Shown in pieces: positions 1 to 52,473 of a stretch of 52,473 nt of DNA. The translations under genes were made by a program, and so were the position numbers. The notes beneath the pieces are model-generated. The model searched no databases and was not told the DNA's origin. It saw only the letters and a program-made list of their open reading frames with translations. How positions within the stretch are numbered: position 1 is the stretch's first letter; each line of letters opens with the position of its first letter. Origin of the DNA: a virus (lineage: Duplodnaviria > Caudoviricetes); the IMG/VR virus record IMGVR_UViG_3300045257_000172, positions 1 to 52,473 of that record, one strand, 5' to 3'.

Positions 1-184
1 GGGGCCGCTAGTCCCCGAAACCAACAAATTGTTATCTACGATTTTACCGACTGGATCACCTTTGATAACATTGAGTTTACCAGATTTTACTGGGATATAA
101 CCACTAACAGTTACCCGGTAGCAATAGTTCAAATCGGGACTGGCAGCACTAACGCCCAGAATCAGGGTACAAATTGTGACGGGA
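1..184. repeat. Terminal overlap (left copy) of a circular assembly
   Basis: 1-184 equals 52290-52473 except C57 vs T52346, a synonymous ATC/ATT change. The reading frame runs through the join. Confidence 0.97.
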
Positions 185-3100
185 TAGTATTTACAAACTG
201 CCTGTTTCACAACTGGACCCACGGTTCAGCTGCCTCTGGCGTGTCTAACATGCGGGCATGTATATGTGGGGATACCCACTACAACTCAGGGCGTGGTGGC
301 ATGGATAACTGTCTGGTTGATGGTTGCACGTTTGACGGAACGCTCACTAGTGACAGTGGCGAAGTAATCTACGCTTTCCCCAATATCAGGAACTCTTTTG
401 CAACCAAGATGGTCAACTACGGGCTTATCGGAAATGCACCGGGACACACAATGGAGGTTAGCGGATGCGATTTCGGGAATTACGTCAATCCATTTGATGG
501 AGGCGGCGATCACGGAAACCTGGTTGAGAGCCTGACTACTGGACCGTGCTTGGTTCACCACAACAAGTTGCACGACTTTAACGCTGGGGGAATTACGGTT
601 TTTCTAGCTGGAACTGCTAGCGGAACAACACAGATTTATAATAACCTCGTCTGGAATGTTGTGCCTGTTCCGTTTCAGTTCGATACCCGGACTAGCGGCC
701 CCCCGTGTGTTGCCAACATGTACAACAATACAGTGATTTATGGGGGGAACTTAACTACCACCACTGGCACTGGACCCTTCACTCTCACCGCCAAAAACAA
801 TCACTTGATTGGTTTAACTGGGTTGGGCCCTGCTTCCGGCACGAATAATCTTTTCCAGAGTTCAGCCGCAGCCACCGCCGCTGGTTACACTCTAAGCAAT
901 CTATATCAACCTACCAGCGGTTCTTCCCCCACGGTTGATGCTGGAACAAGTAGTGTAAATCCACCTGTCGCTGATGACATTATGGGGGTAAGCCGCCCAC
1001 AGGGGAACGGGTATGATATTGGGGCCTATGAACGGTTTACTGGGAGCGTATCACCCCCGGTCATTACCAGCTCCCTAAGTGCCTCAGGAACGGTTAACAC
1101 GGCTTTTAGCTACTCTGTCACTGCCAGCAACTCCCCGGTGTCCTACGGGGCTTCTCCGCTGCCCACGGGCCTATCTATAAACACGTCTAGTGGTGTAATA
1201 AGCGGTACACCGACCGGGTCAGGCGCAACCACCGTTGTTATCAGTGCTACTAACGCCGGGGGAACAGGGACAGCTAACCTCTCTTTAACCATTCAGTCCG
1301 GCACAGCAGCGCCTACCATCACCAGCCCGCTGACTGCTAACGGTACAATCAACGTGGCATTCAGTTACACTATTACCGGGAGTAACACTCCAATCAGTTA
1401 CGGAGCTTCGGGGTTGCCAGCAGGGCTATCGGTTAACACTGGTACTGGGGTTATCAGCGGTACGCCTACTACCGCTGCTACAACTAATGCCACGATCAGT
1501 GCTACCAACGGCACCGGTACAGGTTCGGCTACCCTCACCATAACAATCCGGTCAGCCCAACAGACTTTTCAGACTACGGTAACCAACACTGGTGAGACTT
1601 ATTTCATCAACGGTATCCGCACCCACGACCAGAACCCAATGGCTGGCACCCTCCCAAACATTCGAACGGTACAGGCCACATTTGATGACTCTGGGGGTAC
1701 GGTAAGTAACTGGAGTTATCCAGGTGGTGTAGCTTATTCCCCTACTCGTCAAACTAATGAGTTTGTAGCCGCGCTCCCGGCATGGAAAGCGAAGGGGGTG
1801 CTGGCTTGCACTCTCAACTTCCAGGGTGGGCAACCCAAGCCCTCCGTGATACCAAATAACAGCGGGTTTAACGCTGATGGTTCTATGAAAGGCCCATACC
1901 AAACCCGGATGGATCAGGCTATCCGGGGGCTGGACGCCAACGGGATGGTAGCAATCGTTGGGTACTTTTACTTTGGTCAGACTAGTGTGTTCGGAGGGAA
2001 CGAGACAGCGATTAAAGCTGCGGTGACCAATGCCACGAACTGGATCGTAACCCAGGGGTACACCAACGTAATCATCGAGATCGCCAACGAGATTGATACC
2101 GCAAGTTATCCGGCAATTATTCAACCGGGAAGGATCAACGAGCTTGTCTCAATCATTAGAGGGATTAAACCCGGTCTTAAGGTAAGTTGCAGTTTCGTGG
2201 GTGGCACTGTGCCAAGCCCGGCCATGGCAGTCCTGTTCGATTATATCTTGGTTCACGGGAACAACCAGACATCCAACTGGGTCACTAACACGATCAACAC
2301 TGTCCGTGGGTACAATTTAAGTAAACCCATCGTGGTAAATGAGGATTCGGCTACGATAGCTAACTTTGATGCTGCGGTAGCAGGCCATGCAAGCTGGGGG
2401 TTCCACCCGCCCTATGCTAACGATTACGTCACGGGTTTCCAAGGCCCACCGACTAACTGGAGTAACATTACTGAAACGGTTAAATCCTCGTTCTTTACCG
2501 AGGTAGCCAATTTCCAGTCACAGATCACGCCTCCTCCACCACCCCCGAATAATCCAGTTATACAGGTAGCACCTACCAGTCTGGACTTCGGGTTTGTACC
2601 AGTTGGTTCAACCCCGACCGATAAAACCTTTACCGTATCAAACACTGGGACTGGAACTTTAACTGGATCAGCCAGCGTCACTTCCCCGGTATTCTCGGTT
2701 GTTGGTACGGCTACTTACAGCCTTACCTCTGGGCAAACAGCTCAAATCACAATCCGGTACCGGCCAACCGTTAAAGCGAGTGACTCAACCAATGCCATAT
2801 TTACCGGAGCAGGAGGCTTGGTCAGGCAGGTGCTAGGGAAAGCCTACCCACTTCTTCCTGCCCTCCAGTTTAATCCTGACGATGGATTGGTGCTGTCCCC
2901 CTTCGTAATCAACTCCTCTACCCACACCGTTTCGCAGTCCCTAGAAATAGACGTACCCGGGAACGCTGGGCAGGTCAGGGCTGGGTTTACTGCTCCGACT
3001 ACAGGTGCATACACCATATCGGCGCTGGTCAATGCTCCCAATGATGCCAGTAATTCACTCTACATCGGGATAGATACCATCCCTACTGAACCAGCAAATG

Positions 3101-4488
3101 TCTGGGACATCGTAGCGTTTACTACCGGGTACAACCCCCGTGTTGCCTGCTGGCGTGGAACGGGCACCTTCGATAACCCGCAGTTTAACCCCAACACCTG
3201 GAACCTGAATGCGGGTCAAACGTATCAACTCATAATCTGCGGGCGTGAGGCGAACGTTGGGCTAGGGCAGATCACGATTAACCCTCCTGCAACTGCCCCC
3301 ACGATCCCTCCTCCACCCGCAGCTCCTACCACTCCTGTACCAGCCAATAACGCTACCGGGATTGGAGTTAACAGCGCTATTGCCTGGAGCGAGACCGACA
3401 CGGTGAGTGGGTACAATATTTTCCTGGGAACCGTTAATCCACCGCCCCAGGTGGCAAGTGGAGGACAGAACAAGTTCTATAACCCACCGTCCCAACTCCA
3501 GTATAACGCTCAGTACTTTGCCAAGGTTAATGCGTTCCTGAATTGGAGTAGCCAGGGGCAGAGCGGAACCGTTACGAGCCCTGATTTAGCCTGGAGCTTT
3601 ACCACTGCCCAGTTCATTCCCCCGCCCCCGCCGGCCCTGATAATCGGTTCCCTTACCGCTGTTCCAGATCACGGGAACGCACCTTTAACCACCCAGTTTA
3701 CGGTTGTCTTTAACGGTGGCACAGCACCTTATACCTACGATTGGGATTTTGGGGATGGGTCAACCCATGGCACCACGATCAATCCTAGCCACGTTTACAC
3801 TACGGCAGGCACTTTTACTGCCATGGTTACAATAAACGATTCTGGGGGCCAATCTGCTCACGCAACGGTCAGTGTGAGCACAACCGTAACTCCGCCACCC
3901 CCGACTCTCACTGTTTCAATTAACGCTAATCCAACCTCTGGGCGGGTGGGTGACACGGTTATATTCACTTCCACGGTCACCGGGGGAGCTGCCGGGACTA
4001 AGACTTACGCCTGGGATTTTGGGGATAGCGGTACTTCCACAGCCTCCAACCCGGCACACACTTATAATTCGGTTGGTAACTTCACTGCTAAACTCACTGT
4101 CACCGATAGTGGGAGTAACTCTGCTTCTGCTACCCAGATAATCACAATAGCTGTGTTCCCGCCGCAGGTGGCATGGTCAAGTCCAACTGATAACTCAACT
4201 TCGACCGCTCCGGCAACGTTCTCGCTAGGGGCAGTAGCTATAGCGAACGGCGGGGCTACTATCACCGGGGTATCGTTTTACCGGGGCGGTTCAACTCTTA
4301 TCCATGCAGCGACACTGGTGGCAGGAGTGTGGACGTATTCTTGGACTGGGGTAACGGCTGGGGATTACACTTTAACCGCAAAAGCCACCGATAGTTCGGC
4401 AGCAACCTCAACCTCGACCCCGATTATGGTCCATGTGCTAACCGCTGGCACCGTGCAGGTTCCACAGCTAATTTACGTTACCCCATGA
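1..4488 (+). CDS. 3' part of a giant (~1,599 aa) multidomain tail/adhesin protein: beta-helix, two He_PIG-like Ig repeats, GH5/clan-A-like TIM barrel, Ig/FN3-like modules, two PKD domains, C-terminal Ig
   Basis: Frame 1 is open from base 1, so the true start is at 51978 across the join. Motifs: G..YDIGAYE; two 'PVITS.L.A.GT.N.AFSY...LP.GLS.NT..GVISGTPT' repeats; IIEIANE and PIVVNED (clan-A acid/base and nucleophile pattern); two 'Y.WDFGD....T..NP.H.Y...G.FTA' PKD motifs. Confidence 0.85.
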   Translation, partial: GAASPRNQQIVIYDFTDWITFDNIEFTRFYWDITTNSYPVAIVQIGTGSTNAQNQGTNCDGIVFTNCLFHNWTHGSAASGVSNMRACICGDTHYNSGRGGMDNCLVDGCTFDGTLTSDSGEVIYAFPNIRNSFATKMVNYGLIGNAPGHTMEVSGCDFGNYVNPFDGGGDHGNLVESLTTGPCLVHHNKLHDFNAGGITVFLAGTASGTTQIYNNLVWNVVPVPFQFDTRTSGPPCVANMYNNTVIYGGNLTTTTGTGPFTLTAKNNHLIGLTGLGPASGTNNLFQSSAAATAAGYTLSNLYQPTSGSSPTVDAGTSSVNPPVADDIMGVSRPQGNGYDIGAYERFTGSVSPPVITSSLSASGTVNTAFSYSVTASNSPVSYGASPLPTGLSINTSSGVISGTPTGSGATTVVISATNAGGTGTANLSLTIQSGTAAPTITSPLTANGTINVAFSYTITGSNTPISYGASGLPAGLSVNTGTGVISGTPTTAATTNATISATNGTGTGSATLTITIRSAQQTFQTTVTNTGETYFINGIRTHDQNPMAGTLPNIRTVQATFDDSGGTVSNWSYPGGVAYSPTRQTNEFVAALPAWKAKGVLACTLNFQGGQPKPSVIPNNSGFNADGSMKGPYQTRMDQAIRGLDANGMVAIVGYFYFGQTSVFGGNETAIKAAVTNATNWIVTQGYTNVIIEIANEIDTASYPAIIQPGRINELVSIIRGIKPGLKVSCSFVGGTVPSPAMAVLFDYILVHGNNQTSNWVTNTINTVRGYNLSKPIVVNEDSATIANFDAAVAGHASWGFHPPYANDYVTGFQGPPTNWSNITETVKSSFFTEVANFQSQITPPPPPPNNPVIQVAPTSLDFGFVPVGSTPTDKTFTVSNTGTGTLTGSASVTSPVFSVVGTATYSLTSGQTAQITIRYRPTVKASDSTNAIFTGAGGLVRQVLGKAYPLLPALQFNPDDGLVLSPFVINSSTHTVSQSLEIDVPGNAGQVRAGFTAPTTGAYTISALVNAPNDASNSLYIGIDTIPTEPANVWDIVAFTTGYNPRVACWRGTGTFDNPQFNPNTWNLNAGQTYQLIICGREANVGLGQITINPPATAPTIPPPPAAPTTPVPANNATGIGVNSAIAWSETDTVSGYNIFLGTVNPPPQVASGGQNKFYNPPSQLQYNAQYFAKVNAFLNWSSQGQSGTVTSPDLAWSFTTAQFIPPPPPALIIGSLTAVPDHGNAPLTTQFTVVFNGGTAPYTYDWDFGDGSTHGTTINPSHVYTTAGTFTAMVTINDSGGQSAHATVSVSTTVTPPPPTLTVSINANPTSGRVGDTVIFTSTVTGGAAGTKTYAWDFGDSGTSTASNPAHTYNSVGNFTAKLTVTDSGSNSASATQIITIAVFPPQVAWSSPTDNSTSTAPATFSLGAVAIANGGATITGVSFYRGGSTLIHAATLVAGVWTYSWTGVTAGDYTLTAKATDSSAATSTSTPIMVHVLTAGTVQVPQLIYVTP

Positions 4489-5492
4489 GTGCTCAATCAG
4501 GTAGAGATGGTTTACTAGACGCGGAATTACAGTCGAATCTCGACGGGAAGGGCCACAAGATCCTCAACACCGATCTGAGTGATGCCACCAACACCTTTCC
4601 TCCAGCCACTCTTCCACTGATACCGCATACCACTGCGGCACTAGCCGGGGATGGAGCGGGGCAAGTGGTGGACACCAAGGTAACGCTCACCGCTCCGGCC
4701 ACTGGATCAACCCTGACCGTAGCTGATGGTAAAACCTTCACTGTCTCCAACACCTTAACCCTTGCCGGAACCGATACTTCCACGCTCAACGTTGGCACAG
4801 GCGGGACTTTAGGGACTGCTGCCTACACTCCTACCGGGAACTACGCAACCGCAGCGCAGGGGACCAAGGCGGACGCAGCAGGGGCCATTACGGGCCTGGT
4901 TAAATCCAATGGAAGCGCCACCTTTGCTGCTGCGGTAGCCAAGACTGACTACTGGGATGGTAGCGTGTTCTTGGCTGGGGGTAGTCATGCCAAGGGACTG
5001 GTTCCTGATCCGGGTGCAGGAGGAGGTACGACTAAGTACCTACGTGAAGATGGCATCTTCCAGGTTCCGCCAGCTTCCAGTGGAGTCACGATTGCGGTTA
5101 CAACCAATGTTATTAAGGGGGATGGTGCCGGGGGTGGAGTTGCTGCTACTCCCGGTACCGATTACTTGGTTCCCAGCACGGCGTTAACCCGGCTCACAGC
5201 GGCTACAGTTGTCCTCTCCGGTGCCACCCCGGCAATTAACTGGGCATCTTCCACCGGGTTTAGTTGGACGCTTTCAGCCAATTCTACTCCTACTTTCAGT
5301 AATTCAACTGATAACTGGGATATTACGATTGCTGTTACTAACGGTGCTTCGTGGACCCTGACTTGGCCAACCGTACAATGGCAGGGGGCAGCAGGACAAC
5401 CTACCCAGAGCGTGAGTGGGAAAACAGATTTCTGGGGGTTTAAGAAAGTCGGATCAATCATTTACGGAGCCGTGAAACAGAACATGGGATGA
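4485..5492 (+). CDS. Tail fibre-like structural protein
   Basis: Gly/Ala/Thr-rich, with 'KGLVPDPGAG..TKYLREDG' and 'TLTVADGKT.TVSNTLTLAGTD' fibre-type motifs. ATGA-coupled to the upstream gene. Confidence 0.65.
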   Translation: MSAQSGRDGLLDAELQSNLDGKGHKILNTDLSDATNTFPPATLPLIPHTTAALAGDGAGQVVDTKVTLTAPATGSTLTVADGKTFTVSNTLTLAGTDTSTLNVGTGGTLGTAAYTPTGNYATAAQGTKADAAGAITGLVKSNGSATFAAAVAKTDYWDGSVFLAGGSHAKGLVPDPGAGGGTTKYLREDGIFQVPPASSGVTIAVTTNVIKGDGAGGGVAATPGTDYLVPSTALTRLTAATVVLSGATPAINWASSTGFSWTLSANSTPTFSNSTDNWDITIAVTNGASWTLTWPTVQWQGAAGQPTQSVSGKTDFWGFKKVGSIIYGAVKQNMG

Positions 5493-5839
5493 ACCTGGCC
5501 TTTTTTGATTCTGCTATCTCTGGTGATACTGGCACTAAATGTGCCGATGTTGTGATTTCTCCCACTGATGGGGATATACCGCTGAACGTGTCACTGTCCA
5601 CACCCCAGACCGGGGGTCACATCTTTTACGTAGTTGGTAACGCCAGTCAGATGCCGCAACACGTTGGCGACAACGCCACTTCACCTACCGTTCGGATCGG
5701 GAGTAATAACGGCAGTGTGTTTATCGGGTCTGCCGGACCAGCGGGTAAGTACATCGCCGCAGTCTGTTATCAGTCCGGGTTTCTAGATTCCAATATCACC
5801 CACGGAGGACCGTACACACCGCCACCGGGGCCGCTATGA
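5489..5839 (+). CDS. Small FN3-associated/CHB_HEX_C-like beta-sandwich virion protein
   Basis: 'V.ISP..G....V.LS....G..IFY...I.AV.Y..G..DS' pattern, in a coupled operon position. Confidence 0.5.
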   Translation: MNLAFFDSAISGDTGTKCADVVISPTDGDIPLNVSLSTPQTGGHIFYVVGNASQMPQHVGDNATSPTVRIGSNNGSVFIGSAGPAGKYIAAVCYQSGFLDSNITHGGPYTPPPGPL

Positions 5840-7602
5840 TCGCCACCACTCAACAACAGGACGGGTTCGACGGTCAGAGCATCTGGAGCGGCGGTATGGA
5901 TGGAGGCCGCAGGGGTGATTTACTCAACCAGGATCAGTACCAGGAAGGGGAGAACGTGGTGTGCCGGGGTGGAACAATCGGTACCCGACCCGTATGGCGG
6001 GCCCGAACCCTTAACTACCTAAATTCATTGGTCTACAACCAGAACGGCACCCGTAACACCAGTGGAGTAGATTCTGTACCGCCCCAGAGTGAAATAGCAT
6101 TTGAGAGTGGGTTGTTCCAAGGAGCACTCTACTACGATCCGCCTAATGACGTGGCTTCGATTGTGGCCATGATCGGGGGTAGAATGTTCAGGCTTGTGCC
6201 ACGCCGGGGCACTATGGATATGACTGAGATACCCATGGATAAACAGAACCGGGCGAACATCCCGATTTCTTATCTGGTCCAGGCGGACAAGTTCCTGTTG
6301 GTTCAGGATGGGGAATCTTCCTGCATAATCTATGATGGGGTAAACGCTCGGAGGGCAGGAAAGAACGAAATCCCGGTTGGAACAATAATGGCCTATGGGC
6401 AGGGGAGGGTAGTTCTAATCGGTAACAACCGGAAGGATATCCTATTCGGTGACCTATACGGCTCTCATCCCGGTGAACCCGGAGATTCAGTTATCCAATT
6501 TACTGAGACTACCTTCCTTTCCGAGGGCGGAGCAGCTTCTATCCCCTTTTCCATGGGTCACATCCGTGGAGCGATATTTTACCCCATCCAGGACACTACC
6601 ATGGGGCAAGGGGAACTTCTCGTAGCGGCAGAGAAAGGGTGGGCATCGTTCTTTCTTTCACTTCCCCGTGACCAATGGAAAACCAGCGCCTTCCAGAGAC
6701 AGGCGCTCCTTGAGATTGGCGGGGAAAGTCATCGGGCACTGACCGCAATCAACAATGACGTGTGGTTTAGGAGCAGGGACGGGTGGAGGATTTATCGTCA
6801 GGCACGGGCAGAAGCCAAAGGTTGGTTTCAGTTACCCCTGTCCACAGAGGTAGGCAAATTCACCGATAACGACACTCAATCCCTACTCCAGTACGCTTCC
6901 TCGATTCGATTCAACAACCGGTTAATCGTAACCAGTACCCCGATTCCCAATCAGGGCAGACCGTATCACAATGGGTTACTCTCCCTAGACTTCGATGTGC
7001 TGTCTTCCTTCGGACAAGCTAAGATGCCAAGCTGGGATGGGCACTGGTCGGGTATCAAGGTTACACAGTTGGTGGAAGGGAATTTCGGGGGTATTCACCG
7101 GGCGTTTGCTTTCGGGTTGGAAGGTGGGGCTAACGTGGTTTACGAACTGGTGGAGAACCAGGTGGAAGATTCGGTGGGGCCAGTGGCAAGCTATGTCATT
7201 CCTCACAGGTTCAACTTCCAGCAACCCTTTAACGAGAGTGAAGCGTGCGATTTGGACCTGTGGATTGAGGGAGCCAAACGCAACAGCGCTATCCACGTGT
7301 TTTTTAAGCCGGATGGGTACCCACGGTGGTTACAATGGAATAGTGCGGTCAATATCCATGACGTGAACCCTATCCAGAACGTGGATGCTATTTCGGGGAT
7401 ACCTACGGTGGCAGATGGGTTTAAGCCGAGGTTGGGGATAAGCACCCCGCTTGTGGCTGCGGACACACTGTCTACCAACCGGGACTTAAAACGTAGCTAT
7501 GAGGTGGACATTAAGGTAATGTGGACCGGCAACATGAAATTACACCAGATGCGGGTTAGGGACCGGACCCAGATTGAAAAGAGCACCAGTAATAGACAAT
7601 GA
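5836..7602 (+). CDS. Tail tubular protein B / nozzle-like (podovirus stabilisation protein)
   Basis: 588 aa, beta-rich, N-terminal 'WSGGMDG.....LL..DQY....NV..RGG.I.TRP' typical of the nozzle family. Located among tail genes. Confidence 0.65.
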   Translation: MIATTQQQDGFDGQSIWSGGMDGGRRGDLLNQDQYQEGENVVCRGGTIGTRPVWRARTLNYLNSLVYNQNGTRNTSGVDSVPPQSEIAFESGLFQGALYYDPPNDVASIVAMIGGRMFRLVPRRGTMDMTEIPMDKQNRANIPISYLVQADKFLLVQDGESSCIIYDGVNARRAGKNEIPVGTIMAYGQGRVVLIGNNRKDILFGDLYGSHPGEPGDSVIQFTETTFLSEGGAASIPFSMGHIRGAIFYPIQDTTMGQGELLVAAEKGWASFFLSLPRDQWKTSAFQRQALLEIGGESHRALTAINNDVWFRSRDGWRIYRQARAEAKGWFQLPLSTEVGKFTDNDTQSLLQYASSIRFNNRLIVTSTPIPNQGRPYHNGLLSLDFDVLSSFGQAKMPSWDGHWSGIKVTQLVEGNFGGIHRAFAFGLEGGANVVYELVENQVEDSVGPVASYVIPHRFNFQQPFNESEACDLDLWIEGAKRNSAIHVFFKPDGYPRWLQWNSAVNIHDVNPIQNVDAISGIPTVADGFKPRLGISTPLVAADTLSTNRDLKRSYEVDIKVMWTGNMKLHQMRVRDRTQIEKSTSNRQ

Positions 7603-8420
7603 GTGCCCCAATAATTGATACTGTCTTAACCAACGTCGATCCTAATCAGGCTAACCCGCAGGATTTACAGGGGCTGGTGGATATTCTTAACCCGCTGTTG
7701 GTTAGCACCATTGAAGGGACATTTGTCCCGTACGTCTTAAGTAGTTCAACTCCAGCAGTTTCGGACCAGGACAAAAGTTGGCTTCGGATAGACGGGGCTG
7801 GTAGGCCCCTGGGCGTCTATCTGTTCTACAACGGCAACTGGAGACGGTTCTACAACGGTAATCCTACCGAGCTAAGGATGTTCAGCGGTGACCCAGCTCT
7901 TTACTTCGATGGTACGGGATTAGGGTTAATCGTCCCCACCAACGGTGATCTCAACACCTGGGACGGTTGGGCAATTTGCAACGGGCAGAACGGCACTTAC
8001 AACTGGAGCAACCTCTTCCCTGTAGTGGGGCAGGTGGACAACGTAACCGTGACTGGCTACTCCGCTACCGCCAAGGATCATTTGAACTCGGATGCCGTGA
8101 TTGCGGCTTGGCAAACCAATGTGACCGGTACGGCCTATGCCACCGGTGGTGCCGCTAATTACTCTATCCAGAATACTGACCTCCCTAGTATGAAAGTGTT
8201 CCTGCACGGGCTAGCAGATTTTAACACCAACAACACCCCCGCGGGAGAGTTCTTACCTCTTGTAACAAGGAAAGGGGATGGTGGGAATAAAACCACCGAC
8301 AGCCCCCAGGCTAGTTTTGGTGCTGATCCTACCGGTACACCGGCTATTCCCCAGACTCTTGTTCCTACAGCCCCGAATTTCAAGGCAGTGTGTTTAACCC
8401 AGTGGGTAGGTTATGCCTGA
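7599..8420 (+). CDS. Tail-collar-like protein
   Basis: 'GWAICNGQNGT.N....F.V' and 'TGG.....I...DLP' resemble the phage tail collar domain. Confidence 0.55.
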   Translation: MSAPIIDTVLTNVDPNQANPQDLQGLVDILNPLLVSTIEGTFVPYVLSSSTPAVSDQDKSWLRIDGAGRPLGVYLFYNGNWRRFYNGNPTELRMFSGDPALYFDGTGLGLIVPTNGDLNTWDGWAICNGQNGTYNWSNLFPVVGQVDNVTVTGYSATAKDHLNSDAVIAAWQTNVTGTAYATGGAANYSIQNTDLPSMKVFLHGLADFNTNNTPAGEFLPLVTRKGDGGNKTTDSPQASFGADPTGTPAIPQTLVPTAPNFKAVCLTQWVGYA

Positions 8421-8655
8421 TACCGATTTAAGCCCTATTTCGTCGCAACTGGCCCGAATAGCTTCAGCTTTAGGTCCAAGTGGGGCAGTAACGATAGCTA
8501 ATCTCCCAGCCACCCCGACTACCGGACAAAGAGGTACGGTAACGGATGGTGATTCCGGGCTTGCTTGGGGTGCTAATGTGGTAAACAGCGGGTCGGGAGC
8601 AACAACTTACGGAGTGTTTTGGAACGGCGCGCAGTGGTCTGTAGAGGCAAAATGA
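8413..8655 (+). CDS. Small structural protein (fibre-tip-like motif)
   Basis: 'T.ANLPA....GQR..VTD......G..V...G......VFWNG.QW' motif; overlaps both neighbours. Confidence 0.55.
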   Translation: MPDTDLSPISSQLARIASALGPSGAVTIANLPATPTTGQRGTVTDGDSGLAWGANVVNSGSGATTYGVFWNGAQWSVEAK

Positions 8656-8861
8656 GAAACTCCAACTACGTCTACTGCGAGAACAACAGGTGCATGAAGA
8701 AGTTCCTATTAACGTCCCCGGGTGACCTGATGGAGATGCGGGTGATAGACCTGCACGGCAACGAGGTAGCCCCACGCCGGGACGGATTTATCTGCCCCAC
8801 CTGTCAGAAACTATATGCTGAAGTGTCCCACGAAGAGGAGGAAGGAAGCGAATGGCTGTAG
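8652..8861 (+). CDS. Zinc-ribbon protein
   Basis: ATGA-coupled start at 8652; CxxxxC ... CxxC. Confidence 0.55.
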   Translation: MRNSNYVYCENNRCMKKFLLTSPGDLMEMRVIDLHGNEVAPRRDGFICPTCQKLYAEVSHEEEEGSEWL

Positions 8862-10222
8862 GCGGACTTACATTTTTAGCGGCTAAACCTATCCTCTGCA
8901 CGGTGGTAGAGAACGGTGTGGACCAGAATGACCCCAGGGTGATGGGTAGAACCAACGAAGCTATCCACGCCATCCTCGACGAAATCCTGACCGTGAATGG
9001 GTGCATGACGGTGGACATCCAGGCTGAAGGCCCCAATGGGGATGAACTTTTTCTCCCGAAGGAACTGGAAAACGCCATCGAAGCCGAAGTAATCGGGGCA
9101 ACTGTGAACGGGAGCAGTGATGTAACGAGGGGGTTCTATGACATCGTGACCCAGTTCAGTTACGCCGATCCCTCAGCCGCAGGTGATAACCCGCTGGTAG
9201 ACCTATTTCTTCAACCTGACCCCAATGATGCTTCAATCCTGCGGAGGAAGTACAGGTATCCTGGGTTAAGCCCCAATGCCACGGTAAGGGTGACCGGAGC
9301 CAAACGCTACGTCCCTATCACCCAGGATGGAGATTATTTGATTGTTCAAAACCTCCTGGCCATAAAAGACATGATTCAGTCTATCTGGCGGAAGGAGAAC
9401 AACGACCCGCAGGGGAGTGAGATCCTGCACAAAGCCTGCATGGAACGGTTACAGGCTGAGGTGAAGAAACATCAGCTTGATCCTCGAAACGCCATGCGCC
9501 GGAAGGCTGAGTACTACAAGGACCTTGAAACCTTCCCCGAGCATACCTTTGGCTGGATGCGAGCTAATCTTGCCCTGGAAGTACCATCCCTGATGAACCG
9601 AGGGAAACTGGATATATCCTTTGTCCTTAACATGGCCGAGAAACGGCTGATGCAACGGGGGCTGTGGAAAGATTGTATCCAAGAGTACACCATGCAGGTG
9701 GTGGGCGGGGAAGTGGCTTTCCCGAAGGAAGTTCAATCGGTTCTGGCGGTAGACATGAACGGGTGCCCGATACCGATTAGGAGCGTGTTTTTTGAGTACC
9801 TGGAGAACGGCCCCGGGATGTCAACTCTTGACCTGACCCAGATCCCTTCCCCGTGGATACGAGGGGCTGGGCACGCGATGTTGGTAGACCAGGGGGACGA
9901 AGATTTCCAGGGAGGCAGACGAAGGGTGTACAAGCTAGTTGCACCCACGGCCCAGAATCAGACGATAACTGCGGCATGCAAACTCAGGTGGGTAGAACGT
10001 AAACCCACGGACCAACTTGCAATCAAGAACTTCGAAGCCCTCAGAAACATGATTCAATGTATCATGAACGAGGAGAACGAGAAATACCAGGAAGCACAGG
10101 CTGCTGAGGCTGCTGCGTTCAGAGTGCTGGAACAAGAACAACAGGAGTACCTGGATGGGATACGCCATGTGGTGCATATCCAGACAGCGGGCTTTGGACT
10201 AGGGAACGTGGGTACAATTTGA
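8852..10222 (+). CDS. Head-tail adaptor / tail tubular protein A-like, made of two tandem homologous domains
   Basis: The two halves share N.A...L, (L/F)PKE, LVD, RR.Y, L.(V/I).N..A...MIQ....EN and LQ/LE.E motifs. Located just before the ejection genes. Confidence 0.6.
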   Translation: MAVGGLTFLAAKPILCTVVENGVDQNDPRVMGRTNEAIHAILDEILTVNGCMTVDIQAEGPNGDELFLPKELENAIEAEVIGATVNGSSDVTRGFYDIVTQFSYADPSAAGDNPLVDLFLQPDPNDASILRRKYRYPGLSPNATVRVTGAKRYVPITQDGDYLIVQNLLAIKDMIQSIWRKENNDPQGSEILHKACMERLQAEVKKHQLDPRNAMRRKAEYYKDLETFPEHTFGWMRANLALEVPSLMNRGKLDISFVLNMAEKRLMQRGLWKDCIQEYTMQVVGGEVAFPKEVQSVLAVDMNGCPIPIRSVFFEYLENGPGMSTLDLTQIPSPWIRGAGHAMLVDQGDEDFQGGRRRVYKLVAPTAQNQTITAACKLRWVERKPTDQLAIKNFEALRNMIQCIMNEENEKYQEAQAAEAAAFRVLEQEQQEYLDGIRHVVHIQTAGFGLGNVGTI

Positions 10223-10237
10223 ATGAGGTGATTTGAT

Positions 10238-11035
10238 ATGAGTTTCACGCCTTTAACTGATGTTTTTGGAGAAAAACCCACCGTCCCACCGTGGAAGAAC
10301 ATCAGTTTAGCCCAGCAGCAGCTCGCGTCCCTGCAAGGGAATATCGCGGCAATGCCCGATATAACCAAGTTGGGGGATTTGTACCAGAGCTATCTGACCG
10401 ACCAGATGAACACCCTGCTCCCCGGGTACTCAGACTTGCTAAAGAGTGGAGCTGCAAGCGCACAGCAGGAGTTGGATTTGAGTAAATCGCTTCTGAGCGG
10501 ACAGATACCACAGGACGTCCAGGACCTAGTGCAGCGTAATTCGGCTTATGGGGCTATGCAGGGTGGGTTTGCTGGGAGCCAGATGAGCGGGAATTTGACC
10601 GCTAGGAACTTGGGGTTAACCAGCCTTGACCTGATGGGGCAAGGGGCAAATATGGCAGCCCAGGGTGGCAATGCGGCCCAGCGTTGGGCGGGTCTGGCCA
10701 GTAACCAGGTAATGAACCCTGGAGCGTTCTATACTAACCCCCAGCAGATGTTCCAGGACACCATGCAGAACCAGACGATGAAATGGAACAGGGATATGAT
10801 GGCGGCTAATGTGGCCGCAGCCCCAGACCCGGCAGCCAAGGGGATTAGTGATACCATTATTAACCTGATTGGAGCTTACTTAGGGAAAGGTGGCGGGGGT
10901 GGGGGTACTGCTGCCAATAGCTATGCACCTGCTACCGCAAGTGGGAGCATGAACTATAACTTTGGCGGGGACCAGCAAGACCCGTACAACTACGCTAATT
11001 ACGGTAGCCTCGGGCTAGGAGCAGGAGGTGCATAA
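10238..11035 (+). CDS. Internal virion (ejection/pilot) protein
   Basis: SD GAGGTG upstream. Gln/Ala/Gly/Met-rich helical sequence ('GGFAGSQM....TARNLGLTSLDL'). Confidence 0.6.
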   Translation: MSFTPLTDVFGEKPTVPPWKNISLAQQQLASLQGNIAAMPDITKLGDLYQSYLTDQMNTLLPGYSDLLKSGAASAQQELDLSKSLLSGQIPQDVQDLVQRNSAYGAMQGGFAGSQMSGNLTARNLGLTSLDLMGQGANMAAQGGNAAQRWAGLASNQVMNPGAFYTNPQQMFQDTMQNQTMKWNRDMMAANVAAAPDPAAKGISDTIINLIGAYLGKGGGGGGTAANSYAPATASGSMNYNFGGDQQDPYNYANYGSLGLGAGGA

Positions 11036-11949
11036 TGCCTGAGCTAGTTAAACCTGAGTTACCAGAGTTTTATAGCCCTGGGAGAGTGTTCCTGTCAGCC
11101 TTTGCTACCTACGCTGCCATCAATGCCAGAAGGACACAATTAGAGAACCAGCTTCAACATCTCCAGTTGCAGAACGAGGCTATGCAGTACCGGCAACAGC
11201 AGAACGAAGCTAGCTTTGGGTTGCGGCAACAGGCCATGGAAAATCAGTATAACCTTGGAATACAAAAGATTGGTATTGATAGGGATAGACTAGCAAATCA
11301 GACCGAGGCTACGATCCTACAACGTAGACAAGATGCGATAACCGATGGGCGAGTAACCGAGTTCCAGAGCAAGGCTGCCCAAATCTCGGATAAGATTGGT
11401 ACCCAAGGTTTTGATACTTCATGGAATATTTTGAAAAGCGAGTACTCAGACATCCTGGGTGAACCAGGGGCAGCATCGACCAAAGTATCAATCGACAGTA
11501 GGCATTCACGAGCAGTGGGCGAGTCGGTTAAAGCCAAGGTTAACTTACAAAAGGACTACAAAGATTCAGTAGGTGCGTTGGGGGTAAGTGACCCGAATAT
11601 GAAACCGGGGATGGTGGACTACTTCTTTAACAACCCGAACATCTGGTACACCAGGGGCGGTAAGGCAGCGATTGATTACGATTCCTCAGGGCGACCAGTG
11701 CCGGAAGGGGCCAAAACCAAGGCAGGATCATTTACCATTGGGAAGAATGATTATGATACGATGTTGGCCAAGCGCAAAGCAGCTTTCCCTTCAAGTCCAT
11801 CTGATACCCCTGCAATCCAAGCGTTACCCAACGGCATGAAATCGGGGACTACCGCAACATCGCAATACAAGGTTGGGGGGCAATACGGGAATTTGATTTA
11901 CAAAGGTGGGGACGTAAACGACCAAAACAGTTGGCAACCGGCTCAATGA
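11035..11949 (+). CDS. Internal virion protein
   Basis: SD AGGAGGTG and TAATG coupling. Gln-rich coiled coil with a C-terminal 'Y.GGD.NDQNSW' motif. Confidence 0.6.
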   Translation: MPELVKPELPEFYSPGRVFLSAFATYAAINARRTQLENQLQHLQLQNEAMQYRQQQNEASFGLRQQAMENQYNLGIQKIGIDRDRLANQTEATILQRRQDAITDGRVTEFQSKAAQISDKIGTQGFDTSWNILKSEYSDILGEPGAASTKVSIDSRHSRAVGESVKAKVNLQKDYKDSVGALGVSDPNMKPGMVDYFFNNPNIWYTRGGKAAIDYDSSGRPVPEGAKTKAGSFTIGKNDYDTMLAKRKAAFPSSPSDTPAIQALPNGMKSGTTATSQYKVGGQYGNLIYKGGDVNDQNSWQPAQ

Positions 11950-11950
11950 A

Positions 11951-13795
11951 ATGGCTGACTTTGTTCCGCCTCCGCCTGAAAGTTATGTGGATACCGGGTT
12001 CACCCCGCCACCGTTAGATAGCTTCGTCCCGCCTCATCCCAGCACCTACGTCCCATCTCCTACCCCCGAGACAGACAAAGCGGTAGCGGACACGCTCGCA
12101 GTTCCCGAAGGATCACCTGAGTACCAAGCCCGAATGCGGCACGACTTGGGGCAGGATGTTGTGTTGCCACCAGACATTGCTAACCGGCCTGATGTGGTGC
12201 CTGCCAGCACCCAGCAAGCGTACAGACAGGGTGGGATTCTAGGAGCAGCGTTTTACCCCCGTAAAGCCACTTCCCTGCTTGAAACAGCCTCGGGGCGGCA
12301 ACTGCCTGAAGCTAAATCAGCACCGGAACAGATTGCCAAGGGGCTAGCAACGTCCCCCTTAGCACTTGCAGATTTTATGACTACCCCAGAAGGGGTTGGA
12401 TACATCATGGCCGGGGCAACTGGACCTGCCATCCGTGCAGTCATTGCCGGTAAGTTCGGACTTGAAGGAGCCACTGGTACAATTAAGGCACTTCGGAGCG
12501 GGGATTACCACGGAGCAACTCAGTCTGCTTTGGTAACCTTGGGGTCAGCTTTAGGGCTAAAACACGATTTAGCCGCTAAACCCTCTGTAACCGCTCCTGA
12601 GGGCGAACCCGCTACCCTGACACCCCCGGAGCAACAAACGCAGCCACAGGCCCCTGTACAGCTCCCCAAGGGTGTTACAATAGGGGAACCTCAACGCCGA
12701 GGGCATCAGTTTGGCTTAAGTGCGGTTGATGAATCAGGGGAGATGGTTGGGAGACTTAGCTGGACTGAACAACAGGGGCGTCCCAAGGTAGAAATGGTCG
12801 ATGTCAAAACTGATATGCAACGGCAGGGAATAGGGTTAGCCCTGCTCAACAAACTTCAGGAACAGTACCCAGGAATAGAAATTATCCATGACCCGGTAAC
12901 GGCCAAGGGCAAGGGGTTGGTTGAGAAGTTCAAGACACAACAAGCAGGAGGTGATATTAATGCCCAGCAGCCAAGTGATGCACAAGTTCAAGCAGGGACA
13001 ACTCCACTCGGGGAGCAAGCACGGCCCCAGGGTGAAATCCCGGGCACAGGCAGTAGCGATAATGTTATCGGAGAAGCGGCAGGCACACAGCAAATCGTGG
13101 ATGAGCCAGCACCGCAAGAGGATGTAGCTACCGAACCTGCCGGAGTAAGTGGTGCAGAGACGCCACCTCCGGCAGAACCCCCTGTCAGTGGCGTATCGGC
13201 TGGAGCTTTTGAGCGGACCTACGGAGCGGGTGAGATACCTACTGGGCAGAGCATGTCCCCGGAAGATATATTCGCCCAAGGCAAAGCTGATCTTGCAGCC
13301 GGGGTTGACCCCTATTCATTCGCTGTCAGAGCAAGGACCGGGGATGTGTCCCCGCGGGAACTTGGGCAACTAGCCGCAGAGCACGACCGGCTAGTGACTG
13401 AAGCCGCAGGACGGGAAGGTACCCCAGGGTACGAAGAAGCCTACCAGCGAGCCAAAGATTTCGCCCAGAACATGCTTAAACCTGCCGGAACCAAATGGCA
13501 TCAGGTGGGCATGGGGTTACAGATTGAGGCTCCGGTTGATTTCTCTAACCTGACTGGGTTCAGAGCAGCACTAGAAAAACGTATGGGGCGAGACATGACC
13601 CCAGAGGAAGCACCAGCATTCCAGAAAGTGGCTAATGATGTGGCTAAGGCTAAAGGTGAAGCTCAGGCTGCTGGTCGAGAAGCAGCTAATGGAGTTCAGA
13701 AACGCTTTGCCAGGGTGAAGGATATAACTTTTGAGGATGCAGCAAAACAAATCCACGATGCAATCACGGAGGCAGCTAAACCCTGTAACCTATAA
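11951..13795 (+). CDS. Large internal virion protein with an embedded GNAT acetyltransferase domain
   Basis: Pro-rich N-terminus; 'V.MVDV..DMQRQGIGLALL' acetyl-CoA-binding motif (Q/RxxGxG) near 12790-12850. Confidence 0.65.
   Translation: MADFVPPPPESYVDTGFTPPPLDSFVPPHPSTYVPSPTPETDKAVADTLAVPEGSPEYQARMRHDLGQDVVLPPDIANRPDVVPASTQQAYRQGGILGAAFYPRKATSLLETASGRQLPEAKSAPEQIAKGLATSPLALADFMTTPEGVGYIMAGATGPAIRAVIAGKFGLEGATGTIKALRSGDYHGATQSALVTLGSALGLKHDLAAKPSVTAPEGEPATLTPPEQQTQPQAPVQLPKGVTIGEPQRRGHQFGLSAVDESGEMVGRLSWTEQQGRPKVEMVDVKTDMQRQGIGLALLNKLQEQYPGIEIIHDPVTAKGKGLVEKFKTQQAGGDINAQQPSDAQVQAGTTPLGEQARPQGEIPGTGSSDNVIGEAAGTQQIVDEPAPQEDVATEPAGVSGAETPPPAEPPVSGVSAGAFERTYGAGEIPTGQSMSPEDIFAQGKADLAAGVDPYSFAVRARTGDVSPRELGQLAAEHDRLVTEAAGREGTPGYEEAYQRAKDFAQNMLKPAGTKWHQVGMGLQIEAPVDFSNLTGFRAALEKRMGRDMTPEEAPAFQKVANDVAKAKGEAQAAGREAANGVQKRFARVKDITFEDAAKQIHDAITEAAKPCNL
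12960..13127 (+). CDS. Nested small basic protein, DUF6496-like (55 aa), in a different frame from its host gene
   Basis: SD AGGAGGTG (12946-12953) before ATG 12960. MPSSQVMHKFKQGQLHSGSKHGPRVKSRAQAVAIMLSEKR fits the recalled DUF6496 pattern VMHEFK.G.LHSG....VKSR.QA.AI.LSE. Confidence 0.7.
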   Translation: MPSSQVMHKFKQGQLHSGSKHGPRVKSRAQAVAIMLSEKRQAHSKSWMSQHRKRM

Positions 13796-15360
13796 TGGCA
13801 GCACCCTGCGGACACGAATACGAATCGGAAGCTCGTGATAAGATTGAGATTAACCCGATGGTAGCTAAAGCCTTCTGGAACGAAGCCAAGGCTCACTTTG
13901 ATACCGGGAAGGATTTCCAGGAGACAGTAAAAACCATGGCTGAGAAGAGCGGGCTACAGGAAGCTACCGTAGCCCGAGTACTCACCGCCGATAAACGACT
14001 CAAAGCTCTCACCAACGACATGTGGCTAAAGCGGGCAAAGTACGGTGATATCACCCGTGCAGCGCATCAGTTGGTAGATCAGGCTGATACCCCTAAATGG
14101 GCACAGAACGCCCGGGGGCTATGGGATGCCAGCCGAAGAATTGCCACCCTTGGGCATGGTGGGGTGTTCCCGTTTACCCACATGCGTAACTTGCCCCTAC
14201 GAGGGGTTGAGGAAGCTAAGATATTCGCGGAGACAGTTAAACGTGCCTATAGCTATGCTACACCTAAGGCAGGGAGAGCACGCTGGGCCGAAGACATGGC
14301 AACGATGCAGTTGGACCCTGAGTACGCCAATGCTCGTAGATTGGGGTTGGACATTGAACCTGGGTCTGAACCTGTAGGGATACTTTCAAGTGGAGCCAGG
14401 GGATGGGGGCGTAGGGGGTTTGATGCTCTTAAACCCTCCCGACTAGAACTATTCAAGCAGTGGTCCAAGGAGTTGCCTCAGGACATGCGGGACGAACAGA
14501 GCGGAAGGATGCTAGCACGGGAGATAAATTACGCTACCGGGTCAATCGGTAAAACCGGGGCAGGGTTTGCCCGGGTGACTAGCCCAGTGATGTTTGCGCC
14601 CAAACTATGGTTTGCTAAACGAATGGAGGCTTTCCAACCTCTGCGTTATCTGGCTAACGCTGGGAGACTGACAGCCGGGGAACGGATGGTAGCCAATAAA
14701 GCACTCAAAAGCTGGGCTAAGATTGCGGTAGCTACAGGTGGGGTGCTGGCTGCCAATGATGCTTTTAACAAGTACGTGTTGAAGAACGATAAACGAGTCA
14801 ACTTCACGGATTTCACTAAGCCTGGTACCCTGTGGAGGATGAACCTTGGGGGCATGATCGTTCCACTATCTCCCATGGCAGAAGTGATCCGCACCCCAGT
14901 AGCCTTCGTTGGAGCACTGATGGCCACAAAACGTGATCTGCGGGGTGAGGCACCGCTTACCAGTGCCGGGAGATTAGTACTGAAGGATTTCTTGAACGCT
15001 CTCCACCCGTCCATAACCGCTGGGGTAGAACTTATCTCGGGGCGTGAAGCATACGGTACCCCGGGGCATCTGCGGAGGCTGCCGTTCCCAGGGGTAGCAC
15101 AGATGGTACGGGGAGAGGAACCCGAGAAAGAGCCACCTTTAACACTTGGGGAATACGCAGCGGAGAAGGGACCAATCCCGCTGGCTGCTGGTACCCGGGA
15201 GTTCGTTCAGGCATTGCAGGATGAGGGGTTAAGTGCCACCGATGCCGATACGTGGGTAAAATCTCTACTCCATAGTGCTCTATCGGGCGGGGCTGGAATC
15301 CACACCTTTCAAGATTCATCTAAACCCAGCGGTATAAAACGTGTCCGACCTATCCACTAA
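13795..15360 (+). CDS. Internal virion protein (resembles the C-terminal part of large ejection proteins)
   Basis: TAATG-coupled; helical and basic; 'A..IN..TG' and 'FAP....R' motifs. Confidence 0.55.
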   Translation: MAAPCGHEYESEARDKIEINPMVAKAFWNEAKAHFDTGKDFQETVKTMAEKSGLQEATVARVLTADKRLKALTNDMWLKRAKYGDITRAAHQLVDQADTPKWAQNARGLWDASRRIATLGHGGVFPFTHMRNLPLRGVEEAKIFAETVKRAYSYATPKAGRARWAEDMATMQLDPEYANARRLGLDIEPGSEPVGILSSGARGWGRRGFDALKPSRLELFKQWSKELPQDMRDEQSGRMLAREINYATGSIGKTGAGFARVTSPVMFAPKLWFAKRMEAFQPLRYLANAGRLTAGERMVANKALKSWAKIAVATGGVLAANDAFNKYVLKNDKRVNFTDFTKPGTLWRMNLGGMIVPLSPMAEVIRTPVAFVGALMATKRDLRGEAPLTSAGRLVLKDFLNALHPSITAGVELISGREAYGTPGHLRRLPFPGVAQMVRGEEPEKEPPLTLGEYAAEKGPIPLAAGTREFVQALQDEGLSATDADTWVKSLLHSALSGGAGIHTFQDSSKPSGIKRVRPIH

Positions 15361-16648
15361 AACGTGCCTGTGCTACGACCACGGCCTGTTCACATCCTGG
15401 GCCCAGGTGTTAGCCAAAGGGTTTGGGAGGGTGCTCCTGTACGTGCCTTGGAAGAACGCTTTTCCTAAGTCCAATCTATTCTCGGTGGGGGAAGGGTTAC
15501 CCAATGTGGAGAAGGTTACCGATTGGGAGGATTATTTTGACGAGACAGACTGCTACTTCTTCCCCGATGTTTACGATGGGGGGTTACAGCTTTTATTACG
15601 GTCCTTAGGTAAACCAGTATGGGGAAGTGCCAAGGGAGAGGAACTGGAGTTGTTCAGATGGGAAACTAAGCACCTACTCAAGGAGCTTGGGCTTCCCGTG
15701 CAACCAGTTGAGAGGATTATCGGGTTGGATGCGTTGCGGGAACATCTGATGGAGGTGGATGACAAATTTGTCAAGATAAGTCGCTTGAGGGGGGATTGCG
15801 AGACCTTCCACCACTCTACCTACAAACTCACTGAACCACGCTTGGACGAGATGGAACATCGTTTGGGTGCACGTAAGCACACGAAGGAGTTTATTGTGGA
15901 GGACTCAATAGACGGGAGTGTTAAAGACATCGCTTACGATGGGTTTACGATTGATGGTGAGTATCCCAAACGGTGCCTGATGGGGATTGAACAAAAAGAC
16001 TTGGGATACGTCGGAATCGTCAAGCTGTACTCTGAGTTTCCCGCTCCGATCAGAGAAGTTAACACCAAGCTCGCTCCGATCCTAGCTCAGTACCAGTACC
16101 GCAACTTCATTTCCCCGGAGTTAATCATCGGAAAGAAAGGTGAACCCTACGTTATAGACCCCTGCGCACGCTGTGGGAGCCCGCCCAGCGAGTTGTACCA
16201 GCAAATGGCGGATAACTGGGCGGAAGTAATCTGGGCAGGGGCTCACGGGGAGTTAATTGAGCCAAAGTGGAATGCTAAATGGGGGGTACAAGCCATGATT
16301 CATTCACCTTGGGCTGACCAGAATGACCTTTCCCTCTATTTCCCCGATAAGATTGCTGAGTGGGTGAAACTACGGAACGTAGCCAAGGTTGAGGATCACT
16401 GGATGGTGATGCCCCAGAATGTGGGGTTACCCGAGGTTGGCGCAGTGGTGGCCACCGGCAACACCCTCATGGAAGCCATGAAGAAACTGGTGGAGTACTC
16501 CCGCCAAGTGGAGGGGTACCAAACCGAGGTGCAGTTAAAGGCCCTCCCTGATGTGATTGAGTCAATCGACCAAGCCCAACGCCATGGTATCAAATTTGAT
16601 ACAGCTCCGCTACCCACCGTCAGTCAGGTGGCTAACCTGATAGGGTGA
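15341..16648 (+). CDS. PurD (GAR synthetase)-like ATP-grasp ligase
   Basis: 'PVWGS...ELELFRW.TK.LL.ELGLP', FVK, 'FIVED.IDG', 'PYVIDPCARCGSPP' (ATP-grasp E/D-x-x-x-R-x-G-x-P region). GTG start overlaps the upstream gene. Confidence 0.75.
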   Translation: MSDLSTKTCLCYDHGLFTSWAQVLAKGFGRVLLYVPWKNAFPKSNLFSVGEGLPNVEKVTDWEDYFDETDCYFFPDVYDGGLQLLLRSLGKPVWGSAKGEELELFRWETKHLLKELGLPVQPVERIIGLDALREHLMEVDDKFVKISRLRGDCETFHHSTYKLTEPRLDEMEHRLGARKHTKEFIVEDSIDGSVKDIAYDGFTIDGEYPKRCLMGIEQKDLGYVGIVKLYSEFPAPIREVNTKLAPILAQYQYRNFISPELIIGKKGEPYVIDPCARCGSPPSELYQQMADNWAEVIWAGAHGELIEPKWNAKWGVQAMIHSPWADQNDLSLYFPDKIAEWVKLRNVAKVEDHWMVMPQNVGLPEVGAVVATGNTLMEAMKKLVEYSRQVEGYQTEVQLKALPDVIESIDQAQRHGIKFDTAPLPTVSQVANLIG

Positions 16649-16742
16649 GGGGCAACTGTAGTTGCAGCTTGGCGACGGGTCTAACATGCCATCGGTTCAA
16701 CCGAAGGCTTATTGTAAAACCCAGCACCACACCTCTTACAAG

Positions 16743-17138
16743 TTAAATTGGGCATACGTATTCGTTGTGCACATCCCAATTTAATCCCAGGGCGTGGCAT
16801 ACTGCCCTTTCGACATGAATTGCTGCGAGATGTTGTTTCCTGTACGGGGACCTCATATCGTCTCCACTCTCTGCTTCCAGCGAGTGTTTTCCATTAGCCC
16901 TTTCCTGCTCAAATTGCATGTCGAATCGGGTAACATCATCGTCATTAATGTCCATGTCCCGGCACATGTAGCACTCCACAAGTTCATGGATAGCCACGGC
17001 TAATTCTGATTCCCAACTCCCATCCAGATCCGATACCAACACCTCTACTGACCCATTGTTATTGACATGCCAATCTCCCGCGCCTTCCGCTCTAATGTGG
17101 GAGTGGGGTACAGTCTTAATATGGATGTCTAAACCCAC
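16743..17138 (-). CDS. Uncharacterised HExxE metalloprotein (zincin-like?)
   Basis: Motifs GDW, 'VAIHELVE', 'V..FD', 'E.GDD..SPY..QH..A...ER'. Confidence 0.6.
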   Translation of the reverse strand: MGLDIHIKTVPHSHIRAEGAGDWHVNNNGSVEVLVSDLDGSWESELAVAIHELVECYMCRDMDINDDDVTRFDMQFEQERANGKHSLEAESGDDMRSPYRKQHLAAIHVERAVCHALGLNWDVHNEYVCPI

Positions 17139-17180
17139 GGTAAAGTCCTATCAGGTTGCGGCCCATACGGTAAAAGAATC

Positions 17181-17705
17181 CTACGATTTTCGCCATGCGA
17201 TGAAAAGCCTGCTGTCCACCAAGCTAGCCCCCTTGGTCATTTCAACTGTGGTAGATTGGAACCCTTGGGGCAACACTCGCTCTAAGGCGGGTACCACATC
17301 CCGGGACAGCACATCCTCCACTATCCCTATCCCATCATCACGGAGCATTGGGAGATAGCTTTGGATGAAGTATTGTTGGTCGCTGGGCACGTGAGAGCCG
17401 TCATCAATCAGAATATCGTACGGTGGGTTGAACCTACTCAGGGTTTCATCCGAGTAAGCGTTCCCGATAATAAACCTGAACCCCTCGGGCTTAACTCCGT
17501 TGTCTACCAAGTCCACTGCTATCAGATCACCGTACGGGAAATACTCAGCCCATGTCCGCATGGAATTACCGAATTGTAGCCCCACCTCTAGCAACCGGAC
17601 CGGCTTGGTGCGCCATTTGTGGAACAGCAGGTCATACAACTCGCAATAGTGGTGGTTGGTAGCCTTATCGGTCTGGCACTTTATACCAATGGCGTGCAAG
17701 GTCAT
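17181..17705 (-). CDS. Class I SAM-dependent methyltransferase, MycE/TylE-like sugar O-methyltransferase type
   Basis: 'TDK...HHY...Y', 'LLEVG', 'ILIDDGSH', 'IVEDV'. The ATGA-coupled start at 17705 is preferred over the ORF-track start. Confidence 0.8.
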   Translation of the reverse strand: MTLHAIGIKCQTDKATNHHYCELYDLLFHKWRTKPVRLLEVGLQFGNSMRTWAEYFPYGDLIAVDLVDNGVKPEGFRFIIGNAYSDETLSRFNPPYDILIDDGSHVPSDQQYFIQSYLPMLRDDGIGIVEDVLSRDVVPALERVLPQGFQSTTVEMTKGASLVDSRLFIAWRKS

Positions 17706-18607
17706 AGGGATGCCTTGTAGTGCTCGTACACTGCCCGTATTCCCTCTTCCAGCCCAATCTTGGGCTCCCACCCCAGCCCCCGTATCTTAGACGAATCTAG
17801 GAGCTTCCTTGGCGTTCCGTTGGGCTTATCTGTGTCCCATTCAATCACCCCATGGTACCTTGCTGCGGTTGCTATCGCTTCAGACAGAACATGAGTTGTT
17901 ACTTCGGTACCGCTTCCAATGTTGATTGGTTCAGGGCTGGAGTACTTCTTCAAACACAGGAGGCAGGCTCTAGCCAAATCGTCTACATGGAGCCATTCAC
18001 GCAGGGCTAAACCGTTACCCCACAGATGCACCTTACCGCCTTCAACCTTTGCCTTATGAAACTTGGCTATCATGGCGGGGAGAGCGTGCCCGGTCTCAGG
18101 GTCAAAGTTATCGTTTGGGCCGTACAGGTTACATGGCATGACCGAGATAAAATCACACCCGTACTGTTGCCGGTAGGCTTGGCAGAGCTTTATCCCGGCA
18201 ATCTTGGCTACCGCATACCACTGGTTGGTGGGTTCCAGGGGGCCAGTAAGTAGATATTCTTCCTTGATTGGTTGTGGACAATCCCGGGGGTAAATACAGG
18301 AACTCCCCAGGAATAGGAGCTTTTGGGAGAAATCAGCCGCTGCTGAAATAACGTTGTTCTGGATACGCAGGTTCTCCAGCAGGAAATCTACCGGATATGC
18401 GCTGTTCGCCCCGATCCCCCCAACCTTGGCCGCAGCAAGCACTACTTGGTTAGGACGATAATAGTTGAAATAATCCCTAACCCTCAGTTCGTTAGTTAAA
18501 TCCAGTGCTGCCCGATCAACGGTCAGCACCGTGCAATCTTGCCCTTCTAATGCCCGGCAGATGGCGCTCCCCACCATCCCCTTGTGTCCGGCTACAAAGA
18601 TTTTCAT
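17702..18607 (-). CDS. fcl: GDP-L-fucose synthase (GDP-4-keto-6-deoxymannose epimerase/reductase)
   Basis: GHKGMVGSA, AAAKVGGI.AN..YP.DF, LGSSCIYP, YAVAK, MPCNLYGPNDNF, REWLHVDD, KPNGTPRK. Confidence 0.95.
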   Translation of the reverse strand: MKIFVAGHKGMVGSAICRALEGQDCTVLTVDRAALDLTNELRVRDYFNYYRPNQVVLAAAKVGGIGANSAYPVDFLLENLRIQNNVISAAADFSQKLLFLGSSCIYPRDCPQPIKEEYLLTGPLEPTNQWYAVAKIAGIKLCQAYRQQYGCDFISVMPCNLYGPNDNFDPETGHALPAMIAKFHKAKVEGGKVHLWGNGLALREWLHVDDLARACLLCLKKYSSPEPINIGSGTEVTTHVLSEAIATAARYHGVIEWDTDKPNGTPRKLLDSSKIRGLGWEPKIGLEEGIRAVYEHYKASL

Positions 18608-19110
18608 AGGTCAATTCCGTAGATGCCAGGGGCTAAACGTTCCAAGTCCCAAGGGGCTTTAGGATTAATATAGGTGAGGGCGAGGAGTGCTTCCCAGAAC
18701 TCTAGTGGTCTATTCCTAATCTGGTCAGAGGTGAGGCGGTACTGCGCTCCTTGGATAAACTCGTAGATAGACCGTTTCTTCAGCCCCAACACATCACACC
18801 AGGAGTGGAGATTGGTTTTCCACTGGATGTTCCCATCCCATGAGCATCCCAACTTGGTACCGTACCAGCGTACTTCGGGGTCGGAGAGGTGTTTCAGGAA
18901 CTCGTAATCATGGTCGAAGGGGTCGCCTTGGCACAGAACAAACTCATCAGGGAGATCGCGGTAATAGCTCACAATCCAATCAAGGTACGCAGCAGCATCG
19001 CGCCCGGGGCGGTCTGGGTTACGATCAATGAAGATTGCCCACTCGGGGTGGAGAGGGGCAGTCCAATCAGTGTTTTCGCCACCCCCGGCAGCTACTACCA
19101 AAGCCTTCAT
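18604..19110 (-). CDS. DUF3431-like putative glycosyltransferase
   Basis: 'GR.A.AYL..IV..Y.DLP...V..QGDPFDH', 'GAQY.L....IR.RP.EF', 'W.LER'. Confidence 0.7.
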   Translation of the reverse strand: MKALVVAAGGGENTDWTAPLHPEWAIFIDRNPDRPGRDAAAYLDWIVSYYRDLPDEFVLCQGDPFDHDYEFLKHLSDPEVRWYGTKLGCSWDGNIQWKTNLHSWCDVLGLKKRSIYEFIQGAQYRLTSDQIRNRPLEFWEALLALTYINPKAPWDLERLAPGIYGIDL

Positions 19111-19637
19111 GGCACAGTGACTTCGTAGAGGGTGTTGGTGATTCTGTCCGGCCCCTGAGGGAACTTAGTATCCAGGATGTCTTTAAGGAAAGGTTGATTA
19201 GGGTGGCCGTAATCATGCCGGGCAATTACTCCACCGGGTTCAAGGAGTTGTACCCCAAGGTCTACGTCAGACTGGTTTTCCTCTGGGACCGTGGACCCAT
19301 CCAGGAAGATAAACTGGAACTTCTGCCCTGCGTTTAGCAACCATCTCATAGCCGCCTTTGAGTAATCAGCCGTAATGGTCACCCTATCATCAACCCCAAA
19401 CGCTTCTAAGTTAGCCATCATGGTAGAGAAGGTATCCCCCAACCAAGTATCGTTCCTGTGTGAATCAATGGAGGTAACGTGAACAGCTCCAGCCAAAGCC
19501 ATGACGATTGCTGAATAGCCGTTTGCAGCGCCTACCTCAAGCACGGTACGGTCTTTAGCTAGTTCCCGTAGTCTTTGGGCTTCCACGGGTACAATCGCCG
19601 TGGCGAGGTTCAGAGTGCGCCAGGTGGGGACGATCAT
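19107..19637 (-). CDS. Class I SAM methyltransferase (Methyltransf_24-like)
   Basis: 'VLEVG...GYS', 'FIFLDG', 'LEPGGVI..HDY'. Confidence 0.85.
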   Translation of the reverse strand: MIVPTWRTLNLATAIVPVEAQRLRELAKDRTVLEVGAANGYSAIVMALAGAVHVTSIDSHRNDTWLGDTFSTMMANLEAFGVDDRVTITADYSKAAMRWLLNAGQKFQFIFLDGSTVPEENQSDVDLGVQLLEPGGVIARHDYGHPNQPFLKDILDTKFPQGPDRITNTLYEVTVP

Positions 19638-20077
19638 ACTTCCCTACTGATAACGTCTGGTCTTGGGTTTGTAACCTTGGGCATGTAGTCTGGATAAACC
19701 GATACTGGTACACCTGCATGTTCGGATAGTAATTGTTTGGCCCTGTTTGTTGCTTCCTCGGGAGTGGCTCCAATTCCCCGTGCCTGAAGTCCGTAATCAG
19801 GACTATTCCAAACATGCTCGTTCGGTGGTTCCTCGCTGTGATCCCAGTTTCTTTTCACGACGCGGACTCCGTAATCTTTAATGCTCGATATTTCGTGCTC
19901 GAAGTAAGGCTTAAACTTATTATAGAAAACAGGATCAACCTGATATTTTATAATCTGGTAGCTAGATGGATCGTGGTAACCCTTGGCTAGCCCGATCTCT
20001 GCCATTTCCCTGCTAGAAAATACCCCTAGTACATTATCTCCTTCGTAGTCTGGCCGAACCAATAAAAACATTTTCAT
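19634..20077 (-). CDS. Hypothetical protein
   Basis: Coupled at both ends; N-terminal 'YEG..VLGVFSSRE.AE' is a common small phage domain. Confidence 0.6.
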   Translation of the reverse strand: MKMFLLVRPDYEGDNVLGVFSSREMAEIGLAKGYHDPSSYQIIKYQVDPVFYNKFKPYFEHEISSIKDYGVRVVKRNWDHSEEPPNEHVWNSPDYGLQARGIGATPEEATNRAKQLLSEHAGVPVSVYPDYMPKVTNPRPDVISREV

Positions 20078-20748
20078 GATAAGATAAACTCCATCTCCGA
20101 TTTAGATTTGACCCCATGGATCACGTCTATGCCACTGCGGTAGGCTTCCCGGGCTTGCATCAGTGTCCCCGGGATATCAAAGGAGTTTTGGCTGAACTCG
20201 CTCCAAAGGTTGTCCTGGACCGTTTGGTTCAAGCGTTCGCACACCAGCCCGAAAAACACATCAGGGGATGATTCAGGCGTGGAAGGTTGTCCGCGTCCCC
20301 GGGTGCAGATACCCTCCGAGATTACCTTTCTCCCTTCCTCGATGAACCTCTCGGCAAACTCACGGTGGAACAACCAAGGATTATGATAAAAGGAGTTGGC
20401 TTTACTCCCCCAGGTGGAGCTTCCGGCCCGATGAGAGGCTACGGCGTGTTCCATGGCTTGGTATCTGATATGATTAAAAAACAGGCAGTCGTACTCGGCT
20501 ACCAGCAGGTGTTCATGGTCGCTGGCTAACCCTATCTCCAAAGTGTTCAGTAGCCTCTCGGGCAAATGACTGGCGTCGATATACGAGTCCTTGCCGCAAA
20601 CAAATGAAACAAAACCTGCCGGTACCCAACAATGCCCACCCTCAGTAGTAATCAGCCATACATCGGTTGTCCCGCTATTAGGAACGTACTTCCAATGGCG
20701 TTGCAATGTTTCATTCCCCCCGGGGTACGTTTGTAAGAGCAGGAGCAT
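20074..20748 (-). CDS. Putative GT-A-fold glycosyltransferase
   Basis: 'LLVAEYDCLF' (ExD), 'H.PW', 'PDVFFG', C-terminal 'IHGVK'; cluster context. Confidence 0.55.
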   Translation of the reverse strand: MLLLLQTYPGGNETLQRHWKYVPNSGTTDVWLITTEGGHCWVPAGFVSFVCGKDSYIDASHLPERLLNTLEIGLASDHEHLLVAEYDCLFFNHIRYQAMEHAVASHRAGSSTWGSKANSFYHNPWLFHREFAERFIEEGRKVISEGICTRGRGQPSTPESSPDVFFGLVCERLNQTVQDNLWSEFSQNSFDIPGTLMQAREAYRSGIDVIHGVKSKSEMEFILS

Positions 20749-22475
20749 TATTTGAGGATTGGGGCCGCTTTCAGTTGCCGGATGATCCGTGCTTTCGCCA
20801 ATGGACTAGTAAACCGTGCCTTAATCTCCTCCATTGGATCAGGGGTGTAATACACAACTTGTCCATTCCCAGTGGAGGTAGTTTGGGTAGGTGCGGGGTC
20901 TACGGATGGACGCTGGGCCGCTGATACCGGACCATCCGCACCTCCCAAAGTTTGAGCGGGCGGGACGCTACTCCCGCTCGCCATCCCCGACGAGAGCGCC
21001 AATAACTGACGATCATCGGTTCCTGCGTGTCTGCTTTCCACGCCGCCGCTCAAAATCTTCTCCCACTCCTCGATTGGGATAGGGTTATGACTCCACCTCT
21101 GGTCCACCGTCAGGGTAGGCCAATCTTTTTCTTCTGTTTCGGTTGTGTTTACCCAAATGAATTTCTCTCGGTGGTACTCGTAGGCGTAAAACCCTATGCA
21201 ATTAAATTCGCTAAACTCACGGTACGGTTGGCTCATCACGTACTGCTCTATCGGTACCCGGTGCCGGGTAACACAGAATTTCCTGAACTCATCGTACAAC
21301 CACCGGGGAAAGAGGAACGGGAACCGGCGCATAAACTCAAACTCGGGTGGTTTACCTAGAAACCGTTCCATGACGTGCCGCCAAGCTTGTTCTTCGTTGG
21401 GGTGAGCTTGATCTATCGGGGTAATCATCCAAACAAACTTCCCGTCCTTTAAGTAGATACCGGGGGTTACGGGCTTGGTAAAAATAGTGTCTGAATCAAT
21501 GTGCAGTATCCAATCCGCATCACTGAACGTGTCGGCGTTGAGTTTGAATATCTGCTGGGAAAGGTAGTTATCCTGGTTAGCGGATCCTTCTCCGTACTCA
21601 ACCCTGGTCTGCCATTCAACTTCAGGGTATGCTTGGGAAGGGCTGGATGATATAACAACCGTGTTGCGGAACCCTTGGGCAAAGGTCTTGATTGATCGGA
21701 GGCAGTACTCCAGCCAAGGGTAATCCTTGGGGTAGGTTTTAATAAAGATGTCTGCTACCTCAGGTTTGGGGGGCGCAACCTGCGCCTTGCCTTTCTTGCG
21801 TTCCCTTAAGAAATCTATCAGCGTCCCGCTTTTATCGGCATGAAACAGGACACAATCAGTGGGAAGTTGAGCCAGGAGATTGTCTACCTCACCCTGGTTA
21901 GCAAACGGAGGATGTTTCCACCTGTGAGCAATTAACCGGGTTTGTTTCATTTTGGGCACAATCTGGTCAGCAGCGAAAACGTCCCAGGCTATGTCAGTAG
22001 CCATTACCGCTGCCCCGGCATGATCCACCACCATCCCTGGATAGACCGCTATCCCTGACATGTGGGCTGGAACATCTTTCACGTTTACAAAGTCCCCCAA
22101 GAACGGTTTACGGGGTTCAGCGTCGTATTCCTTGGCTAGTGCTGCTACCCACCCTGATTTGAGGGGGACTACATCCGCTTCAAGCCATAACCAGGGCTGA
22201 GGATTAGTCATTTGCACTCGTTTAGCTGCTTTAACGAATATCCGGTTGGGAGCCAACGGCCATCCGTCGAAACGTTCAGTCATCATCTCGATTTCCACCG
22301 ATTCAAATACCATTGAGAGATTATGCTTGATGGCCCGGTTATTGTTCGGATGCACTCTATCATCGGTTATTATCAGAGCGTGATGGCCGGGGTTGCGCCC
22401 AAGATCGACTATCCAATAGGACAGTTTGACCGCTAAATCTTGATCTACGGGGCTAACGGGGTAAGCGATTAACAT
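20748..22475 (-). CDS. Two-domain putative glycosyltransferase (GT-A-like domain plus DUF6492-like domain)
   Basis: Domain 1: 'WLWLEADVVP', 'HMSGIAVYP', 'LFH.DK'. Domain 2: 'IKTYPKD..WL..CL.SI', 'QQIFKL.AD', 'HIDSD', 'FSEFN'. Confidence 0.65.
   Translation of the reverse strand: MLIAYPVSPVDQDLAVKLSYWIVDLGRNPGHHALIITDDRVHPNNNRAIKHNLSMVFESVEIEMMTERFDGWPLAPNRIFVKAAKRVQMTNPQPWLWLEADVVPLKSGWVAALAKEYDAEPRKPFLGDFVNVKDVPAHMSGIAVYPGMVVDHAGAAVMATDIAWDVFAADQIVPKMKQTRLIAHRWKHPPFANQGEVDNLLAQLPTDCVLFHADKSGTLIDFLRERKKGKAQVAPPKPEVADIFIKTYPKDYPWLEYCLRSIKTFAQGFRNTVVISSSPSQAYPEVEWQTRVEYGEGSANQDNYLSQQIFKLNADTFSDADWILHIDSDTIFTKPVTPGIYLKDGKFVWMITPIDQAHPNEEQAWRHVMERFLGKPPEFEFMRRFPFLFPRWLYDEFRKFCVTRHRVPIEQYVMSQPYREFSEFNCIGFYAYEYHREKFIWVNTTETEEKDWPTLTVDQRWSHNPIPIEEWEKILSGGVESRHAGTDDRQLLALSSGMASGSSVPPAQTLGGADGPVSAAQRPSVDPAPTQTTSTGNGQVVYYTPDPMEEIKARFTSPLAKARIIRQLKAAPILK
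20951..21054 (-). ncRNA. tRNA-like cloverleaf element, copy 1, embedded in a CDS
   Basis: UUUGAGCGG/CCGCUCAAA closing stem; GCGUG-GAAAGCAGA-CACGC hairpin; CCGAUGA/UCGUCGG long arm; GCGGGA-GUAGCG-UCCCGC hairpin abutting the 3' strand. Confidence 0.55.
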
Positions 22476-22840
22476 TGGCGTGGTGGAGCAATTACCAGGG
22501 ATTCATCCCCCGGGGTAGATAAATAATCTTCAAGCAGCACTTTGCGCGAGTATGCATGCCAATCTTTTAGGGCATGGATAACCTTGGCCCTATCAGCCCA
22601 GCCCTTGTTTTGGTCTCTCGTTATTGATGATGGGTCAATACGTTGAATGGCAAATAGGGCTGTTTCCATCCTTTGCATGTCCTCGGCCAACTGGAGTGCG
22701 TTCAGTGGGGTGGCACACCTATGAGAGTGTCTTTTTTTCCTCACCTCAATACCGTTACCTGTGGGTGATAGGCTTCCGTGGATGCCGGTTGGTGATGAAT
22801 GTACCGAAGAAGAAGTCTTTTCAGTTTTACTGAGTTCCAT
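22469..22840 (-). CDS. Hypothetical protein
   Basis: ORF tiles with its neighbours; ATG follows a purine-rich stretch. Confidence 0.5.
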   Translation of the reverse strand: MELSKTEKTSSSVHSSPTGIHGSLSPTGNGIEVRKKRHSHRCATPLNALQLAEDMQRMETALFAIQRIDPSSITRDQNKGWADRAKVIHALKDWHAYSRKVLLEDYLSTPGDESLVIAPPRQC

Positions 22841-22849
22841 CTTTTTATG

Positions 22850-23056
22850 TCAAGCTTTTTCTGCTAACTTTTTTAACTGACTAAACGCTATGGCCTTGCT
22901 CCGGTAGTCTGACCATCCAAAGTCCAGCGCCAAACAGTAAAGCTCCTGCACCCGGTCCAGTTCATCCAAGCATTCGAGGATGTAATCGGCTGACCTGTGT
23001 TTCCCTTGGTATTTGAGGGCGATTTGGCGAAGTTCATCAATCCTTTGGAGGGTCAT
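22850..23056 (-). CDS. Hypothetical protein
   Basis: Tiles the operon. Confidence 0.55.
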   Translation of the reverse strand: MTLQRIDELRQIALKYQGKHRSADYILECLDELDRVQELYCLALDFGWSDYRSKAIAFSQLKKLAEKA

Positions 23057-23284
23057 TTACCACGATAAAAACCAGTTACGTGGCAGCAGAGTTTTAGAAG
23101 GGCGCAACCTCCACTTGCCGCCGCTGAAATAGAAATCCCCGTCAATATCCCCCGGCTTGGGTTGTTTTTTAGCTAAAGAGTGAGCCATAGGGCTATTGCC
23201 AATCATGCCCCCGACATCAAGCACGCCCTTCTTGTAGGCTGCCCATTTATTGGTATCTTTGCCCGACTTGGTGAATTTTTTCAT
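23057..23284 (-). CDS. Hypothetical protein
   Basis: ATGA-coupled. Confidence 0.5.
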   Translation of the reverse strand: MKKFTKSGKDTNKWAAYKKGVLDVGGMIGNSPMAHSLAKKQPKPGDIDGDFYFSGGKWRLRPSKTLLPRNWFLSW

Positions 23285-23658
23285 GGGTATATCAATGTAA
23301 TTTCTGTGCGCTCCTGACTTTTCTTCGCCACCCTGACCTGTTCCGTCTCAAGCCTGATTTGTTCCGGTGTGTCGCCAGGAATGAGCTTAGAATGTCTGAG
23401 GCCATCGAGTAAATCTTTGACGCCTCCGGCGAAGTTATCAGGATCGAGGGGTCTACACCTGTAGCCCACAAAGCGTACGATAATGCGTCCCATGCTCTTA
23501 GTTTCTCCTGTCTCTGTTTTGTCCAGTGCTGGCGTTTGGTTTTGTTGAGGGACGGTGTCGAGTAAACCACGGTTAGCTTCAAGCAAGTCCCTGGTGGAAT
23601 TGGGGAAGAGGGTTTTAAAGGTGTTGACATCCAATTTACAATCCTCGCTTCCAGTCAT
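23281..23658 (-). CDS. rusA: RusA-like Holliday junction resolvase
   Basis: 'R.LDPDN..GG.K.LLDGL.....I.GD' acidic catalytic pattern. Confidence 0.65.
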   Translation of the reverse strand: MTGSEDCKLDVNTFKTLFPNSTRDLLEANRGLLDTVPQQNQTPALDKTETGETKSMGRIIVRFVGYRCRPLDPDNFAGGVKDLLDGLRHSKLIPGDTPEQIRLETEQVRVAKKSQERTEITLIYP

Positions 23659-23852
23659 GGTTCGGGCTCATCCTCTGCCTCCCGTAGCAGTCGGTTATGC
23701 TGAACCAATGTTTCCATGAAATCGGCCTTAACTGCTTCTAGTGCCCCAACAACCTCAAATGCTGTCAGTTTATCGCTTTCGTCCAGATAACGCCTCACAA
23801 CGCTATGGAGTTCGTGGTAGATTAAATCAGCTTCGTTAAGGTCCGAGTTCAT
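23655..23852 (-). CDS. Hypothetical protein
   Basis: Coupled; 'T..EVVGALE.VK' helix motif. Confidence 0.55.
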   Translation of the reverse strand: MNSDLNEADLIYHELHSVVRRYLDESDKLTAFEVVGALEAVKADFMETLVQHNRLLREAEDEPEP

Positions 23853-24358
23853 TCTTTCCCCTGCTCATAAAGAGCGGCACGAACGATGTCCCGGACGTCC
23901 CATGACCACAGAGCCTTGCCGGATGTCGGGTCTTTGATGGATTTAGTAGCTAATTCGTCAAGTTTCTCCAACGCCTCTCGCATCTCCTCCAAGTCGGGCT
24001 GCTGCTCGGCAACTAGACGTTTCAGTTTTACGTTCTCGATTTTGCACCGATGAGCGTCATCTTTAAGCTCGCGGTAGTAAGATCGGACAGACTCCACAGA
24101 CATAAACTCTGATCCTCCCGGCGTCATCTCTTGAGCGAGGGAACGCCACTTAATCATTTCCGGTTCGTCCTCCTGCTCGGGGACGCGGCGGTTCCAAAGG
24201 TCGTAAATAATGTCTGCAATCGAACCCCATGGCGTAAAATGTCCATTCTCTACAGCCTTAAGATGGGATTGGATTGTTTTCTCACAATCTTTAGCTACGC
24301 GATGGGTGAGCCTATCACCATCACCCGCACAGGAATCGTTAGGGTTACTCATAGCCAT
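23849..24358 (-). CDS. Mosaic accessory protein A
   Basis: Shares CAGD..RL, NRRV.EQ and AEQQP blocks with 24657-25448. Confidence 0.6.
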   Translation of the reverse strand: MAMSNPNDSCAGDGDRLTHRVAKDCEKTIQSHLKAVENGHFTPWGSIADIIYDLWNRRVPEQEDEPEMIKWRSLAQEMTPGGSEFMSVESVRSYYRELKDDAHRCKIENVKLKRLVAEQQPDLEEMREALEKLDELATKSIKDPTSGKALWSWDVRDIVRAALYEQGKE

Positions 24359-24558
24359 GATATCCGATAACGCCCGAGTTCTCCGTGATACTTGGCGTGT
24401 TGCGTGCGCTGCGGCGCGTTAATTTCTACACGTATTCCCTGCCATCGCTTCCACCAGCCCCTGAAGTAGATCATTGTGTAACGGACATGAACGGTTAGCC
24501 AACAACCCTTGCTCTGGCTGTGAAGAATATTGTGTTCGATTTTGATTAGTTCTCTCAT
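24349..24558 (-). CDS. Hypothetical protein
   Basis: ATGA-coupled to the micro-ORF at 24555-24632. Confidence 0.45.
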   Translation of the reverse strand: MRELIKIEHNILHSQSKGCWLTVHVRYTMIYFRGWWKRWQGIRVEINAPQRTQHAKYHGELGRYRISWL

Positions 24559-24559
24559 G

Positions 24560-24584
24560 GCGTGTTGCCTTTAGGCACAAACTT
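24560..24584. repeat. 25-bp direct repeat, copy 1 (24/25 identical to 25843-25867)
   Basis: gcgtgttgcctttaggcacaRactt, containing the palindrome TGCCT-N2-AGGCA. Confidence 0.85.
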
Positions 24585-24656
24585 CTCCTGCACACGGACT
24601 TGTTTTTGGGTCGTGGAAGCAACCGCATTCATCGCAAACTTTCGGCTTTAGTTCGT

Positions 24657-25448
24657 TTATTCCTGTTGGCAAAAATCATTCACTGCATTCATTGCCTTGT
24701 CGATTGCTTCACGGAGAGAGTCGCCCCTTGCTTCTACTTCATTCTCGATTGAGAAAGTAATCGCGTCTTTAGTGTAACCCATGTCCTCCGCATTACTGAT
24801 GAATAATCGCGTGAAACGTCTAGGCTGCTTCGCGTATCCTTCCAGCCAATCTAGACGCTGCGTGTCCCTATCACCGAAGCCAGCGGGGCGAGCGGGCAAG
24901 GATTCAACCTCGCTGGGTGGCGTTTCGACTAGGCTTAATTGGGCTTCCGGATCGCCCGTTGACGTAGTATCCACCGCTCCGCTCAAATTTGCGGGCTGCT
25001 GCTCGGCAAGTTTCCGGTGTAGTCTAGCGATAATTTCAGACTGTTCTTGAAGTGCTCGTTGCTGACGATCCTCCCTTGTGGTGGAATCTGACTCAACTTC
25101 ATTGGGTTGCTGTAATAGCCGGCTGTAACCTTTCGCCCATCCTGAGACTGGGCTGACAATTTGGCATATCGGACACTTTATGGGAACCTCCTGAGATTGC
25201 TCGCTGGGCTGGTGCTCGAGGACGCGGCGGTTATGAATCCATTCAACTCCAGCCCAAAATCCAATCCATCTTTGGTGATGACGGGTTCCGTGAGTGCTTG
25301 AGGGACATTGGCCCATTGCCCATTTAGCAAAGTATTCTTTGGCTTCGGCTTTGAGCCTATCACCCGCACACAACTCTGGTTCACACTTCTCGTTAGGTTT
25401 TTGGTTAGTTGTCACGGCGCTAGTTGCCTCCATTTGCTTAGTTACCAA
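24657..25448 (-). CDS. Mosaic accessory protein B (start probably ATG at 25433)
   Basis: CxxC; C-terminal 'DTQRLDWLE...LREAIDKAM' is a common phage domain. Confidence 0.6.
   Translation of the reverse strand: MVTKQMEATSAVTTNQKPNEKCEPELCAGDRLKAEAKEYFAKWAMGQCPSSTHGTRHHQRWIGFWAGVEWIHNRRVLEHQPSEQSQEVPIKCPICQIVSPVSGWAKGYSRLLQQPNEVESDSTTREDRQQRALQEQSEIIARLHRKLAEQQPANLSGAVDTTSTGDPEAQLSLVETPPSEVESLPARPAGFGDRDTQRLDWLEGYAKQPRRFTRLFISNAEDMGYTKDAITFSIENEVEARGDSLREAIDKAMNAVNDFCQQE
24890..24987 (-). ncRNA. tRNA-like element, copy 2, embedded in a CDS
   Basis: UUUGAGCGG...CCGCUC closing stem; GUGGA D-like arm; GGCG/CGCC arm; GCGAGG-UUGAAU-CCUUGC T-arm-like hairpin abutting the 3' strand. Confidence 0.45.
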
Positions 25449-25459
25449 CGTTTACGTCT

Positions 25460-25819
25460 TTACCCTTCGTGCTGCGAATAGTGGATGCCCCACGCTTTGG
25501 CTGATCTACTTACCGCTTCAAGACTGGCTTTACCCTTGACCCGCATACTGTCATCATTGCCGTCGTCACAATCCGAACAGACAAAAAAGTTTCCAGTGCA
25601 TTGACCTGGAGTGCTGTTGCAATAAATCCAACGGGCAGCGTCACCGGCCTTGAACCGCTTAGTGCAGAGAACGCAATGACAGCCTCCACGCCGATCTAAC
25701 AAGGGAAGGTTCTTATCCGTGAACGTGAATGGCTTGCGCTGAATCCATCGTCCTTCATCATTGCGCGTTGCCTGTCTGCTCGCTGACAATTCAGTCTGCG
25801 GGGTCAGTGTTTCATTCAT
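25460..25819 (-). CDS. Zn-binding hypothetical protein
   Basis: CxxC...CxxC. Confidence 0.55.
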   Translation of the reverse strand: MNETLTPQTELSASRQATRNDEGRWIQRKPFTFTDKNLPLLDRRGGCHCVLCTKRFKAGDAARWIYCNSTPGQCTGNFFVCSDCDDGNDDSMRVKGKASLEAVSRSAKAWGIHYSQHEG

Positions 25820-25825
25820 AAAATC

Positions 25826-26032
25826 TTAATCTTGATGTGTTAGCGTGTTGCCTTTAGGCACAGACTTGTTAGGGCTTTCCGAACGGCGGAAATTGAAGAG
25901 CGAATCCACACTGATTCTGTGGCGCCTAGCCACCGATGCCAACGTAACGCGGTGGCCGCTGCCGGGCTTTAGGTCTTGATATTCAACGGCTGCGGTTGCC
26001 ACGGTGACCGGATCGTAGATTTGTCGGCCCAT
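25826..26032 (-). CDS. Small helix-turn-helix protein
   Basis: 'TLASVARRHRISVDSL.N.R' HTH pattern. Confidence 0.55.
   Translation of the reverse strand: MGRQIYDPVTVATAAVEYQDLKPGSGHRVTLASVARRHRISVDSLFNFRRSESPNKSVPKGNTLTHQD
25843..25867. repeat. 25-bp direct repeat, copy 2
   Basis: Matches 24560-24584 at 24 of 25 positions. Confidence 0.85.
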
Positions 26033-26213
26033 ATTTTTATTTAGGTAAGGCGTCGCCTTTGGCTTCAGTCATTGCTCGCAATACTTCCACACGGCCCTTG
26101 AGATTATGTTCGTTCAAAGGCATAAGCATTTAGGTCCGAGACAAAGGTTATCCAGCACAGCGGGAGCGTAATTAGAAACACCGAAAACCAGAACAGCCAA
26201 ATTAGCCTCGATT

Positions 26214-26441
26214 TCATTCCGATTGTTGTTTAGGTTTACTCCCATCCTTGGGTGGGTTCTGTGCAACACACCAACAAAACCCGAGGAAGGTTGCCCATTC
26301 AAGCAGTGCCTCACCGAAAGTTGTCGAAGGGACCAGCGTAAAGGCCAATAAAAGGATCAACAGTAACATTTTGGGGTTCAAAATCCCTTTCTCATCGAAA
26401 CGACAAATAGAATGCTGTAAGCGAGGTAGAGTGATAGCCAA
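26214..26441 (-). CDS. Small membrane protein
   Basis: Two hydrophobic segments; start uncertain. Confidence 0.4.
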   Translation of the reverse strand: MAITLPRLQHSICRFDEKGILNPKMLLLILLLAFTLVPSTTFGEALLEWATFLGFCWCVAQNPPKDGSKPKQQSE

Positions 26442-26454
26442 ATTTCCCAGTTCA

Positions 26455-26811
26455 TTATTTCTTTTTCCACCTTGGAACTCTGTCTGGTCCTCTGGTTATC
26501 ACTTCTACTCGCTCGTCGGCTTGGAGTTCAGCTGAGAGAATTGGACTGCAAGGGCCGCAATGCGCAGGTTCAGCTTCACCTTGAGCGTTACAGACTGCAC
26601 GACAATGACCACGAACGCCGTCAACCTCGCTCTCCTCTAGCGTTTCACCACACGACTCACAACGCCATTGTCTGTTTGGCTGTACCTGCTCAGCACGTTT
26701 AGCTCGCCGAACTTGTTCGCTGAACTCTATGCGAAGAGCTTCCTCCTCCGGCGAGCGTTCGTCCTCAACCTTTTTTGGTGGCTGTGCCTGCTCAGAATCA
26801 GATTTTTTCAT
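26455..26811 (-). CDS. Zn-finger hypothetical protein
   Basis: CESC...H...CGPC; ATGA-coupled. Confidence 0.5.
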   Translation of the reverse strand: MKKSDSEQAQPPKKVEDERSPEEEALRIEFSEQVRRAKRAEQVQPNRQWRCESCGETLEESEVDGVRGHCRAVCNAQGEAEPAHCGPCSPILSAELQADERVEVITRGPDRVPRWKKK

Positions 26812-27002
26812 CGTCGCTTACGGTTGCAGACAGGCATAACTATCGGCTTAAGTTCTACCTCGGCTTGTTCCACCAGTTCGTATTTACCGACCCGCCTTGT
26901 CTCGCCTTGTTCGGCGGCGTCCTCGGCGGTCTTACATGCGTTAATCCATTCCTCGTTCCCATCCTTGTGGATGTATGCGTATATTGTTTTTGGTAGTTTC
27001 AC
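26808..27002 (-). CDS. Hypothetical protein
   Basis: AAGGAG SD before a GTG start. Confidence 0.55.
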   Translation of the reverse strand: MKLPKTIYAYIHKDGNEEWINACKTAEDAAEQGETRRVGKYELVEQAEVELKPIVMPVCNRKRR

Positions 27003-27041
27003 TTCACTCCTTTGGCTTTGTGGTTGCCACTGCTTGGTCGG

Positions 27042-27317
27042 TCATTTGTATAGGATTAGGCCCATGGAACGCGCTTTGTTTTTGTGGGTTTCAACCCAGT
27101 CATGGCAAGGACGGCACGAAGCTTTGAACCATTCTTCGTCGCACATTAATTCTCCGGCTTGGCCTTTCATGTGGTGAATGTCAACAGTTTCATTAAAGCA
27201 GTCATCGAACATTTCACAGTAGGGGTGGGATCGAATGTAGATGGGTTTGAGTATCCTGAAGGCGCGATCCTGTTGAGCCTTCTTTTTGCTCATCTTTTTG
27301 AGTGGTGAACGCTTCAT
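27042..27317 (-). CDS. Small HNH-like protein
   Basis: 'KRSPLK', C...C, 'DIHH..G', 'CRPCH.WV..H...AR..GL'. Confidence 0.7.
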   Translation of the reverse strand: MKRSPLKKMSKKKAQQDRAFRILKPIYIRSHPYCEMFDDCFNETVDIHHMKGQAGELMCDEEWFKASCRPCHDWVETHKNKARSMGLILYK

Positions 27318-27532
27318 GGGGTATAGGTTTCGCTCAGGATGCAGGTTGATACTTTAACTATTCGGTGGGACCAGTCCTGTTTACCCTTGATTGACTTTTT
27401 GAATACCGTCTTGGCTGCTTCATGACTTGGGTATTTAGGTGTGTAGGCATCCCAGTACGGTAGTCCGGTAATAGAGTTCTCAGCCGGAATCTCGAACTGA
27501 ATTTGCCAGTAGGTTTCAGTTGTTCGGGACAT
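27314..27532 (-). CDS. Hypothetical protein
   Basis: Tiles the operon. Confidence 0.5.
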   Translation of the reverse strand: MSRTTETYWQIQFEIPAENSITGLPYWDAYTPKYPSHEAAKTVFKKSIKGKQDWSHRIVKVSTCILSETYTP

Positions 27533-28280
27533 AGGAGTTTTTGAGTTGCCAGAATGTGAGCAATGCCTGGAACATCGCCCATGCCTTCTGCAAATCTTCT
27601 GGGGTGTATTCCAGTATCAGGCATTTGCGGTCATCGGTCCCGATAAAGACATTCAAGCACCTTGCGTCGGGCATGCTGAGCCCCCGGGAGTACGCCGCTA
27701 GCTGCATTAAATTCTCATCGTACGCCTTTACCTTGGGGTCTATCACTTTCTTGCTCTTAAAGTCCAGAATTACCTCGGGATCTTTGCATACGTAGTCAGT
27801 CTTCCCCCCGTACCCAAGCGGGGAAGCGAAGGAGTGTTCGGCCACCCCTTGGGTTAGGTCGATGCCGAGGGCGTTCAGTTGCGCTTCAATCTCCATGATG
27901 TGGGGCGCCCATAGCAGGTTGGGTTGACCTTGGGTGTATTGTTCGATTGCCCCGTGCAGTTCGGTTCCTGATGTCCGGGCAAGTTCAGCGTGTTCCTTGG
28001 CCCATTTCTGGCACTCAATGAAATGTTCCTCGTCCGTCATCCCTTTGGGCCTGGGGGTGGTGAAAGTAGCATCGTACATCTGCCGGTCGAAGTACTGTCT
28101 TAAACCCGGTTTATCGGCTACGGAGGTAATGAGGGTAACAGATGGAACGGCTTTGACTACCCGGGCATCCCTGATTGTTACATTACGCTCGTTGCCATTT
28201 TTCCCGATTAAAGTGTAGAACGGAGAACCATCCTGTAGATACCAGTGGCCGCTTTGGGCGGAGAGTGTTGCTGTGCTCAA
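27516..28280 (-). CDS. PD-(D/E)XK exonuclease (Cas4/RecB-like phage recombination nuclease)
   Basis: 'PSVT', 'GTELH..IE', 'GYGGKTD', 'ILDFKSK', 'QLAAY'. Confidence 0.85.
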   Translation of the reverse strand: MSTATLSAQSGHWYLQDGSPFYTLIGKNGNERNVTIRDARVVKAVPSVTLITSVADKPGLRQYFDRQMYDATFTTPRPKGMTDEEHFIECQKWAKEHAELARTSGTELHGAIEQYTQGQPNLLWAPHIMEIEAQLNALGIDLTQGVAEHSFASPLGYGGKTDYVCKDPEVILDFKSKKVIDPKVKAYDENLMQLAAYSRGLSMPDARCLNVFIGTDDRKCLILEYTPEDLQKAWAMFQALLTFWQLKNSYVPNN

Positions 28281-28903
28281 AAGGGAACCTCTTTCTCCTC
28301 GGTTGGCGCGGAGGGCAAGGATTGGATCAGTCCCGTGCGGCCCAAGTCTATGAAAAATGAGGACGTGATGGCTTGGAATTGCTCACGGGTTAACGGGGTT
28401 TTACTGACAGCCTCCCACATTGTTGCCACTTCCAATGCGGTCTTAAGGCACATTACCATCGCCACGCCAGCCCTCCCCAGATGCCCTTTGCAGGCCTCTA
28501 CGGGGTCTTGTACGGGGTTTTGATGGCCAGAGGGTGTTGGGGTGGCGGGTTGAGGTTGCTGGCCGTTCACGGGCAGGATTAACCCCGTGGCGGTGATTTT
28601 GAGTTCGCGGGTTACGATGTCTTGGTAAGTGTCATCTGCGGCTATTGCTCCGCTCCATCCGTGCTTATCGTTGTGGTGAGCCTTGATCGTGACTTCCCGC
28701 CCGTTCATTGGGGCAATATCAGGGTGGTTCCACACCTTCAGCTTTACCTTGCCTGTGGCGTCCATTAGTTCCCCTTGCTGGACGCTCCACGCTCCTTTGG
28801 CGTTGGTGCCGCTCTTGCGGTCTTTGATGTTGAGGAGTTTGCCTTGGACTTCGGTAACTATTTCACCGGGTTCAAGGTTTAGTATGTCGTCAACGGTTTT
28901 CAT
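28277..28903 (-). CDS. OB-fold single-stranded DNA-binding protein
   Basis: 'L.DATG.V.L.VW' OB motif, acidic 'EEKEVPF' C-terminal tail, adjacent to the nuclease. Confidence 0.7.
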   Translation of the reverse strand: MKTVDDILNLEPGEIVTEVQGKLLNIKDRKSGTNAKGAWSVQQGELMDATGKVKLKVWNHPDIAPMNGREVTIKAHHNDKHGWSGAIAADDTYQDIVTRELKITATGLILPVNGQQPQPATPTPSGHQNPVQDPVEACKGHLGRAGVAMVMCLKTALEVATMWEAVSKTPLTREQFQAITSSFFIDLGRTGLIQSLPSAPTEEKEVPF

Positions 28904-29087
28904 TTCGGTGAGTGGGGTTAAGGGTTTGCTGGTAGGACCATTCGATTAGCTCCATTATGGGGCTACGGATTGAATGGCCAGTGTCGTGGTCAATCCAGTC
29001 CGCTAACAGTTCATCAAGGTGATGATGGAGGACTTTGTGTCGTGCCTTGTGCTGTGCAGGGTCATCTTCAATTTGGGCGGTGTTCAT
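28890..29087 (-). CDS. Hypothetical protein
   Basis: 'H..LH..LDELLAD.I.H...I.EL.EWS.QQ..NPT' conserved-looking motif. Confidence 0.6.
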   Translation of the reverse strand: MNTAQIEDDPAQHKARHKVLHHHLDELLADWIDHDTGHSIRSPIMELIEWSYQQTLNPTHRNENR

Positions 29088-29138
29088 TCTTTTTGATCCT
29101 TACTGGTTGCTGATTGAGGAGAAGGTTGCCGAATCTAA

Positions 29139-29348
29139 TTAGGGTTTGGTTATTGCCATGATGAATTGGTCGATCTTGGTTTGGTTCCATGATCTGTGGC
29201 CTAGTTCTAGGTCGGACAGATATGCAGCGGAGACTTTCAAACGGCGAGCCACTTCCCGCAGGCTTAAGTGTTTCTGTTGGCGTTTGTGCCGCATGTAGGC
29301 CCCGGTAGCTTCTTGATCCACAACTGTAATGTCCTTGGTAATTAGCAT
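29139..29348 (-). CDS. XRE-family HTH regulator (Cro-like)
   Basis: 'R..R....LSLREVARRL.VSAAYLSDLELG.R'. Confidence 0.85.
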   Translation of the reverse strand: MLITKDITVVDQEATGAYMRHKRQQKHLSLREVARRLKVSAAYLSDLELGHRSWNQTKIDQFIMAITKP

Positions 29349-29554
29349 CTGTCATACGACATTGGCATACGTCCGCTTACTGTCAACACAAATAAAAAGA
29401 TCATATTGAAAACTTTGGGTGTCGGTGTTGGAGTTGGGCGCGGAGGTGGTTCGATAATCACGGTCTGGCTGAGGGCGATACAGGCCGCTACGGTCAGGAG
29501 AGCGGCGATTAGGATTAGTTTGGTTAAGCAGGCGTCGCGGTAGGCGATATTCAT
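29342..29554 (-). CDS. Small secreted/membrane protein with a PTPTPTP linker
   Basis: Hydrophobic signal-like segment followed by a Pro/Thr linker. Confidence 0.4.
   Translation of the reverse strand: MNIAYRDACLTKLILIAALLTVAACIALSQTVIIEPPPRPTPTPTPKVFNMIFLFVLTVSGRMPMSYDRC
29359..29386 (-). promoter_or_regulatory. Putative sigma70 promoter for the XRE gene
   Basis: TTGACA-N16-CAATGT with TGn extension and an AT-rich upstream tract. Confidence 0.45.
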
Positions 29555-29665
29555 TTCGGGATTCTCCGATACTTGATTCCAAGTATTAACCGCTGCATGG
29601 TTGTTCCTTGGTCCACCCCGTTGTGCCGGTAGTGGAGCCTGCCATGACGTGTTGACGGGTGAGGA

Positions 29666-30118
29666 TCATTCTTTTTCCTCCGAACCGTTAGCATACCGAT
29701 ACATGCTTGAAGCATCATTTAGATGCTTGTCCTCTCCTGTACTCTTATCTCCTCTTTCTCCTGTCTTGATGGGTGATGATTTATTCCAACGAGATTTGGC
29801 TGCTTTCTCGGCCCTAGCTTTGTAGACGGCGTGAAACCCGTTGTAGTAATCCCAGTTGTGAATCTTGGGGCCTTTGTCCATGAAACCAGCAGCCAAAAGG
29901 CATTTAACTAACTCCTCAGCGTTGGCCTCTGGATAGTTAATGGCTCGGGCAATCTCGACTGCGGTGTATTTACTGAAATCTCCGTTTGGCTGGTTCGTAG
30001 CGGCATAGCACCACAACCGCTGCGGCACCCATAGGGCGTCCACTCCGATGGCGGCATGGAGACGGAGAGTTTTGCGATGGTTCCAAAACGAGGAGTCGAG
30101 TCTGACGTAGGGACTCAT
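29666..30118 (-). CDS. Phage replication initiator (replisome-organiser-type wHTH)
   Basis: 'YVRLD..F.NH.K..RL...G..A......LW.YA...G.....A.EIA...L...GF......IHNW..YN....AR..KAA..RW'. Start at 30118 preferred. Confidence 0.7.
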   Translation of the reverse strand: MSPYVRLDSSFWNHRKTLRLHAAIGVDALWVPQRLWCYAATNQPNGDFSKYTAVEIARAINYPEANAEELVKCLLAAGFMDKGPKIHNWDYYNGFHAVYKARAEKAAKSRWNKSSPIKTGERGDKSTGEDKHLNDASSMYRYANGSEEKE

Positions 30119-30120
30119 GC

Positions 30121-30241
30121 CACTAAAACTCCGAAGGGACGTTGTGCGAGGTTTGCGCGACCGAATCGGTAAAGACTGGTCCCACACACAGCGCCCTTTC
30201 GGAGCTTTAGTGCTGAACAACCGATTCGTGGACAGTCGCGC
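30121..30241 (-). ncRNA. Structured cis-regulatory leader of the initiator gene
   Basis: 26-position helix 30212-30187/30146-30121 (2 mismatches), and a crossing 16-bp helix 30241-30220/30170-30155. Confidence 0.6.
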
Positions 30242-30251
30242 ATTAGTTCTC

Positions 30252-30279
30252 ATTCTCTCAAAACCATTTTAGGTGTCAA
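30252..30279 (-). promoter_or_regulatory. Putative sigma70 promoter upstream of the structured leader
   Basis: TTGACA-N16-GAGAAT with TGn; predicted start near 30245. Confidence 0.55.
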
Positions 30280-30847
30280 GGGGAAAAAGATCGGGTGTTG
30301 TTTCGATTCGTCTTTCGGCTATGCAAATCGTGTCGTTGTGTGCTCCTCCGTGGCACACAATCAGCACCTCCGTTATCTCGAATCCGTTTTGTTTGCCTAA
30401 TCCCTGGCTATTCCAGCCGAACGATAAACAAACCCCACTGGGTTTCATCAATCTAGCGCAGAATTCTCGTTCCTTGGTCCATCGGCCAACATTCTGTTGA
30501 TCTGAAATGCCAAAGTGTTTGCCAATAGACTGGTAAACTTCCTTGGTTTGTCGTGGGGAATAAGGAGGATCAAAAAGGATAACATCGGCTTGCACGCCTT
30601 TGGACAATAGGAGTTCCAAAAAGGTGGCTGCCTCCATGTGGTAATCAGCACTTGTCCCCGGGTTCAGGTCGTTTGTGTGAGTGGCCAGGCGGCTGTTTCG
30701 GGCGAAAGGATCAACGCTAACCATGGACAAACCAAGATAGCGTCCGACAAATAACCGGATTGGTAAAATATCGAACGTTTCCGAATTAGGCATGGCCCAT
30801 TCACGCCTGAACGTGGCCTGTCTCATCTCTTGGGGTTCGGTGGTCAT
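30269..30847 (-). CDS. Adenine-specific DNA methyltransferase
   Basis: 'WAMPN..TF.I.PI', 'VDPFA', 'TNDLNP', 'LFDPPYS.RQ..E.Y', 'HGG.HNDTI'. Confidence 0.8.
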   Translation of the reverse strand: MTTEPQEMRQATFRREWAMPNSETFDILPIRLFVGRYLGLSMVSVDPFARNSRLATHTNDLNPGTSADYHMEAATFLELLLSKGVQADVILFDPPYSPRQTKEVYQSIGKHFGISDQQNVGRWTKEREFCARLMKPSGVCLSFGWNSQGLGKQNGFEITEVLIVCHGGAHNDTICIAERRIETTPDLFPLDT

Positions 30848-31200
30848 TGCTTGCCCTCAGCCTTGGAGGTTGCTGATTCGAGCTTCCTGATGGGGTCTTG
30901 AAGTTCGGTGGCGCAAGTTTTCTGATAATAAAATACCCCCTCATCCCATTCGCCATGCTCGTTCAATCGACTAAGTATGGCCTTACACGCTTCCAGCAGG
31001 TCCGGTGCTGCGGCTATGAGGCGGGCGTCCGGTTCTAGGAACATTCCCTCGGCCGATGCCGAGCTGATTCTGAATTTGTCGCATGCTGGATGTCCGCAGT
31101 TGCACTTGATGTAATGCCACGGTCCCGGCGTGTGGCCGATGTAATCCTGATTTGGTTTGGAATCTGTGGTTTGGTGTTCAACTAATTGATTCTGTTTCAT
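30844..31200 (-). CDS. Hypothetical protein (HTPGPW...ARLIAAAPDLLEA family)
   Basis: Carries both hallmark motifs. Confidence 0.75.
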   Translation of the reverse strand: MKQNQLVEHQTTDSKPNQDYIGHTPGPWHYIKCNCGHPACDKFRISSASAEGMFLEPDARLIAAAPDLLEACKAILSRLNEHGEWDEGVFYYQKTCATELQDPIRKLESATSKAEGKQ

Positions 31201-31508
31201 TCAATACCGTTTCCTTTCGGGTTGTCTGTGGTATTGGTTGGGTTGAAAGGAGCTGTGGTTGAGGGGTTTCTAGTCAAAATGTATCCTGGGGAAAGTACGT
31301 TAAGTAGGTGTTTATCAAGCCACAGGGTATGCAGGTCTGCTTCCGTGATGGGGAGAGTGAGAGAGTGGCGGACGCTGTGTTTGCGGCGGTCTAGGAAGGT
31401 TATACGGAGAGAGGGGTCTGCGGCATTCATACGGTTCATGAGAGTGTTTGGCAGACCAGGCAACGTTTGCCGAATCCGTGATAAGCAACCAAGGTGGTGT
31501 TTCCGCAC
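31197..31508 (-). CDS. Hypothetical protein (start probably ATG at 31439)
   Basis: Tiles the operon. Confidence 0.45.
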   Translation of the reverse strand: MRKHHLGCLSRIRQTLPGLPNTLMNRMNAADPSLRITFLDRRKHSVRHSLTLPITEADLHTLWLDKHLLNVLSPGYILTRNPSTTAPFNPTNTTDNPKGNGIE

Positions 31509-32020
31509 TTAGGGCACTTGTCGGCTGATCTACTGCGTTGCGACTGAGTTTCGTCCGGCAATTCATCATACGCTTCTTTCCATCCGATACCCCATGCGCG
31601 CCCTTGCTCGGAATCGGTTTTATATGGGTTTGCTTCTAGCGCCAGACCGCCAAGGCAAGCGTGTAAGCCTTGTTCCCATTCCGGCATGTTCGAGAGACGC
31701 TCGTAATCTTTCGAGGCGTCATAAACGCCAGTCTTGCTTTGCTCGGCTTTCCGGCGACCCTCGTTCATTAAGGCGCGTATTTCGGGAGTGATTTCGCTCT
31801 GATCGAAGGTGGCGCACTTGAAGGTTCTAGCGATGCGCTCAAACTCTGCGATTGCGGCAATGGATTCGGCAGCCTCGGCAAGTTGAATGTCGCTTCTAAT
31901 CGCCTTGTGGATCGTGGGCCAGTGCTCCAGCAGGGCTTGTAAAGCCTGTTTTTCGAGACGCATCATTTCCCGGTCTTTGATGCCGTATTCGTCTGACATA
32001 TCTTCACTGTGAAAGCTCAT
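31436..32020 (-). CDS. Hypothetical protein with an RMF-like 'NPY.....AW..GW' motif and a C-terminal Zn ribbon
   Basis: Motifs visible in the translation. Confidence 0.55.
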   Translation of the reverse strand: MSFHSEDMSDEYGIKDREMMRLEKQALQALLEHWPTIHKAIRSDIQLAEAAESIAAIAEFERIARTFKCATFDQSEITPEIRALMNEGRRKAEQSKTGVYDASKDYERLSNMPEWEQGLHACLGGLALEANPYKTDSEQGRAWGIGWKEAYDELPDETQSQRSRSADKCPKCGNTTLVAYHGFGKRCLVCQTLS

Positions 32021-32565
32021 CGCAACTTCTCCATTTTAGCTGCGACCTGATCCGCGTTCATGCAGTCCACACTATGTTCGCTGAATTTCCTGAAAGATTC
32101 GGGGTCGAGTTGTTTGGCCGCGAGAGCGCACACCATTAGTAGTAATTGGATTTGTCCAGTGTGCTTGCCCTCGAAAAGCTCCAAAATGATTTGATGGGCG
32201 ATACATCGCTTTTCGTTCATCTCGCGATGCCATTCCATGTGGCCTTGGTACCAGTCCGGGCTAACTTCGGATTTGCATAACTCACATGTCATAATTGGCG
32301 CTGTGGGGGCGTAGCAAAGCCTTTCGCCGCAATGGTAGCAATGCGTATTGTCATCCCGATTATCCGTCCCGCATTTACACTTCATGATGAGACTCCATGT
32401 GTCATTATACTTCGTATCGCAAAGCCAGCAAAGACCATCCCGGGTTATCGCCTTTTCTTTACGAAAGCAGTTTTTACATTGGCCAACCTTTACGCCTTGC
32501 CAATATGTCGGGTCATCCCATTGCGTCCGCTCGCCAGCTACTTCCTTGCTGTTAGTTTCGTTCAT
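32017..32565 (-). CDS. Multi-Zn-ribbon hypothetical protein
   Basis: Several CxxC pairs and HxxxH; ATG at 32565 preferred. Confidence 0.55.
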   Translation of the reverse strand: MNETNSKEVAGERTQWDDPTYWQGVKVGQCKNCFRKEKAITRDGLCWLCDTKYNDTWSLIMKCKCGTDNRDDNTHCYHCGERLCYAPTAPIMTCELCKSEVSPDWYQGHMEWHREMNEKRCIAHQIILELFEGKHTGQIQLLLMVCALAAKQLDPESFRKFSEHSVDCMNADQVAAKMEKLR

Positions 32566-32833
32566 GCCAACACAATAAGCGCCAATCGTGCCACAATCGC
32601 CAATCAATCAATATATCTAGAGCCTACCTATGAAACTATTTTTTAGAGAGGGTTCTACTATTTACGCGTTTGTCAATAAACCTCAGATTTGACTCTCATA
32701 TTCTCATTCATGCAGGATGCCAAGTATTGAATAATCTCACCAGAATTCTCCTACTATTGGCCTATTCACTTGTGGTACGTTCCTAGATTGCAATCCTCGC
32801 GTAAATTGCCTTGCGCGGCTCTGTGTTACCCTG

Positions 32834-32862
32834 TTGACGAGAGCTGCAATCCACGCTAACCA
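32834..32862 (+). promoter_or_regulatory. Candidate promoter for a leaderless rightward transcript
   Basis: TTGACG-N17-TAACCA, ending 5 nt before ATG 32868. Confidence 0.35.
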
Positions 32863-32867
32863 TCACC

Positions 32868-33089
32868 ATGTTAGAACCTCAAGAGCTGACCGAAGAACAA
32901 GTAGAAGCATTAATGACCATTCCGGTCTTACCAAACCCGTTCTATAATTGGCTGAAACTGGCCACCAAGCATGCAACTAATGACAGCCAGACAGCAGCTG
33001 TGACCAAAGCAGCACTTAGCATGGTTGGGCAATCCAATACTGGAACCAGTGAGAAACAATTCACTCGTCGGCAAGGCTTATCCAAATGA
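32868..33089 (+). CDS. Hypothetical protein
   Basis: First gene of the rightward arm; ATGA-coupled to terS. Confidence 0.55.
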   Translation: MLEPQELTEEQVEALMTIPVLPNPFYNWLKLATKHATNDSQTAAVTKAALSMVGQSNTGTSEKQFTRRQGLSK

Positions 33090-33553
33090 AGCAAGTAGAC
33101 CGTGAAGCAGTAAAGACATTGGCTATAGCGGTCGGAGTCAGGGAAGCAGCAAGACGCTTAGGGCTCAACGAAGACAGAGTCTGCCAATGGTCCAAACGCG
33201 GCCAGTGGTTTAAGAACCCACCTAAACCCAAAACCATAGCAGTACAGCAGGGTATTGTTAGCACTGTCAGCACTGCCTCGGACGCCCTGCGTTCTACTCT
33301 CACCGAACGCAGCAACGCCACGAAGCTGGGGCTGAGCAAAGCAGCAGCCAAAGCCGCAGAACATCTAGCTGAGAGTGAGCCAGTTACTATTCTAAAACAT
33401 TCCCGAGCGATGAAGGACGTGGCCAGCACGGCGAGCGTGGTACACGGGTGGGAAGCAGGGAGCAGGGACACCGGGCCGTTCAATCCTGGAGCGATCCAGA
33501 TCCTCTCCCAGCGCACGTACCTTAACCTGGGCAACGATCAGCCCGAGGCGTAA
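33086..33553 (+). CDS. terS: Terminase small subunit (HTH)
   Basis: N-terminal HTH 'GVREAARRLGL....V.QW.KR..W', helical core, upstream of terL. Confidence 0.65.
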   Translation: MKQVDREAVKTLAIAVGVREAARRLGLNEDRVCQWSKRGQWFKNPPKPKTIAVQQGIVSTVSTASDALRSTLTERSNATKLGLSKAAAKAAEHLAESEPVTILKHSRAMKDVASTASVVHGWEAGSRDTGPFNPGAIQILSQRTYLNLGNDQPEA

Positions 33554-33761
33554 CCACGTCTCCTGACCATCCACCAGAATAGCCCTTGCACGCTCTGTAC
33601 GCCTCGCTACGCCCTGTCTGACGTGGCACCCTTAGCTTGGGTAGCGGAGAGTAATTCTTTTGCCCTGGGGAGGGTGGCAGTGGTGGGTGGGGTAGGGCCC
33701 GCTGGCAATAGGGCGATGACCCGGCGAAGCCCTCTCCGAATTTATTCCCAAAAATTCGAGA

Positions 33762-33810
33762 GTTAGGCATTAACACTTGACATGTTAGGTCTTAACGATT
33801 AGACCTTAAC
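33762..33810 (+). promoter_or_regulatory. Promoter (TTGACA at 33777) overlapped by three operator-like repeats RTTAG-N3-TTAAC
   Basis: Copies at 33762, 33784 and 33798; ATG 33813 follows directly. Confidence 0.55.
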
Positions 33811-33812
33811 AC

Positions 33813-34142
33813 ATGCCATTAGACTTTGAGTCGTTTAAGAGGAACCCGAGGTATTGTAAGCCATGGAACCCACCGGTGGAGGATTTGAGCCAGGACGTGG
33901 AGGACAACAAACGTATGGCTTTAGCGGACGCTATGGAGCAATATCGGAAGTATTGTGCTCAGTGGGATGAAGAGCCGGTGGGGTTACCCGAGCCCGAGAA
34001 GCCGATCATGCGTGGGAACGAAGTGAAGTTTGATCGGAACGAATATTACCGCAATTACATGCGGGAGTTTATGAGGAAACGCAGAGCAAAACAGAAACTA
34101 GCAAAGCAAAATGAAATTGAACAAAACAGACCAGACGTTTAA
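33813..34142 (+). CDS. Hypothetical protein with a basic 'FDRNEYYRNYMREFMRKRR' helix
   Basis: ORF directly after the promoter. Confidence 0.6.
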   Translation: MPLDFESFKRNPRYCKPWNPPVEDLSQDVEDNKRMALADAMEQYRKYCAQWDEEPVGLPEPEKPIMRGNEVKFDRNEYYRNYMREFMRKRRAKQKLAKQNEIEQNRPDV

Positions 34143-34326
34143 GGATCACTTACCGGAGTATTACCACTTTGACGAGCATGAGTGGGACGAGAAGATTTGT
34201 GTGCGGGAAGGGTGCTACAAGAAGTTCCGGGGTCGGTTGGAGCTTTTGCGGTTTTGTAGTCGAGGCTGTATGGAACTGTTCTTGAGTTCGTTTAAGTTAG
34301 GTGTGATAAAGGGAACGAAGCTTTGA
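34111..34326 (+). CDS. Zn-finger protein
   Basis: CxxxxC.K.F ... FCS..C. Confidence 0.55.
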   Translation: MKLNKTDQTFKDHLPEYYHFDEHEWDEKICVREGCYKKFRGRLELLRFCSRGCMELFLSSFKLGVIKGTKL

Positions 34327-36032
34327 TCGAACGCCACGGACTACGATTCCCTAAAGACACCGACGACTCGGTAATCGAGTTAGCGGCGTTCTCGGCGTCG
34401 CCATTCGGGGAAAAGAGGTTTGAGCATTTCAGGAGGGCGAGTGAACTATGGGAGAACCGGTACCGGCCCAATACGTTGATGTGGAATGATTACACGGAAC
34501 GTATGCACCGGGCGTTCTGTTCTTCTAGGGAGGTCCCGGTATCAGGAAGCGCGGCTTCATGGAAAACATCGTCAGCGGCCTTCTATGCGCTCAAGGTCTG
34601 GCAGAGCGCCCCAGCCCACACGAAGGTCCTGATGAGTGCTACAACGCTGGACGCCCTTAAAGCCAAGCTCTGGAAGGAAACAGTCTCCTACTACCGTATC
34701 TGTACCAACTTCGGGAACCTCGTCCAATCCCGAATCTGCATCCAGTGGGAGAAGGGTAGCGATGACGCGGGGATATACGGGGTTGCGTTGGATAGTGGGG
34801 GCGACATTGAGAAAGTGGTGAATAAGATAAAAGGTCGCCATGCTCCCATCGTACTGGTGGTGGTGGATGAGTTGCCCACGGTCAACGAGGCGATAGTTGA
34901 AGCCTGCGTGAACCTAGAGACCGGGTGCGAGTGGTTCCAATTTATTGGCCTTGGCAACCCTGATAGCGAGTTGGACCCGCACGGAAGGATGAGTGAACCC
35001 AAGGCGGGTTGGGACTCGGTGAGTGTCGATACCGAAACTTGGGAAACGAAGCGGGGCGGGTTAGCAGTCCACCTGGATGGGTTACGCAGCCCGAACTTGT
35101 ACAAGGACATGTACCCCGGGATGATCCGGCAACGAGACATAGATAGGACGATTGAACTCTACGGGGAGGATAGCCCCCAGTTCTGGAGGGAACGGAGGGG
35201 GTTCTGGGCACCGCAAGGGGTAACGAAAACTGTGTTAAACCCGGCTACGATAAACAAGTTTCATGCTCGGGACAAACCGATCTGGGTTGGGGGGTACACC
35301 ATGGGGGCGGGGCTTGACCCAGCTTTCGGGGGTGGTGACCGGTGTATGCTCCGGATTGCCAAGTGCGGGTTAATCGAGGATGAACGAAGCAAGGAACCGA
35401 ACATTTTCCAAAACAAACCGGAAGGAAAATGGGCAATCGGACTCTCCGAGCTCATCACCATCAAAACATCAGCATCATCAGATGAACCTATTCACTACCA
35501 AATCGTCAGACAGGTCAAAGATATATGTACAGACCGAGGGATATCCCCTCGAATGTTCGCTCTCGATTCCACTGGGGAAGGAGGCGGTCTTGCTTCAATC
35601 TTCCAGAGGGAATGGAGTACCGAGATACTATGTGTTGAGTTTGGAGGGAGGGCGTCCAACCGTCCAGTTAGTTCCACTAATCTCAAACCGTCCGATCAGG
35701 AATATGTTAATAAAGTTACTGACCTATGGTTTTCGTTTCGCAACCTAGTGATGAGCAATCAGATACGTGGTCTTGACGATGAGACGGCCACAGGATTTTG
35801 TCGGAGATGGTGGGAGATGAGGGGGAACCTTATCATGGTGGAGAGTAAAACAACGATGAAGGAAAGGACACGCAAATCCCCTGACCCGGAGGATGCAACT
35901 GTGGTAGCGGTAGAACTATTCCGCCAACGCATGCCCGAGCTAAAAGGCGGCACCGAACCTTACTTACCTCAAAACCGCTGGCGTGAATTTCAGAAGAAAC
36001 GCAGTTTAACCCCGGAGTACGTAGCAGCATGA
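34323..36032 (+). CDS. terL: Terminase large subunit
   Basis: Walker A-like GSAASWKT, Walker B VVVDE, motif III GLGNP, RNase H-like GLDPAFGGGD, ALDSTGEG, SPD..DA. Confidence 0.9.
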   Translation: MIERHGLRFPKDTDDSVIELAAFSASPFGEKRFEHFRRASELWENRYRPNTLMWNDYTERMHRAFCSSREVPVSGSAASWKTSSAAFYALKVWQSAPAHTKVLMSATTLDALKAKLWKETVSYYRICTNFGNLVQSRICIQWEKGSDDAGIYGVALDSGGDIEKVVNKIKGRHAPIVLVVVDELPTVNEAIVEACVNLETGCEWFQFIGLGNPDSELDPHGRMSEPKAGWDSVSVDTETWETKRGGLAVHLDGLRSPNLYKDMYPGMIRQRDIDRTIELYGEDSPQFWRERRGFWAPQGVTKTVLNPATINKFHARDKPIWVGGYTMGAGLDPAFGGGDRCMLRIAKCGLIEDERSKEPNIFQNKPEGKWAIGLSELITIKTSASSDEPIHYQIVRQVKDICTDRGISPRMFALDSTGEGGGLASIFQREWSTEILCVEFGGRASNRPVSSTNLKPSDQEYVNKVTDLWFSFRNLVMSNQIRGLDDETATGFCRRWWEMRGNLIMVESKTTMKERTRKSPDPEDATVVAVELFRQRMPELKGGTEPYLPQNRWREFQKKRSLTPEYVAA

Positions 36033-36223
36033 ACTCATTTAGTTTAAAATCTAAGCAACCCTGGAACGGAGTGGCTACTCCATCTGAAATTGTAATGATG
36101 GAGCATTTGGCTGATTTATGGCCGTATTTAAAAGACGGAACTAAGTCTGACATTCGGGAACAGTTGGAGTCTAAACACCCTAAAGCGATTTGGCACTTGG
36201 ATTATTGGCTGGCTAACAAATGA
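36029..36223 (+). CDS. Hypothetical protein
   Basis: ATGA-coupled at both ends. Confidence 0.55.
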   Translation: MNSFSLKSKQPWNGVATPSEIVMMEHLADLWPYLKDGTKSDIREQLESKHPKAIWHLDYWLANK

Positions 36224-36840
36224 AGATGAGGTTACTTAACTACCGCGAGGTACCTCCGAACTTTTATCGGTACCGAGATCCCGATACCGGGGTGTGGACG
36301 ATCAAGTGGGATGTTCAGGATTGGTACGGTGAAGCGAAGAAGCGAAGGATTGATAACGGACTTCCCGTCCCAATCGACATGGAAGCGCAGATGGAAGATC
36401 AACTCTGCCAAACTCTGCCACCGGGTTGGTGTGACTGGGACGGTGGTTCGAGACCCAGGGTACCGCTTTACATCAGTTGGGGTGATGTCGAGACAGCTTC
36501 AAAAACATTCTTGGATTGGGCAACCCAAGGCAGGCCAACGGTGGATCAGGATGAAGCGGAACGCAGAGCTAAAATCTGCGCCAACTGCTACATGAACAAA
36601 CGAGCGGACGGCTGTGGACAAAGCTGCCGTGCTCTCATTCGTGCCCTGGCTGGACTCTTCCTAAATCGTAAGACCAGCGTGGACGATCAACTGCAAACGT
36701 GTTCGGCGTGCAAATGTTATTTACGGGCCAAGATTTATTTTCCACTTGATATAATCGAAGAACACGAGCAACCTGACATCCAAATGTTGCTACCAGATTT
36801 TTGCTGGTTGAAGCAAGGTGGAGACAACTACCATGGCTGA
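36220..36840 (+). CDS. Cys-rich metal-binding protein
   Basis: 'CQTLP.GWC', 'EAERRA.ICANC', CxxxC, 'CSACKCYL.AK', CW. Confidence 0.65.
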   Translation: MKMRLLNYREVPPNFYRYRDPDTGVWTIKWDVQDWYGEAKKRRIDNGLPVPIDMEAQMEDQLCQTLPPGWCDWDGGSRPRVPLYISWGDVETASKTFLDWATQGRPTVDQDEAERRAKICANCYMNKRADGCGQSCRALIRALAGLFLNRKTSVDDQLQTCSACKCYLRAKIYFPLDIIEEHEQPDIQMLLPDFCWLKQGGDNYHG

Positions 36841-37063
36841 GGTCCCGATACGTTACGCGGTGTCGATTGCGTTCCACAACGACTCCTACCACGCAATCAT
36901 TTACTCCCCTTCGGATAACTCCTATTCCCAGTCCGGGGCACCGACTCTGCCTAAGCTAATGGCTACCGTTTCAAAACGGCTACGGAAGAAGGAAAAGGAG
37001 ATACAGCATTTCCCGATCCCCACCGAATCAAGTTTAATAGTTCTCCCGAATGGTTCCAGGTAA
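36833..37063 (+). CDS. Hypothetical protein
   Basis: Overlapping start; tiles the operon. Confidence 0.5.
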   Translation: MAEVPIRYAVSIAFHNDSYHAIIYSPSDNSYSQSGAPTLPKLMATVSKRLRKKEKEIQHFPIPTESSLIVLPNGSR

Positions 37064-37259
37064 TACAATTGGATTTGTGGAGAGAACGTTTCGTTTGAAA
37101 CGTAAGCAAGTTGAGGGAATTACTCGATTTGCATGGATATTTGACGACAACGGTGAGATTTATCACGATAGGTTGTTCATAACCCAAGGACAGGCCCAAG
37201 CATGGATGCAGTCTAGGGGCGGCGGCACCGCGCTGGTTGTCCAGAAATTGAAGGATTGA
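37050..37259 (+). CDS. Hypothetical protein
   Basis: Tiles the operon. Confidence 0.5.
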   Translation: MVPGNTIGFVERTFRLKRKQVEGITRFAWIFDDNGEIYHDRLFITQGQAQAWMQSRGGGTALVVQKLKD

Positions 37260-39584
37260 AGCTCTATCGCACCCGATAAGTTAGCCACATTAGACCCCGA
37301 AACCCACGAACCTCCCCAGAGCAGGATCGGGAGTGCAGCTAATGCCCGGCGCTTCGTCAACCGGCTAAAGGATGATGACACCATCCGCATCAACCGCAGG
37401 ACCCGCCAGGAAGGTCTAATTGATGGTAATTCTCCGTGGAGTCCTCAGTTACTCAAAGACTTAGGTCAGGGGCACCGTGCCAACTTTAATCTCAGGACCG
37501 GGGAAGGAGCGATGGATGCAGCCAAGACTCCGTACTACGATCTGGTATTTGAGGTCCCGCAGTTTGCTCGTATCCAGTTCAATAACTACCTCGAATATTC
37601 CAGTAACCTCGTTTCCCCCGACATCCTGAACCAATGGAACGACATTATCTCGGAGGAGTACCACAACATTCTGGATGACTGGGACGGGTTTGATCAGAAT
37701 ATTCAGATGCACCAGTGGCATACCATTTTCCACGGGGTAGGCCCACTGTTCTGGCCGCATCCACTCGACTGGAGAAGCGAGGCAGTCAAGACCGGGAAAG
37801 CACTGGTCCCAGATGAAACCAAGGCCAACGTGGACGATTTGGAGTCCCTGGTCATTCTCCACTCCTACCGGGCAGATCAGTTGCTCCAGTTCCTGGACCA
37901 CGAGAAGATTGGGAAGAGTGGGAGGTGGAACCGGGAACTGGTCGAGAACGCCATTGTACAGAGCGCCACCAGCGACATCAGGGATGTGATGGGCACCGAG
38001 AACTTCGATTTGTACCAGCGGGCGATTCGGAGCGGAGACTACTACTGGGCGATGAATCGGAGCGACCGAATCTACGTTGCTAGCCTATTCATCAAGGAAC
38101 TGGAAACCCGGAAGGTGTCCCACTACATCTTAACCGATGTTCCGGTGAGCGAGAACGAGGAGGAGGATGCAGAAGACCCAGACAAGGAAGTAGGTTATCT
38201 CTTCATTCATAAGAATAAGTACGAGGACTTTAGCCAGGTAATTGTCCCCTTCTTTTTCGATGTGGGCCGGGACGGTACATGGCACAACGTTAAAGGTCTA
38301 GGACCAAAGATATACGACTTCTGCGATATCGAAAACCGGATGACCTGCCAGATGATAGACGGAGCAGTGATCGGTAGCGGAGTAACATTGGAGGCACAGG
38401 ATGCGAACAGTCTCGAGGAAACCCAAATCGTCATGGTCGGAGGTGCAACTGTGGTCCAACCCGGATATAAAGTTGTGCAAACTAGGATCGCGGAATCGCT
38501 TAACGGTGCTCTTGCGATTAAACGGGACTTACAGAACACTTTGCAAAGTAACACCGGAAACTACCGTCAGCGGGTTAGCGGAGAAGATCAGGAACCAACT
38601 CTTGGTCAAGCACAACTTAACGCTCAACAGCAGGCAATGCTCAGTAAGGGGGCGGTTAACCGGTACTACTACGCATTGGACCGGTGGCACCGAGAAACTC
38701 TCCGCAGACTCCTAAACCGTGAACTCCGTGGCAACGTCCCCGGGGCAGAGGAAGCTGAGTACTTCAGGGAATGCTGCACCCAGAAAGGTATCCCGGATGA
38801 AATCCTGAAGATTGAAAACATACGGAAAGTGAAAGCTAGTCGGAGCGTTGGGTATGGCAGCCCCAACATGCGGGATATAGCAGCTCAGAAGATGTTGCAG
38901 CTACTTCCAATGGCAGGCGAGGAGGGGAAGAACTTTATTCTCAGGTCCAACGTAGCCTCTATCCCGGGAGTGGGACAGGCACAGGTAGATGCTATTTTCC
39001 CACCGATTAACAAACAACGTCAACCACCGGACCACGAATGGGAAGCTACGATGGAGAACAACGAACTTCGGAGGTTGGGTGGTCAAACCCGGGTAACCGA
39101 CAACCAGAACCACGCCACCCATTTTGGTATCCACTTCCAGGACGCGATGCAAGACTTGCAGGGGTTACAGGCCCAGGGGCAGAACGGCAACGCCCAAGGC
39201 AACCCGATGCAAACGTTGATACATCTGGAACAGGCGGGGCCACATTTAAAACAGCATCTCGACAAACTTGGCGGTGATCCAACTCGGGAGAAAGATCACA
39301 AACAGATGGTAAAAGCGTGGACTACGCTGGGGAAAGCCACTGATAAACTCAAGCAGAACGTGGACGAGATGTTGCAGAGCCAGCAGGCGAACCAACCTCC
39401 ACCCCAACCTGATCCCGAGCACATGGCACAACTGGCTAAGATTCATGGGGAACTGGGGTTGAAAGCGGAAAAGATGCACGGGGACATGGCGTTGAAAGCC
39501 CAGAAGCAGACCCACACCCAATCGTTGATGGACAAAAAGACAGCGTTCGATCTACGGATTAAGGCTGCTCAGTCTCTACCATGA
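37260..39584 (+). CDS. Portal protein; frame open from 37260, true start unresolved
   Basis: About 775 codons between terL and scaffold, helical, with a Gln-rich C-terminal barrel/coiled coil. There are 84 open codons upstream of the first ATG (37512). Confidence 0.75.
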   Translation, partial: SSIAPDKLATLDPETHEPPQSRIGSAANARRFVNRLKDDDTIRINRRTRQEGLIDGNSPWSPQLLKDLGQGHRANFNLRTGEGAMDAAKTPYYDLVFEVPQFARIQFNNYLEYSSNLVSPDILNQWNDIISEEYHNILDDWDGFDQNIQMHQWHTIFHGVGPLFWPHPLDWRSEAVKTGKALVPDETKANVDDLESLVILHSYRADQLLQFLDHEKIGKSGRWNRELVENAIVQSATSDIRDVMGTENFDLYQRAIRSGDYYWAMNRSDRIYVASLFIKELETRKVSHYILTDVPVSENEEEDAEDPDKEVGYLFIHKNKYEDFSQVIVPFFFDVGRDGTWHNVKGLGPKIYDFCDIENRMTCQMIDGAVIGSGVTLEAQDANSLEETQIVMVGGATVVQPGYKVVQTRIAESLNGALAIKRDLQNTLQSNTGNYRQRVSGEDQEPTLGQAQLNAQQQAMLSKGAVNRYYYALDRWHRETLRRLLNRELRGNVPGAEEAEYFRECCTQKGIPDEILKIENIRKVKASRSVGYGSPNMRDIAAQKMLQLLPMAGEEGKNFILRSNVASIPGVGQAQVDAIFPPINKQRQPPDHEWEATMENNELRRLGGQTRVTDNQNHATHFGIHFQDAMQDLQGLQAQGQNGNAQGNPMQTLIHLEQAGPHLKQHLDKLGGDPTREKDHKQMVKAWTTLGKATDKLKQNVDEMLQSQQANQPPPQPDPEHMAQLAKIHGELGLKAEKMHGDMALKAQKQTHTQSLMDKKTAFDLRIKAAQSLP

Positions 39585-39880
39585 GCATAAATGAGTTCCG
39601 GCGAGACAAAGGACTGGTCGATAGTTGGTCCGAAATGTTACGTAGCCATGAACTACTTAGACTGGTACTCGGAGTGCTTGAGGAATCCCACCCAGCAAGA
39701 CACGCAATCATATCTGACAACAACGGTGATTTATCTCCCACCAGAGCCGCTATCGAGCTTGGTACCACTCGGGGATATTCTCTCTACGCCGACCGATTAA
39801 AGATGTTAGCCGTTCAATCCAAGCCTCAACAACCCCTCCTAGAACCGAGCTATGAACCTGCCGAAGCCCAAACAACCTAA
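39581..39880 (+). CDS. Small head-morphogenesis protein
   Basis: Position after portal; 'G...GY......L..L' motif. Confidence 0.55.
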   Translation: MSINEFRRDKGLVDSWSEMLRSHELLRLVLGVLEESHPARHAIISDNNGDLSPTRAAIELGTTRGYSLYADRLKMLAVQSKPQQPLLEPSYEPAEAQTT

Positions 39881-40013
39881 AACCATCCGTGAATTTATGC
39901 CGATGAACCATTTCAAGGCGATGGGTAACCAGAGCCCACAGATGCCGGGGAGGAAACTCGCTACACGGAAATACAACTCTAGGTTCGATACCATGAACTT
40001 CTACTACAAATGA
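39852..40013 (+). CDS. Small basic protein (53 aa, below the ORF-track cutoff)
   Basis: MNLPKPKQPK...FYYK; ATGA-coupled to 40010. Confidence 0.4.
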   Translation: MNLPKPKQPKTIREFMPMNHFKAMGNQSPQMPGRKLATRKYNSRFDTMNFYYK

Positions 40014-40324
40014 GCACTGAAAATAAAATCGAAGTCCACAAAATTGAAATCAAGATTGGTGATAAAACCATCAGCCTGAAACCTGAGCAGGCAAAAGAAC
40101 TCAAGAAAATCCTAAACGAGATGTTCGAGGAACAGAAGGTGGTTCACCATCATCACGACCATTATCGGTACTGGTGGCACAATTATCCATACTATGGCGG
40201 TACCGAGCTGTGGCGTGTGGCCTATACCAGCAATGTGATGGGTCTATCTTACACTGCTCAAAACCAGCAAGGGTTGGCCCAGAACTCCTGTAATACCATT
40301 CAACTCGCATTAAGTGCTGCTTAA
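40010..40324 (+). CDS. Hypothetical protein
   Basis: 'I.I.IG...I.L..EQAKELK..L.E.F' followed by a His/Trp/Tyr patch. Confidence 0.55.
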   Translation: MSTENKIEVHKIEIKIGDKTISLKPEQAKELKKILNEMFEEQKVVHHHHDHYRYWWHNYPYYGGTELWRVAYTSNVMGLSYTAQNQQGLAQNSCNTIQLALSAA

Positions 40325-40328
40325 TCCT

Positions 40329-41567
40329 ATGGCAGACACAATCCTAGCCGAACCGCCTCCAAACCCCGCCACAAGTGCTTTAATTGAAGGGCTGCAGAAA
40401 TGGGAGGGGAAGAATCAAAAGCTCGCCCCAGAGCCTGCTAAGGCCCAGGAAATGCCATCTCCGCAACCTGTCGCGGAACCCACGGCTCCCGAACCAGCCA
40501 AAACTGAACCCAAGGTTGAGCATCCCGAATTTAAGTTACCTTCCTTCGTTACCGGGGAAGAACCCCCGAAGCCCGCTGAACCACCTAAGGAAGAGATATC
40601 CCTAGAGCAGCTCCCTGCTCAACCTCCTGCTACGGCCAGCGAGAAGGAGAAGATCAACTGGTCCAAGGCCCGGAAGTTAATGGAGCGGCAGGAAACTGAG
40701 CTAAAAGACCTACGGCTTAAGGCAGCGGATCGTGAGGCTAAGGGCAAGCAACCGGATGAAACTACCACCAAGCGTATTGCGGAACTGGAAATAAAAAACA
40801 AGCAGTACGAAGAGTTCTTCCAGCGGCAGTCAATCGAGAATCATCCTGCGTTTGTTCAACAGGTGATCCGCCCCATGCAGGCGGCGTACTCCGATGCTCA
40901 GCGGATTATATCAGAAGCCGGAGGCGACACCGCAGCGTTGGATCGGGCGATAGCTCTAGGCGGCAAAGCTCACTATGATGCCATGGATGAGATCCTGAGC
41001 GGGTTACCCGAGAGCGCCAAGGGTGAATTAACCGCCACAATGCGGGACTACAGTCGGTATGCCAAACAGCGGCAGAGTGCCCTAGCAAACGCTCCACAGG
41101 TGGCAGAAGACATGCGGCGGCAGGATGAGGCCCGGCAACTTCAATACCTCACTCAACACAAGGAGCAACTAAGCAAGAAGTTCGATGACGTACTTAAGCA
41201 CACGCGGGACGTAGTTGGGTTTGAGCTTCTGAGAAAGAGCGATAACCCGGGGGACAGCCAGTGGAATCAGATGGTGGACAACATCGTGGAGTACGGTCGC
41301 GGATTGGCATTGGAGAACCAGGACGAGGTTAAAATGCTTCAGGCTTCCATTCTCGCACCTGCCGCAATTACACTCAGGGACCTGTGGTTAAAGGCTGAAA
41401 AACGTGCTTCTACTGCGGAAAAGGAACTGTCAGCATTGCGTAATTCAGAACCAAGCATGTCCAGCAGTGGCGCCCCATCCAATGGAACGCCATCGAAAGA
41501 TGACCTGAAGAAACCTTTCAAGGACTTGTTCACGGATGTCCTAAAAACCAAGCCGTGGGAGAAATAG
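40329..41567 (+). CDS. Capsid scaffolding protein
   Basis: Pro/Glu-rich N-terminus and long coiled coils, directly before the capsid gene. Confidence 0.7.
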   Translation: MADTILAEPPPNPATSALIEGLQKWEGKNQKLAPEPAKAQEMPSPQPVAEPTAPEPAKTEPKVEHPEFKLPSFVTGEEPPKPAEPPKEEISLEQLPAQPPATASEKEKINWSKARKLMERQETELKDLRLKAADREAKGKQPDETTTKRIAELEIKNKQYEEFFQRQSIENHPAFVQQVIRPMQAAYSDAQRIISEAGGDTAALDRAIALGGKAHYDAMDEILSGLPESAKGELTATMRDYSRYAKQRQSALANAPQVAEDMRRQDEARQLQYLTQHKEQLSKKFDDVLKHTRDVVGFELLRKSDNPGDSQWNQMVDNIVEYGRGLALENQDEVKMLQASILAPAAITLRDLWLKAEKRASTAEKELSALRNSEPSMSSSGAPSNGTPSKDDLKKPFKDLFTDVLKTKPWEK

Positions 41568-41570
41568 TTG

Positions 41571-41764
41571 TTGACAAATACAAGCGGTAGTGTCATACAC
41601 CGCGCAGGTTAGCAGGACATAGCGAGGACTTCACACTCACGCTAACCCGCACTCCGAGGCCGTAGCCCAGATTCACCTCGTTGCAGGGCATTAGGTAATC
41701 GCCAATCGCATTACGATTGGAACATCGGTTACATAAGTTCTTCAACTAGAAGGAGATAAACATT
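41571..41764 (+). promoter_or_regulatory. Capsid promoter (-35 TTGACA) and structured 5' leader with SD AAGGAG
   Basis: Several helices (see findings); SD at 41750-41755. The -10 box is weak. Confidence 0.5.
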
Positions 41765-42973
41765 ATGGCCGCTTATTCTTGCAGCGATGTCCACAATGCC
41801 TTTCTCTACCTTGAAAACCAGATCAGCTCACGCATCTGGAACAAGGTAGGCCCGATTGATAACTGGATTGGGCGCACCGCCCGGGGAGAGTTTCCCAAGG
41901 GTATGGGCTTCACCATCAACTCAATGATGCTGGAGCGAACAATAACAACGAGTGAGGACGGAACCGAGTGGGTAACAGCAGTCCCGAGCACAACGAATGC
42001 GAATGCTCAGAATGCGGACAACTGTAATCCAACCCCGGAAGTTCTCACATTCGGTCAAACGTTGCGGCCATTCACGCTGGCTCGTAGAAACATTCAGACA
42101 GAAGAGTTCTGTATCAACGATCTCCAGTACGATTTCCAGATTGGAAAAGTCTTAGGGAACGTGATGGACATGCTCACCCACGTTTCAGAGTGGGTGTGGA
42201 TGAACCGGATGCAGAACACGTACTCTGATTCGTGCAACCACAAGATAACAGTCAAGCTAGCCGGGGACACCGACTCGACGACCTTTGATGCAACGAGTCC
42301 TCCAACGGCACGGCTTAACTGGCCAACCCTTGAAAACATCTACCAGTTTTTAGTCCTGGAAGGTGCAACCGGGGAAGGGGCGATTGGTTACGTGATGAGC
42401 ACGAATCAACCCGTGTTTAGTTTGTTTACCGACGCCATGACCAGCCGGGACCTGATTCGTCAAGACCCGGACTTGCGGATGGATTTCCGGTATGCCGACC
42501 CGCAGGTGTTACTCAACACTCCTGGGGCACCGTACTCCTATAATGGATTCAAGGTGGACTGGATCAAGTTCCCGCCACGCTGGGAGATTGTGGGTGGAGC
42601 GTATAAGCGCATCTATCCGTATGATCCCAAGGTTGCGGCCACCAAGGGATTCAACCAACCGGTAAGCAATTCGTACCGGTTCGCCACCTTCCAGGATTCA
42701 TTCATCTTCATCCCGACAGTTCACACGATGTTGTATGAGAACCCGGATACAAGTCCAGGGGACGGGGTAAAGTTCGACTTTGCCAGTCACATGGGCGTGT
42801 TCAAGTTCCTGGTTATCAAAGATCGCATCTGCAATCCTCGCGGTGAGAAGGGATTCTTCGATGCCCTATTCGCGTCCGCTTCCGAGCCGGGACAAACCTA
42901 CTTAGGTTTTGTTTTACGGCATTTAAACTGCGGCCCGATAGGTCCAAAGAAATCCTGTCTGAATTACAGTTAA
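41765..42973 (+). CDS. Major capsid protein
   Basis: 402 aa after the scaffold, strong SD, followed by a hairpin; 'G.FP.GMG', 'C..DL', 'NP....G.F' motifs. Confidence 0.75.
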   Translation: MAAYSCSDVHNAFLYLENQISSRIWNKVGPIDNWIGRTARGEFPKGMGFTINSMMLERTITTSEDGTEWVTAVPSTTNANAQNADNCNPTPEVLTFGQTLRPFTLARRNIQTEEFCINDLQYDFQIGKVLGNVMDMLTHVSEWVWMNRMQNTYSDSCNHKITVKLAGDTDSTTFDATSPPTARLNWPTLENIYQFLVLEGATGEGAIGYVMSTNQPVFSLFTDAMTSRDLIRQDPDLRMDFRYADPQVLLNTPGAPYSYNGFKVDWIKFPPRWEIVGGAYKRIYPYDPKVAATKGFNQPVSNSYRFATFQDSFIFIPTVHTMLYENPDTSPGDGVKFDFASHMGVFKFLVIKDRICNPRGEKGFFDALFASASEPGQTYLGFVLRHLNCGPIGPKKSCLNYS

Positions 42974-42979
42974 GACTGT

Positions 42980-43021
42980 TCTCTATCTACTCCTCGGGTT
43001 ATTCTCGGGGAGTAGTAGAGA
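42980..43021 (+). terminator. Long hairpin after the capsid gene (stabiliser/attenuator; no U tract)
   Basis: tctcta-t-ctactcctcggg-ttat-tctcggggagtag-tagaga. Confidence 0.5.
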
Positions 43022-43029
43022 GGAGTTTG

Positions 43030-43629
43030 ATGCACCAACGAACAGGCGAGTCTAACGAGGATTACCGAATCAGGTGTAATATCTATCTCGCTGGTTGGCG
43101 TGTTAGGAATCCCGAGAAGCAGGCTGCGATAAACCGTAGGAGCATCGAGAAGAATTGGGATAAGGTTCAGGCTTCTAAAAAGAAGCGCAGGGAAGAAAAG
43201 AAGGAAGAGATTTCCGCCTATCAATCTCAATACTGGCAGGACAACAAGGTTGAGTTGGGAAAATATCGAAGGGATTGGGCGAGGGAAAAGTTTAAGACTG
43301 ATATTGGGTTTAGAATCCTGACCAATCTTCGGCAGCGGTTAAAGTCAGCTATCAAGCGGAAACACCAACGCAAGGCACCTAAAACAACCGAACTGATTGG
43401 GTGCTCTGCACAATTCTTGAAGGGATATTTGGAGGCGAAGTTTGAACCTTGGATGTCGTGGGCGAACTACGGTGAATGGGAAATCGACCATATCATTCCG
43501 TGTTCAAAGTTCGATTTAACCGATGCTCGCCAACAGCTTGTGTGTTTTCATTACACGAATTTACAACCTCTCCGAAAGAGGGAAAATCAGTCGAAAGGGA
43601 ACAAGATTATCCAATTCAAGGCGGCTTGA
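43030..43629 (+). CDS. Free-standing HNH homing-type endonuclease
   Basis: 'LIGCS...LK.YLE..F...MSW.NYG.WEIDHIIP...F.......CFHYTNLQPL...EN.SK.NK'. Confidence 0.85.
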   Translation: MHQRTGESNEDYRIRCNIYLAGWRVRNPEKQAAINRRSIEKNWDKVQASKKKRREEKKEEISAYQSQYWQDNKVELGKYRRDWAREKFKTDIGFRILTNLRQRLKSAIKRKHQRKAPKTTELIGCSAQFLKGYLEAKFEPWMSWANYGEWEIDHIIPCSKFDLTDARQQLVCFHYTNLQPLRKRENQSKGNKIIQFKAA

Positions 43630-43645
43630 AGCAGAGAGTAATTTT

Positions 43646-43762
43646 ATGCGCGAAGTTGAACAGGAAATCATCGGGATACTAATGGCGATTCGTGACGGGG
43701 TGGATGTGAAAAACAACTGGAGCCGTCTAATCAACCTTTGGTATCAGAGGGGGTCAGCATGA
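43646..43762 (+). CDS. 38-aa micro-ORF homologous to the N-terminus of the next gene
   Basis: MREVEQEIIGILMAIRDG vs MKWSDLTIIGLLTQIRDG; ATGA-coupled. Confidence 0.6.
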   Translation: MREVEQEIIGILMAIRDGVDVKNNWSRLINLWYQRGSA

Positions 43763-45219
43763 AGTGGAGCGACCTTACGATTATTGGTCTGCTGACGCAG
43801 ATCAGGGATGGTAGCGGCGGAGGAGGTGGTGGAGCACCAACTGGTCCAGCCGGAGGCGATCTAGGGGGCACGTATCCAAACCCTACCGTCCTCAGTCTAT
43901 CCGATGTCACAACCGGTACGCTTCTAGGCGCTAACGGCGGCACCGGTATCGCCAACACCGGCAAGACGTTGACCCTGGGCGGCAGCTACACCATCAACGG
44001 GACGAGCGGGATAACTCTTGATCTTGGGACTACGGGCGGGTCTGTCTTGTATTCTGGTGGTGCGCTAGGCACACCGACATCCGGTGTCGCCACTAACTTG
44101 ACCGGAACTGCCCCGGGCTTAACTGCTGGAAACGTTACAACCAATGCCAATCTAGCAGGACCAATTACGTCAAGCGGCAACGTAACCTCGATAGCTTCTC
44201 AAACTGGTACCGGGACTAAGTTTGTTGTTGATACGGGTCCTACGCTTACTGAGGCAACCAAAAGCACTACTGCAACATGGGGAACTGGCAATGCCAATCT
44301 TTACGGCTTAATCCTAAACCGTCCAACTGGTTCTTCCATGGATTACGCCCATGGAATTGAGCTTCGATATAATGCCACCGAACTTTGGGACTTTGGTCTA
44401 TCGGCTGAACATCAAGATTTTTACATATTCGATCATGCGGCGAGTAGCGGTGACGTATTCCGTATTTCCCCGGGTGGGGAGACAGCTATCGGAAAAGGTA
44501 TAGGGCAACCGCTCGGGCAATTAGCTAGATTGGTGGTTACGCGGGCATCTGGCGATACTTACGCGATCAAATCGCAGGGAACTTTTGCAGTCACTAACAC
44601 TGCGGCTAACGCGATAATTGCCACGTTCGACGAAGCCACCATGGGCGTTGGGATAGGCGTTACAAGTCCCGCTTCGCAGCTTCATGTTAAAAGCACAACG
44701 GGAAGCGTGAATGGATTGGTTGAAACTACGGCTGCGGGTGCGGCAACCTGGAACACTAAGCGACCAGCCAATACTGGGTATAATGGTCTTGGGCTGTTTA
44801 CCGGAGCAACTCAGGGCTGGACCATAGGACAGCGAGCAGGTGATAGCGACGTTCATATTTACGATGAGGTAAATTCTAAAGATCAGTTCAAAATTGTTCA
44901 GAATACTGGAGCGGCAACATTACTTGGCACTCTCTCTGTTGGCGGAACAGTAACCACCACGGCTATAGGGGGAACTTTAGCTGTAAAGTCCGGCACTAAT
45001 GCCAAAGCCGGAACATTCACGCTTTCCAGCGGCACAGCTACGGTCAGTAACACGAGCGTCACCGCCAACAGCGTAGTTTGTTGCACGGTTAAAACTTCTT
45101 CTGGCACACTTGGAACCGGTTCACCCGAGATTGTCATTACTGCTAGCACAGGGTTTACCGCTACCGGGATTGCGACCGATAATTCAACTTACAACTTCGT
45201 TATCTTGGAAGTGAATTGA
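43759..45219 (+). CDS. Tail fibre protein
   Basis: 'PTGPAGGDLGGTYPNP', 'NGGTG', 'GVGIG.TSP..QLHV' fibre motifs; start at ATG 43759. Confidence 0.75.
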   Translation: MKWSDLTIIGLLTQIRDGSGGGGGGAPTGPAGGDLGGTYPNPTVLSLSDVTTGTLLGANGGTGIANTGKTLTLGGSYTINGTSGITLDLGTTGGSVLYSGGALGTPTSGVATNLTGTAPGLTAGNVTTNANLAGPITSSGNVTSIASQTGTGTKFVVDTGPTLTEATKSTTATWGTGNANLYGLILNRPTGSSMDYAHGIELRYNATELWDFGLSAEHQDFYIFDHAASSGDVFRISPGGETAIGKGIGQPLGQLARLVVTRASGDTYAIKSQGTFAVTNTAANAIIATFDEATMGVGIGVTSPASQLHVKSTTGSVNGLVETTAAGAATWNTKRPANTGYNGLGLFTGATQGWTIGQRAGDSDVHIYDEVNSKDQFKIVQNTGAATLLGTLSVGGTVTTTAIGGTLAVKSGTNAKAGTFTLSSGTATVSNTSVTANSVVCCTVKTSSGTLGTGSPEIVITASTGFTATGIATDNSTYNFVILEVN

Positions 45220-45283
45220 TGCCCAACTCCTCGTACCCGAAAAGGCCCTGTGGCGTCAGTGTTTCGTCCCTAAAACGTTTGGT

Positions 45284-45475
45284 ATGAACAACGAGAAATT
45301 GACCGAGCGCATCACCGCCAAGGAAGCCGAGCGGCAGCAAATCATCCTTGCCGATCAGCAGCAAGGGCAAGAACGTCAAAAACAGTTTGAGGCCAACGTG
45401 AAACGGGTAAACCAGCTTGATGGAGCGATAGCGGAACTTAAAGAGCTACAATCAAGCCTGGGAGAGGTTGCATGA
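45284..45475 (+). CDS. Coiled-coil tail-fibre chaperone-like protein
   Basis: 'QLDGAI..L.EL' heptads directly after the fibre gene. Confidence 0.5.
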   Translation: MNNEKLTERITAKEAERQQIILADQQQGQERQKQFEANVKRVNQLDGAIAELKELQSSLGEVA

Positions 45476-45545
45476 CTTATGGGAGTAACTGAACAGGAAA
45501 GGCCACCTTGGATAATGGTGGGATAAGATTACGAAGGAAGAAGAC

Positions 45546-46175
45546 ATGAATGGCAAATCGCTTCCAGTCGGATCTACCCCTGTCCCAGACCCTACCATTC
45601 TTACCACGCAGCAGTTAACACGAGAGATTGCTGCTTCCAGGGAGATTATCGAAACCCGCTTAAATGCGATGGATACTGCTACCTCATTGAACAAGGAAGC
45701 AACTGATAAGATACCCCTTATAATTGATAAAATGATCGGCCAGCTTGAAAAGGTGATGGACGAAAAGTTTGAAAGTATAGATAAGCAATTTAAGGAGAGG
45801 GATGTCCGGACTGAGCAGACTCAGAAAGACAGTAAGGTAGCGGTAGACGCGGCGCTTCAGGCAGCCAAGGAAGCAGTGGGGGAACAAAACAAGAGTAATG
45901 CGCTGGCGAACGCTAAAATGGAAACGGCGTTTACCAAGCAAATAGATCAGATCGGTATTCAGATCCAGTCCAACACGAAAGCTACAGATGACAAATTTGA
46001 AGACATCAAGGGTCGTCTGGGAACACTGGAGGCTTCGATCAACACTCGTCAGGTGGTTACGACCGAGGGCCGGGTCCAAAACAACGCCGTGATCTATCTC
46101 ATCTTGATCGGAATTGCGACTGTTATCGGCGTGATCGTGAACATCGCTTCAATCTTTATTCACCTACCAAAATGA
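45546..46175 (+). CDS. Coiled-coil protein with a C-terminal TM helix (lysis/holin-associated)
   Basis: Long coiled coil plus 'VIYLILIGIATVIGVIVNIASIFI'. Confidence 0.55.
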   Translation: MNGKSLPVGSTPVPDPTILTTQQLTREIAASREIIETRLNAMDTATSLNKEATDKIPLIIDKMIGQLEKVMDEKFESIDKQFKERDVRTEQTQKDSKVAVDAALQAAKEAVGEQNKSNALANAKMETAFTKQIDQIGIQIQSNTKATDDKFEDIKGRLGTLEASINTRQVVTTEGRVQNNAVIYLILIGIATVIGVIVNIASIFIHLPK

Positions 46176-46375
46176 AGTACTTCCCCTTGCTCCTATTCCT
46201 ATGTGCCTGTCAACAGACCGGGAACGCCCCCAAGCTCCAATCCCACTTACAGGGTGCCACTGTGGCAGGGCAACAAACCGCAGGGCACATCGCCAACACC
46301 AGGAACTCGATAGAGCGTATCGAGTACAAAGATTCGCAGGCCCAGCGCCTATTAAACGAGGGGTTTGCCAAGTGA
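46172..46375 (+). CDS. Small lipoprotein (spanin-like candidate)
   Basis: MKYFPLLLFLCA/C lipobox. Confidence 0.5.
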   Translation: MKYFPLLLFLCACQQTGNAPKLQSHLQGATVAGQQTAGHIANTRNSIERIEYKDSQAQRLLNEGFAK

Positions 46376-46887
46376 CCGCAAGAGCCCTCCTAATTGCCTG
46401 TTTGCTGGGCCTGTATACGTGCCACAGCGCGTTTTCCAAGCCTCACCCTAGTCCTACCGCCACCCCAGCTCCAAAACCCCGCACAGACCTTGTATGCAGG
46501 ACGAAGCAACAGGATGCCGAGTTACGAGATTGGATCGGTGGGATAATGACCGAGGCGCAGAAAGCCAAGACGGAGAATGATGCTGCCCAAAAGAGTAATG
46601 CTGATCTCCAATCCCAACTGGCTAAAGCCACCACTGACGCCCAGAACCTGGCCAATGAGTGTGCTGCGGATAAAGCTTGTGCCAAGGCTCCGCTTTCCTG
46701 CTGGTTTCACCGCCTAATCAAACACCTCCTGTGGTTGGCGTTCGGGCTGATGGTTCTGCTGGTGGCTCTGGTCATACTAAATTTTTTCTTCCCATTCTTA
46801 GGGCCAATCCTGCGGTTTATCGCCGCGTGGTTCGGTAAGATTTTGAGCATGTTCAAGCCTAAACCCCCAACTTCAACTGCATCATGA
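46372..46887 (+). CDS. Signal peptide, coiled coil and C-terminal TM protein (spanin-like candidate)
   Basis: GTGA-coupled start at 46372; topology read from the translation. Confidence 0.45.
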   Translation: MTARALLIACLLGLYTCHSAFSKPHPSPTATPAPKPRTDLVCRTKQQDAELRDWIGGIMTEAQKAKTENDAAQKSNADLQSQLAKATTDAQNLANECAADKACAKAPLSCWFHRLIKHLLWLAFGLMVLLVALVILNFFFPFLGPILRFIAAWFGKILSMFKPKPPTSTAS

Positions 46888-47234
46888 ACCCAGGGCTAGA
46901 ACACTTTATTCGACACAAGTTAAACGAAATAAATGAAAGGACAGAAAGGATAGAACAGAAAATGGCAGCATTAGATGATGCAATCACGGCACTAACCGCA
47001 GAGGTATCGAATGACACAACGGTAATCAATTCCGCTGTGACGTTAATCAATGGTATTGCAGCGCAAATTGCGGCAGCAGTAGCAGCAGCGACAGCTGCAG
47101 GGGCAACCCCGGTTCAGTTGGCGGCTATTACAGCACTGCAAACAACGCTTGCTACTAACGATACTGCGCTTGCGGCAGCGGTAGCGGCTAATACTCCTCC
47201 AGCGCCACCGGCGACTGGTGCAGCAAAGGCTTAA
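46884..47234 (+). CDS. Ala-rich coiled-coil protein
   Basis: 'L.AEV...TTV..SA.TLING...LAAAVAANTP' common phage motif. Confidence 0.6.
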   Translation: MNPGLEHFIRHKLNEINERTERIEQKMAALDDAITALTAEVSNDTTVINSAVTLINGIAAQIAAAVAAATAAGATPVQLAAITALQTTLATNDTALAAAVAANTPPAPPATGAAKA

Positions 47235-47301
47235 CTATGAAGGTTGAACCGGACAGCCACGTTAAAGGCGAAAGCCATCCGGATACTTTTTTATGGGACT
47301 A

Positions 47302-47718
47302 ATGGATGTATTTAAGGCGCAACAGCCTGCGGCTACGGCAACCGCTACGGTTGTTGCTCCCCCTGCTGTACCCGATCCCCCGGCAGTGCTACGGTTAAGG
47401 GAAGGTAAAAACTTCCCGTGGCGCAGGTTGGGCATTTCCCTAATGGGGATAGTCATAATCATCTTCATCTGGAGGTGGTCGATTAATCATCTTTACACTC
47501 TTCCGGTTACGTCGATTGCCGTGTTTGGAAGTATCACGAACAACACTATTTACGTGATTGCATTCCTGGTAGCCTACTTCGTGACTGGTCAGGCGTACTT
47601 TACTAACTGGAGCAACATCAGCACGTCTACCTTAATATCTGAGGTAAGGTCATACATCGAGAGCAAGAAGGCGGACAAGGACGACAACAAGAAACCACCT
47701 GCTAAACCCAAGAAATGA
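47302..47718 (+). CDS. Holin candidate (2 TM helices, basic C-terminus)
   Basis: Two hydrophobic helices and a KKPPAKPKK tail, directly before the putative endolysin. Confidence 0.5.
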   Translation: MDVFKAQQPAATATATVVAPPAVPDPPAVLRLREGKNFPWRRLGISLMGIVIIIFIWRWSINHLYTLPVTSIAVFGSITNNTIYVIAFLVAYFVTGQAYFTNWSNISTSTLISEVRSYIESKKADKDDNKKPPAKPKK

Positions 47719-48110
47719 TCCATGAAGTTAAAGCATCATCTTTTGCAGACCCGGCTGATGTCGCGGCATTCCGGAGGTGTAAGGCTAAGGGAGGTTCTGA
47801 TAAGCAGTGCTTTCGTGTTGGGGATAATGGTATTGGATTTTGGCATGATGACACTAGCCAGGGGAGCGGCCCGTCGTGCGCTTTACCTCCAGAAACGATG
47901 GTAGAAGAATGGGGAAGCGTAAGCATGGCACATAACCAACAGGTCAACGTTACCTACCAGGACCAATCTGTTACGTGTTTTGTCCGTGATACCATGCCTC
48001 ACCTTGAAAATATTACCAACGGTGCAGGCATTGACCTGAACCCCGATGCTGTGTCGGCCCTCGGGTTAACCCCGCCAATCATGGTAGACGCAACTTGGGA
48101 GGCAGCATGA
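47715..48110 (+). CDS. Putative endolysin with an RlpA-like double-psi beta-barrel
   Basis: 'ASSF', 'CALP', 'V.V......V.C.V.D..P', 'IDL.P.A..ALG'. Confidence 0.55.
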   Translation: MIHEVKASSFADPADVAAFRRCKAKGGSDKQCFRVGDNGIGFWHDDTSQGSGPSCALPPETMVEEWGSVSMAHNQQVNVTYQDQSVTCFVRDTMPHLENITNGAGIDLNPDAVSALGLTPPIMVDATWEAA

Positions 48111-48196
48111 TTATACCTATCACTCCACGGCAGCTAGCTATCGGATTCTGTATTCTTATGTTTCTGTGCGTTATTGCGCTACTCCTATGGAACTAA
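48107..48196 (+). CDS. 29-aa single-TM peptide
   Basis: MIIPITPRQLAIGFCILMFLCVIALLLWN; ATGA-coupled. Confidence 0.45.
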   Translation: MIIPITPRQLAIGFCILMFLCVIALLLWN

Positions 48197-48260
48197 CCTA
48201 CACAGTCTACAGCGAAACATTTTACTGCTCTCCGCGTGGAGAAATAACGAAAGGGAAAAT

Positions 48261-48419
48261 ATGATTGTATTACTACCACTGCTAGTCGCAGTTATTGGGC
48301 TGCTCATGTATGCCTTATCGGCTAATCCTAAACTGGTTGAAGTCGGGCGTATTATGTTCTGGACTGGTCTTCTTGCCTTCCTCCTACACTCCCCGGGTGT
48401 AGTGGGGCTCGTCCATTAG
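48261..48419 (+). CDS. Small 2-TM membrane protein
   Basis: 'LLVAVIGLLMYAL..NPKLVEVGRIMFW.GLLAFL'. Confidence 0.6.
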   Translation: MIVLLPLLVAVIGLLMYALSANPKLVEVGRIMFWTGLLAFLLHSPGVVGLVH

Positions 48420-48421
48420 AT

Positions 48422-49210
48422 ATGATTGCTCCCTGGTATCAACCTCAACCTAATCGTGGGCGTGGTCCGGGTGGCCCGACTCCTACTCCAACTCCGATTG
48501 ATGGGACTGATCCGGGTGGATTGCCGTGGGGTGAACCGACACCGATCCCCACTCCAAGGCCAACGGATAATCGGGCGATAGGACCGGGGATGCCGTTAGG
48601 CTTCGGTGGTAACCCCGGAATGTCATTAGGGGGCGTTAATCCCGGGTATAATTACTACGATGCCGGGAATGGAATGACCTACGTCTACGATCACAACTGG
48701 AACTATGTTGGCACCCATAACCCAATGCAGGCACAGGCAATGGGCGGCGCAATGGGGGGTGGGGGTGGCGGCAGGGGGATAGGAGCTGGTCCCGGATTTC
48801 CTGGTGCCGGTGGTCCTGACCCTGGAATTTGGGGCCCTGGTGTTGATCCTTACCCAACTGTGACCATTGGTAATCCGTTCGCTGGTGCCACACCTGGGAC
48901 TTATCCGGGCATGGGTGGCCCCGGTGGTGGCGGCCCTTTTGCTGGAGCTACGCCCGGAACTTATCCAGGTATGAGTCCAGGTGGTGGCGACCCTGGCGGC
49001 GGCAGTCCTGGGTTTAACGGTCCTTCTGCTGCTCCTAGTGCCCCCTGGTACACAGCCGGACCATATCCTGGCGGGGCTGCTAATCCTCAAAACCCAGGCT
49101 ATGTAGCTCCTGGGGTAGGCCCGCAGAGTGCCCCTTCCGACTTCGCTCCCGGGTCCGGGTTTAGTACAACTCTTGGTGGTGGATTCCAGTTAAACGCCAG
49201 GAACATATGA
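48422..49210 (+). CDS. Gly/Pro-rich low-complexity protein
   Basis: Composition; PFAGATPGTYPGM occurs twice (48875, 48935). Confidence 0.65.
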   Translation: MIAPWYQPQPNRGRGPGGPTPTPTPIDGTDPGGLPWGEPTPIPTPRPTDNRAIGPGMPLGFGGNPGMSLGGVNPGYNYYDAGNGMTYVYDHNWNYVGTHNPMQAQAMGGAMGGGGGGRGIGAGPGFPGAGGPDPGIWGPGVDPYPTVTIGNPFAGATPGTYPGMGGPGGGGPFAGATPGTYPGMSPGGGDPGGGSPGFNGPSAAPSAPWYTAGPYPGGAANPQNPGYVAPGVGPQSAPSDFAPGSGFSTTLGGGFQLNARNI

Positions 49211-49242
49211 GCCAGCCGATTGACACCATCGTAACTTCGTAA
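49207..49242 (+). CDS. 11-aa micro-ORF copying the N-terminus of the next gene
   Basis: MSQPIDTIVTS* vs MSQPIDTTVTL. Confidence 0.6.
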   Translation: MSQPIDTIVTS

Positions 49243-49246
49243 TCTT

Positions 49247-51922
49247 ATGTCACAGCCAATAGATACCACGGTCACCCTTGAGGATCAGTTTGCCGTAGTT
49301 GACCCGATTTCATCGGCCCCACCCGGGTCAGATATTGAGGCGTACGTTGAAGAGGGGGTGGTACAGCTTCCTTTAGGTGGACAGGTGGTGACGGTCACCT
49401 TCCTTACCCCCAAGGTATCACCCGATTACCAGTTCGATGTGCGGGACATCTACAACATGGTGGACGCAACCCCGCTCGTCATTGATTGTATCCTAACCAA
49501 CTTCACTGTTACCGGGTTTGAGATCACACTCAGTGCTTCACCGGACACCGGAAACTACTATTTCAGGTGGAAGGTCCGTATCCCGACTGCAATCCAATCA
49601 GGGATAACCATTACCGCTCAGGTAGCAGGGATAGCGGGCGGATCGGTGCAGGAAGTGTTTGCTACCGGGAATGATGGGGTTGACCTCACTGTTGGTGGTG
49701 ACGCTACCAAGTTACCCAATGTTATTGCTCATCTAATTGATGGCGGAATACCGCTCGCCAAGCTGGCTGAAACAGTCGTTACCGGACCGGTGTTAACCCC
49801 GACTGGGGCACAGACCGTTACCAACAAACTGCTGGATGGGAACAATAATACCTTTCAGAACATCGGGTTAGCGTCCCTGATTGGGGACGGGATTATTGCC
49901 CAGAACCTTACTGACCCAAATAATGACCAGGGAATTATATGGGATAACGGTACTAAGTTATTCCGGTTCGCTGGTTCCCCGACTAACAGGGGGCTGGCTA
50001 AGGATGTTTACATTTCGACTCGGGGCGACGGCAATGGGGTAGGCACGTTAGACGATCCATTTGATGGCAGCACATCGGTATTGTTTGATGCGATCATGGC
50101 CGACAACACAAAGACTCCGGTCAACACCAATATCTATCTGTGTGCCGGAACCTTTTTAACTAAAGGTTTTACTGTCAGGACCGGGTGGAAGTTTCACCTG
50201 ACTCCACAAACCACTCTAAAGCTGGATGTTTTTACTGCTGGCGATGCGGCTGCTTTGGGTGCTCCCAAGATTGTTTCCATGTTTGGGGGAACGAATAACA
50301 CGCTAGTTCAGGATGTTCTTATCGAGGGCGGAATTTGGGACTTGAACATGCAGAATCAAACCCAAGCCCTGTGCCCTGCTGCTATTCAGGTGGTAGCCGA
50401 TGGGTTCACCGCCAGGAACATGAAGGTGATTAACTTCGGTAACACCAGTCCGACTAATGCCGAATGTTTCGTCCTTGGGGTATTTAGTAACGGTGCCAGG
50501 GACGGTATAATTCATAAACGCGGAGTGCTTTGGGATAATATCGAGATAACGCAACCCGCAAGCGGTGTTACCAATGTTGCCACGCTCAGTTTGACTAACA
50601 CAAACGGCGGACAAGCCGTAGTTAATGAAGCCGCCTTGAGTAGCGGATGGTTCGAAGGTGTGACGATTCGCAACTGTTACATTCACGATATAACCTTCAG
50701 TGATGCCGTGGCGGTAGCGTGTATAAATCTTGGGGGCTGGGTGAAGGGATTCCATGGGCACAATAACCGCTTCGCTCGTATCACCGGGAATAATGCCCGG
50801 TACGGTTATTATCTTGATACTGGATCAGTTCAGGACGTGAAGATCGAGGACGGTCAGGCCGATACTATAATGTCTGCGGTCAACCTTAATAGCGGCACAG
50901 GCTGGACCCAGAACAATATCAGCATCAAAAAACAAATGGTCGTGAGTTCCAATTTTATTCCCATTGCCGTCAACAGCCAGACTGGAACAACTTCGAATGT
51001 TTACTTCGAATCCAACACCATTATTGCCCCCGGAGGTTCGCCTGCGACAGGGATAGCTGCGGTTGGTATAACCAACTCCAACTTCCTCAACAACACGATT
51101 GATAGTAGTTCGGCTAACGCGATCTTTATAAGTGGCGGCAATGTAAGTCAAAGGTTTAACAACCGGCAGCTTGATGGCACACCGGTAAGCGGAGAAACAG
51201 GCCTGGGTGATTTGATCCAAGTCCAGACCACCTCCGTGACCACTGGCACTGTTGTCATGCTCGCTAATAAATCTGTCCTTAGAATCACTGCTGCATTGAC
51301 TGGTGCGTTACAGATAACGTTACCTCTCGCATCGTCTATCCCCGCTGGCAATTCAATCACCATTCTTGACCCAGGTGGGTTTTCATCAGACGTAAACGTT
51401 TTATTTGTAGCTCGGTCGGGGAGCGATACTATAAATGGTAGTACATCACCTATTATCGCACTCATCGGACAAGGTTCCCAGGAGCTTATTTCCGATGGGG
51501 TGTCTAAGTGGACGTTTGGCACCAGTTATATTGTAAGTCCTGCAAATCTTTATCTGGAGGGCGGTAATGCAACCGTGATGCGTACGGCTGGTACTGACCG
51601 ATGGTATGTTAATAGTAGCGGTCATGTCATAACCGTTGTCGATAACGCGTACAACTTAGGGGAGTCTGCTCACCGGTTTAAGGACGCCTTTTTTGGCGGG
51701 AACGTTAACGCCGGGGGTCATATTTTGGCTGAAGGAGCCAATGTTGTTCTTGGCACTTCTACCGGAAGTCAGATTGCTACGGTAGGCGGAGCATCGGGGC
51801 AGAAATTGGCGGTTTGGGGTAAAACTCCAATCGTTCAACCAGTGCTGGCAACAGGGGCCGGTCATACGGCGGACGACATAATCACCGTTCTTCAAAATAT
51901 TGGATGGGTTAGGCAAAGCTAA
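49247..51922 (+). CDS. Tailspike with a right-handed beta-helix (putative depolymerase)
   Basis: 'VYIS.R.DG.G.GTLDDPFD', parallel beta-helix repeats, fibre-type C-terminal modules. Confidence 0.75.
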   Translation: MSQPIDTTVTLEDQFAVVDPISSAPPGSDIEAYVEEGVVQLPLGGQVVTVTFLTPKVSPDYQFDVRDIYNMVDATPLVIDCILTNFTVTGFEITLSASPDTGNYYFRWKVRIPTAIQSGITITAQVAGIAGGSVQEVFATGNDGVDLTVGGDATKLPNVIAHLIDGGIPLAKLAETVVTGPVLTPTGAQTVTNKLLDGNNNTFQNIGLASLIGDGIIAQNLTDPNNDQGIIWDNGTKLFRFAGSPTNRGLAKDVYISTRGDGNGVGTLDDPFDGSTSVLFDAIMADNTKTPVNTNIYLCAGTFLTKGFTVRTGWKFHLTPQTTLKLDVFTAGDAAALGAPKIVSMFGGTNNTLVQDVLIEGGIWDLNMQNQTQALCPAAIQVVADGFTARNMKVINFGNTSPTNAECFVLGVFSNGARDGIIHKRGVLWDNIEITQPASGVTNVATLSLTNTNGGQAVVNEAALSSGWFEGVTIRNCYIHDITFSDAVAVACINLGGWVKGFHGHNNRFARITGNNARYGYYLDTGSVQDVKIEDGQADTIMSAVNLNSGTGWTQNNISIKKQMVVSSNFIPIAVNSQTGTTSNVYFESNTIIAPGGSPATGIAAVGITNSNFLNNTIDSSSANAIFISGGNVSQRFNNRQLDGTPVSGETGLGDLIQVQTTSVTTGTVVMLANKSVLRITAALTGALQITLPLASSIPAGNSITILDPGGFSSDVNVLFVARSGSDTINGSTSPIIALIGQGSQELISDGVSKWTFGTSYIVSPANLYLEGGNATVMRTAGTDRWYVNSSGHVITVVDNAYNLGESAHRFKDAFFGGNVNAGGHILAEGANVVLGTSTGSQIATVGGASGQKLAVWGKTPIVQPVLATGAGHTADDIITVLQNIGWVRQS

Positions 51923-51978
51923 TGGCTCGCACCTTCTACATCTCCTCCCAGAGCGGGAACGACTCCAACAACATCTAA
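51922..51978 (+). CDS. 18-aa micro-ORF copying the N-terminus of the next gene
   Basis: MARTFYISSQSGNDSNNI* vs MARKFFISFSSGNDANNG; TAATG overlaps at both ends. Confidence 0.6.
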   Translation: MARTFYISSQSGNDSNNI

Positions 51979-52473
51979 TGGCCCGCAAATTCTTCATTAG
52001 CTTCTCATCCGGCAACGATGCTAATAACGGTACGTCTACCGCTACAGCGTGGCAGCGGCATCCGTTTATGTCTCGGCCCGGTTCGTTACCGTGGAGTGGT
52101 GTCTACACTCATCAAGTTGGGGATCAGTTTGTATTCAAGGGGGGTGATACTTGGGATACGACTTGTTTTTTTGCAAAACACGGTTTCGCGATCAAGGCTG
52201 GTGGCTCCCAGGCTACTCCTGATAAGTACATGGTGGACAAGACTTGGTTTACCGGGAGTTCGTGGACTAGACCTATTTTTGATAACGGTGGGGCCGCTAG
52301 TCCCCGAAACCAACAAATTGTTATCTACGATTTTACCGACTGGATTACCTTTGATAACATTGAGTTTACCAGATTTTACTGGGATATAACCACTAACAGT
52401 TACCCGGTAGCAATAGTTCAAATCGGGACTGGCAGCACTAACGCCCAGAATCAGGGTACAAATTGTGACGGGA
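51978..52473 (+). CDS. 5' part of the giant multidomain protein, continuing at position 185 and ending at 4488
   Basis: ATG 51978, MARKFFISFSSGNDANNGTS..TAW...GD.F.FKGGDTW; in frame through the overlap. Confidence 0.85.
   Translation, partial: MARKFFISFSSGNDANNGTSTATAWQRHPFMSRPGSLPWSGVYTHQVGDQFVFKGGDTWDTTCFFAKHGFAIKAGGSQATPDKYMVDKTWFTGSSWTRPIFDNGGAASPRNQQIVIYDFTDWITFDNIEFTRFYWDITTNSYPVAIVQIGTGSTNAQNQGTNCDG
52290..52473. repeat. Terminal overlap (right copy)
   Basis: Matches 1-184. Confidence 0.97.

Follow-up and report, generated by a model that had tools for sequence, protein, structure and literature searches.

Complete genes nested out of frame inside larger genes are known from phages, as in the Rz/Rz1 pair of lambda and the embedded genes of phiX174. 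Similar to these pairs, the locus described here holds a complete +1-frame gene with its own ribosome-binding site within a larger gene of the same strand. The locus lies in the window, the whole stretch of 52,473 nucleotides that was analysed, which is the record IMGVR_UViG_3300045257_000172 of a virus of the Caudoviricetes. The locus is also compared here with polyvalent proteins, known from phages and conjugative elements, which are described as large mosaics of disparate enzymatic domains encoded together with virion genes and are proposed to be packaged and injected (PMC5512222). In that article, the words 'overlapping' and 'linker' do not occur and 'reading frame' occurs once.

The nested gene is a 55-aa open reading frame (ORF) with its ATG at 12960 and its stop codon at 13125-13127, located inside the 614-aa ORF at 11951-13795 of the same, plus strand. 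The distance between the two starts (12960-11951) leaves a remainder of 1 when divided by three, which places the small ORF in the +1 frame relative to the larger one. The Shine-Dalgarno (SD) match AGGAGGTG occupies positions 12946-12953 and AGGAGGTGA extends the match to 12954 (12946-12954, plus strand), with a spacing of six bases (12954-12959) to the ATG. The host-frame translation over AGGAGGTGA is Ala-Gly-Gly-Asp, and any substitution within the GGAGG core would alter a residue of the host protein. The initial annotation had reported a 55-aa ORF with an SD 6 nt before ATG 12960, wholly within 11951-13795, and its coordinates, frame and strand were all confirmed.

The six frames of the whole genome contain 462 ATGs with 50 or more open codons after them, and three of these ATGs are preceded by an SD match of at least 7 nt. 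Two, at 10238 and 11035, are the starts of the two upstream genes, and the third is the nested ATG at 12960, whose 9-nt match is the longest. Of 5000 random positions, 0.26% had a 7-nt match and none had a longer one. SD use is rare in this genome, where matches of at least 6 nt were present in four out of 67 crude genes. The scan for promoters and terminators gave no more sites than shuffled sequences, and therefore no internal transcription signal is claimed.

The product of the nested gene (12960-13127, plus strand) matches Pfam family PF20106 (DUF6496) with 42.7 bits (E 7.4e-11) against a curated gathering cut-off of 24, which bears out the family identity proposed in the initial annotation. 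Product residues 5-45 align to profile positions 12-53 of 58. PF20106 proteins resemble the product in the 55-aa length, the N-terminus, the conserved core and the basic tail. The closest small homologues have an N-terminal start in common with the product, P0032, P0037, P0099 and P0112 share its N-terminus, and twenty-three columns are invariant when the product is aligned with 20 small homologues. By count, the product contains 12 Lys/Arg and 1 Glu. Small DUF6496 homologues correspond to 884 out of 887 candidates at E<=0.001, and the family is present in at least 600 viral stretches. The six-frame search of the genome, from a phage that is 97% complete, detected the nested ORF as the sole DUF6496 copy (41.3 bits).

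The AlphaFold model of the product has a mean pLDDT of 82.6 and consists of a helix, a hairpin and a long helix. Foldseek against the PDB gave no match at E<=0.001, NCBIfam gave none for the nested proteins, and a literature search on DUF6496 found no papers. Matches in BFVD were uncharacterised family members only, and those in the ESM Atlas were unnamed viral clusters at 0.82. The search against PHROGs revealed a marginal match alone, to phrog_2423 of unknown function (E 0.078), and the in-frame DUF6496 fusion proteins and their neighbours gave either no PHROGs family or a family of unknown function. The charge of the small protein suggests that it may bind DNA, and a virion-associated, nucleic-acid-binding role is proposed.

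The host ORF (11951-13795, plus strand) encodes a mosaic protein of 614 aa and lies in a block of same-strand genes of unknown family. P0001 matches the N-terminal part of the protein with 88% identity, and P0002-P0006 match its C-terminal part with 50-62%. The C-terminal part includes a conserved helical domain (residues ~414-614; 13190-13792, plus strand), delimited by alignments and the structural model, with pLDDT values of ~75-90 for most blocks of ten residues between 440 and 610 and a conserved Cys two residues short of the end of the protein. The host gene's neighbours gave no match in PHROGs or Pfam. The host protein is likely to be of a 'polyvalent-like' kind, internal to the virion or injected, and the domains of its relatives together with the gene position point to a putative ejection role.

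The GNAT domain assigned to the host protein by the initial annotation is less certain than it was presented there. A small GNAT-like segment (residues ~251-310; 12701-12880, plus strand) was modelled as four strands and a helix with pLDDT ~82, and the host protein matches the acetyltransferases of PHROG 3810 with E 3.9e-4. However, all three Pfam models scored below their cut-offs (PF00583, Acetyltransf_1, 17.9 bits against 20.7; PF13673, Acetyltransf_10, 18.4 against 23.6; PF13508, Acetyltransf_7, 17.2 against 27), and the Pfam match covers a piece of ~60 residues only. The disordered linker noted just after this fold was recovered in the model, in which residues 312-420 have pLDDT <50 and residues 332-415 have no secondary structure. 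Within it, residues 333-392 (12947-13126, plus strand) are the Q/G/P/E/T-rich host-frame reading of the double-coding segment, here called the cassette, which was delimited by the model, the alignments and a peptide profile.

The lack of predicted structure in the host frame over the cassette, and the differing homologue sets of the N- and C-terminal halves, would also agree with two genes that flank a free-standing DUF6496 gene, the long frame being open by chance or through an assembly error. A host-like frame is indeed open by chance in three out of 27 free-standing DUF6496 genes. However, there is no host-frame stop in 11951-13795, thus a ribosome starting at 11951 must read through. In a second assembly, a Logan contig of run X1 with a depth of 61.8, positions 11900-13850 are reproduced without any difference or gap. 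The window probably derives from run X1, and an agreement within the same data argues solely against an assembler-specific indel. Independent gene calls on other contigs run uninterrupted across the cassette, both in P0003 and P0004 and in 19 further proteins with lengths of 304-2153 aa. P0003, P0004 and the window also have a common C-terminal domain downstream of the cassette and in frame with it. We consider the split into two genes very unlikely.

The nested loci read as DNA are three, namely the window, L006 and L085. L006 possesses a 56-aa DUF6496 ORF within a 1352-aa ORF, and L085 a 60-aa DUF6496 ORF within a 1731-aa ORF, both in the same relative frame as in the window. The cassette is the sole part that the window host protein has in common with the host proteins of L006 and L085. 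Each record has a single PF20106 match, the nested copy (window 41.3, L006 41.7, L085 35.9 bits), and the L085 copy deviates at otherwise invariant positions. The nested ATG is preceded by AAGGAGGTGA in L085, where the host frame reads Lys-Glu-Val-Thr, and by the weaker SD GGGGGTG in L006; an SD-like run is thus kept in the three loci despite differing host-frame residues over it. RNA folding at the nested starts of the three loci was no better than in shuffled sequences (z +0.88, +1.17 and +1.19).

The protein library contains the L006 host protein as P0127, and the L006 host gene has a partial match to the PHROG 'DarB-like antirestriction' (E 4.5e-13). This gene is preceded by one whose product appears to carry a tail-fibre chaperone-type motif. 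A collection of 15 billion proteins contains none of the three nested products (window, L006 and L085), which fits gene callers dropping them. In the protein tree (60 columns kept) the three nested copies were not united and two changes were needed, with a starred branch that groups L006 with free-standing genes. The tree therefore gives no support to one mobile cassette or to a single origin of the nesting.

PF20106 genes, found in bacteria and phages, usually stand alone, whereas the copies of the window, L006 and L085 are wholly within a larger ORF of the same strand; the difference concerns how the genes are arranged and leaves the family assignment of the protein untouched. Among 80 viral loci, L006 was the only nested case, and the other seventy-nine were free-standing genes or in-frame N-terminal domains, in line with the earlier view of DUF6496 as a normally free-standing gene. 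Two apparent nestings were rejected: the contig L073 is GC-rich and its following gene begins 4 nt before the DUF6496 stop, and the spanning frame of L049 has no start codon until downstream of the domain. Free-standing DUF6496 genes of other phages are located in the head or packaging module.

In-frame fusions of DUF6496 to larger proteins were found in L026, L036, L055, L062, L074 and L082. Frameshifting is known from structural genes of phages, and both facts would agree with a programmed +1 frameshift from the host frame, giving a fusion of the N-terminal domain to DUF6496 that ends at 13127. Nonetheless, DUF6496 is the N-terminal and not the C-terminal domain in the natural fusions, and inspection by eye revealed no slippery motif that the three loci have in common ahead of the ATG. 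The conserved SD and ATG, moreover, yield the normal N-terminus of the family. A frameshifted product is extremely improbable in our judgement.

The cassette is not restricted to these three loci. A profile of the host-frame peptide matched 26 proteins among 1.84 billion representatives, and the cassette is the sole segment that aligns the window host protein with many other cassette-bearing proteins. Twenty out of the 25 new proteins could encode the full DUF6496 core in the +1 frame according to a dynamic programme over codon choices, with core scores of 111-131 (z 7.3-9.7) and a second-best place of at most 30. P0003 (128.7) and P0004 (123.8) are likewise compatible, and the resulting 22 back-translated cases are upper bounds of compatibility derived from protein sequences, not observed codons. 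In the twenty proteins (20/20), Asp/Asn/Tyr-Ala is found five codons upstream and spells ATG in the +1 frame. The matches to P0140, P0147, P0148 and P0149 are false positives, in which repeat proteins match the cassette profile, and P0143, with 72 aa, was too short for scoring and was not counted.

Among six cassette-bearing relatives scanned with Pfam, matches were found to Glucosaminidase (P0128), Pyr_redox_2 (P0133) and HATPase_c_3 (P0150), and the other three gave none. The initial annotation had suggested that linkers of other large ejection proteins may hide similar genes; this now has support from about twenty further mosaic proteins that are compatible by back-translation, and the recurrence of the cassette in so many other large phage proteins argues for a real hidden gene. 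A 'type 2' cassette (P0001, P0002, P0005 and P0006) occupies the equivalent site and has flanks in common with P0004. It was not counted as nested, as its +1 frame fits a piece of 11 residues of the DUF6496 core only (z ~4), and its DNA was not found by a peptide query or a degenerate DNA pattern. The DNA of P0001-P0006 was not found in viral, metagenome or genome contigs or in the phage collection, hence frame-specific conservation in the closest homologues can be addressed by back-translation only.

The frame-specific conservation proposed as a check was examined in the three nested DNA loci. Over 35 codons, nested pairs have 8-10 synonymous and 5-7 non-synonymous differences in the DUF6496 frame, and 0-3 synonymous and 12-14 non-synonymous differences in the host frame. 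Furthermore, the host frame of the cassette is known from 26 proteins only, with pLDDT <50, against 884 small DUF6496 homologues, as a younger host frame would predict. The reading of an older small gene overprinted by a linker is favoured by this substitution pattern, and the comparison of sequences supports the small gene as the constrained, apparently older frame and the host frame as the drifting, apparently younger one. Codons for the same residue differ at a proportion of 0.29-0.33 in nested pairs against a mean of 0.55 in 351 pairs of free-standing genes, of which eight have a synonymous divergence as low as that of the nested pairs. This low divergence could be due to recent shared ancestry rather than to double constraint.

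Recent common descent could also account for the 81-83% DNA identity of the nested copies if the DUF6496 gene were a silent relic, swallowed by gene fusion or insertion, untranslated and intact through recency; the deviations and the lower score of the L085 copy would agree with this. However, the ORF, the ATG and the SD-like run are intact in all three DNA loci, with otherwise unrelated host genes, and 22 further proteins are still compatible with a full-length core, with the ATG kept in each of the 20 checked. The substitutions also run contrary to this explanation, as a relic in a functional gene predicts the opposite of a synonymous bias in the small frame and a non-synonymous one in the host frame. 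In addition, none of the three phages has a second copy of the family in its record. A silent relic is therefore unlikely.

It is highly probable that the locus is a real same-strand nested gene, in which an older DUF6496 gene has been overprinted by the linker of a mosaic protein, so that one segment encodes two proteins. The long frame at 11951-13795 would be translated into the 614-aa mosaic protein, in which residues ~333-392 would be an unstructured linker between the N-terminal part, with its GNAT-like fold, and the helical C-terminal domain. Ribosomes would initiate independently, one base out of frame, at the very strong SD and ATG of 12946-12962, yielding the highly basic DUF6496 protein of 55 aa, the phage's only copy of the family. 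Independent translation of the small protein and its late co-expression with the host protein are thus expected. The small gene would be the older, selected reading and the linker the younger, overprinted one, which may tolerate the constraint because a linker needs no fold. The double-coding piece behaves as a module that recurs in many large mosaic proteins of phages, which are otherwise unrelated to one another.

A bolder and rather doubtful proposal is that the DUF6496 gene and its overprinted linker form a portable double-coding module, swapped among genes for giant injected (polyvalent) proteins, with the small protein as a dedicated partner. If true, the small basic protein could serve in packaging, as an adaptor or a chaperone, or could be injected as well and bind DNA ends or nucleic acids. 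The nested arrangement would ensure that the small and the giant protein are inherited and expressed together. Linkers of large virion proteins would then systematically hide conserved small genes missed by gene callers. For the nested reading itself, gene callers would systematically overlook a conserved small gene that lies within large mosaic proteins of phages, and the cassette recurs in about 20 protein clusters. DUF6496 also gains an association with phage head modules and putative injected proteins, which suggests where to seek its function.

Similar to Rz/Rz1, the window has a complete same-strand, out-of-frame ORF with its own SD and start, and this arrangement is repeated in L006 and L085. 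With respect to the polyvalent proteins (PMC5512222), glucosaminidase, pyridine-nucleotide oxidoreductase and HATPase domains are found among cassette-bearing relatives, each in a different protein, whereas the window host protein has one weak enzymatic domain only, the GNAT-like one, which is sub-threshold. The window differs from the Rz/Rz1 and phiX174 pairs in that its double-coding piece is common to many unrelated host genes. In the usual model of overprinting, the embedded frame is the newcomer; in the window, however, the embedded gene appears to be old and widespread and the host frame young and disordered. An ancient embedded gene in a newcomer host frame would be the reverse of the usual overprinting story, and a clean, testable case of it.

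The window comprises an entire viral record of 52,473 bases, with a completeness estimate of 97%, and it quite probably harbours a real, recurrent nested gene of the DUF6496 family, whose translation is predicted from sequence. As the initial annotation had read directly in the window, a Shine-Dalgarno (SD) sequence, AGGAGGTGA (12946-12954, + strand), precedes a 55-codon ORF that runs from ATG 12960 to a stop ending at 13127 (+), with six bases between AGGAGGTG (12946-12953) and the ATG. The 614-codon host ORF (11951-13795) encloses the whole nested ORF, which is read from the same strand with a shift of one base. A second, independent assembly, probably built from those same data, has the identical sequence throughout 11900-13850. 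Three out of the 462 window ATGs with 50 or more open codons behind them have an SD match of at least 7 nt: 10238 and 11035, which are starts of neighbouring genes, and 12960, which has the longest match. The window seldom uses SD sequences, with a match of at least 6 nt at 4 of the 67 crudely called genes. Matches of this length lie at 8852, 10238, 11035 and 41765, besides the nested start, and no 4-nt match was found at 44 of the 67 crude gene starts. Gene starts frequently overlap the preceding stop in this genome, which suggests coupling. Start-region RNA was not more structured than shuffles at the three nested loci, namely the window and the viral contigs L006 and L085.

The resemblance of the nested product to DUF6496, already stated in the initial annotation, was borne out by Pfam (42.7 bits, E 7.4e-11; curated cut-off, 24 bits). 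Of 887 candidates from the search of 5.8 billion clustered proteins, 884 were small relatives at E<=0.001. An alignment of the nested product with 20 small homologues contains 23 invariant columns. The closest relatives share its N-terminal residues, so that ATG 12960, and not the upstream TTG 12921, is the predicted start of the family. The nested ORF is the single DUF6496 match in the window record. Its product contains 12 Lys/Arg versus 1 Glu, and the AlphaFold model (mean pLDDT 82.6) comprises a helix, a short hairpin and a long helix. Structural neighbours in BFVD, with 45-56% identity, include proteins of a Marseillevirus and a Mimivirus record, both from metagenome bins of giant viruses; therefore, the range of DUF6496 extends beyond tailed phages and bacteria.

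The scan of IMG/VR with the small-protein alignment gave at least 600 matching stretches. In agreement with the earlier statement that DUF6496 is normally free-standing, it is a free-standing gene or an N-terminal in-frame domain in 79 of the best 80 loci. The exception, L006, possesses a 56-aa nested ORF (4001-4171) inside a 1352-aa ORF, in the same relative frame as in the window. Two more apparent nestings among these 80 loci were rejected. In L015 (2764-2928), profile positions 1-29 match in one frame and 31-55 in another, which suggests either a frameshift in this copy or an error in sequencing. IMG/VR was also scanned with twelve host-frame peptides of the double-coding cassette, which revealed a third example, L085, where a 60-aa ORF (5002-5184) preceded by AAGGAGGTGA lies inside a 1731-aa ORF. 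The nested copy is the sole DUF6496 match in the L006 and L085 records (41.7 and 35.9 bits, respectively).

The 35-codon core of the three nested genes was compared pairwise. We found 8-10 synonymous and 5-7 non-synonymous codon differences in the DUF6496 frame, versus 0-3 and 12-14 in the host frame. In this comparison, of the frame-specific kind that the initial annotation had called for, changes were mostly synonymous in the former frame and almost all non-synonymous in the latter. The SD-like run is retained in the three loci despite differing host-frame residues (Ala-Gly-Gly-Asp in the window, Lys-Glu-Val-Thr in L085 and Lys-Gly-Gly-Val in L006). Stops interrupt the host-equivalent frame in 24 of 27 free-standing DUF6496 genes, so an open host frame in every nested case is not automatic. 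The fraction of same-residue codons that differ is 0.29-0.33 between nested copies versus a mean of 0.55 between free-standing genes, 8 of whose 351 pairs are as low. This lowered synonymous divergence fits a double constraint as well as recent ancestry.

The host-frame cassette profile (window and L006) gave 26 matches at E<=0.001 among 1.84 billion representative proteins. For proteins known without DNA, we asked whether any codon choice for the host protein could encode the DUF6496 core in the +1 frame. The resulting scores, which are upper bounds and not observed codons, were 111-131 for 20 of 25 new matches and for the host-protein homologues P0003 and P0004, against a background mean of about -45 (sd ~18) and a second-best position of at most 30. 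Of the five remaining matches, four were repeat proteins and the fifth was a fragment of 72 aa. All 20 compatible proteins possess Asp/Asn/Tyr followed by Ala five codons upstream, which spells ATG in the +1 frame. Where the window and P0004 carry the cassette, the homologues P0001, P0002, P0005 and P0006 possess a conserved host-frame peptide of another kind, ~35 residues long, which opens with Asp/Asn-Ala (a +1-frame ATG), preceded by Gly-Gly or Gly-Glu. Its +1 frame fits just a stretch of 11 residues from the DUF6496 core (z ~4; proteins only); it could reflect either another nested small gene, different from the first, or a decayed one. P0004 and P0006 have common flanks on both sides of the cassette site (85% identity over the region), which gives the two types of cassette the appearance of alternative modules.

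The window host protein shows 88% identity to P0001 in its N-terminal part, and 50-62% to P0002-P0006 in its C-terminal ~200 residues. Its frame is free of stops between 11951 and 13795, and ribosomes starting at 11951 must therefore traverse the cassette. In the 614-aa model, residues 332-415 have pLDDT <50 and no secondary structure, and the whole low-confidence stretch (312-420) is flanked N-terminally by a small strand-helix unit (241-305) and C-terminally by a helical domain modelled with confidence. The nested gene had been placed in a linker just after a GNAT domain; the modelled structure-free stretch does follow the strand-helix unit, but GNAT matches were only sub-threshold.

Cassette-bearing proteins are mosaic (304-2153 aa), and many pairs align at the cassette alone; other modules, among them a region directly upstream of it and several C-terminal blocks, are common to subsets. 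Three of six scanned proteins have Pfam domains (glucosaminidase, pyridine-nucleotide oxidoreductase, HATPase), and the L006 host has a partial PHROG match to 'DarB-like antirestriction'. These hosts resemble the polyvalent packaged-and-injected proteins described in PMC5512222, where 'overlapping' appears 0 times and 'reading frame' once. Two features recur in the window host, the profile matches P0132, P0133, P0136, P0144 and P0146, and the homologues P0005 and P0006, all otherwise mosaic: a short N-terminal motif, Thr-Pro-Glu/His-Thr-Asp-Lys/Gln-Ala (window host residues ~35-45), and a Cys located two to five residues from the C-terminal end. Both might serve as signals for targeting or processing. 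Since the window genes adjoining the host ORF gave no family match, 'ejection protein' remains a putative label.

PHROGs recognised no portal, terminase or capsid genes among ten window proteins scanned. The window also encodes a 1415-aa protein (241-4488) whose Ig-like domains include PKD and He_PIG and which is probably a fibre or adhesin; its ORF is open up to the first base of the record. Other genes encode an endonuclease VII-like protein (43027-43629), a protein with a polysaccharide-deacetylase-like C-terminus (43738-45219) and one with a weak tail-spike-like match (49247-51922).

The free-standing DUF6496 gene of L020 is located 3' of portal-type and protease-like genes and 5' of endonuclease VII and major head protein genes, and that of L016 downstream of the large terminase gene. 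This places DUF6496 in head and packaging modules, from which we infer that the small protein is virion-associated. Several phages possess DUF6496 fused at the N-terminus of 237-538-aa in-frame proteins (L026, 4001-4714; L036, 3143-4657; L055, 3482-5098; L062, 3491-4756; L082, 2385-3473; L074, 3800-4724), and the parts fused to it in these six gave no family match. The L055, L062 and L082 fusion genes sit just upstream of genes of ~330-360 aa, two of which match phrog_12985, a family of unknown function.

In the protein tree (60 columns used), the three nested proteins belong to one 21-row sub-group and not to one clade; the tree requires two changes for the nested state, a score that 13 of 500 label shuffles also reach. 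Of the initial proposal that an older small gene was overprinted, the relative ages stand, the small gene being old and the host linker young; as to the order of events, the gene may have become nested once, with exchange of the module afterwards, or twice independently. The full-text literature search for 'DUF6496' gave no match, and that for overlapping genes and internal virion proteins nothing comparable among the matches listed. Phages are known to carry nested genes on the same strand, such as Rz/Rz1 and those of phiX174. New here are the polarity, with an old small gene inside a host linker that is young, the recurrence of the arrangement in giant proteins unrelated to one another, and DUF6496 as the family concerned.

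Follow-up and report, generated by a model that had tools for sequence, protein, structure and literature searches.

A predicted tRNA-shaped element in frame within a phage gene, and its putative relatives in other phage genomes

The host gene and the fold of copy 1

The window is the whole stretch of phage DNA analysed here, 52,473 nt in length (IMG/VR record IMGVR_UViG_3300045257_000172). On its (-) strand an open reading frame of 575 aa contains a structured sequence of 104 nt, here called copy 1, and a diverged copy 2 lies in another reading frame. The features are as follows.

20748..22475, (-) strand: host ORF, 575 aa, with a sub-threshold match to DUF6492 and a conserved C-terminal peptide downstream of the insertion
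20951..21054, (-) strand: copy 1 of the structured element, 104 nt, from the predicted fold, model R1 and alignment with 20 other copies
21046..21053, (-) strand: 5′ strand of the closing (acceptor-like) helix, UUGAGCGG, pairing with 20952-20959
21025..21043, (-) strand: 5′ (D-like) hairpin GCGUG-GAAAGCAGA-CACGC, from the fold and covariation of helix 2
20987..21019, (-) strand: variable central arm CCGAUGA..UCGUCGG with an inner CGUCA/UGGCG, from the predicted fold
20960..20977, (-) strand: 3′ (T-like) hairpin GCGGGA-GUAGCG-UCCCGC, stacked on the closing helix, from the fold and covariation of helix 3
20952..20959, (-) strand: 3′ strand of the closing helix, CCGCUCAA, from the predicted fold and covariation
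24888..24987, (-) strand: copy 2, diverged, UUUGAGCGG ... GCGAGG-UUGAAU-CCUUGC-CCGCUCGC, a weak match to model R1

The host ORF scores 19.5 bits against DUF6492 (PF20102), below the Pfam gathering cut-off of 22.9, and its homologues P0014 and P0024 lie above the threshold with 23.8 and 25.2 bits. The name glycosyltransferase, given to the gene in the original prediction, is not established by this sub-threshold match. The same prediction held that the encoded protein becomes low in complexity right after the enzyme part, and this was borne out, as the low-complexity peptide ILSGGVESRHAGTDDRQLLALSSGMASGSSVPPAQT follows directly on EEWEKIL, the last conserved block of that part. It did not prove to be a native tail shaped by RNA constraint: P0001, the nearest homologue of the host protein with 80% identity, is without the 34 residues of copy 1 and reads EKILGGADGP, where the window protein has the 34 residues between EKIL and GGADGP. 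P0001 is known as a protein alone, and the insertion-free form was compared at the protein level. DNA of the closest homologues was not found by tblastn against phage records, nor when viral contigs were scanned with either P0001 or the window protein, and the joined (deleted) form was absent among the contigs compared with the region. The 40-residue element peptide had no match in longer proteins at E up to 10. LSGG...PAQ brackets recur at the protein level in many homologues. Proteins represented by amino-acid sequence only that carry the element are P0014, P0018, P0021, P0031, P0116, P0063 and P0066. Copy 1 encodes (I)LSGGVESRHAGTDDRQLLALSSGMASGSSVPPAQ(T) in frame with the host ORF and, as judged from sequence, is an in-frame insertion after the enzyme part of a DUF6492-family protein, with a 34-residue disordered linker as its predicted translation product.

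The position of the cloverleaf and all its arms, as originally described, were recovered in both the MFE and the centroid fold of 20951-21054(-). The closing helix pairs RNA positions 2-9 with 96-103 and is separated by the 2-nt linker CG from the hairpin GCGUG/CACGC, which has a 9-nt loop, and the hairpin GCGGGA/UCCCGC with loop GUAGCG abuts the 3′ strand of the closing helix. In agreement with the earlier description, UUCRA is missing from this T-like loop, the central loop has 5 nt and is no 7-nt anticodon loop, and there is no CCA, the element being followed by ACUU. The MFE is -46.4 kcal/mol (z = -2.47; 3/200 dinucleotide shuffles as good), the fold survives within a 354-nt context, and copy 1 ranks 77th of 13,094 104-nt windows in a GC-corrected scan. 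In the codon-preserving shuffles that had been proposed as a check, with the protein fixed, z was -1.66 and 23 of 400 resamples folded equally well. Taken alone, the folding energy of copy 1 is not exceptional; copy 1 stands above chance because its closing helix and its two end hairpins are seen again, with compensatory substitutions, in 20 copies from other phage contigs.

Against model R1, copy 1 scores 97 bits (E about 1e-23), being itself a member of the training set. The mention of "both copies" in the original prediction fits the diverged copy 2, which matches R1 weakly (18.9 bits, E 0.017) and has a fold z of -1.43. It lies in frame within ORF 24657-25448(-), encoding LSGAVDTT...SLPAR, and this 263-aa ORF of the window had no sequence match in Pfam, PHROGs or PDB. 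By sequence, copies 1 and 2 have only their 9-nt ends in common.

Related copies in phage contigs and their surroundings

When viral contigs were scanned with the 18-nt 5′ module of the window, 26 loci were obtained, 19 of which were judged to be the element; alignment A4 comprises 21 copies from phage contigs, copy 1 included. Since the copies were found with window-derived patterns, the search itself imposes conservation of the 5′ 18 nt, and the 5′ strand of the closing helix was set by the search pattern while the 3′ strand was free. The 3′ halves lie outside the pattern, yet the loci carry the matching 3′ strand and the stacked hairpin. A closing helix UUUGAGCGG/CCGCUCAA of 8-9 bp is common to all 21 copies, each of which has a hairpin 2 nt after its 5′ strand and another stacked directly on its 3′ strand. 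The tRNA topology first noticed in copy 1 (closing helix, 2-nt linker, D-like hairpin and T-like hairpin stacked on the 3′ strand) recurs in the family. Element size is about 75-190 nt, and the terminal inverted repeat TTTGAGCGG/CCGCTCAAA surrounds a replaceable middle of about 30-130 nt with 1-3 variable hairpins. The middles are not alignable in A4, and when those of five copies were compared in both orientations no significant similarity emerged. Even near-identical phages have wholly different middles: at L200 and L306 the flanks are nearly the same and the ends identical, but the middles cannot be aligned. An inversion cassette was rejected on the dissimilarity of the five middles in either orientation; if inverted, copy 1 would run into a stop. 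L336 contains a minimal palindrome of 74 nt that has the family's ends. A contig of 187 nt, which comes from a third soil study, agrees with the element in 102 of 108 bases, and both its flanks are unlike those in the window.

Covariation among homologues, by which the original prediction was to be judged, is present over the 21 aligned copies. Paired cells amount to 90.8%, against 28-44% with slid partners, and the covariation score of 0.134 (0.083 in shuffles) was reached by 0/500 shuffles, a count which is not a probability as the aligned copies are related to each other. The closing helix is paired in 98.8% of cells and shows one compensatory change, from C-G to U-A in L341. In helix 2, the 5′ hairpin, 88.2% of cells are paired and pair 13-30 is CG in 14 copies, UG in 2 and UA in 1; in helix 3, the 3′ hairpin, pair 175-188 is CG in 7, GC in 7, AU in 1 and UA in 1, and pair 176-187 is GC in 14, AU in 4 and GU in 1. 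In translated copies such changes alter the peptide, as with GCGGGA/UCCCGC (SGSSVPP) versus GCGAGA/CCUCGC (SESSASP; L321 and L340). Loop sequences at the two end hairpins vary jointly and fall into two classes, the association holding in 4/4 copies of one class and in 12/13 of the other. Relative to dinucleotide shuffles, four copies gave z from -2.47 to -3.19, and codon-preserving resampling of five copies gave z from -1.1 to -1.7 (combined p 0.007). The cloverleaf is, as the alignment indicates, one copy of a family of small phage elements with a predicted tRNA shape. Literature searches returned no description of such an element, and the family is apparently undescribed.

At 12/12 independent ORF loci the element stands in frame and in sense orientation, in inter-domain linkers of unrelated proteins (binomial p 0.0002). 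None of the 14 ORF copies contains a stop in the one phase that they all share, and they are therefore predicted to be translated. The other linker of the host protein family is also occupied, by a copy in L004 and a tandem pair in L005 (model R1); L327 likewise has tandem copies. Other hosts are a primase-like protein, with the copy between its zinc finger and Toprim domains (L344), the DUF3631 proteins of L200 and L306, and further ORFs of no assigned family; the host ORFs of L340, L321, L325 and L338 had no sequence match in Pfam, PHROGs or PDB. Were the RNA cut out, the host mRNA would be lost; nevertheless the ORF copies are kept open.

Eleven copies are intergenic, an example being that in L326:7440-7720. 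In 7 of them all sense frames contain stops, and with the element taken out no ORF spans the junction. Stop-free frames per intergenic copy number 0.73 in antisense versus 0.36 in sense; because the antisense frames are open at least as often, the sense-only orientation of the ORF copies is not forced by stop codons. The intergenic copies are often in or beside tRNA arrays, and the element is on the tRNA strand at 5/5 tRNA-array loci. Counts of G.U and A.C on the sense strand (7 vs 4, p 0.27) picked no strand.

In the window TTTG stands on both sides of 102 nt of copy 1, and such a flanking repeat was not seen around the other 20 copies. The occurrence of only 1-2 copies per phage genome, with neither a clear target-site duplication nor a candidate mobilising enzyme found, speaks against mobility. 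A bacterial-host MITE was rejected: across 401 bacterial genomes, all from one phylum, the element pattern showed no enrichment (14 matches, spread over 13 genomes, versus 20 control matches in 18 genomes).

Comparison with known RNAs and palindromic elements

ARAGORN detected 0 tRNA genes in the window. The proposed cmscan search went against a known family, since no Rfam family matched copy 1 at E up to 10 and none the 7 other copies at E up to 1, where neighbouring real tRNAs scored 42-65 bits. Identity with a tRNA was accordingly ruled out by ARAGORN and the Rfam tRNA model, together with the lack of CCA and of a 7-nt anticodon loop, and hammerhead and other ribozymes were dismissed as there was no Rfam match. 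An integron attC site was rejected too, on inspection, the order of core-like motifs in the element being the reverse of that in the attC consensus. T-loop-like loops do occur in relatives: 3/4 copies of one loop class have AUCAA, and L334 alone has UUCAAAU. The 3′ flanks of the copies are not consistent. When the element with its flanks was compared with the window by blastn-short, only 11-15-nt matches of E 0.75 or worse were obtained, and no antisense target beyond chance 12-mers.

The RNAs C4 of phage P1 and CI of phage P4 are processed by RNase P. Like them, the element would be a small cloverleaf-like phage RNA embedded in a longer transcript, and its variable loops could carry specificity; unlike them, it has no Rfam match and no complementary target in the window beyond chance 12-mers, and it sits within ORFs and is predicted to be translated. 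C4-type models are presumably held in Rfam, and the Rfam negative would then cover curated C4-type phage RNAs. With tRNA genes, SINE-like sequences and YrlA the element shares acceptor-, D- and T-like helices in tRNA order, AUCAA or UUCAAAU loops in some copies and, for some, a position adjoining real tRNAs. It differs from them in having no anticodon arm and no CCA, in failing ARAGORN and the Rfam tRNA model, and in its closing helix of 8-9 bp, its middle of 1-3 variable hairpins and the absence of a linked reverse transcriptase.

Rickettsia palindromic elements (RPE) are short palindromic elements present in many copies in Rickettsia chromosomes, in frame in genes and in non-coding DNA. They share with the element the form of a short palindrome of about 100-150 bp, lying in frame within unrelated protein genes and also in non-coding DNA, tolerated as an extra peptide and varying in presence between homologues. 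However, RPE occupy a bacterial chromosome in many copies whereas the element is in phages with 1-2 per genome, there is no sequence relation, and the tRNA-like three-part layout, covarying hairpins, tRNA-array association and constant sense orientation set the element apart. MITE/REP-type elements resemble it in their terminal inverted repeats, small size, lack of own coding capacity and intergenic copies inside operons; the element differs in showing no clear target-site duplication and no multi-copy host genome (401 bacterial genomes, one phylum), in structure conserved beyond the ends and in strict orientation. Of the properties typical of MITE/RPE-type DNA, the element has terminal inverted repeats, presence or absence among close relatives and unrelated sites, but not many copies per genome, with 1-2 per phage record.

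Competing explanations and significance

The reading that we favour, and hold to be rather probable, is that of a family of small structured elements spreading horizontally among phage genomes, of which copy 1 has been inserted in frame and is translated as a linker. It is proposed because ends and fold are shared between copies, because of the contexts in which they lie and because P0001 is without the 34 residues. Selection would maintain the tRNA-like shape on the transcribed strand, in the simplest case at the RNA level, and the shape may be recognised by tRNA-binding or tRNA-processing machinery, for example RNase P. The ORF copies would persist as harmless linkers, and spread and replacement of the middle may proceed by recombination at the conserved ends.

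A possible but less probable explanation is selfish DNA, a MITE- or RPE-like palindrome whose inverted ends and hairpins would act in single-stranded DNA during transposition or recombination, the RNA fold being a by-product. The conserved terminal inverted repeat TTTGAGCGG/CCGCTCAAA with an exchangeable middle between its arms, the variable presence between close homologues, the unrelated genes and intergenic sites hit, the tandem copies in L005 and L327 and the minimal palindrome of L336 are all consistent with it, and the strand bias could stem from a strand-specific single-stranded-DNA mechanism. However, there are only 1-2 copies per genome, no clear target-site duplication was seen in the flanks, the pattern is not enriched in the 401 genomes of one phylum, and we know of no transposase for the element. 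Moreover, the orientation always follows transcription, and the internal hairpins covary and the loops change in two paired classes, neither of which transposon ends need. Quite unlikely, in our estimate, is the bolder idea of a tRNA-derived mobile phage RNA module, a prokaryotic counterpart of SINEs read by the host tRNA machinery and colonising linkers of essential genes. Candidate readers would be RNase P or Z, CCA-adding or modification enzymes and tRNA-targeting defence nucleases; the free-standing copies in tRNA arrays would be processed small RNAs or decoys, and the hypervariable middle might carry copy-specific information. Linkers would be colonised as by inteins or introns, but the element would be kept by translation and not by splicing.

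We give little credence to the explanation put forward originally, a small RNA, tRNA decoy or processing signal excised from the enzyme mRNA by RNase P or RNase Z in the manner of P1 C4 and P4 CI. The tRNA-like layout with its 8 + 6 bp stacked helices, the relatives on the tRNA strand in tRNA arrays, the T-loop-like loops of some relatives and the processing of C4 and CI themselves would suit such an RNA, but the Rfam and ARAGORN searches gave nothing, CCA and a 7-nt anticodon loop are lacking, a cut would separate the conserved C-terminal peptide from the rest of the ORF, and 14/14 ORF copies free of stops in one phase imply that read-through matters. A feature of the protein only, a disordered linker between LSGG and PAQ with codons complementary by accident, is very improbable and already contradicted because intergenic copies exist, 11 in number, 7 with stops in every sense frame and none bridged by an ORF upon removal. 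The recurrence of the brackets in many homologues would agree with it, as would the finding that much of the fold survives when codons are resampled with the protein preserved (z of only -1.1 to -1.7 for single copies); against it, compensatory changes alter the peptide and the same ends are found in unrelated proteins. Hardly any weight falls on recoding or splicing, by a ribosome hop from UUG to UUG over 102 nt or by removal of an intron, to give a P0001-like EKILGG. The TTTG direct repeat does flank 102 nt and the joined product would equal P0001, and as in bypass of the T4 gene 60 type the UUG codons match in the window, but there is no stop after the take-off codon, the flanking repeat is absent from other copies, and a bypassed or spliced gap need not be open in one phase as are 14/14 ORF copies. 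The 10-nt bypass inserts described in PMC10732093 are unrelated to the element.

If a horizontally spreading family is the right reading, phage genomes would carry small structured elements wholly missed by annotation, as these look like low-complexity linkers within genes and like nothing between them. The hypervariable LSGG...PAQ linkers of unrelated phage proteins would thereby be explained, the elements would mark sites of horizontal exchange, and tRNA arrays, tRNA mimicry and phage gene mosaicism would be joined by a testable link. The covariance model R1 makes a full census possible. In addition, genes that occur with or without the element, and shared ends that enclose different middles, are natural experiments which could show whether nucleic-acid shape can be the main constraint on a coding sequence.

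The cloverleaf and its fold

The computed fold of the element at 20951-21054(-), here copy 1, matches every arm of the cloverleaf drawn in the original prediction exactly. Its parts, the ORF that contains it and a second copy are listed below.

Features of the two copies and of the host ORF
20951-21054, (-): copy 1, with closing helix UUGAGCGG/CCGCUCAA of 8 bp (9 bp counting the flanking U-A)
linker of copy 1: 2 nt, between closing helix and first hairpin
5' hairpin of copy 1: GCGUG-GAAAGCAGA-CACGC
central arm of copy 1: contains an inner hairpin
3' hairpin of copy 1: GCGGGA-GUAGCG-UCCCGC, stacked on the 3' strand
20748-22475, (-): host ORF of copy 1, 575 aa
20748-20830, (-): conserved basic C-terminal peptide of the host ORF, (F)TSPLAKGRIIKxLKAxPVxK
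24888-24987, (-): copy 2, in frame in a 263-aa ORF (24657-25448, (-)), 3' hairpin GCGAGG-UUGAAU-CCUUGC

The fold of copy 1 (-46.4 kcal/mol, z -2.47) was equalled in stability by 3 of 200 dinucleotide shuffles, persists within a 354-nt context and, after G+C correction, ranks 77th among 13,094 stretches of 104 nt taken from the window. Under the codon-preserving control proposed originally, with the protein held fixed, the advantage was only partly retained (z -1.66, 23 of 400 resamples folding as well), and by itself, without its relatives, the fold of copy 1 would not be convincing. ARAGORN found no tRNA in the window; Rfam, whose library presumably includes the C4-type models, gave no match at the site of copy 1 with E up to 10 and none anywhere in the window at the gathering score. 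Windows of 104 nt that outfold copy 1 after G+C correction lie at 30113(-), 42921-42977(+), 41737-41753(-) and 28449(+), with residual z of -3.8 to -5.1. A long stable hairpin, GGGAGGUGCGGAUGG...CCAUCCGUAGACCCCGCACCUACCC, is located directly 3' of copy 1 at about 20881-20949(-); it encodes GGADGP...DPAPTQT, also present in the homologous protein P0001, and 104-nt windows from 20881 are among the best folds of the window on both strands (-54.6 and -52.9 kcal/mol).

The host gene and the conserved bracket

The host ORF had been called a glycosyltransferase, a label that is unproven, as its sole Pfam signal is a sub-threshold DUF6492 match and PHROG and PDB searches returned no relatives. A role in sugar modification is plausible because its neighbours are an NAD-dependent sugar epimerase/dehydratase and a methyltransferase; the whole cluster, which also holds a DUF3431 gene, spans 17702-22475(-) with the DUF6492-like ORF. 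A protein search gave 143 homologues, many of them fused to an FkbM-type methyltransferase. In an alignment with 13 homologues, the 34-36 residues of copy 1 lie between EEWEKIL, the last conserved enzyme block, and the conserved C-terminal peptide, which is common to homologues with very different linkers and could be a membrane- or partner-binding tail. P0001, the nearest homologue at 80% identity, has EKILGGADGP in place of the window's EKIL-SGGVESRHAGTDDRQLLALSSGMASGSSVPPAQTL-GGADGP. In more distant homologues the bracket ILSGG ... PPAQT(L/F) is retained, and it encloses differing middles of roughly 20-50 residues.

In the few homologues available as DNA, with proteins only 41-45% identical, the LSGG...PAQ bracket is kept at the codon level. 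ATT TTG AGC/T GGC GGC GTG GAA is common to the window and L162, a shorter stretch is shared with L164, and L165 has ATT TTG AGC GG in common with the window. The most nucleotide-conserved 8-codon windows of the gene were KILSGGVE relative to L162 and WEKILSGG relative to L164 (0.92 each), compared with an overall third-position identity of 0.33-0.34. The 3' partner strand is also kept, forming a perfect helix of 11 bp in L165; in the closing helix of L162, UUGAGUGG/CCACUCAA, a C-to-U change is compensated by G-to-A, replacing Ala by Thr. Homologues without the PAQ partner encode the same residues by other codons (ATC TTG TCG in L180, ATT TTA GGT in L082).

Copies in other genes and covariation

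Copies in other genes were first reached by a scan of viral contigs for both ends. In L200, from an unrelated phage, these ends lie in frame close to the N-terminus of an unrelated DUF3631-family protein; the 92% identical protein P0121 (locus L306) has identical ends and near-identical flanks, and the two middles are wholly different and unalignable. The final scan used only the 18-nt 5' module as query and gave 26 loci; 19 were judged to be the element, and the other 7, mostly genes for SGGV peptides such as SGGVDS, chance matches. L339 duplicates L331, and the L341 contig is the one that contains L162. The 3' halves lay outside the search pattern, and yet the complementary strand is present in them at 106-180 nt, with a hairpin stacked on it.

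The covariance model R1 recovered further copies. One in L004 and a tandem pair in L005 occupy, in sense and in frame, the other linker between domains of this DUF6492-like protein family. R1 also gave a tandem second copy in L327, a weak second copy inside the L330 tRNA array and, next to a tRNA in L336, a minimal palindrome of 74 nt whose ends are the same. The anticipated second copy in the window was located as a diverged, weak match (18.9 bits, E 0.017), and its 263-aa host ORF had no Pfam or PHROG matches.

Tandem copies
L005:3196-3499: 5 nt apart, in frame, protein linker
L327:2223-2538: 4 nt apart, intergenic

Covariation, suggested as a check, was seen: 21 aligned copies (A4) have covarying pairs in all three helices, where 90.8% of cells are standard pairs vs 28-44% after the partners were shifted by 1-3 columns. 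A covariation score of 0.134 was obtained vs 0.083 in shuffles, and none of 500 shuffles reached it, with the 5' 18 nt fixed by the search pattern, the sequences mutually related, and the divergent copies L200, L306 and L231 aligned at their ends only.

Base pairs at selected column pairs of A4
175-188: CG 7, GC 7, AU 1, UA 1
176-187: GC 14, AU 4, GU 1
13-30: CG 14, UG 2, UA 1
7-209: CG 20, UA 1

Compensatory helix changes alter the peptide in the putatively translated copies (SGSSVPP vs SESSASP). The end-hairpin loops form two classes that change together: 4 of 4 copies with GAAGGA have xAUYAAx, and 12 of 13 with GAAAGCAGA-like loops have xGUAGCGx. Either a loop-loop contact resembling the tRNA elbow or simply a split into two lineages could account for this. 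The L334 copy is the only one with a canonical-looking T-loop, UUCAAAU (GGUUCAAAUCC). Directly upstream of this copy lies a 364-nt tmRNA found by ARAGORN, after tRNA-Trp and tRNA-Met (L334:5005-5617). Seven intergenic copies matched no Rfam family with E up to 1.

A separate, unrelated element of 97-105 nt was found highly conserved in 70 of the 119 loci L184-L302 (e.g. L224:612-714), on many small viral contigs. Its 9-nt ends, TTTGAGTGG...CCGCTCAAA, coincide with those of the copy 1 family and include a U.G pair in just one of the two strands; it also has a long hairpin, GGUGGUGG/CCACCACC, and matched nothing in Rfam.

Orientation, spread and likely nature of the element

The ORF-internal copies, 14 at 12 independent loci, are all in sense (12/12 loci, binomial p 0.0002), each with one sense frame open and in identical phase relative to the first base of the element. 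The hosts that could be named are DUF3631 proteins, members of the DUF6492 family, with copies in two different linkers, and a primase-like protein, where the copy lies between the CHC2 zinc finger and Toprim domains. Stop codons do not force the bias towards sense orientation, since antisense frames of intergenic copies are stop-free more often than sense frames (0.73 vs 0.36 per copy). Of the 11 intergenic copies, 7 are without an open sense frame and 4 have short open frames only, and in no case did removing the element in silico yield an ORF extending more than 42 codons from the junction in both directions. Wherever tRNA genes are close by, element and tRNAs share a strand (5 of 5 independent loci); the L326 copy begins 24 nt past tRNA-Gly and an L330 copy lies within a 9-tRNA array.

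The window was present in two soil metagenome runs, which are possibly its source and thus not independent; among the runs listed for the region there was none of RNA. A 187-nt contig from a third study matches 102 of 108 bases of 20952-21059 with both flanks unlike the window, and another short contig has only the 5' strand and first hairpin in common with the element and then diverges. None of the contigs matching the region joins across the element as a deleted form.

Among known kinds, the element comes closest in behaviour to the Rickettsia palindromic elements, known for in-frame insertion into unrelated genes, and in shape to tRNA-like RNAs of phages such as C4 and CI. The element fails tests of tRNA membership, matches no Rfam family and shares only some characters of a MITE; it was not seen as a multi-copy bacterial repeat in the one phylum sampled, and no description of it was found in Rfam 15 or in the full-text literature searched.

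Copy 1 is consistent with the insertion of a structured element that spreads horizontally. Its ends and both end hairpins are probably held by selection at the nucleic-acid level, and the middle is free and exchangeable. The copies in ORFs are probably translated, because all are open and in phase, which argues against ribosomal bypass or splicing of the element. A strand-specific single-stranded-DNA mechanism would also produce the strand bias, and counts of G.U against A.C in the sense strand (7 vs 4, p 0.27) favoured neither strand. Given that orientation always follows transcription and that free-standing copies accompany tRNAs, the most economical interpretation is that the element matters through its shape as RNA, perhaps by way of tRNA-binding enzymes.
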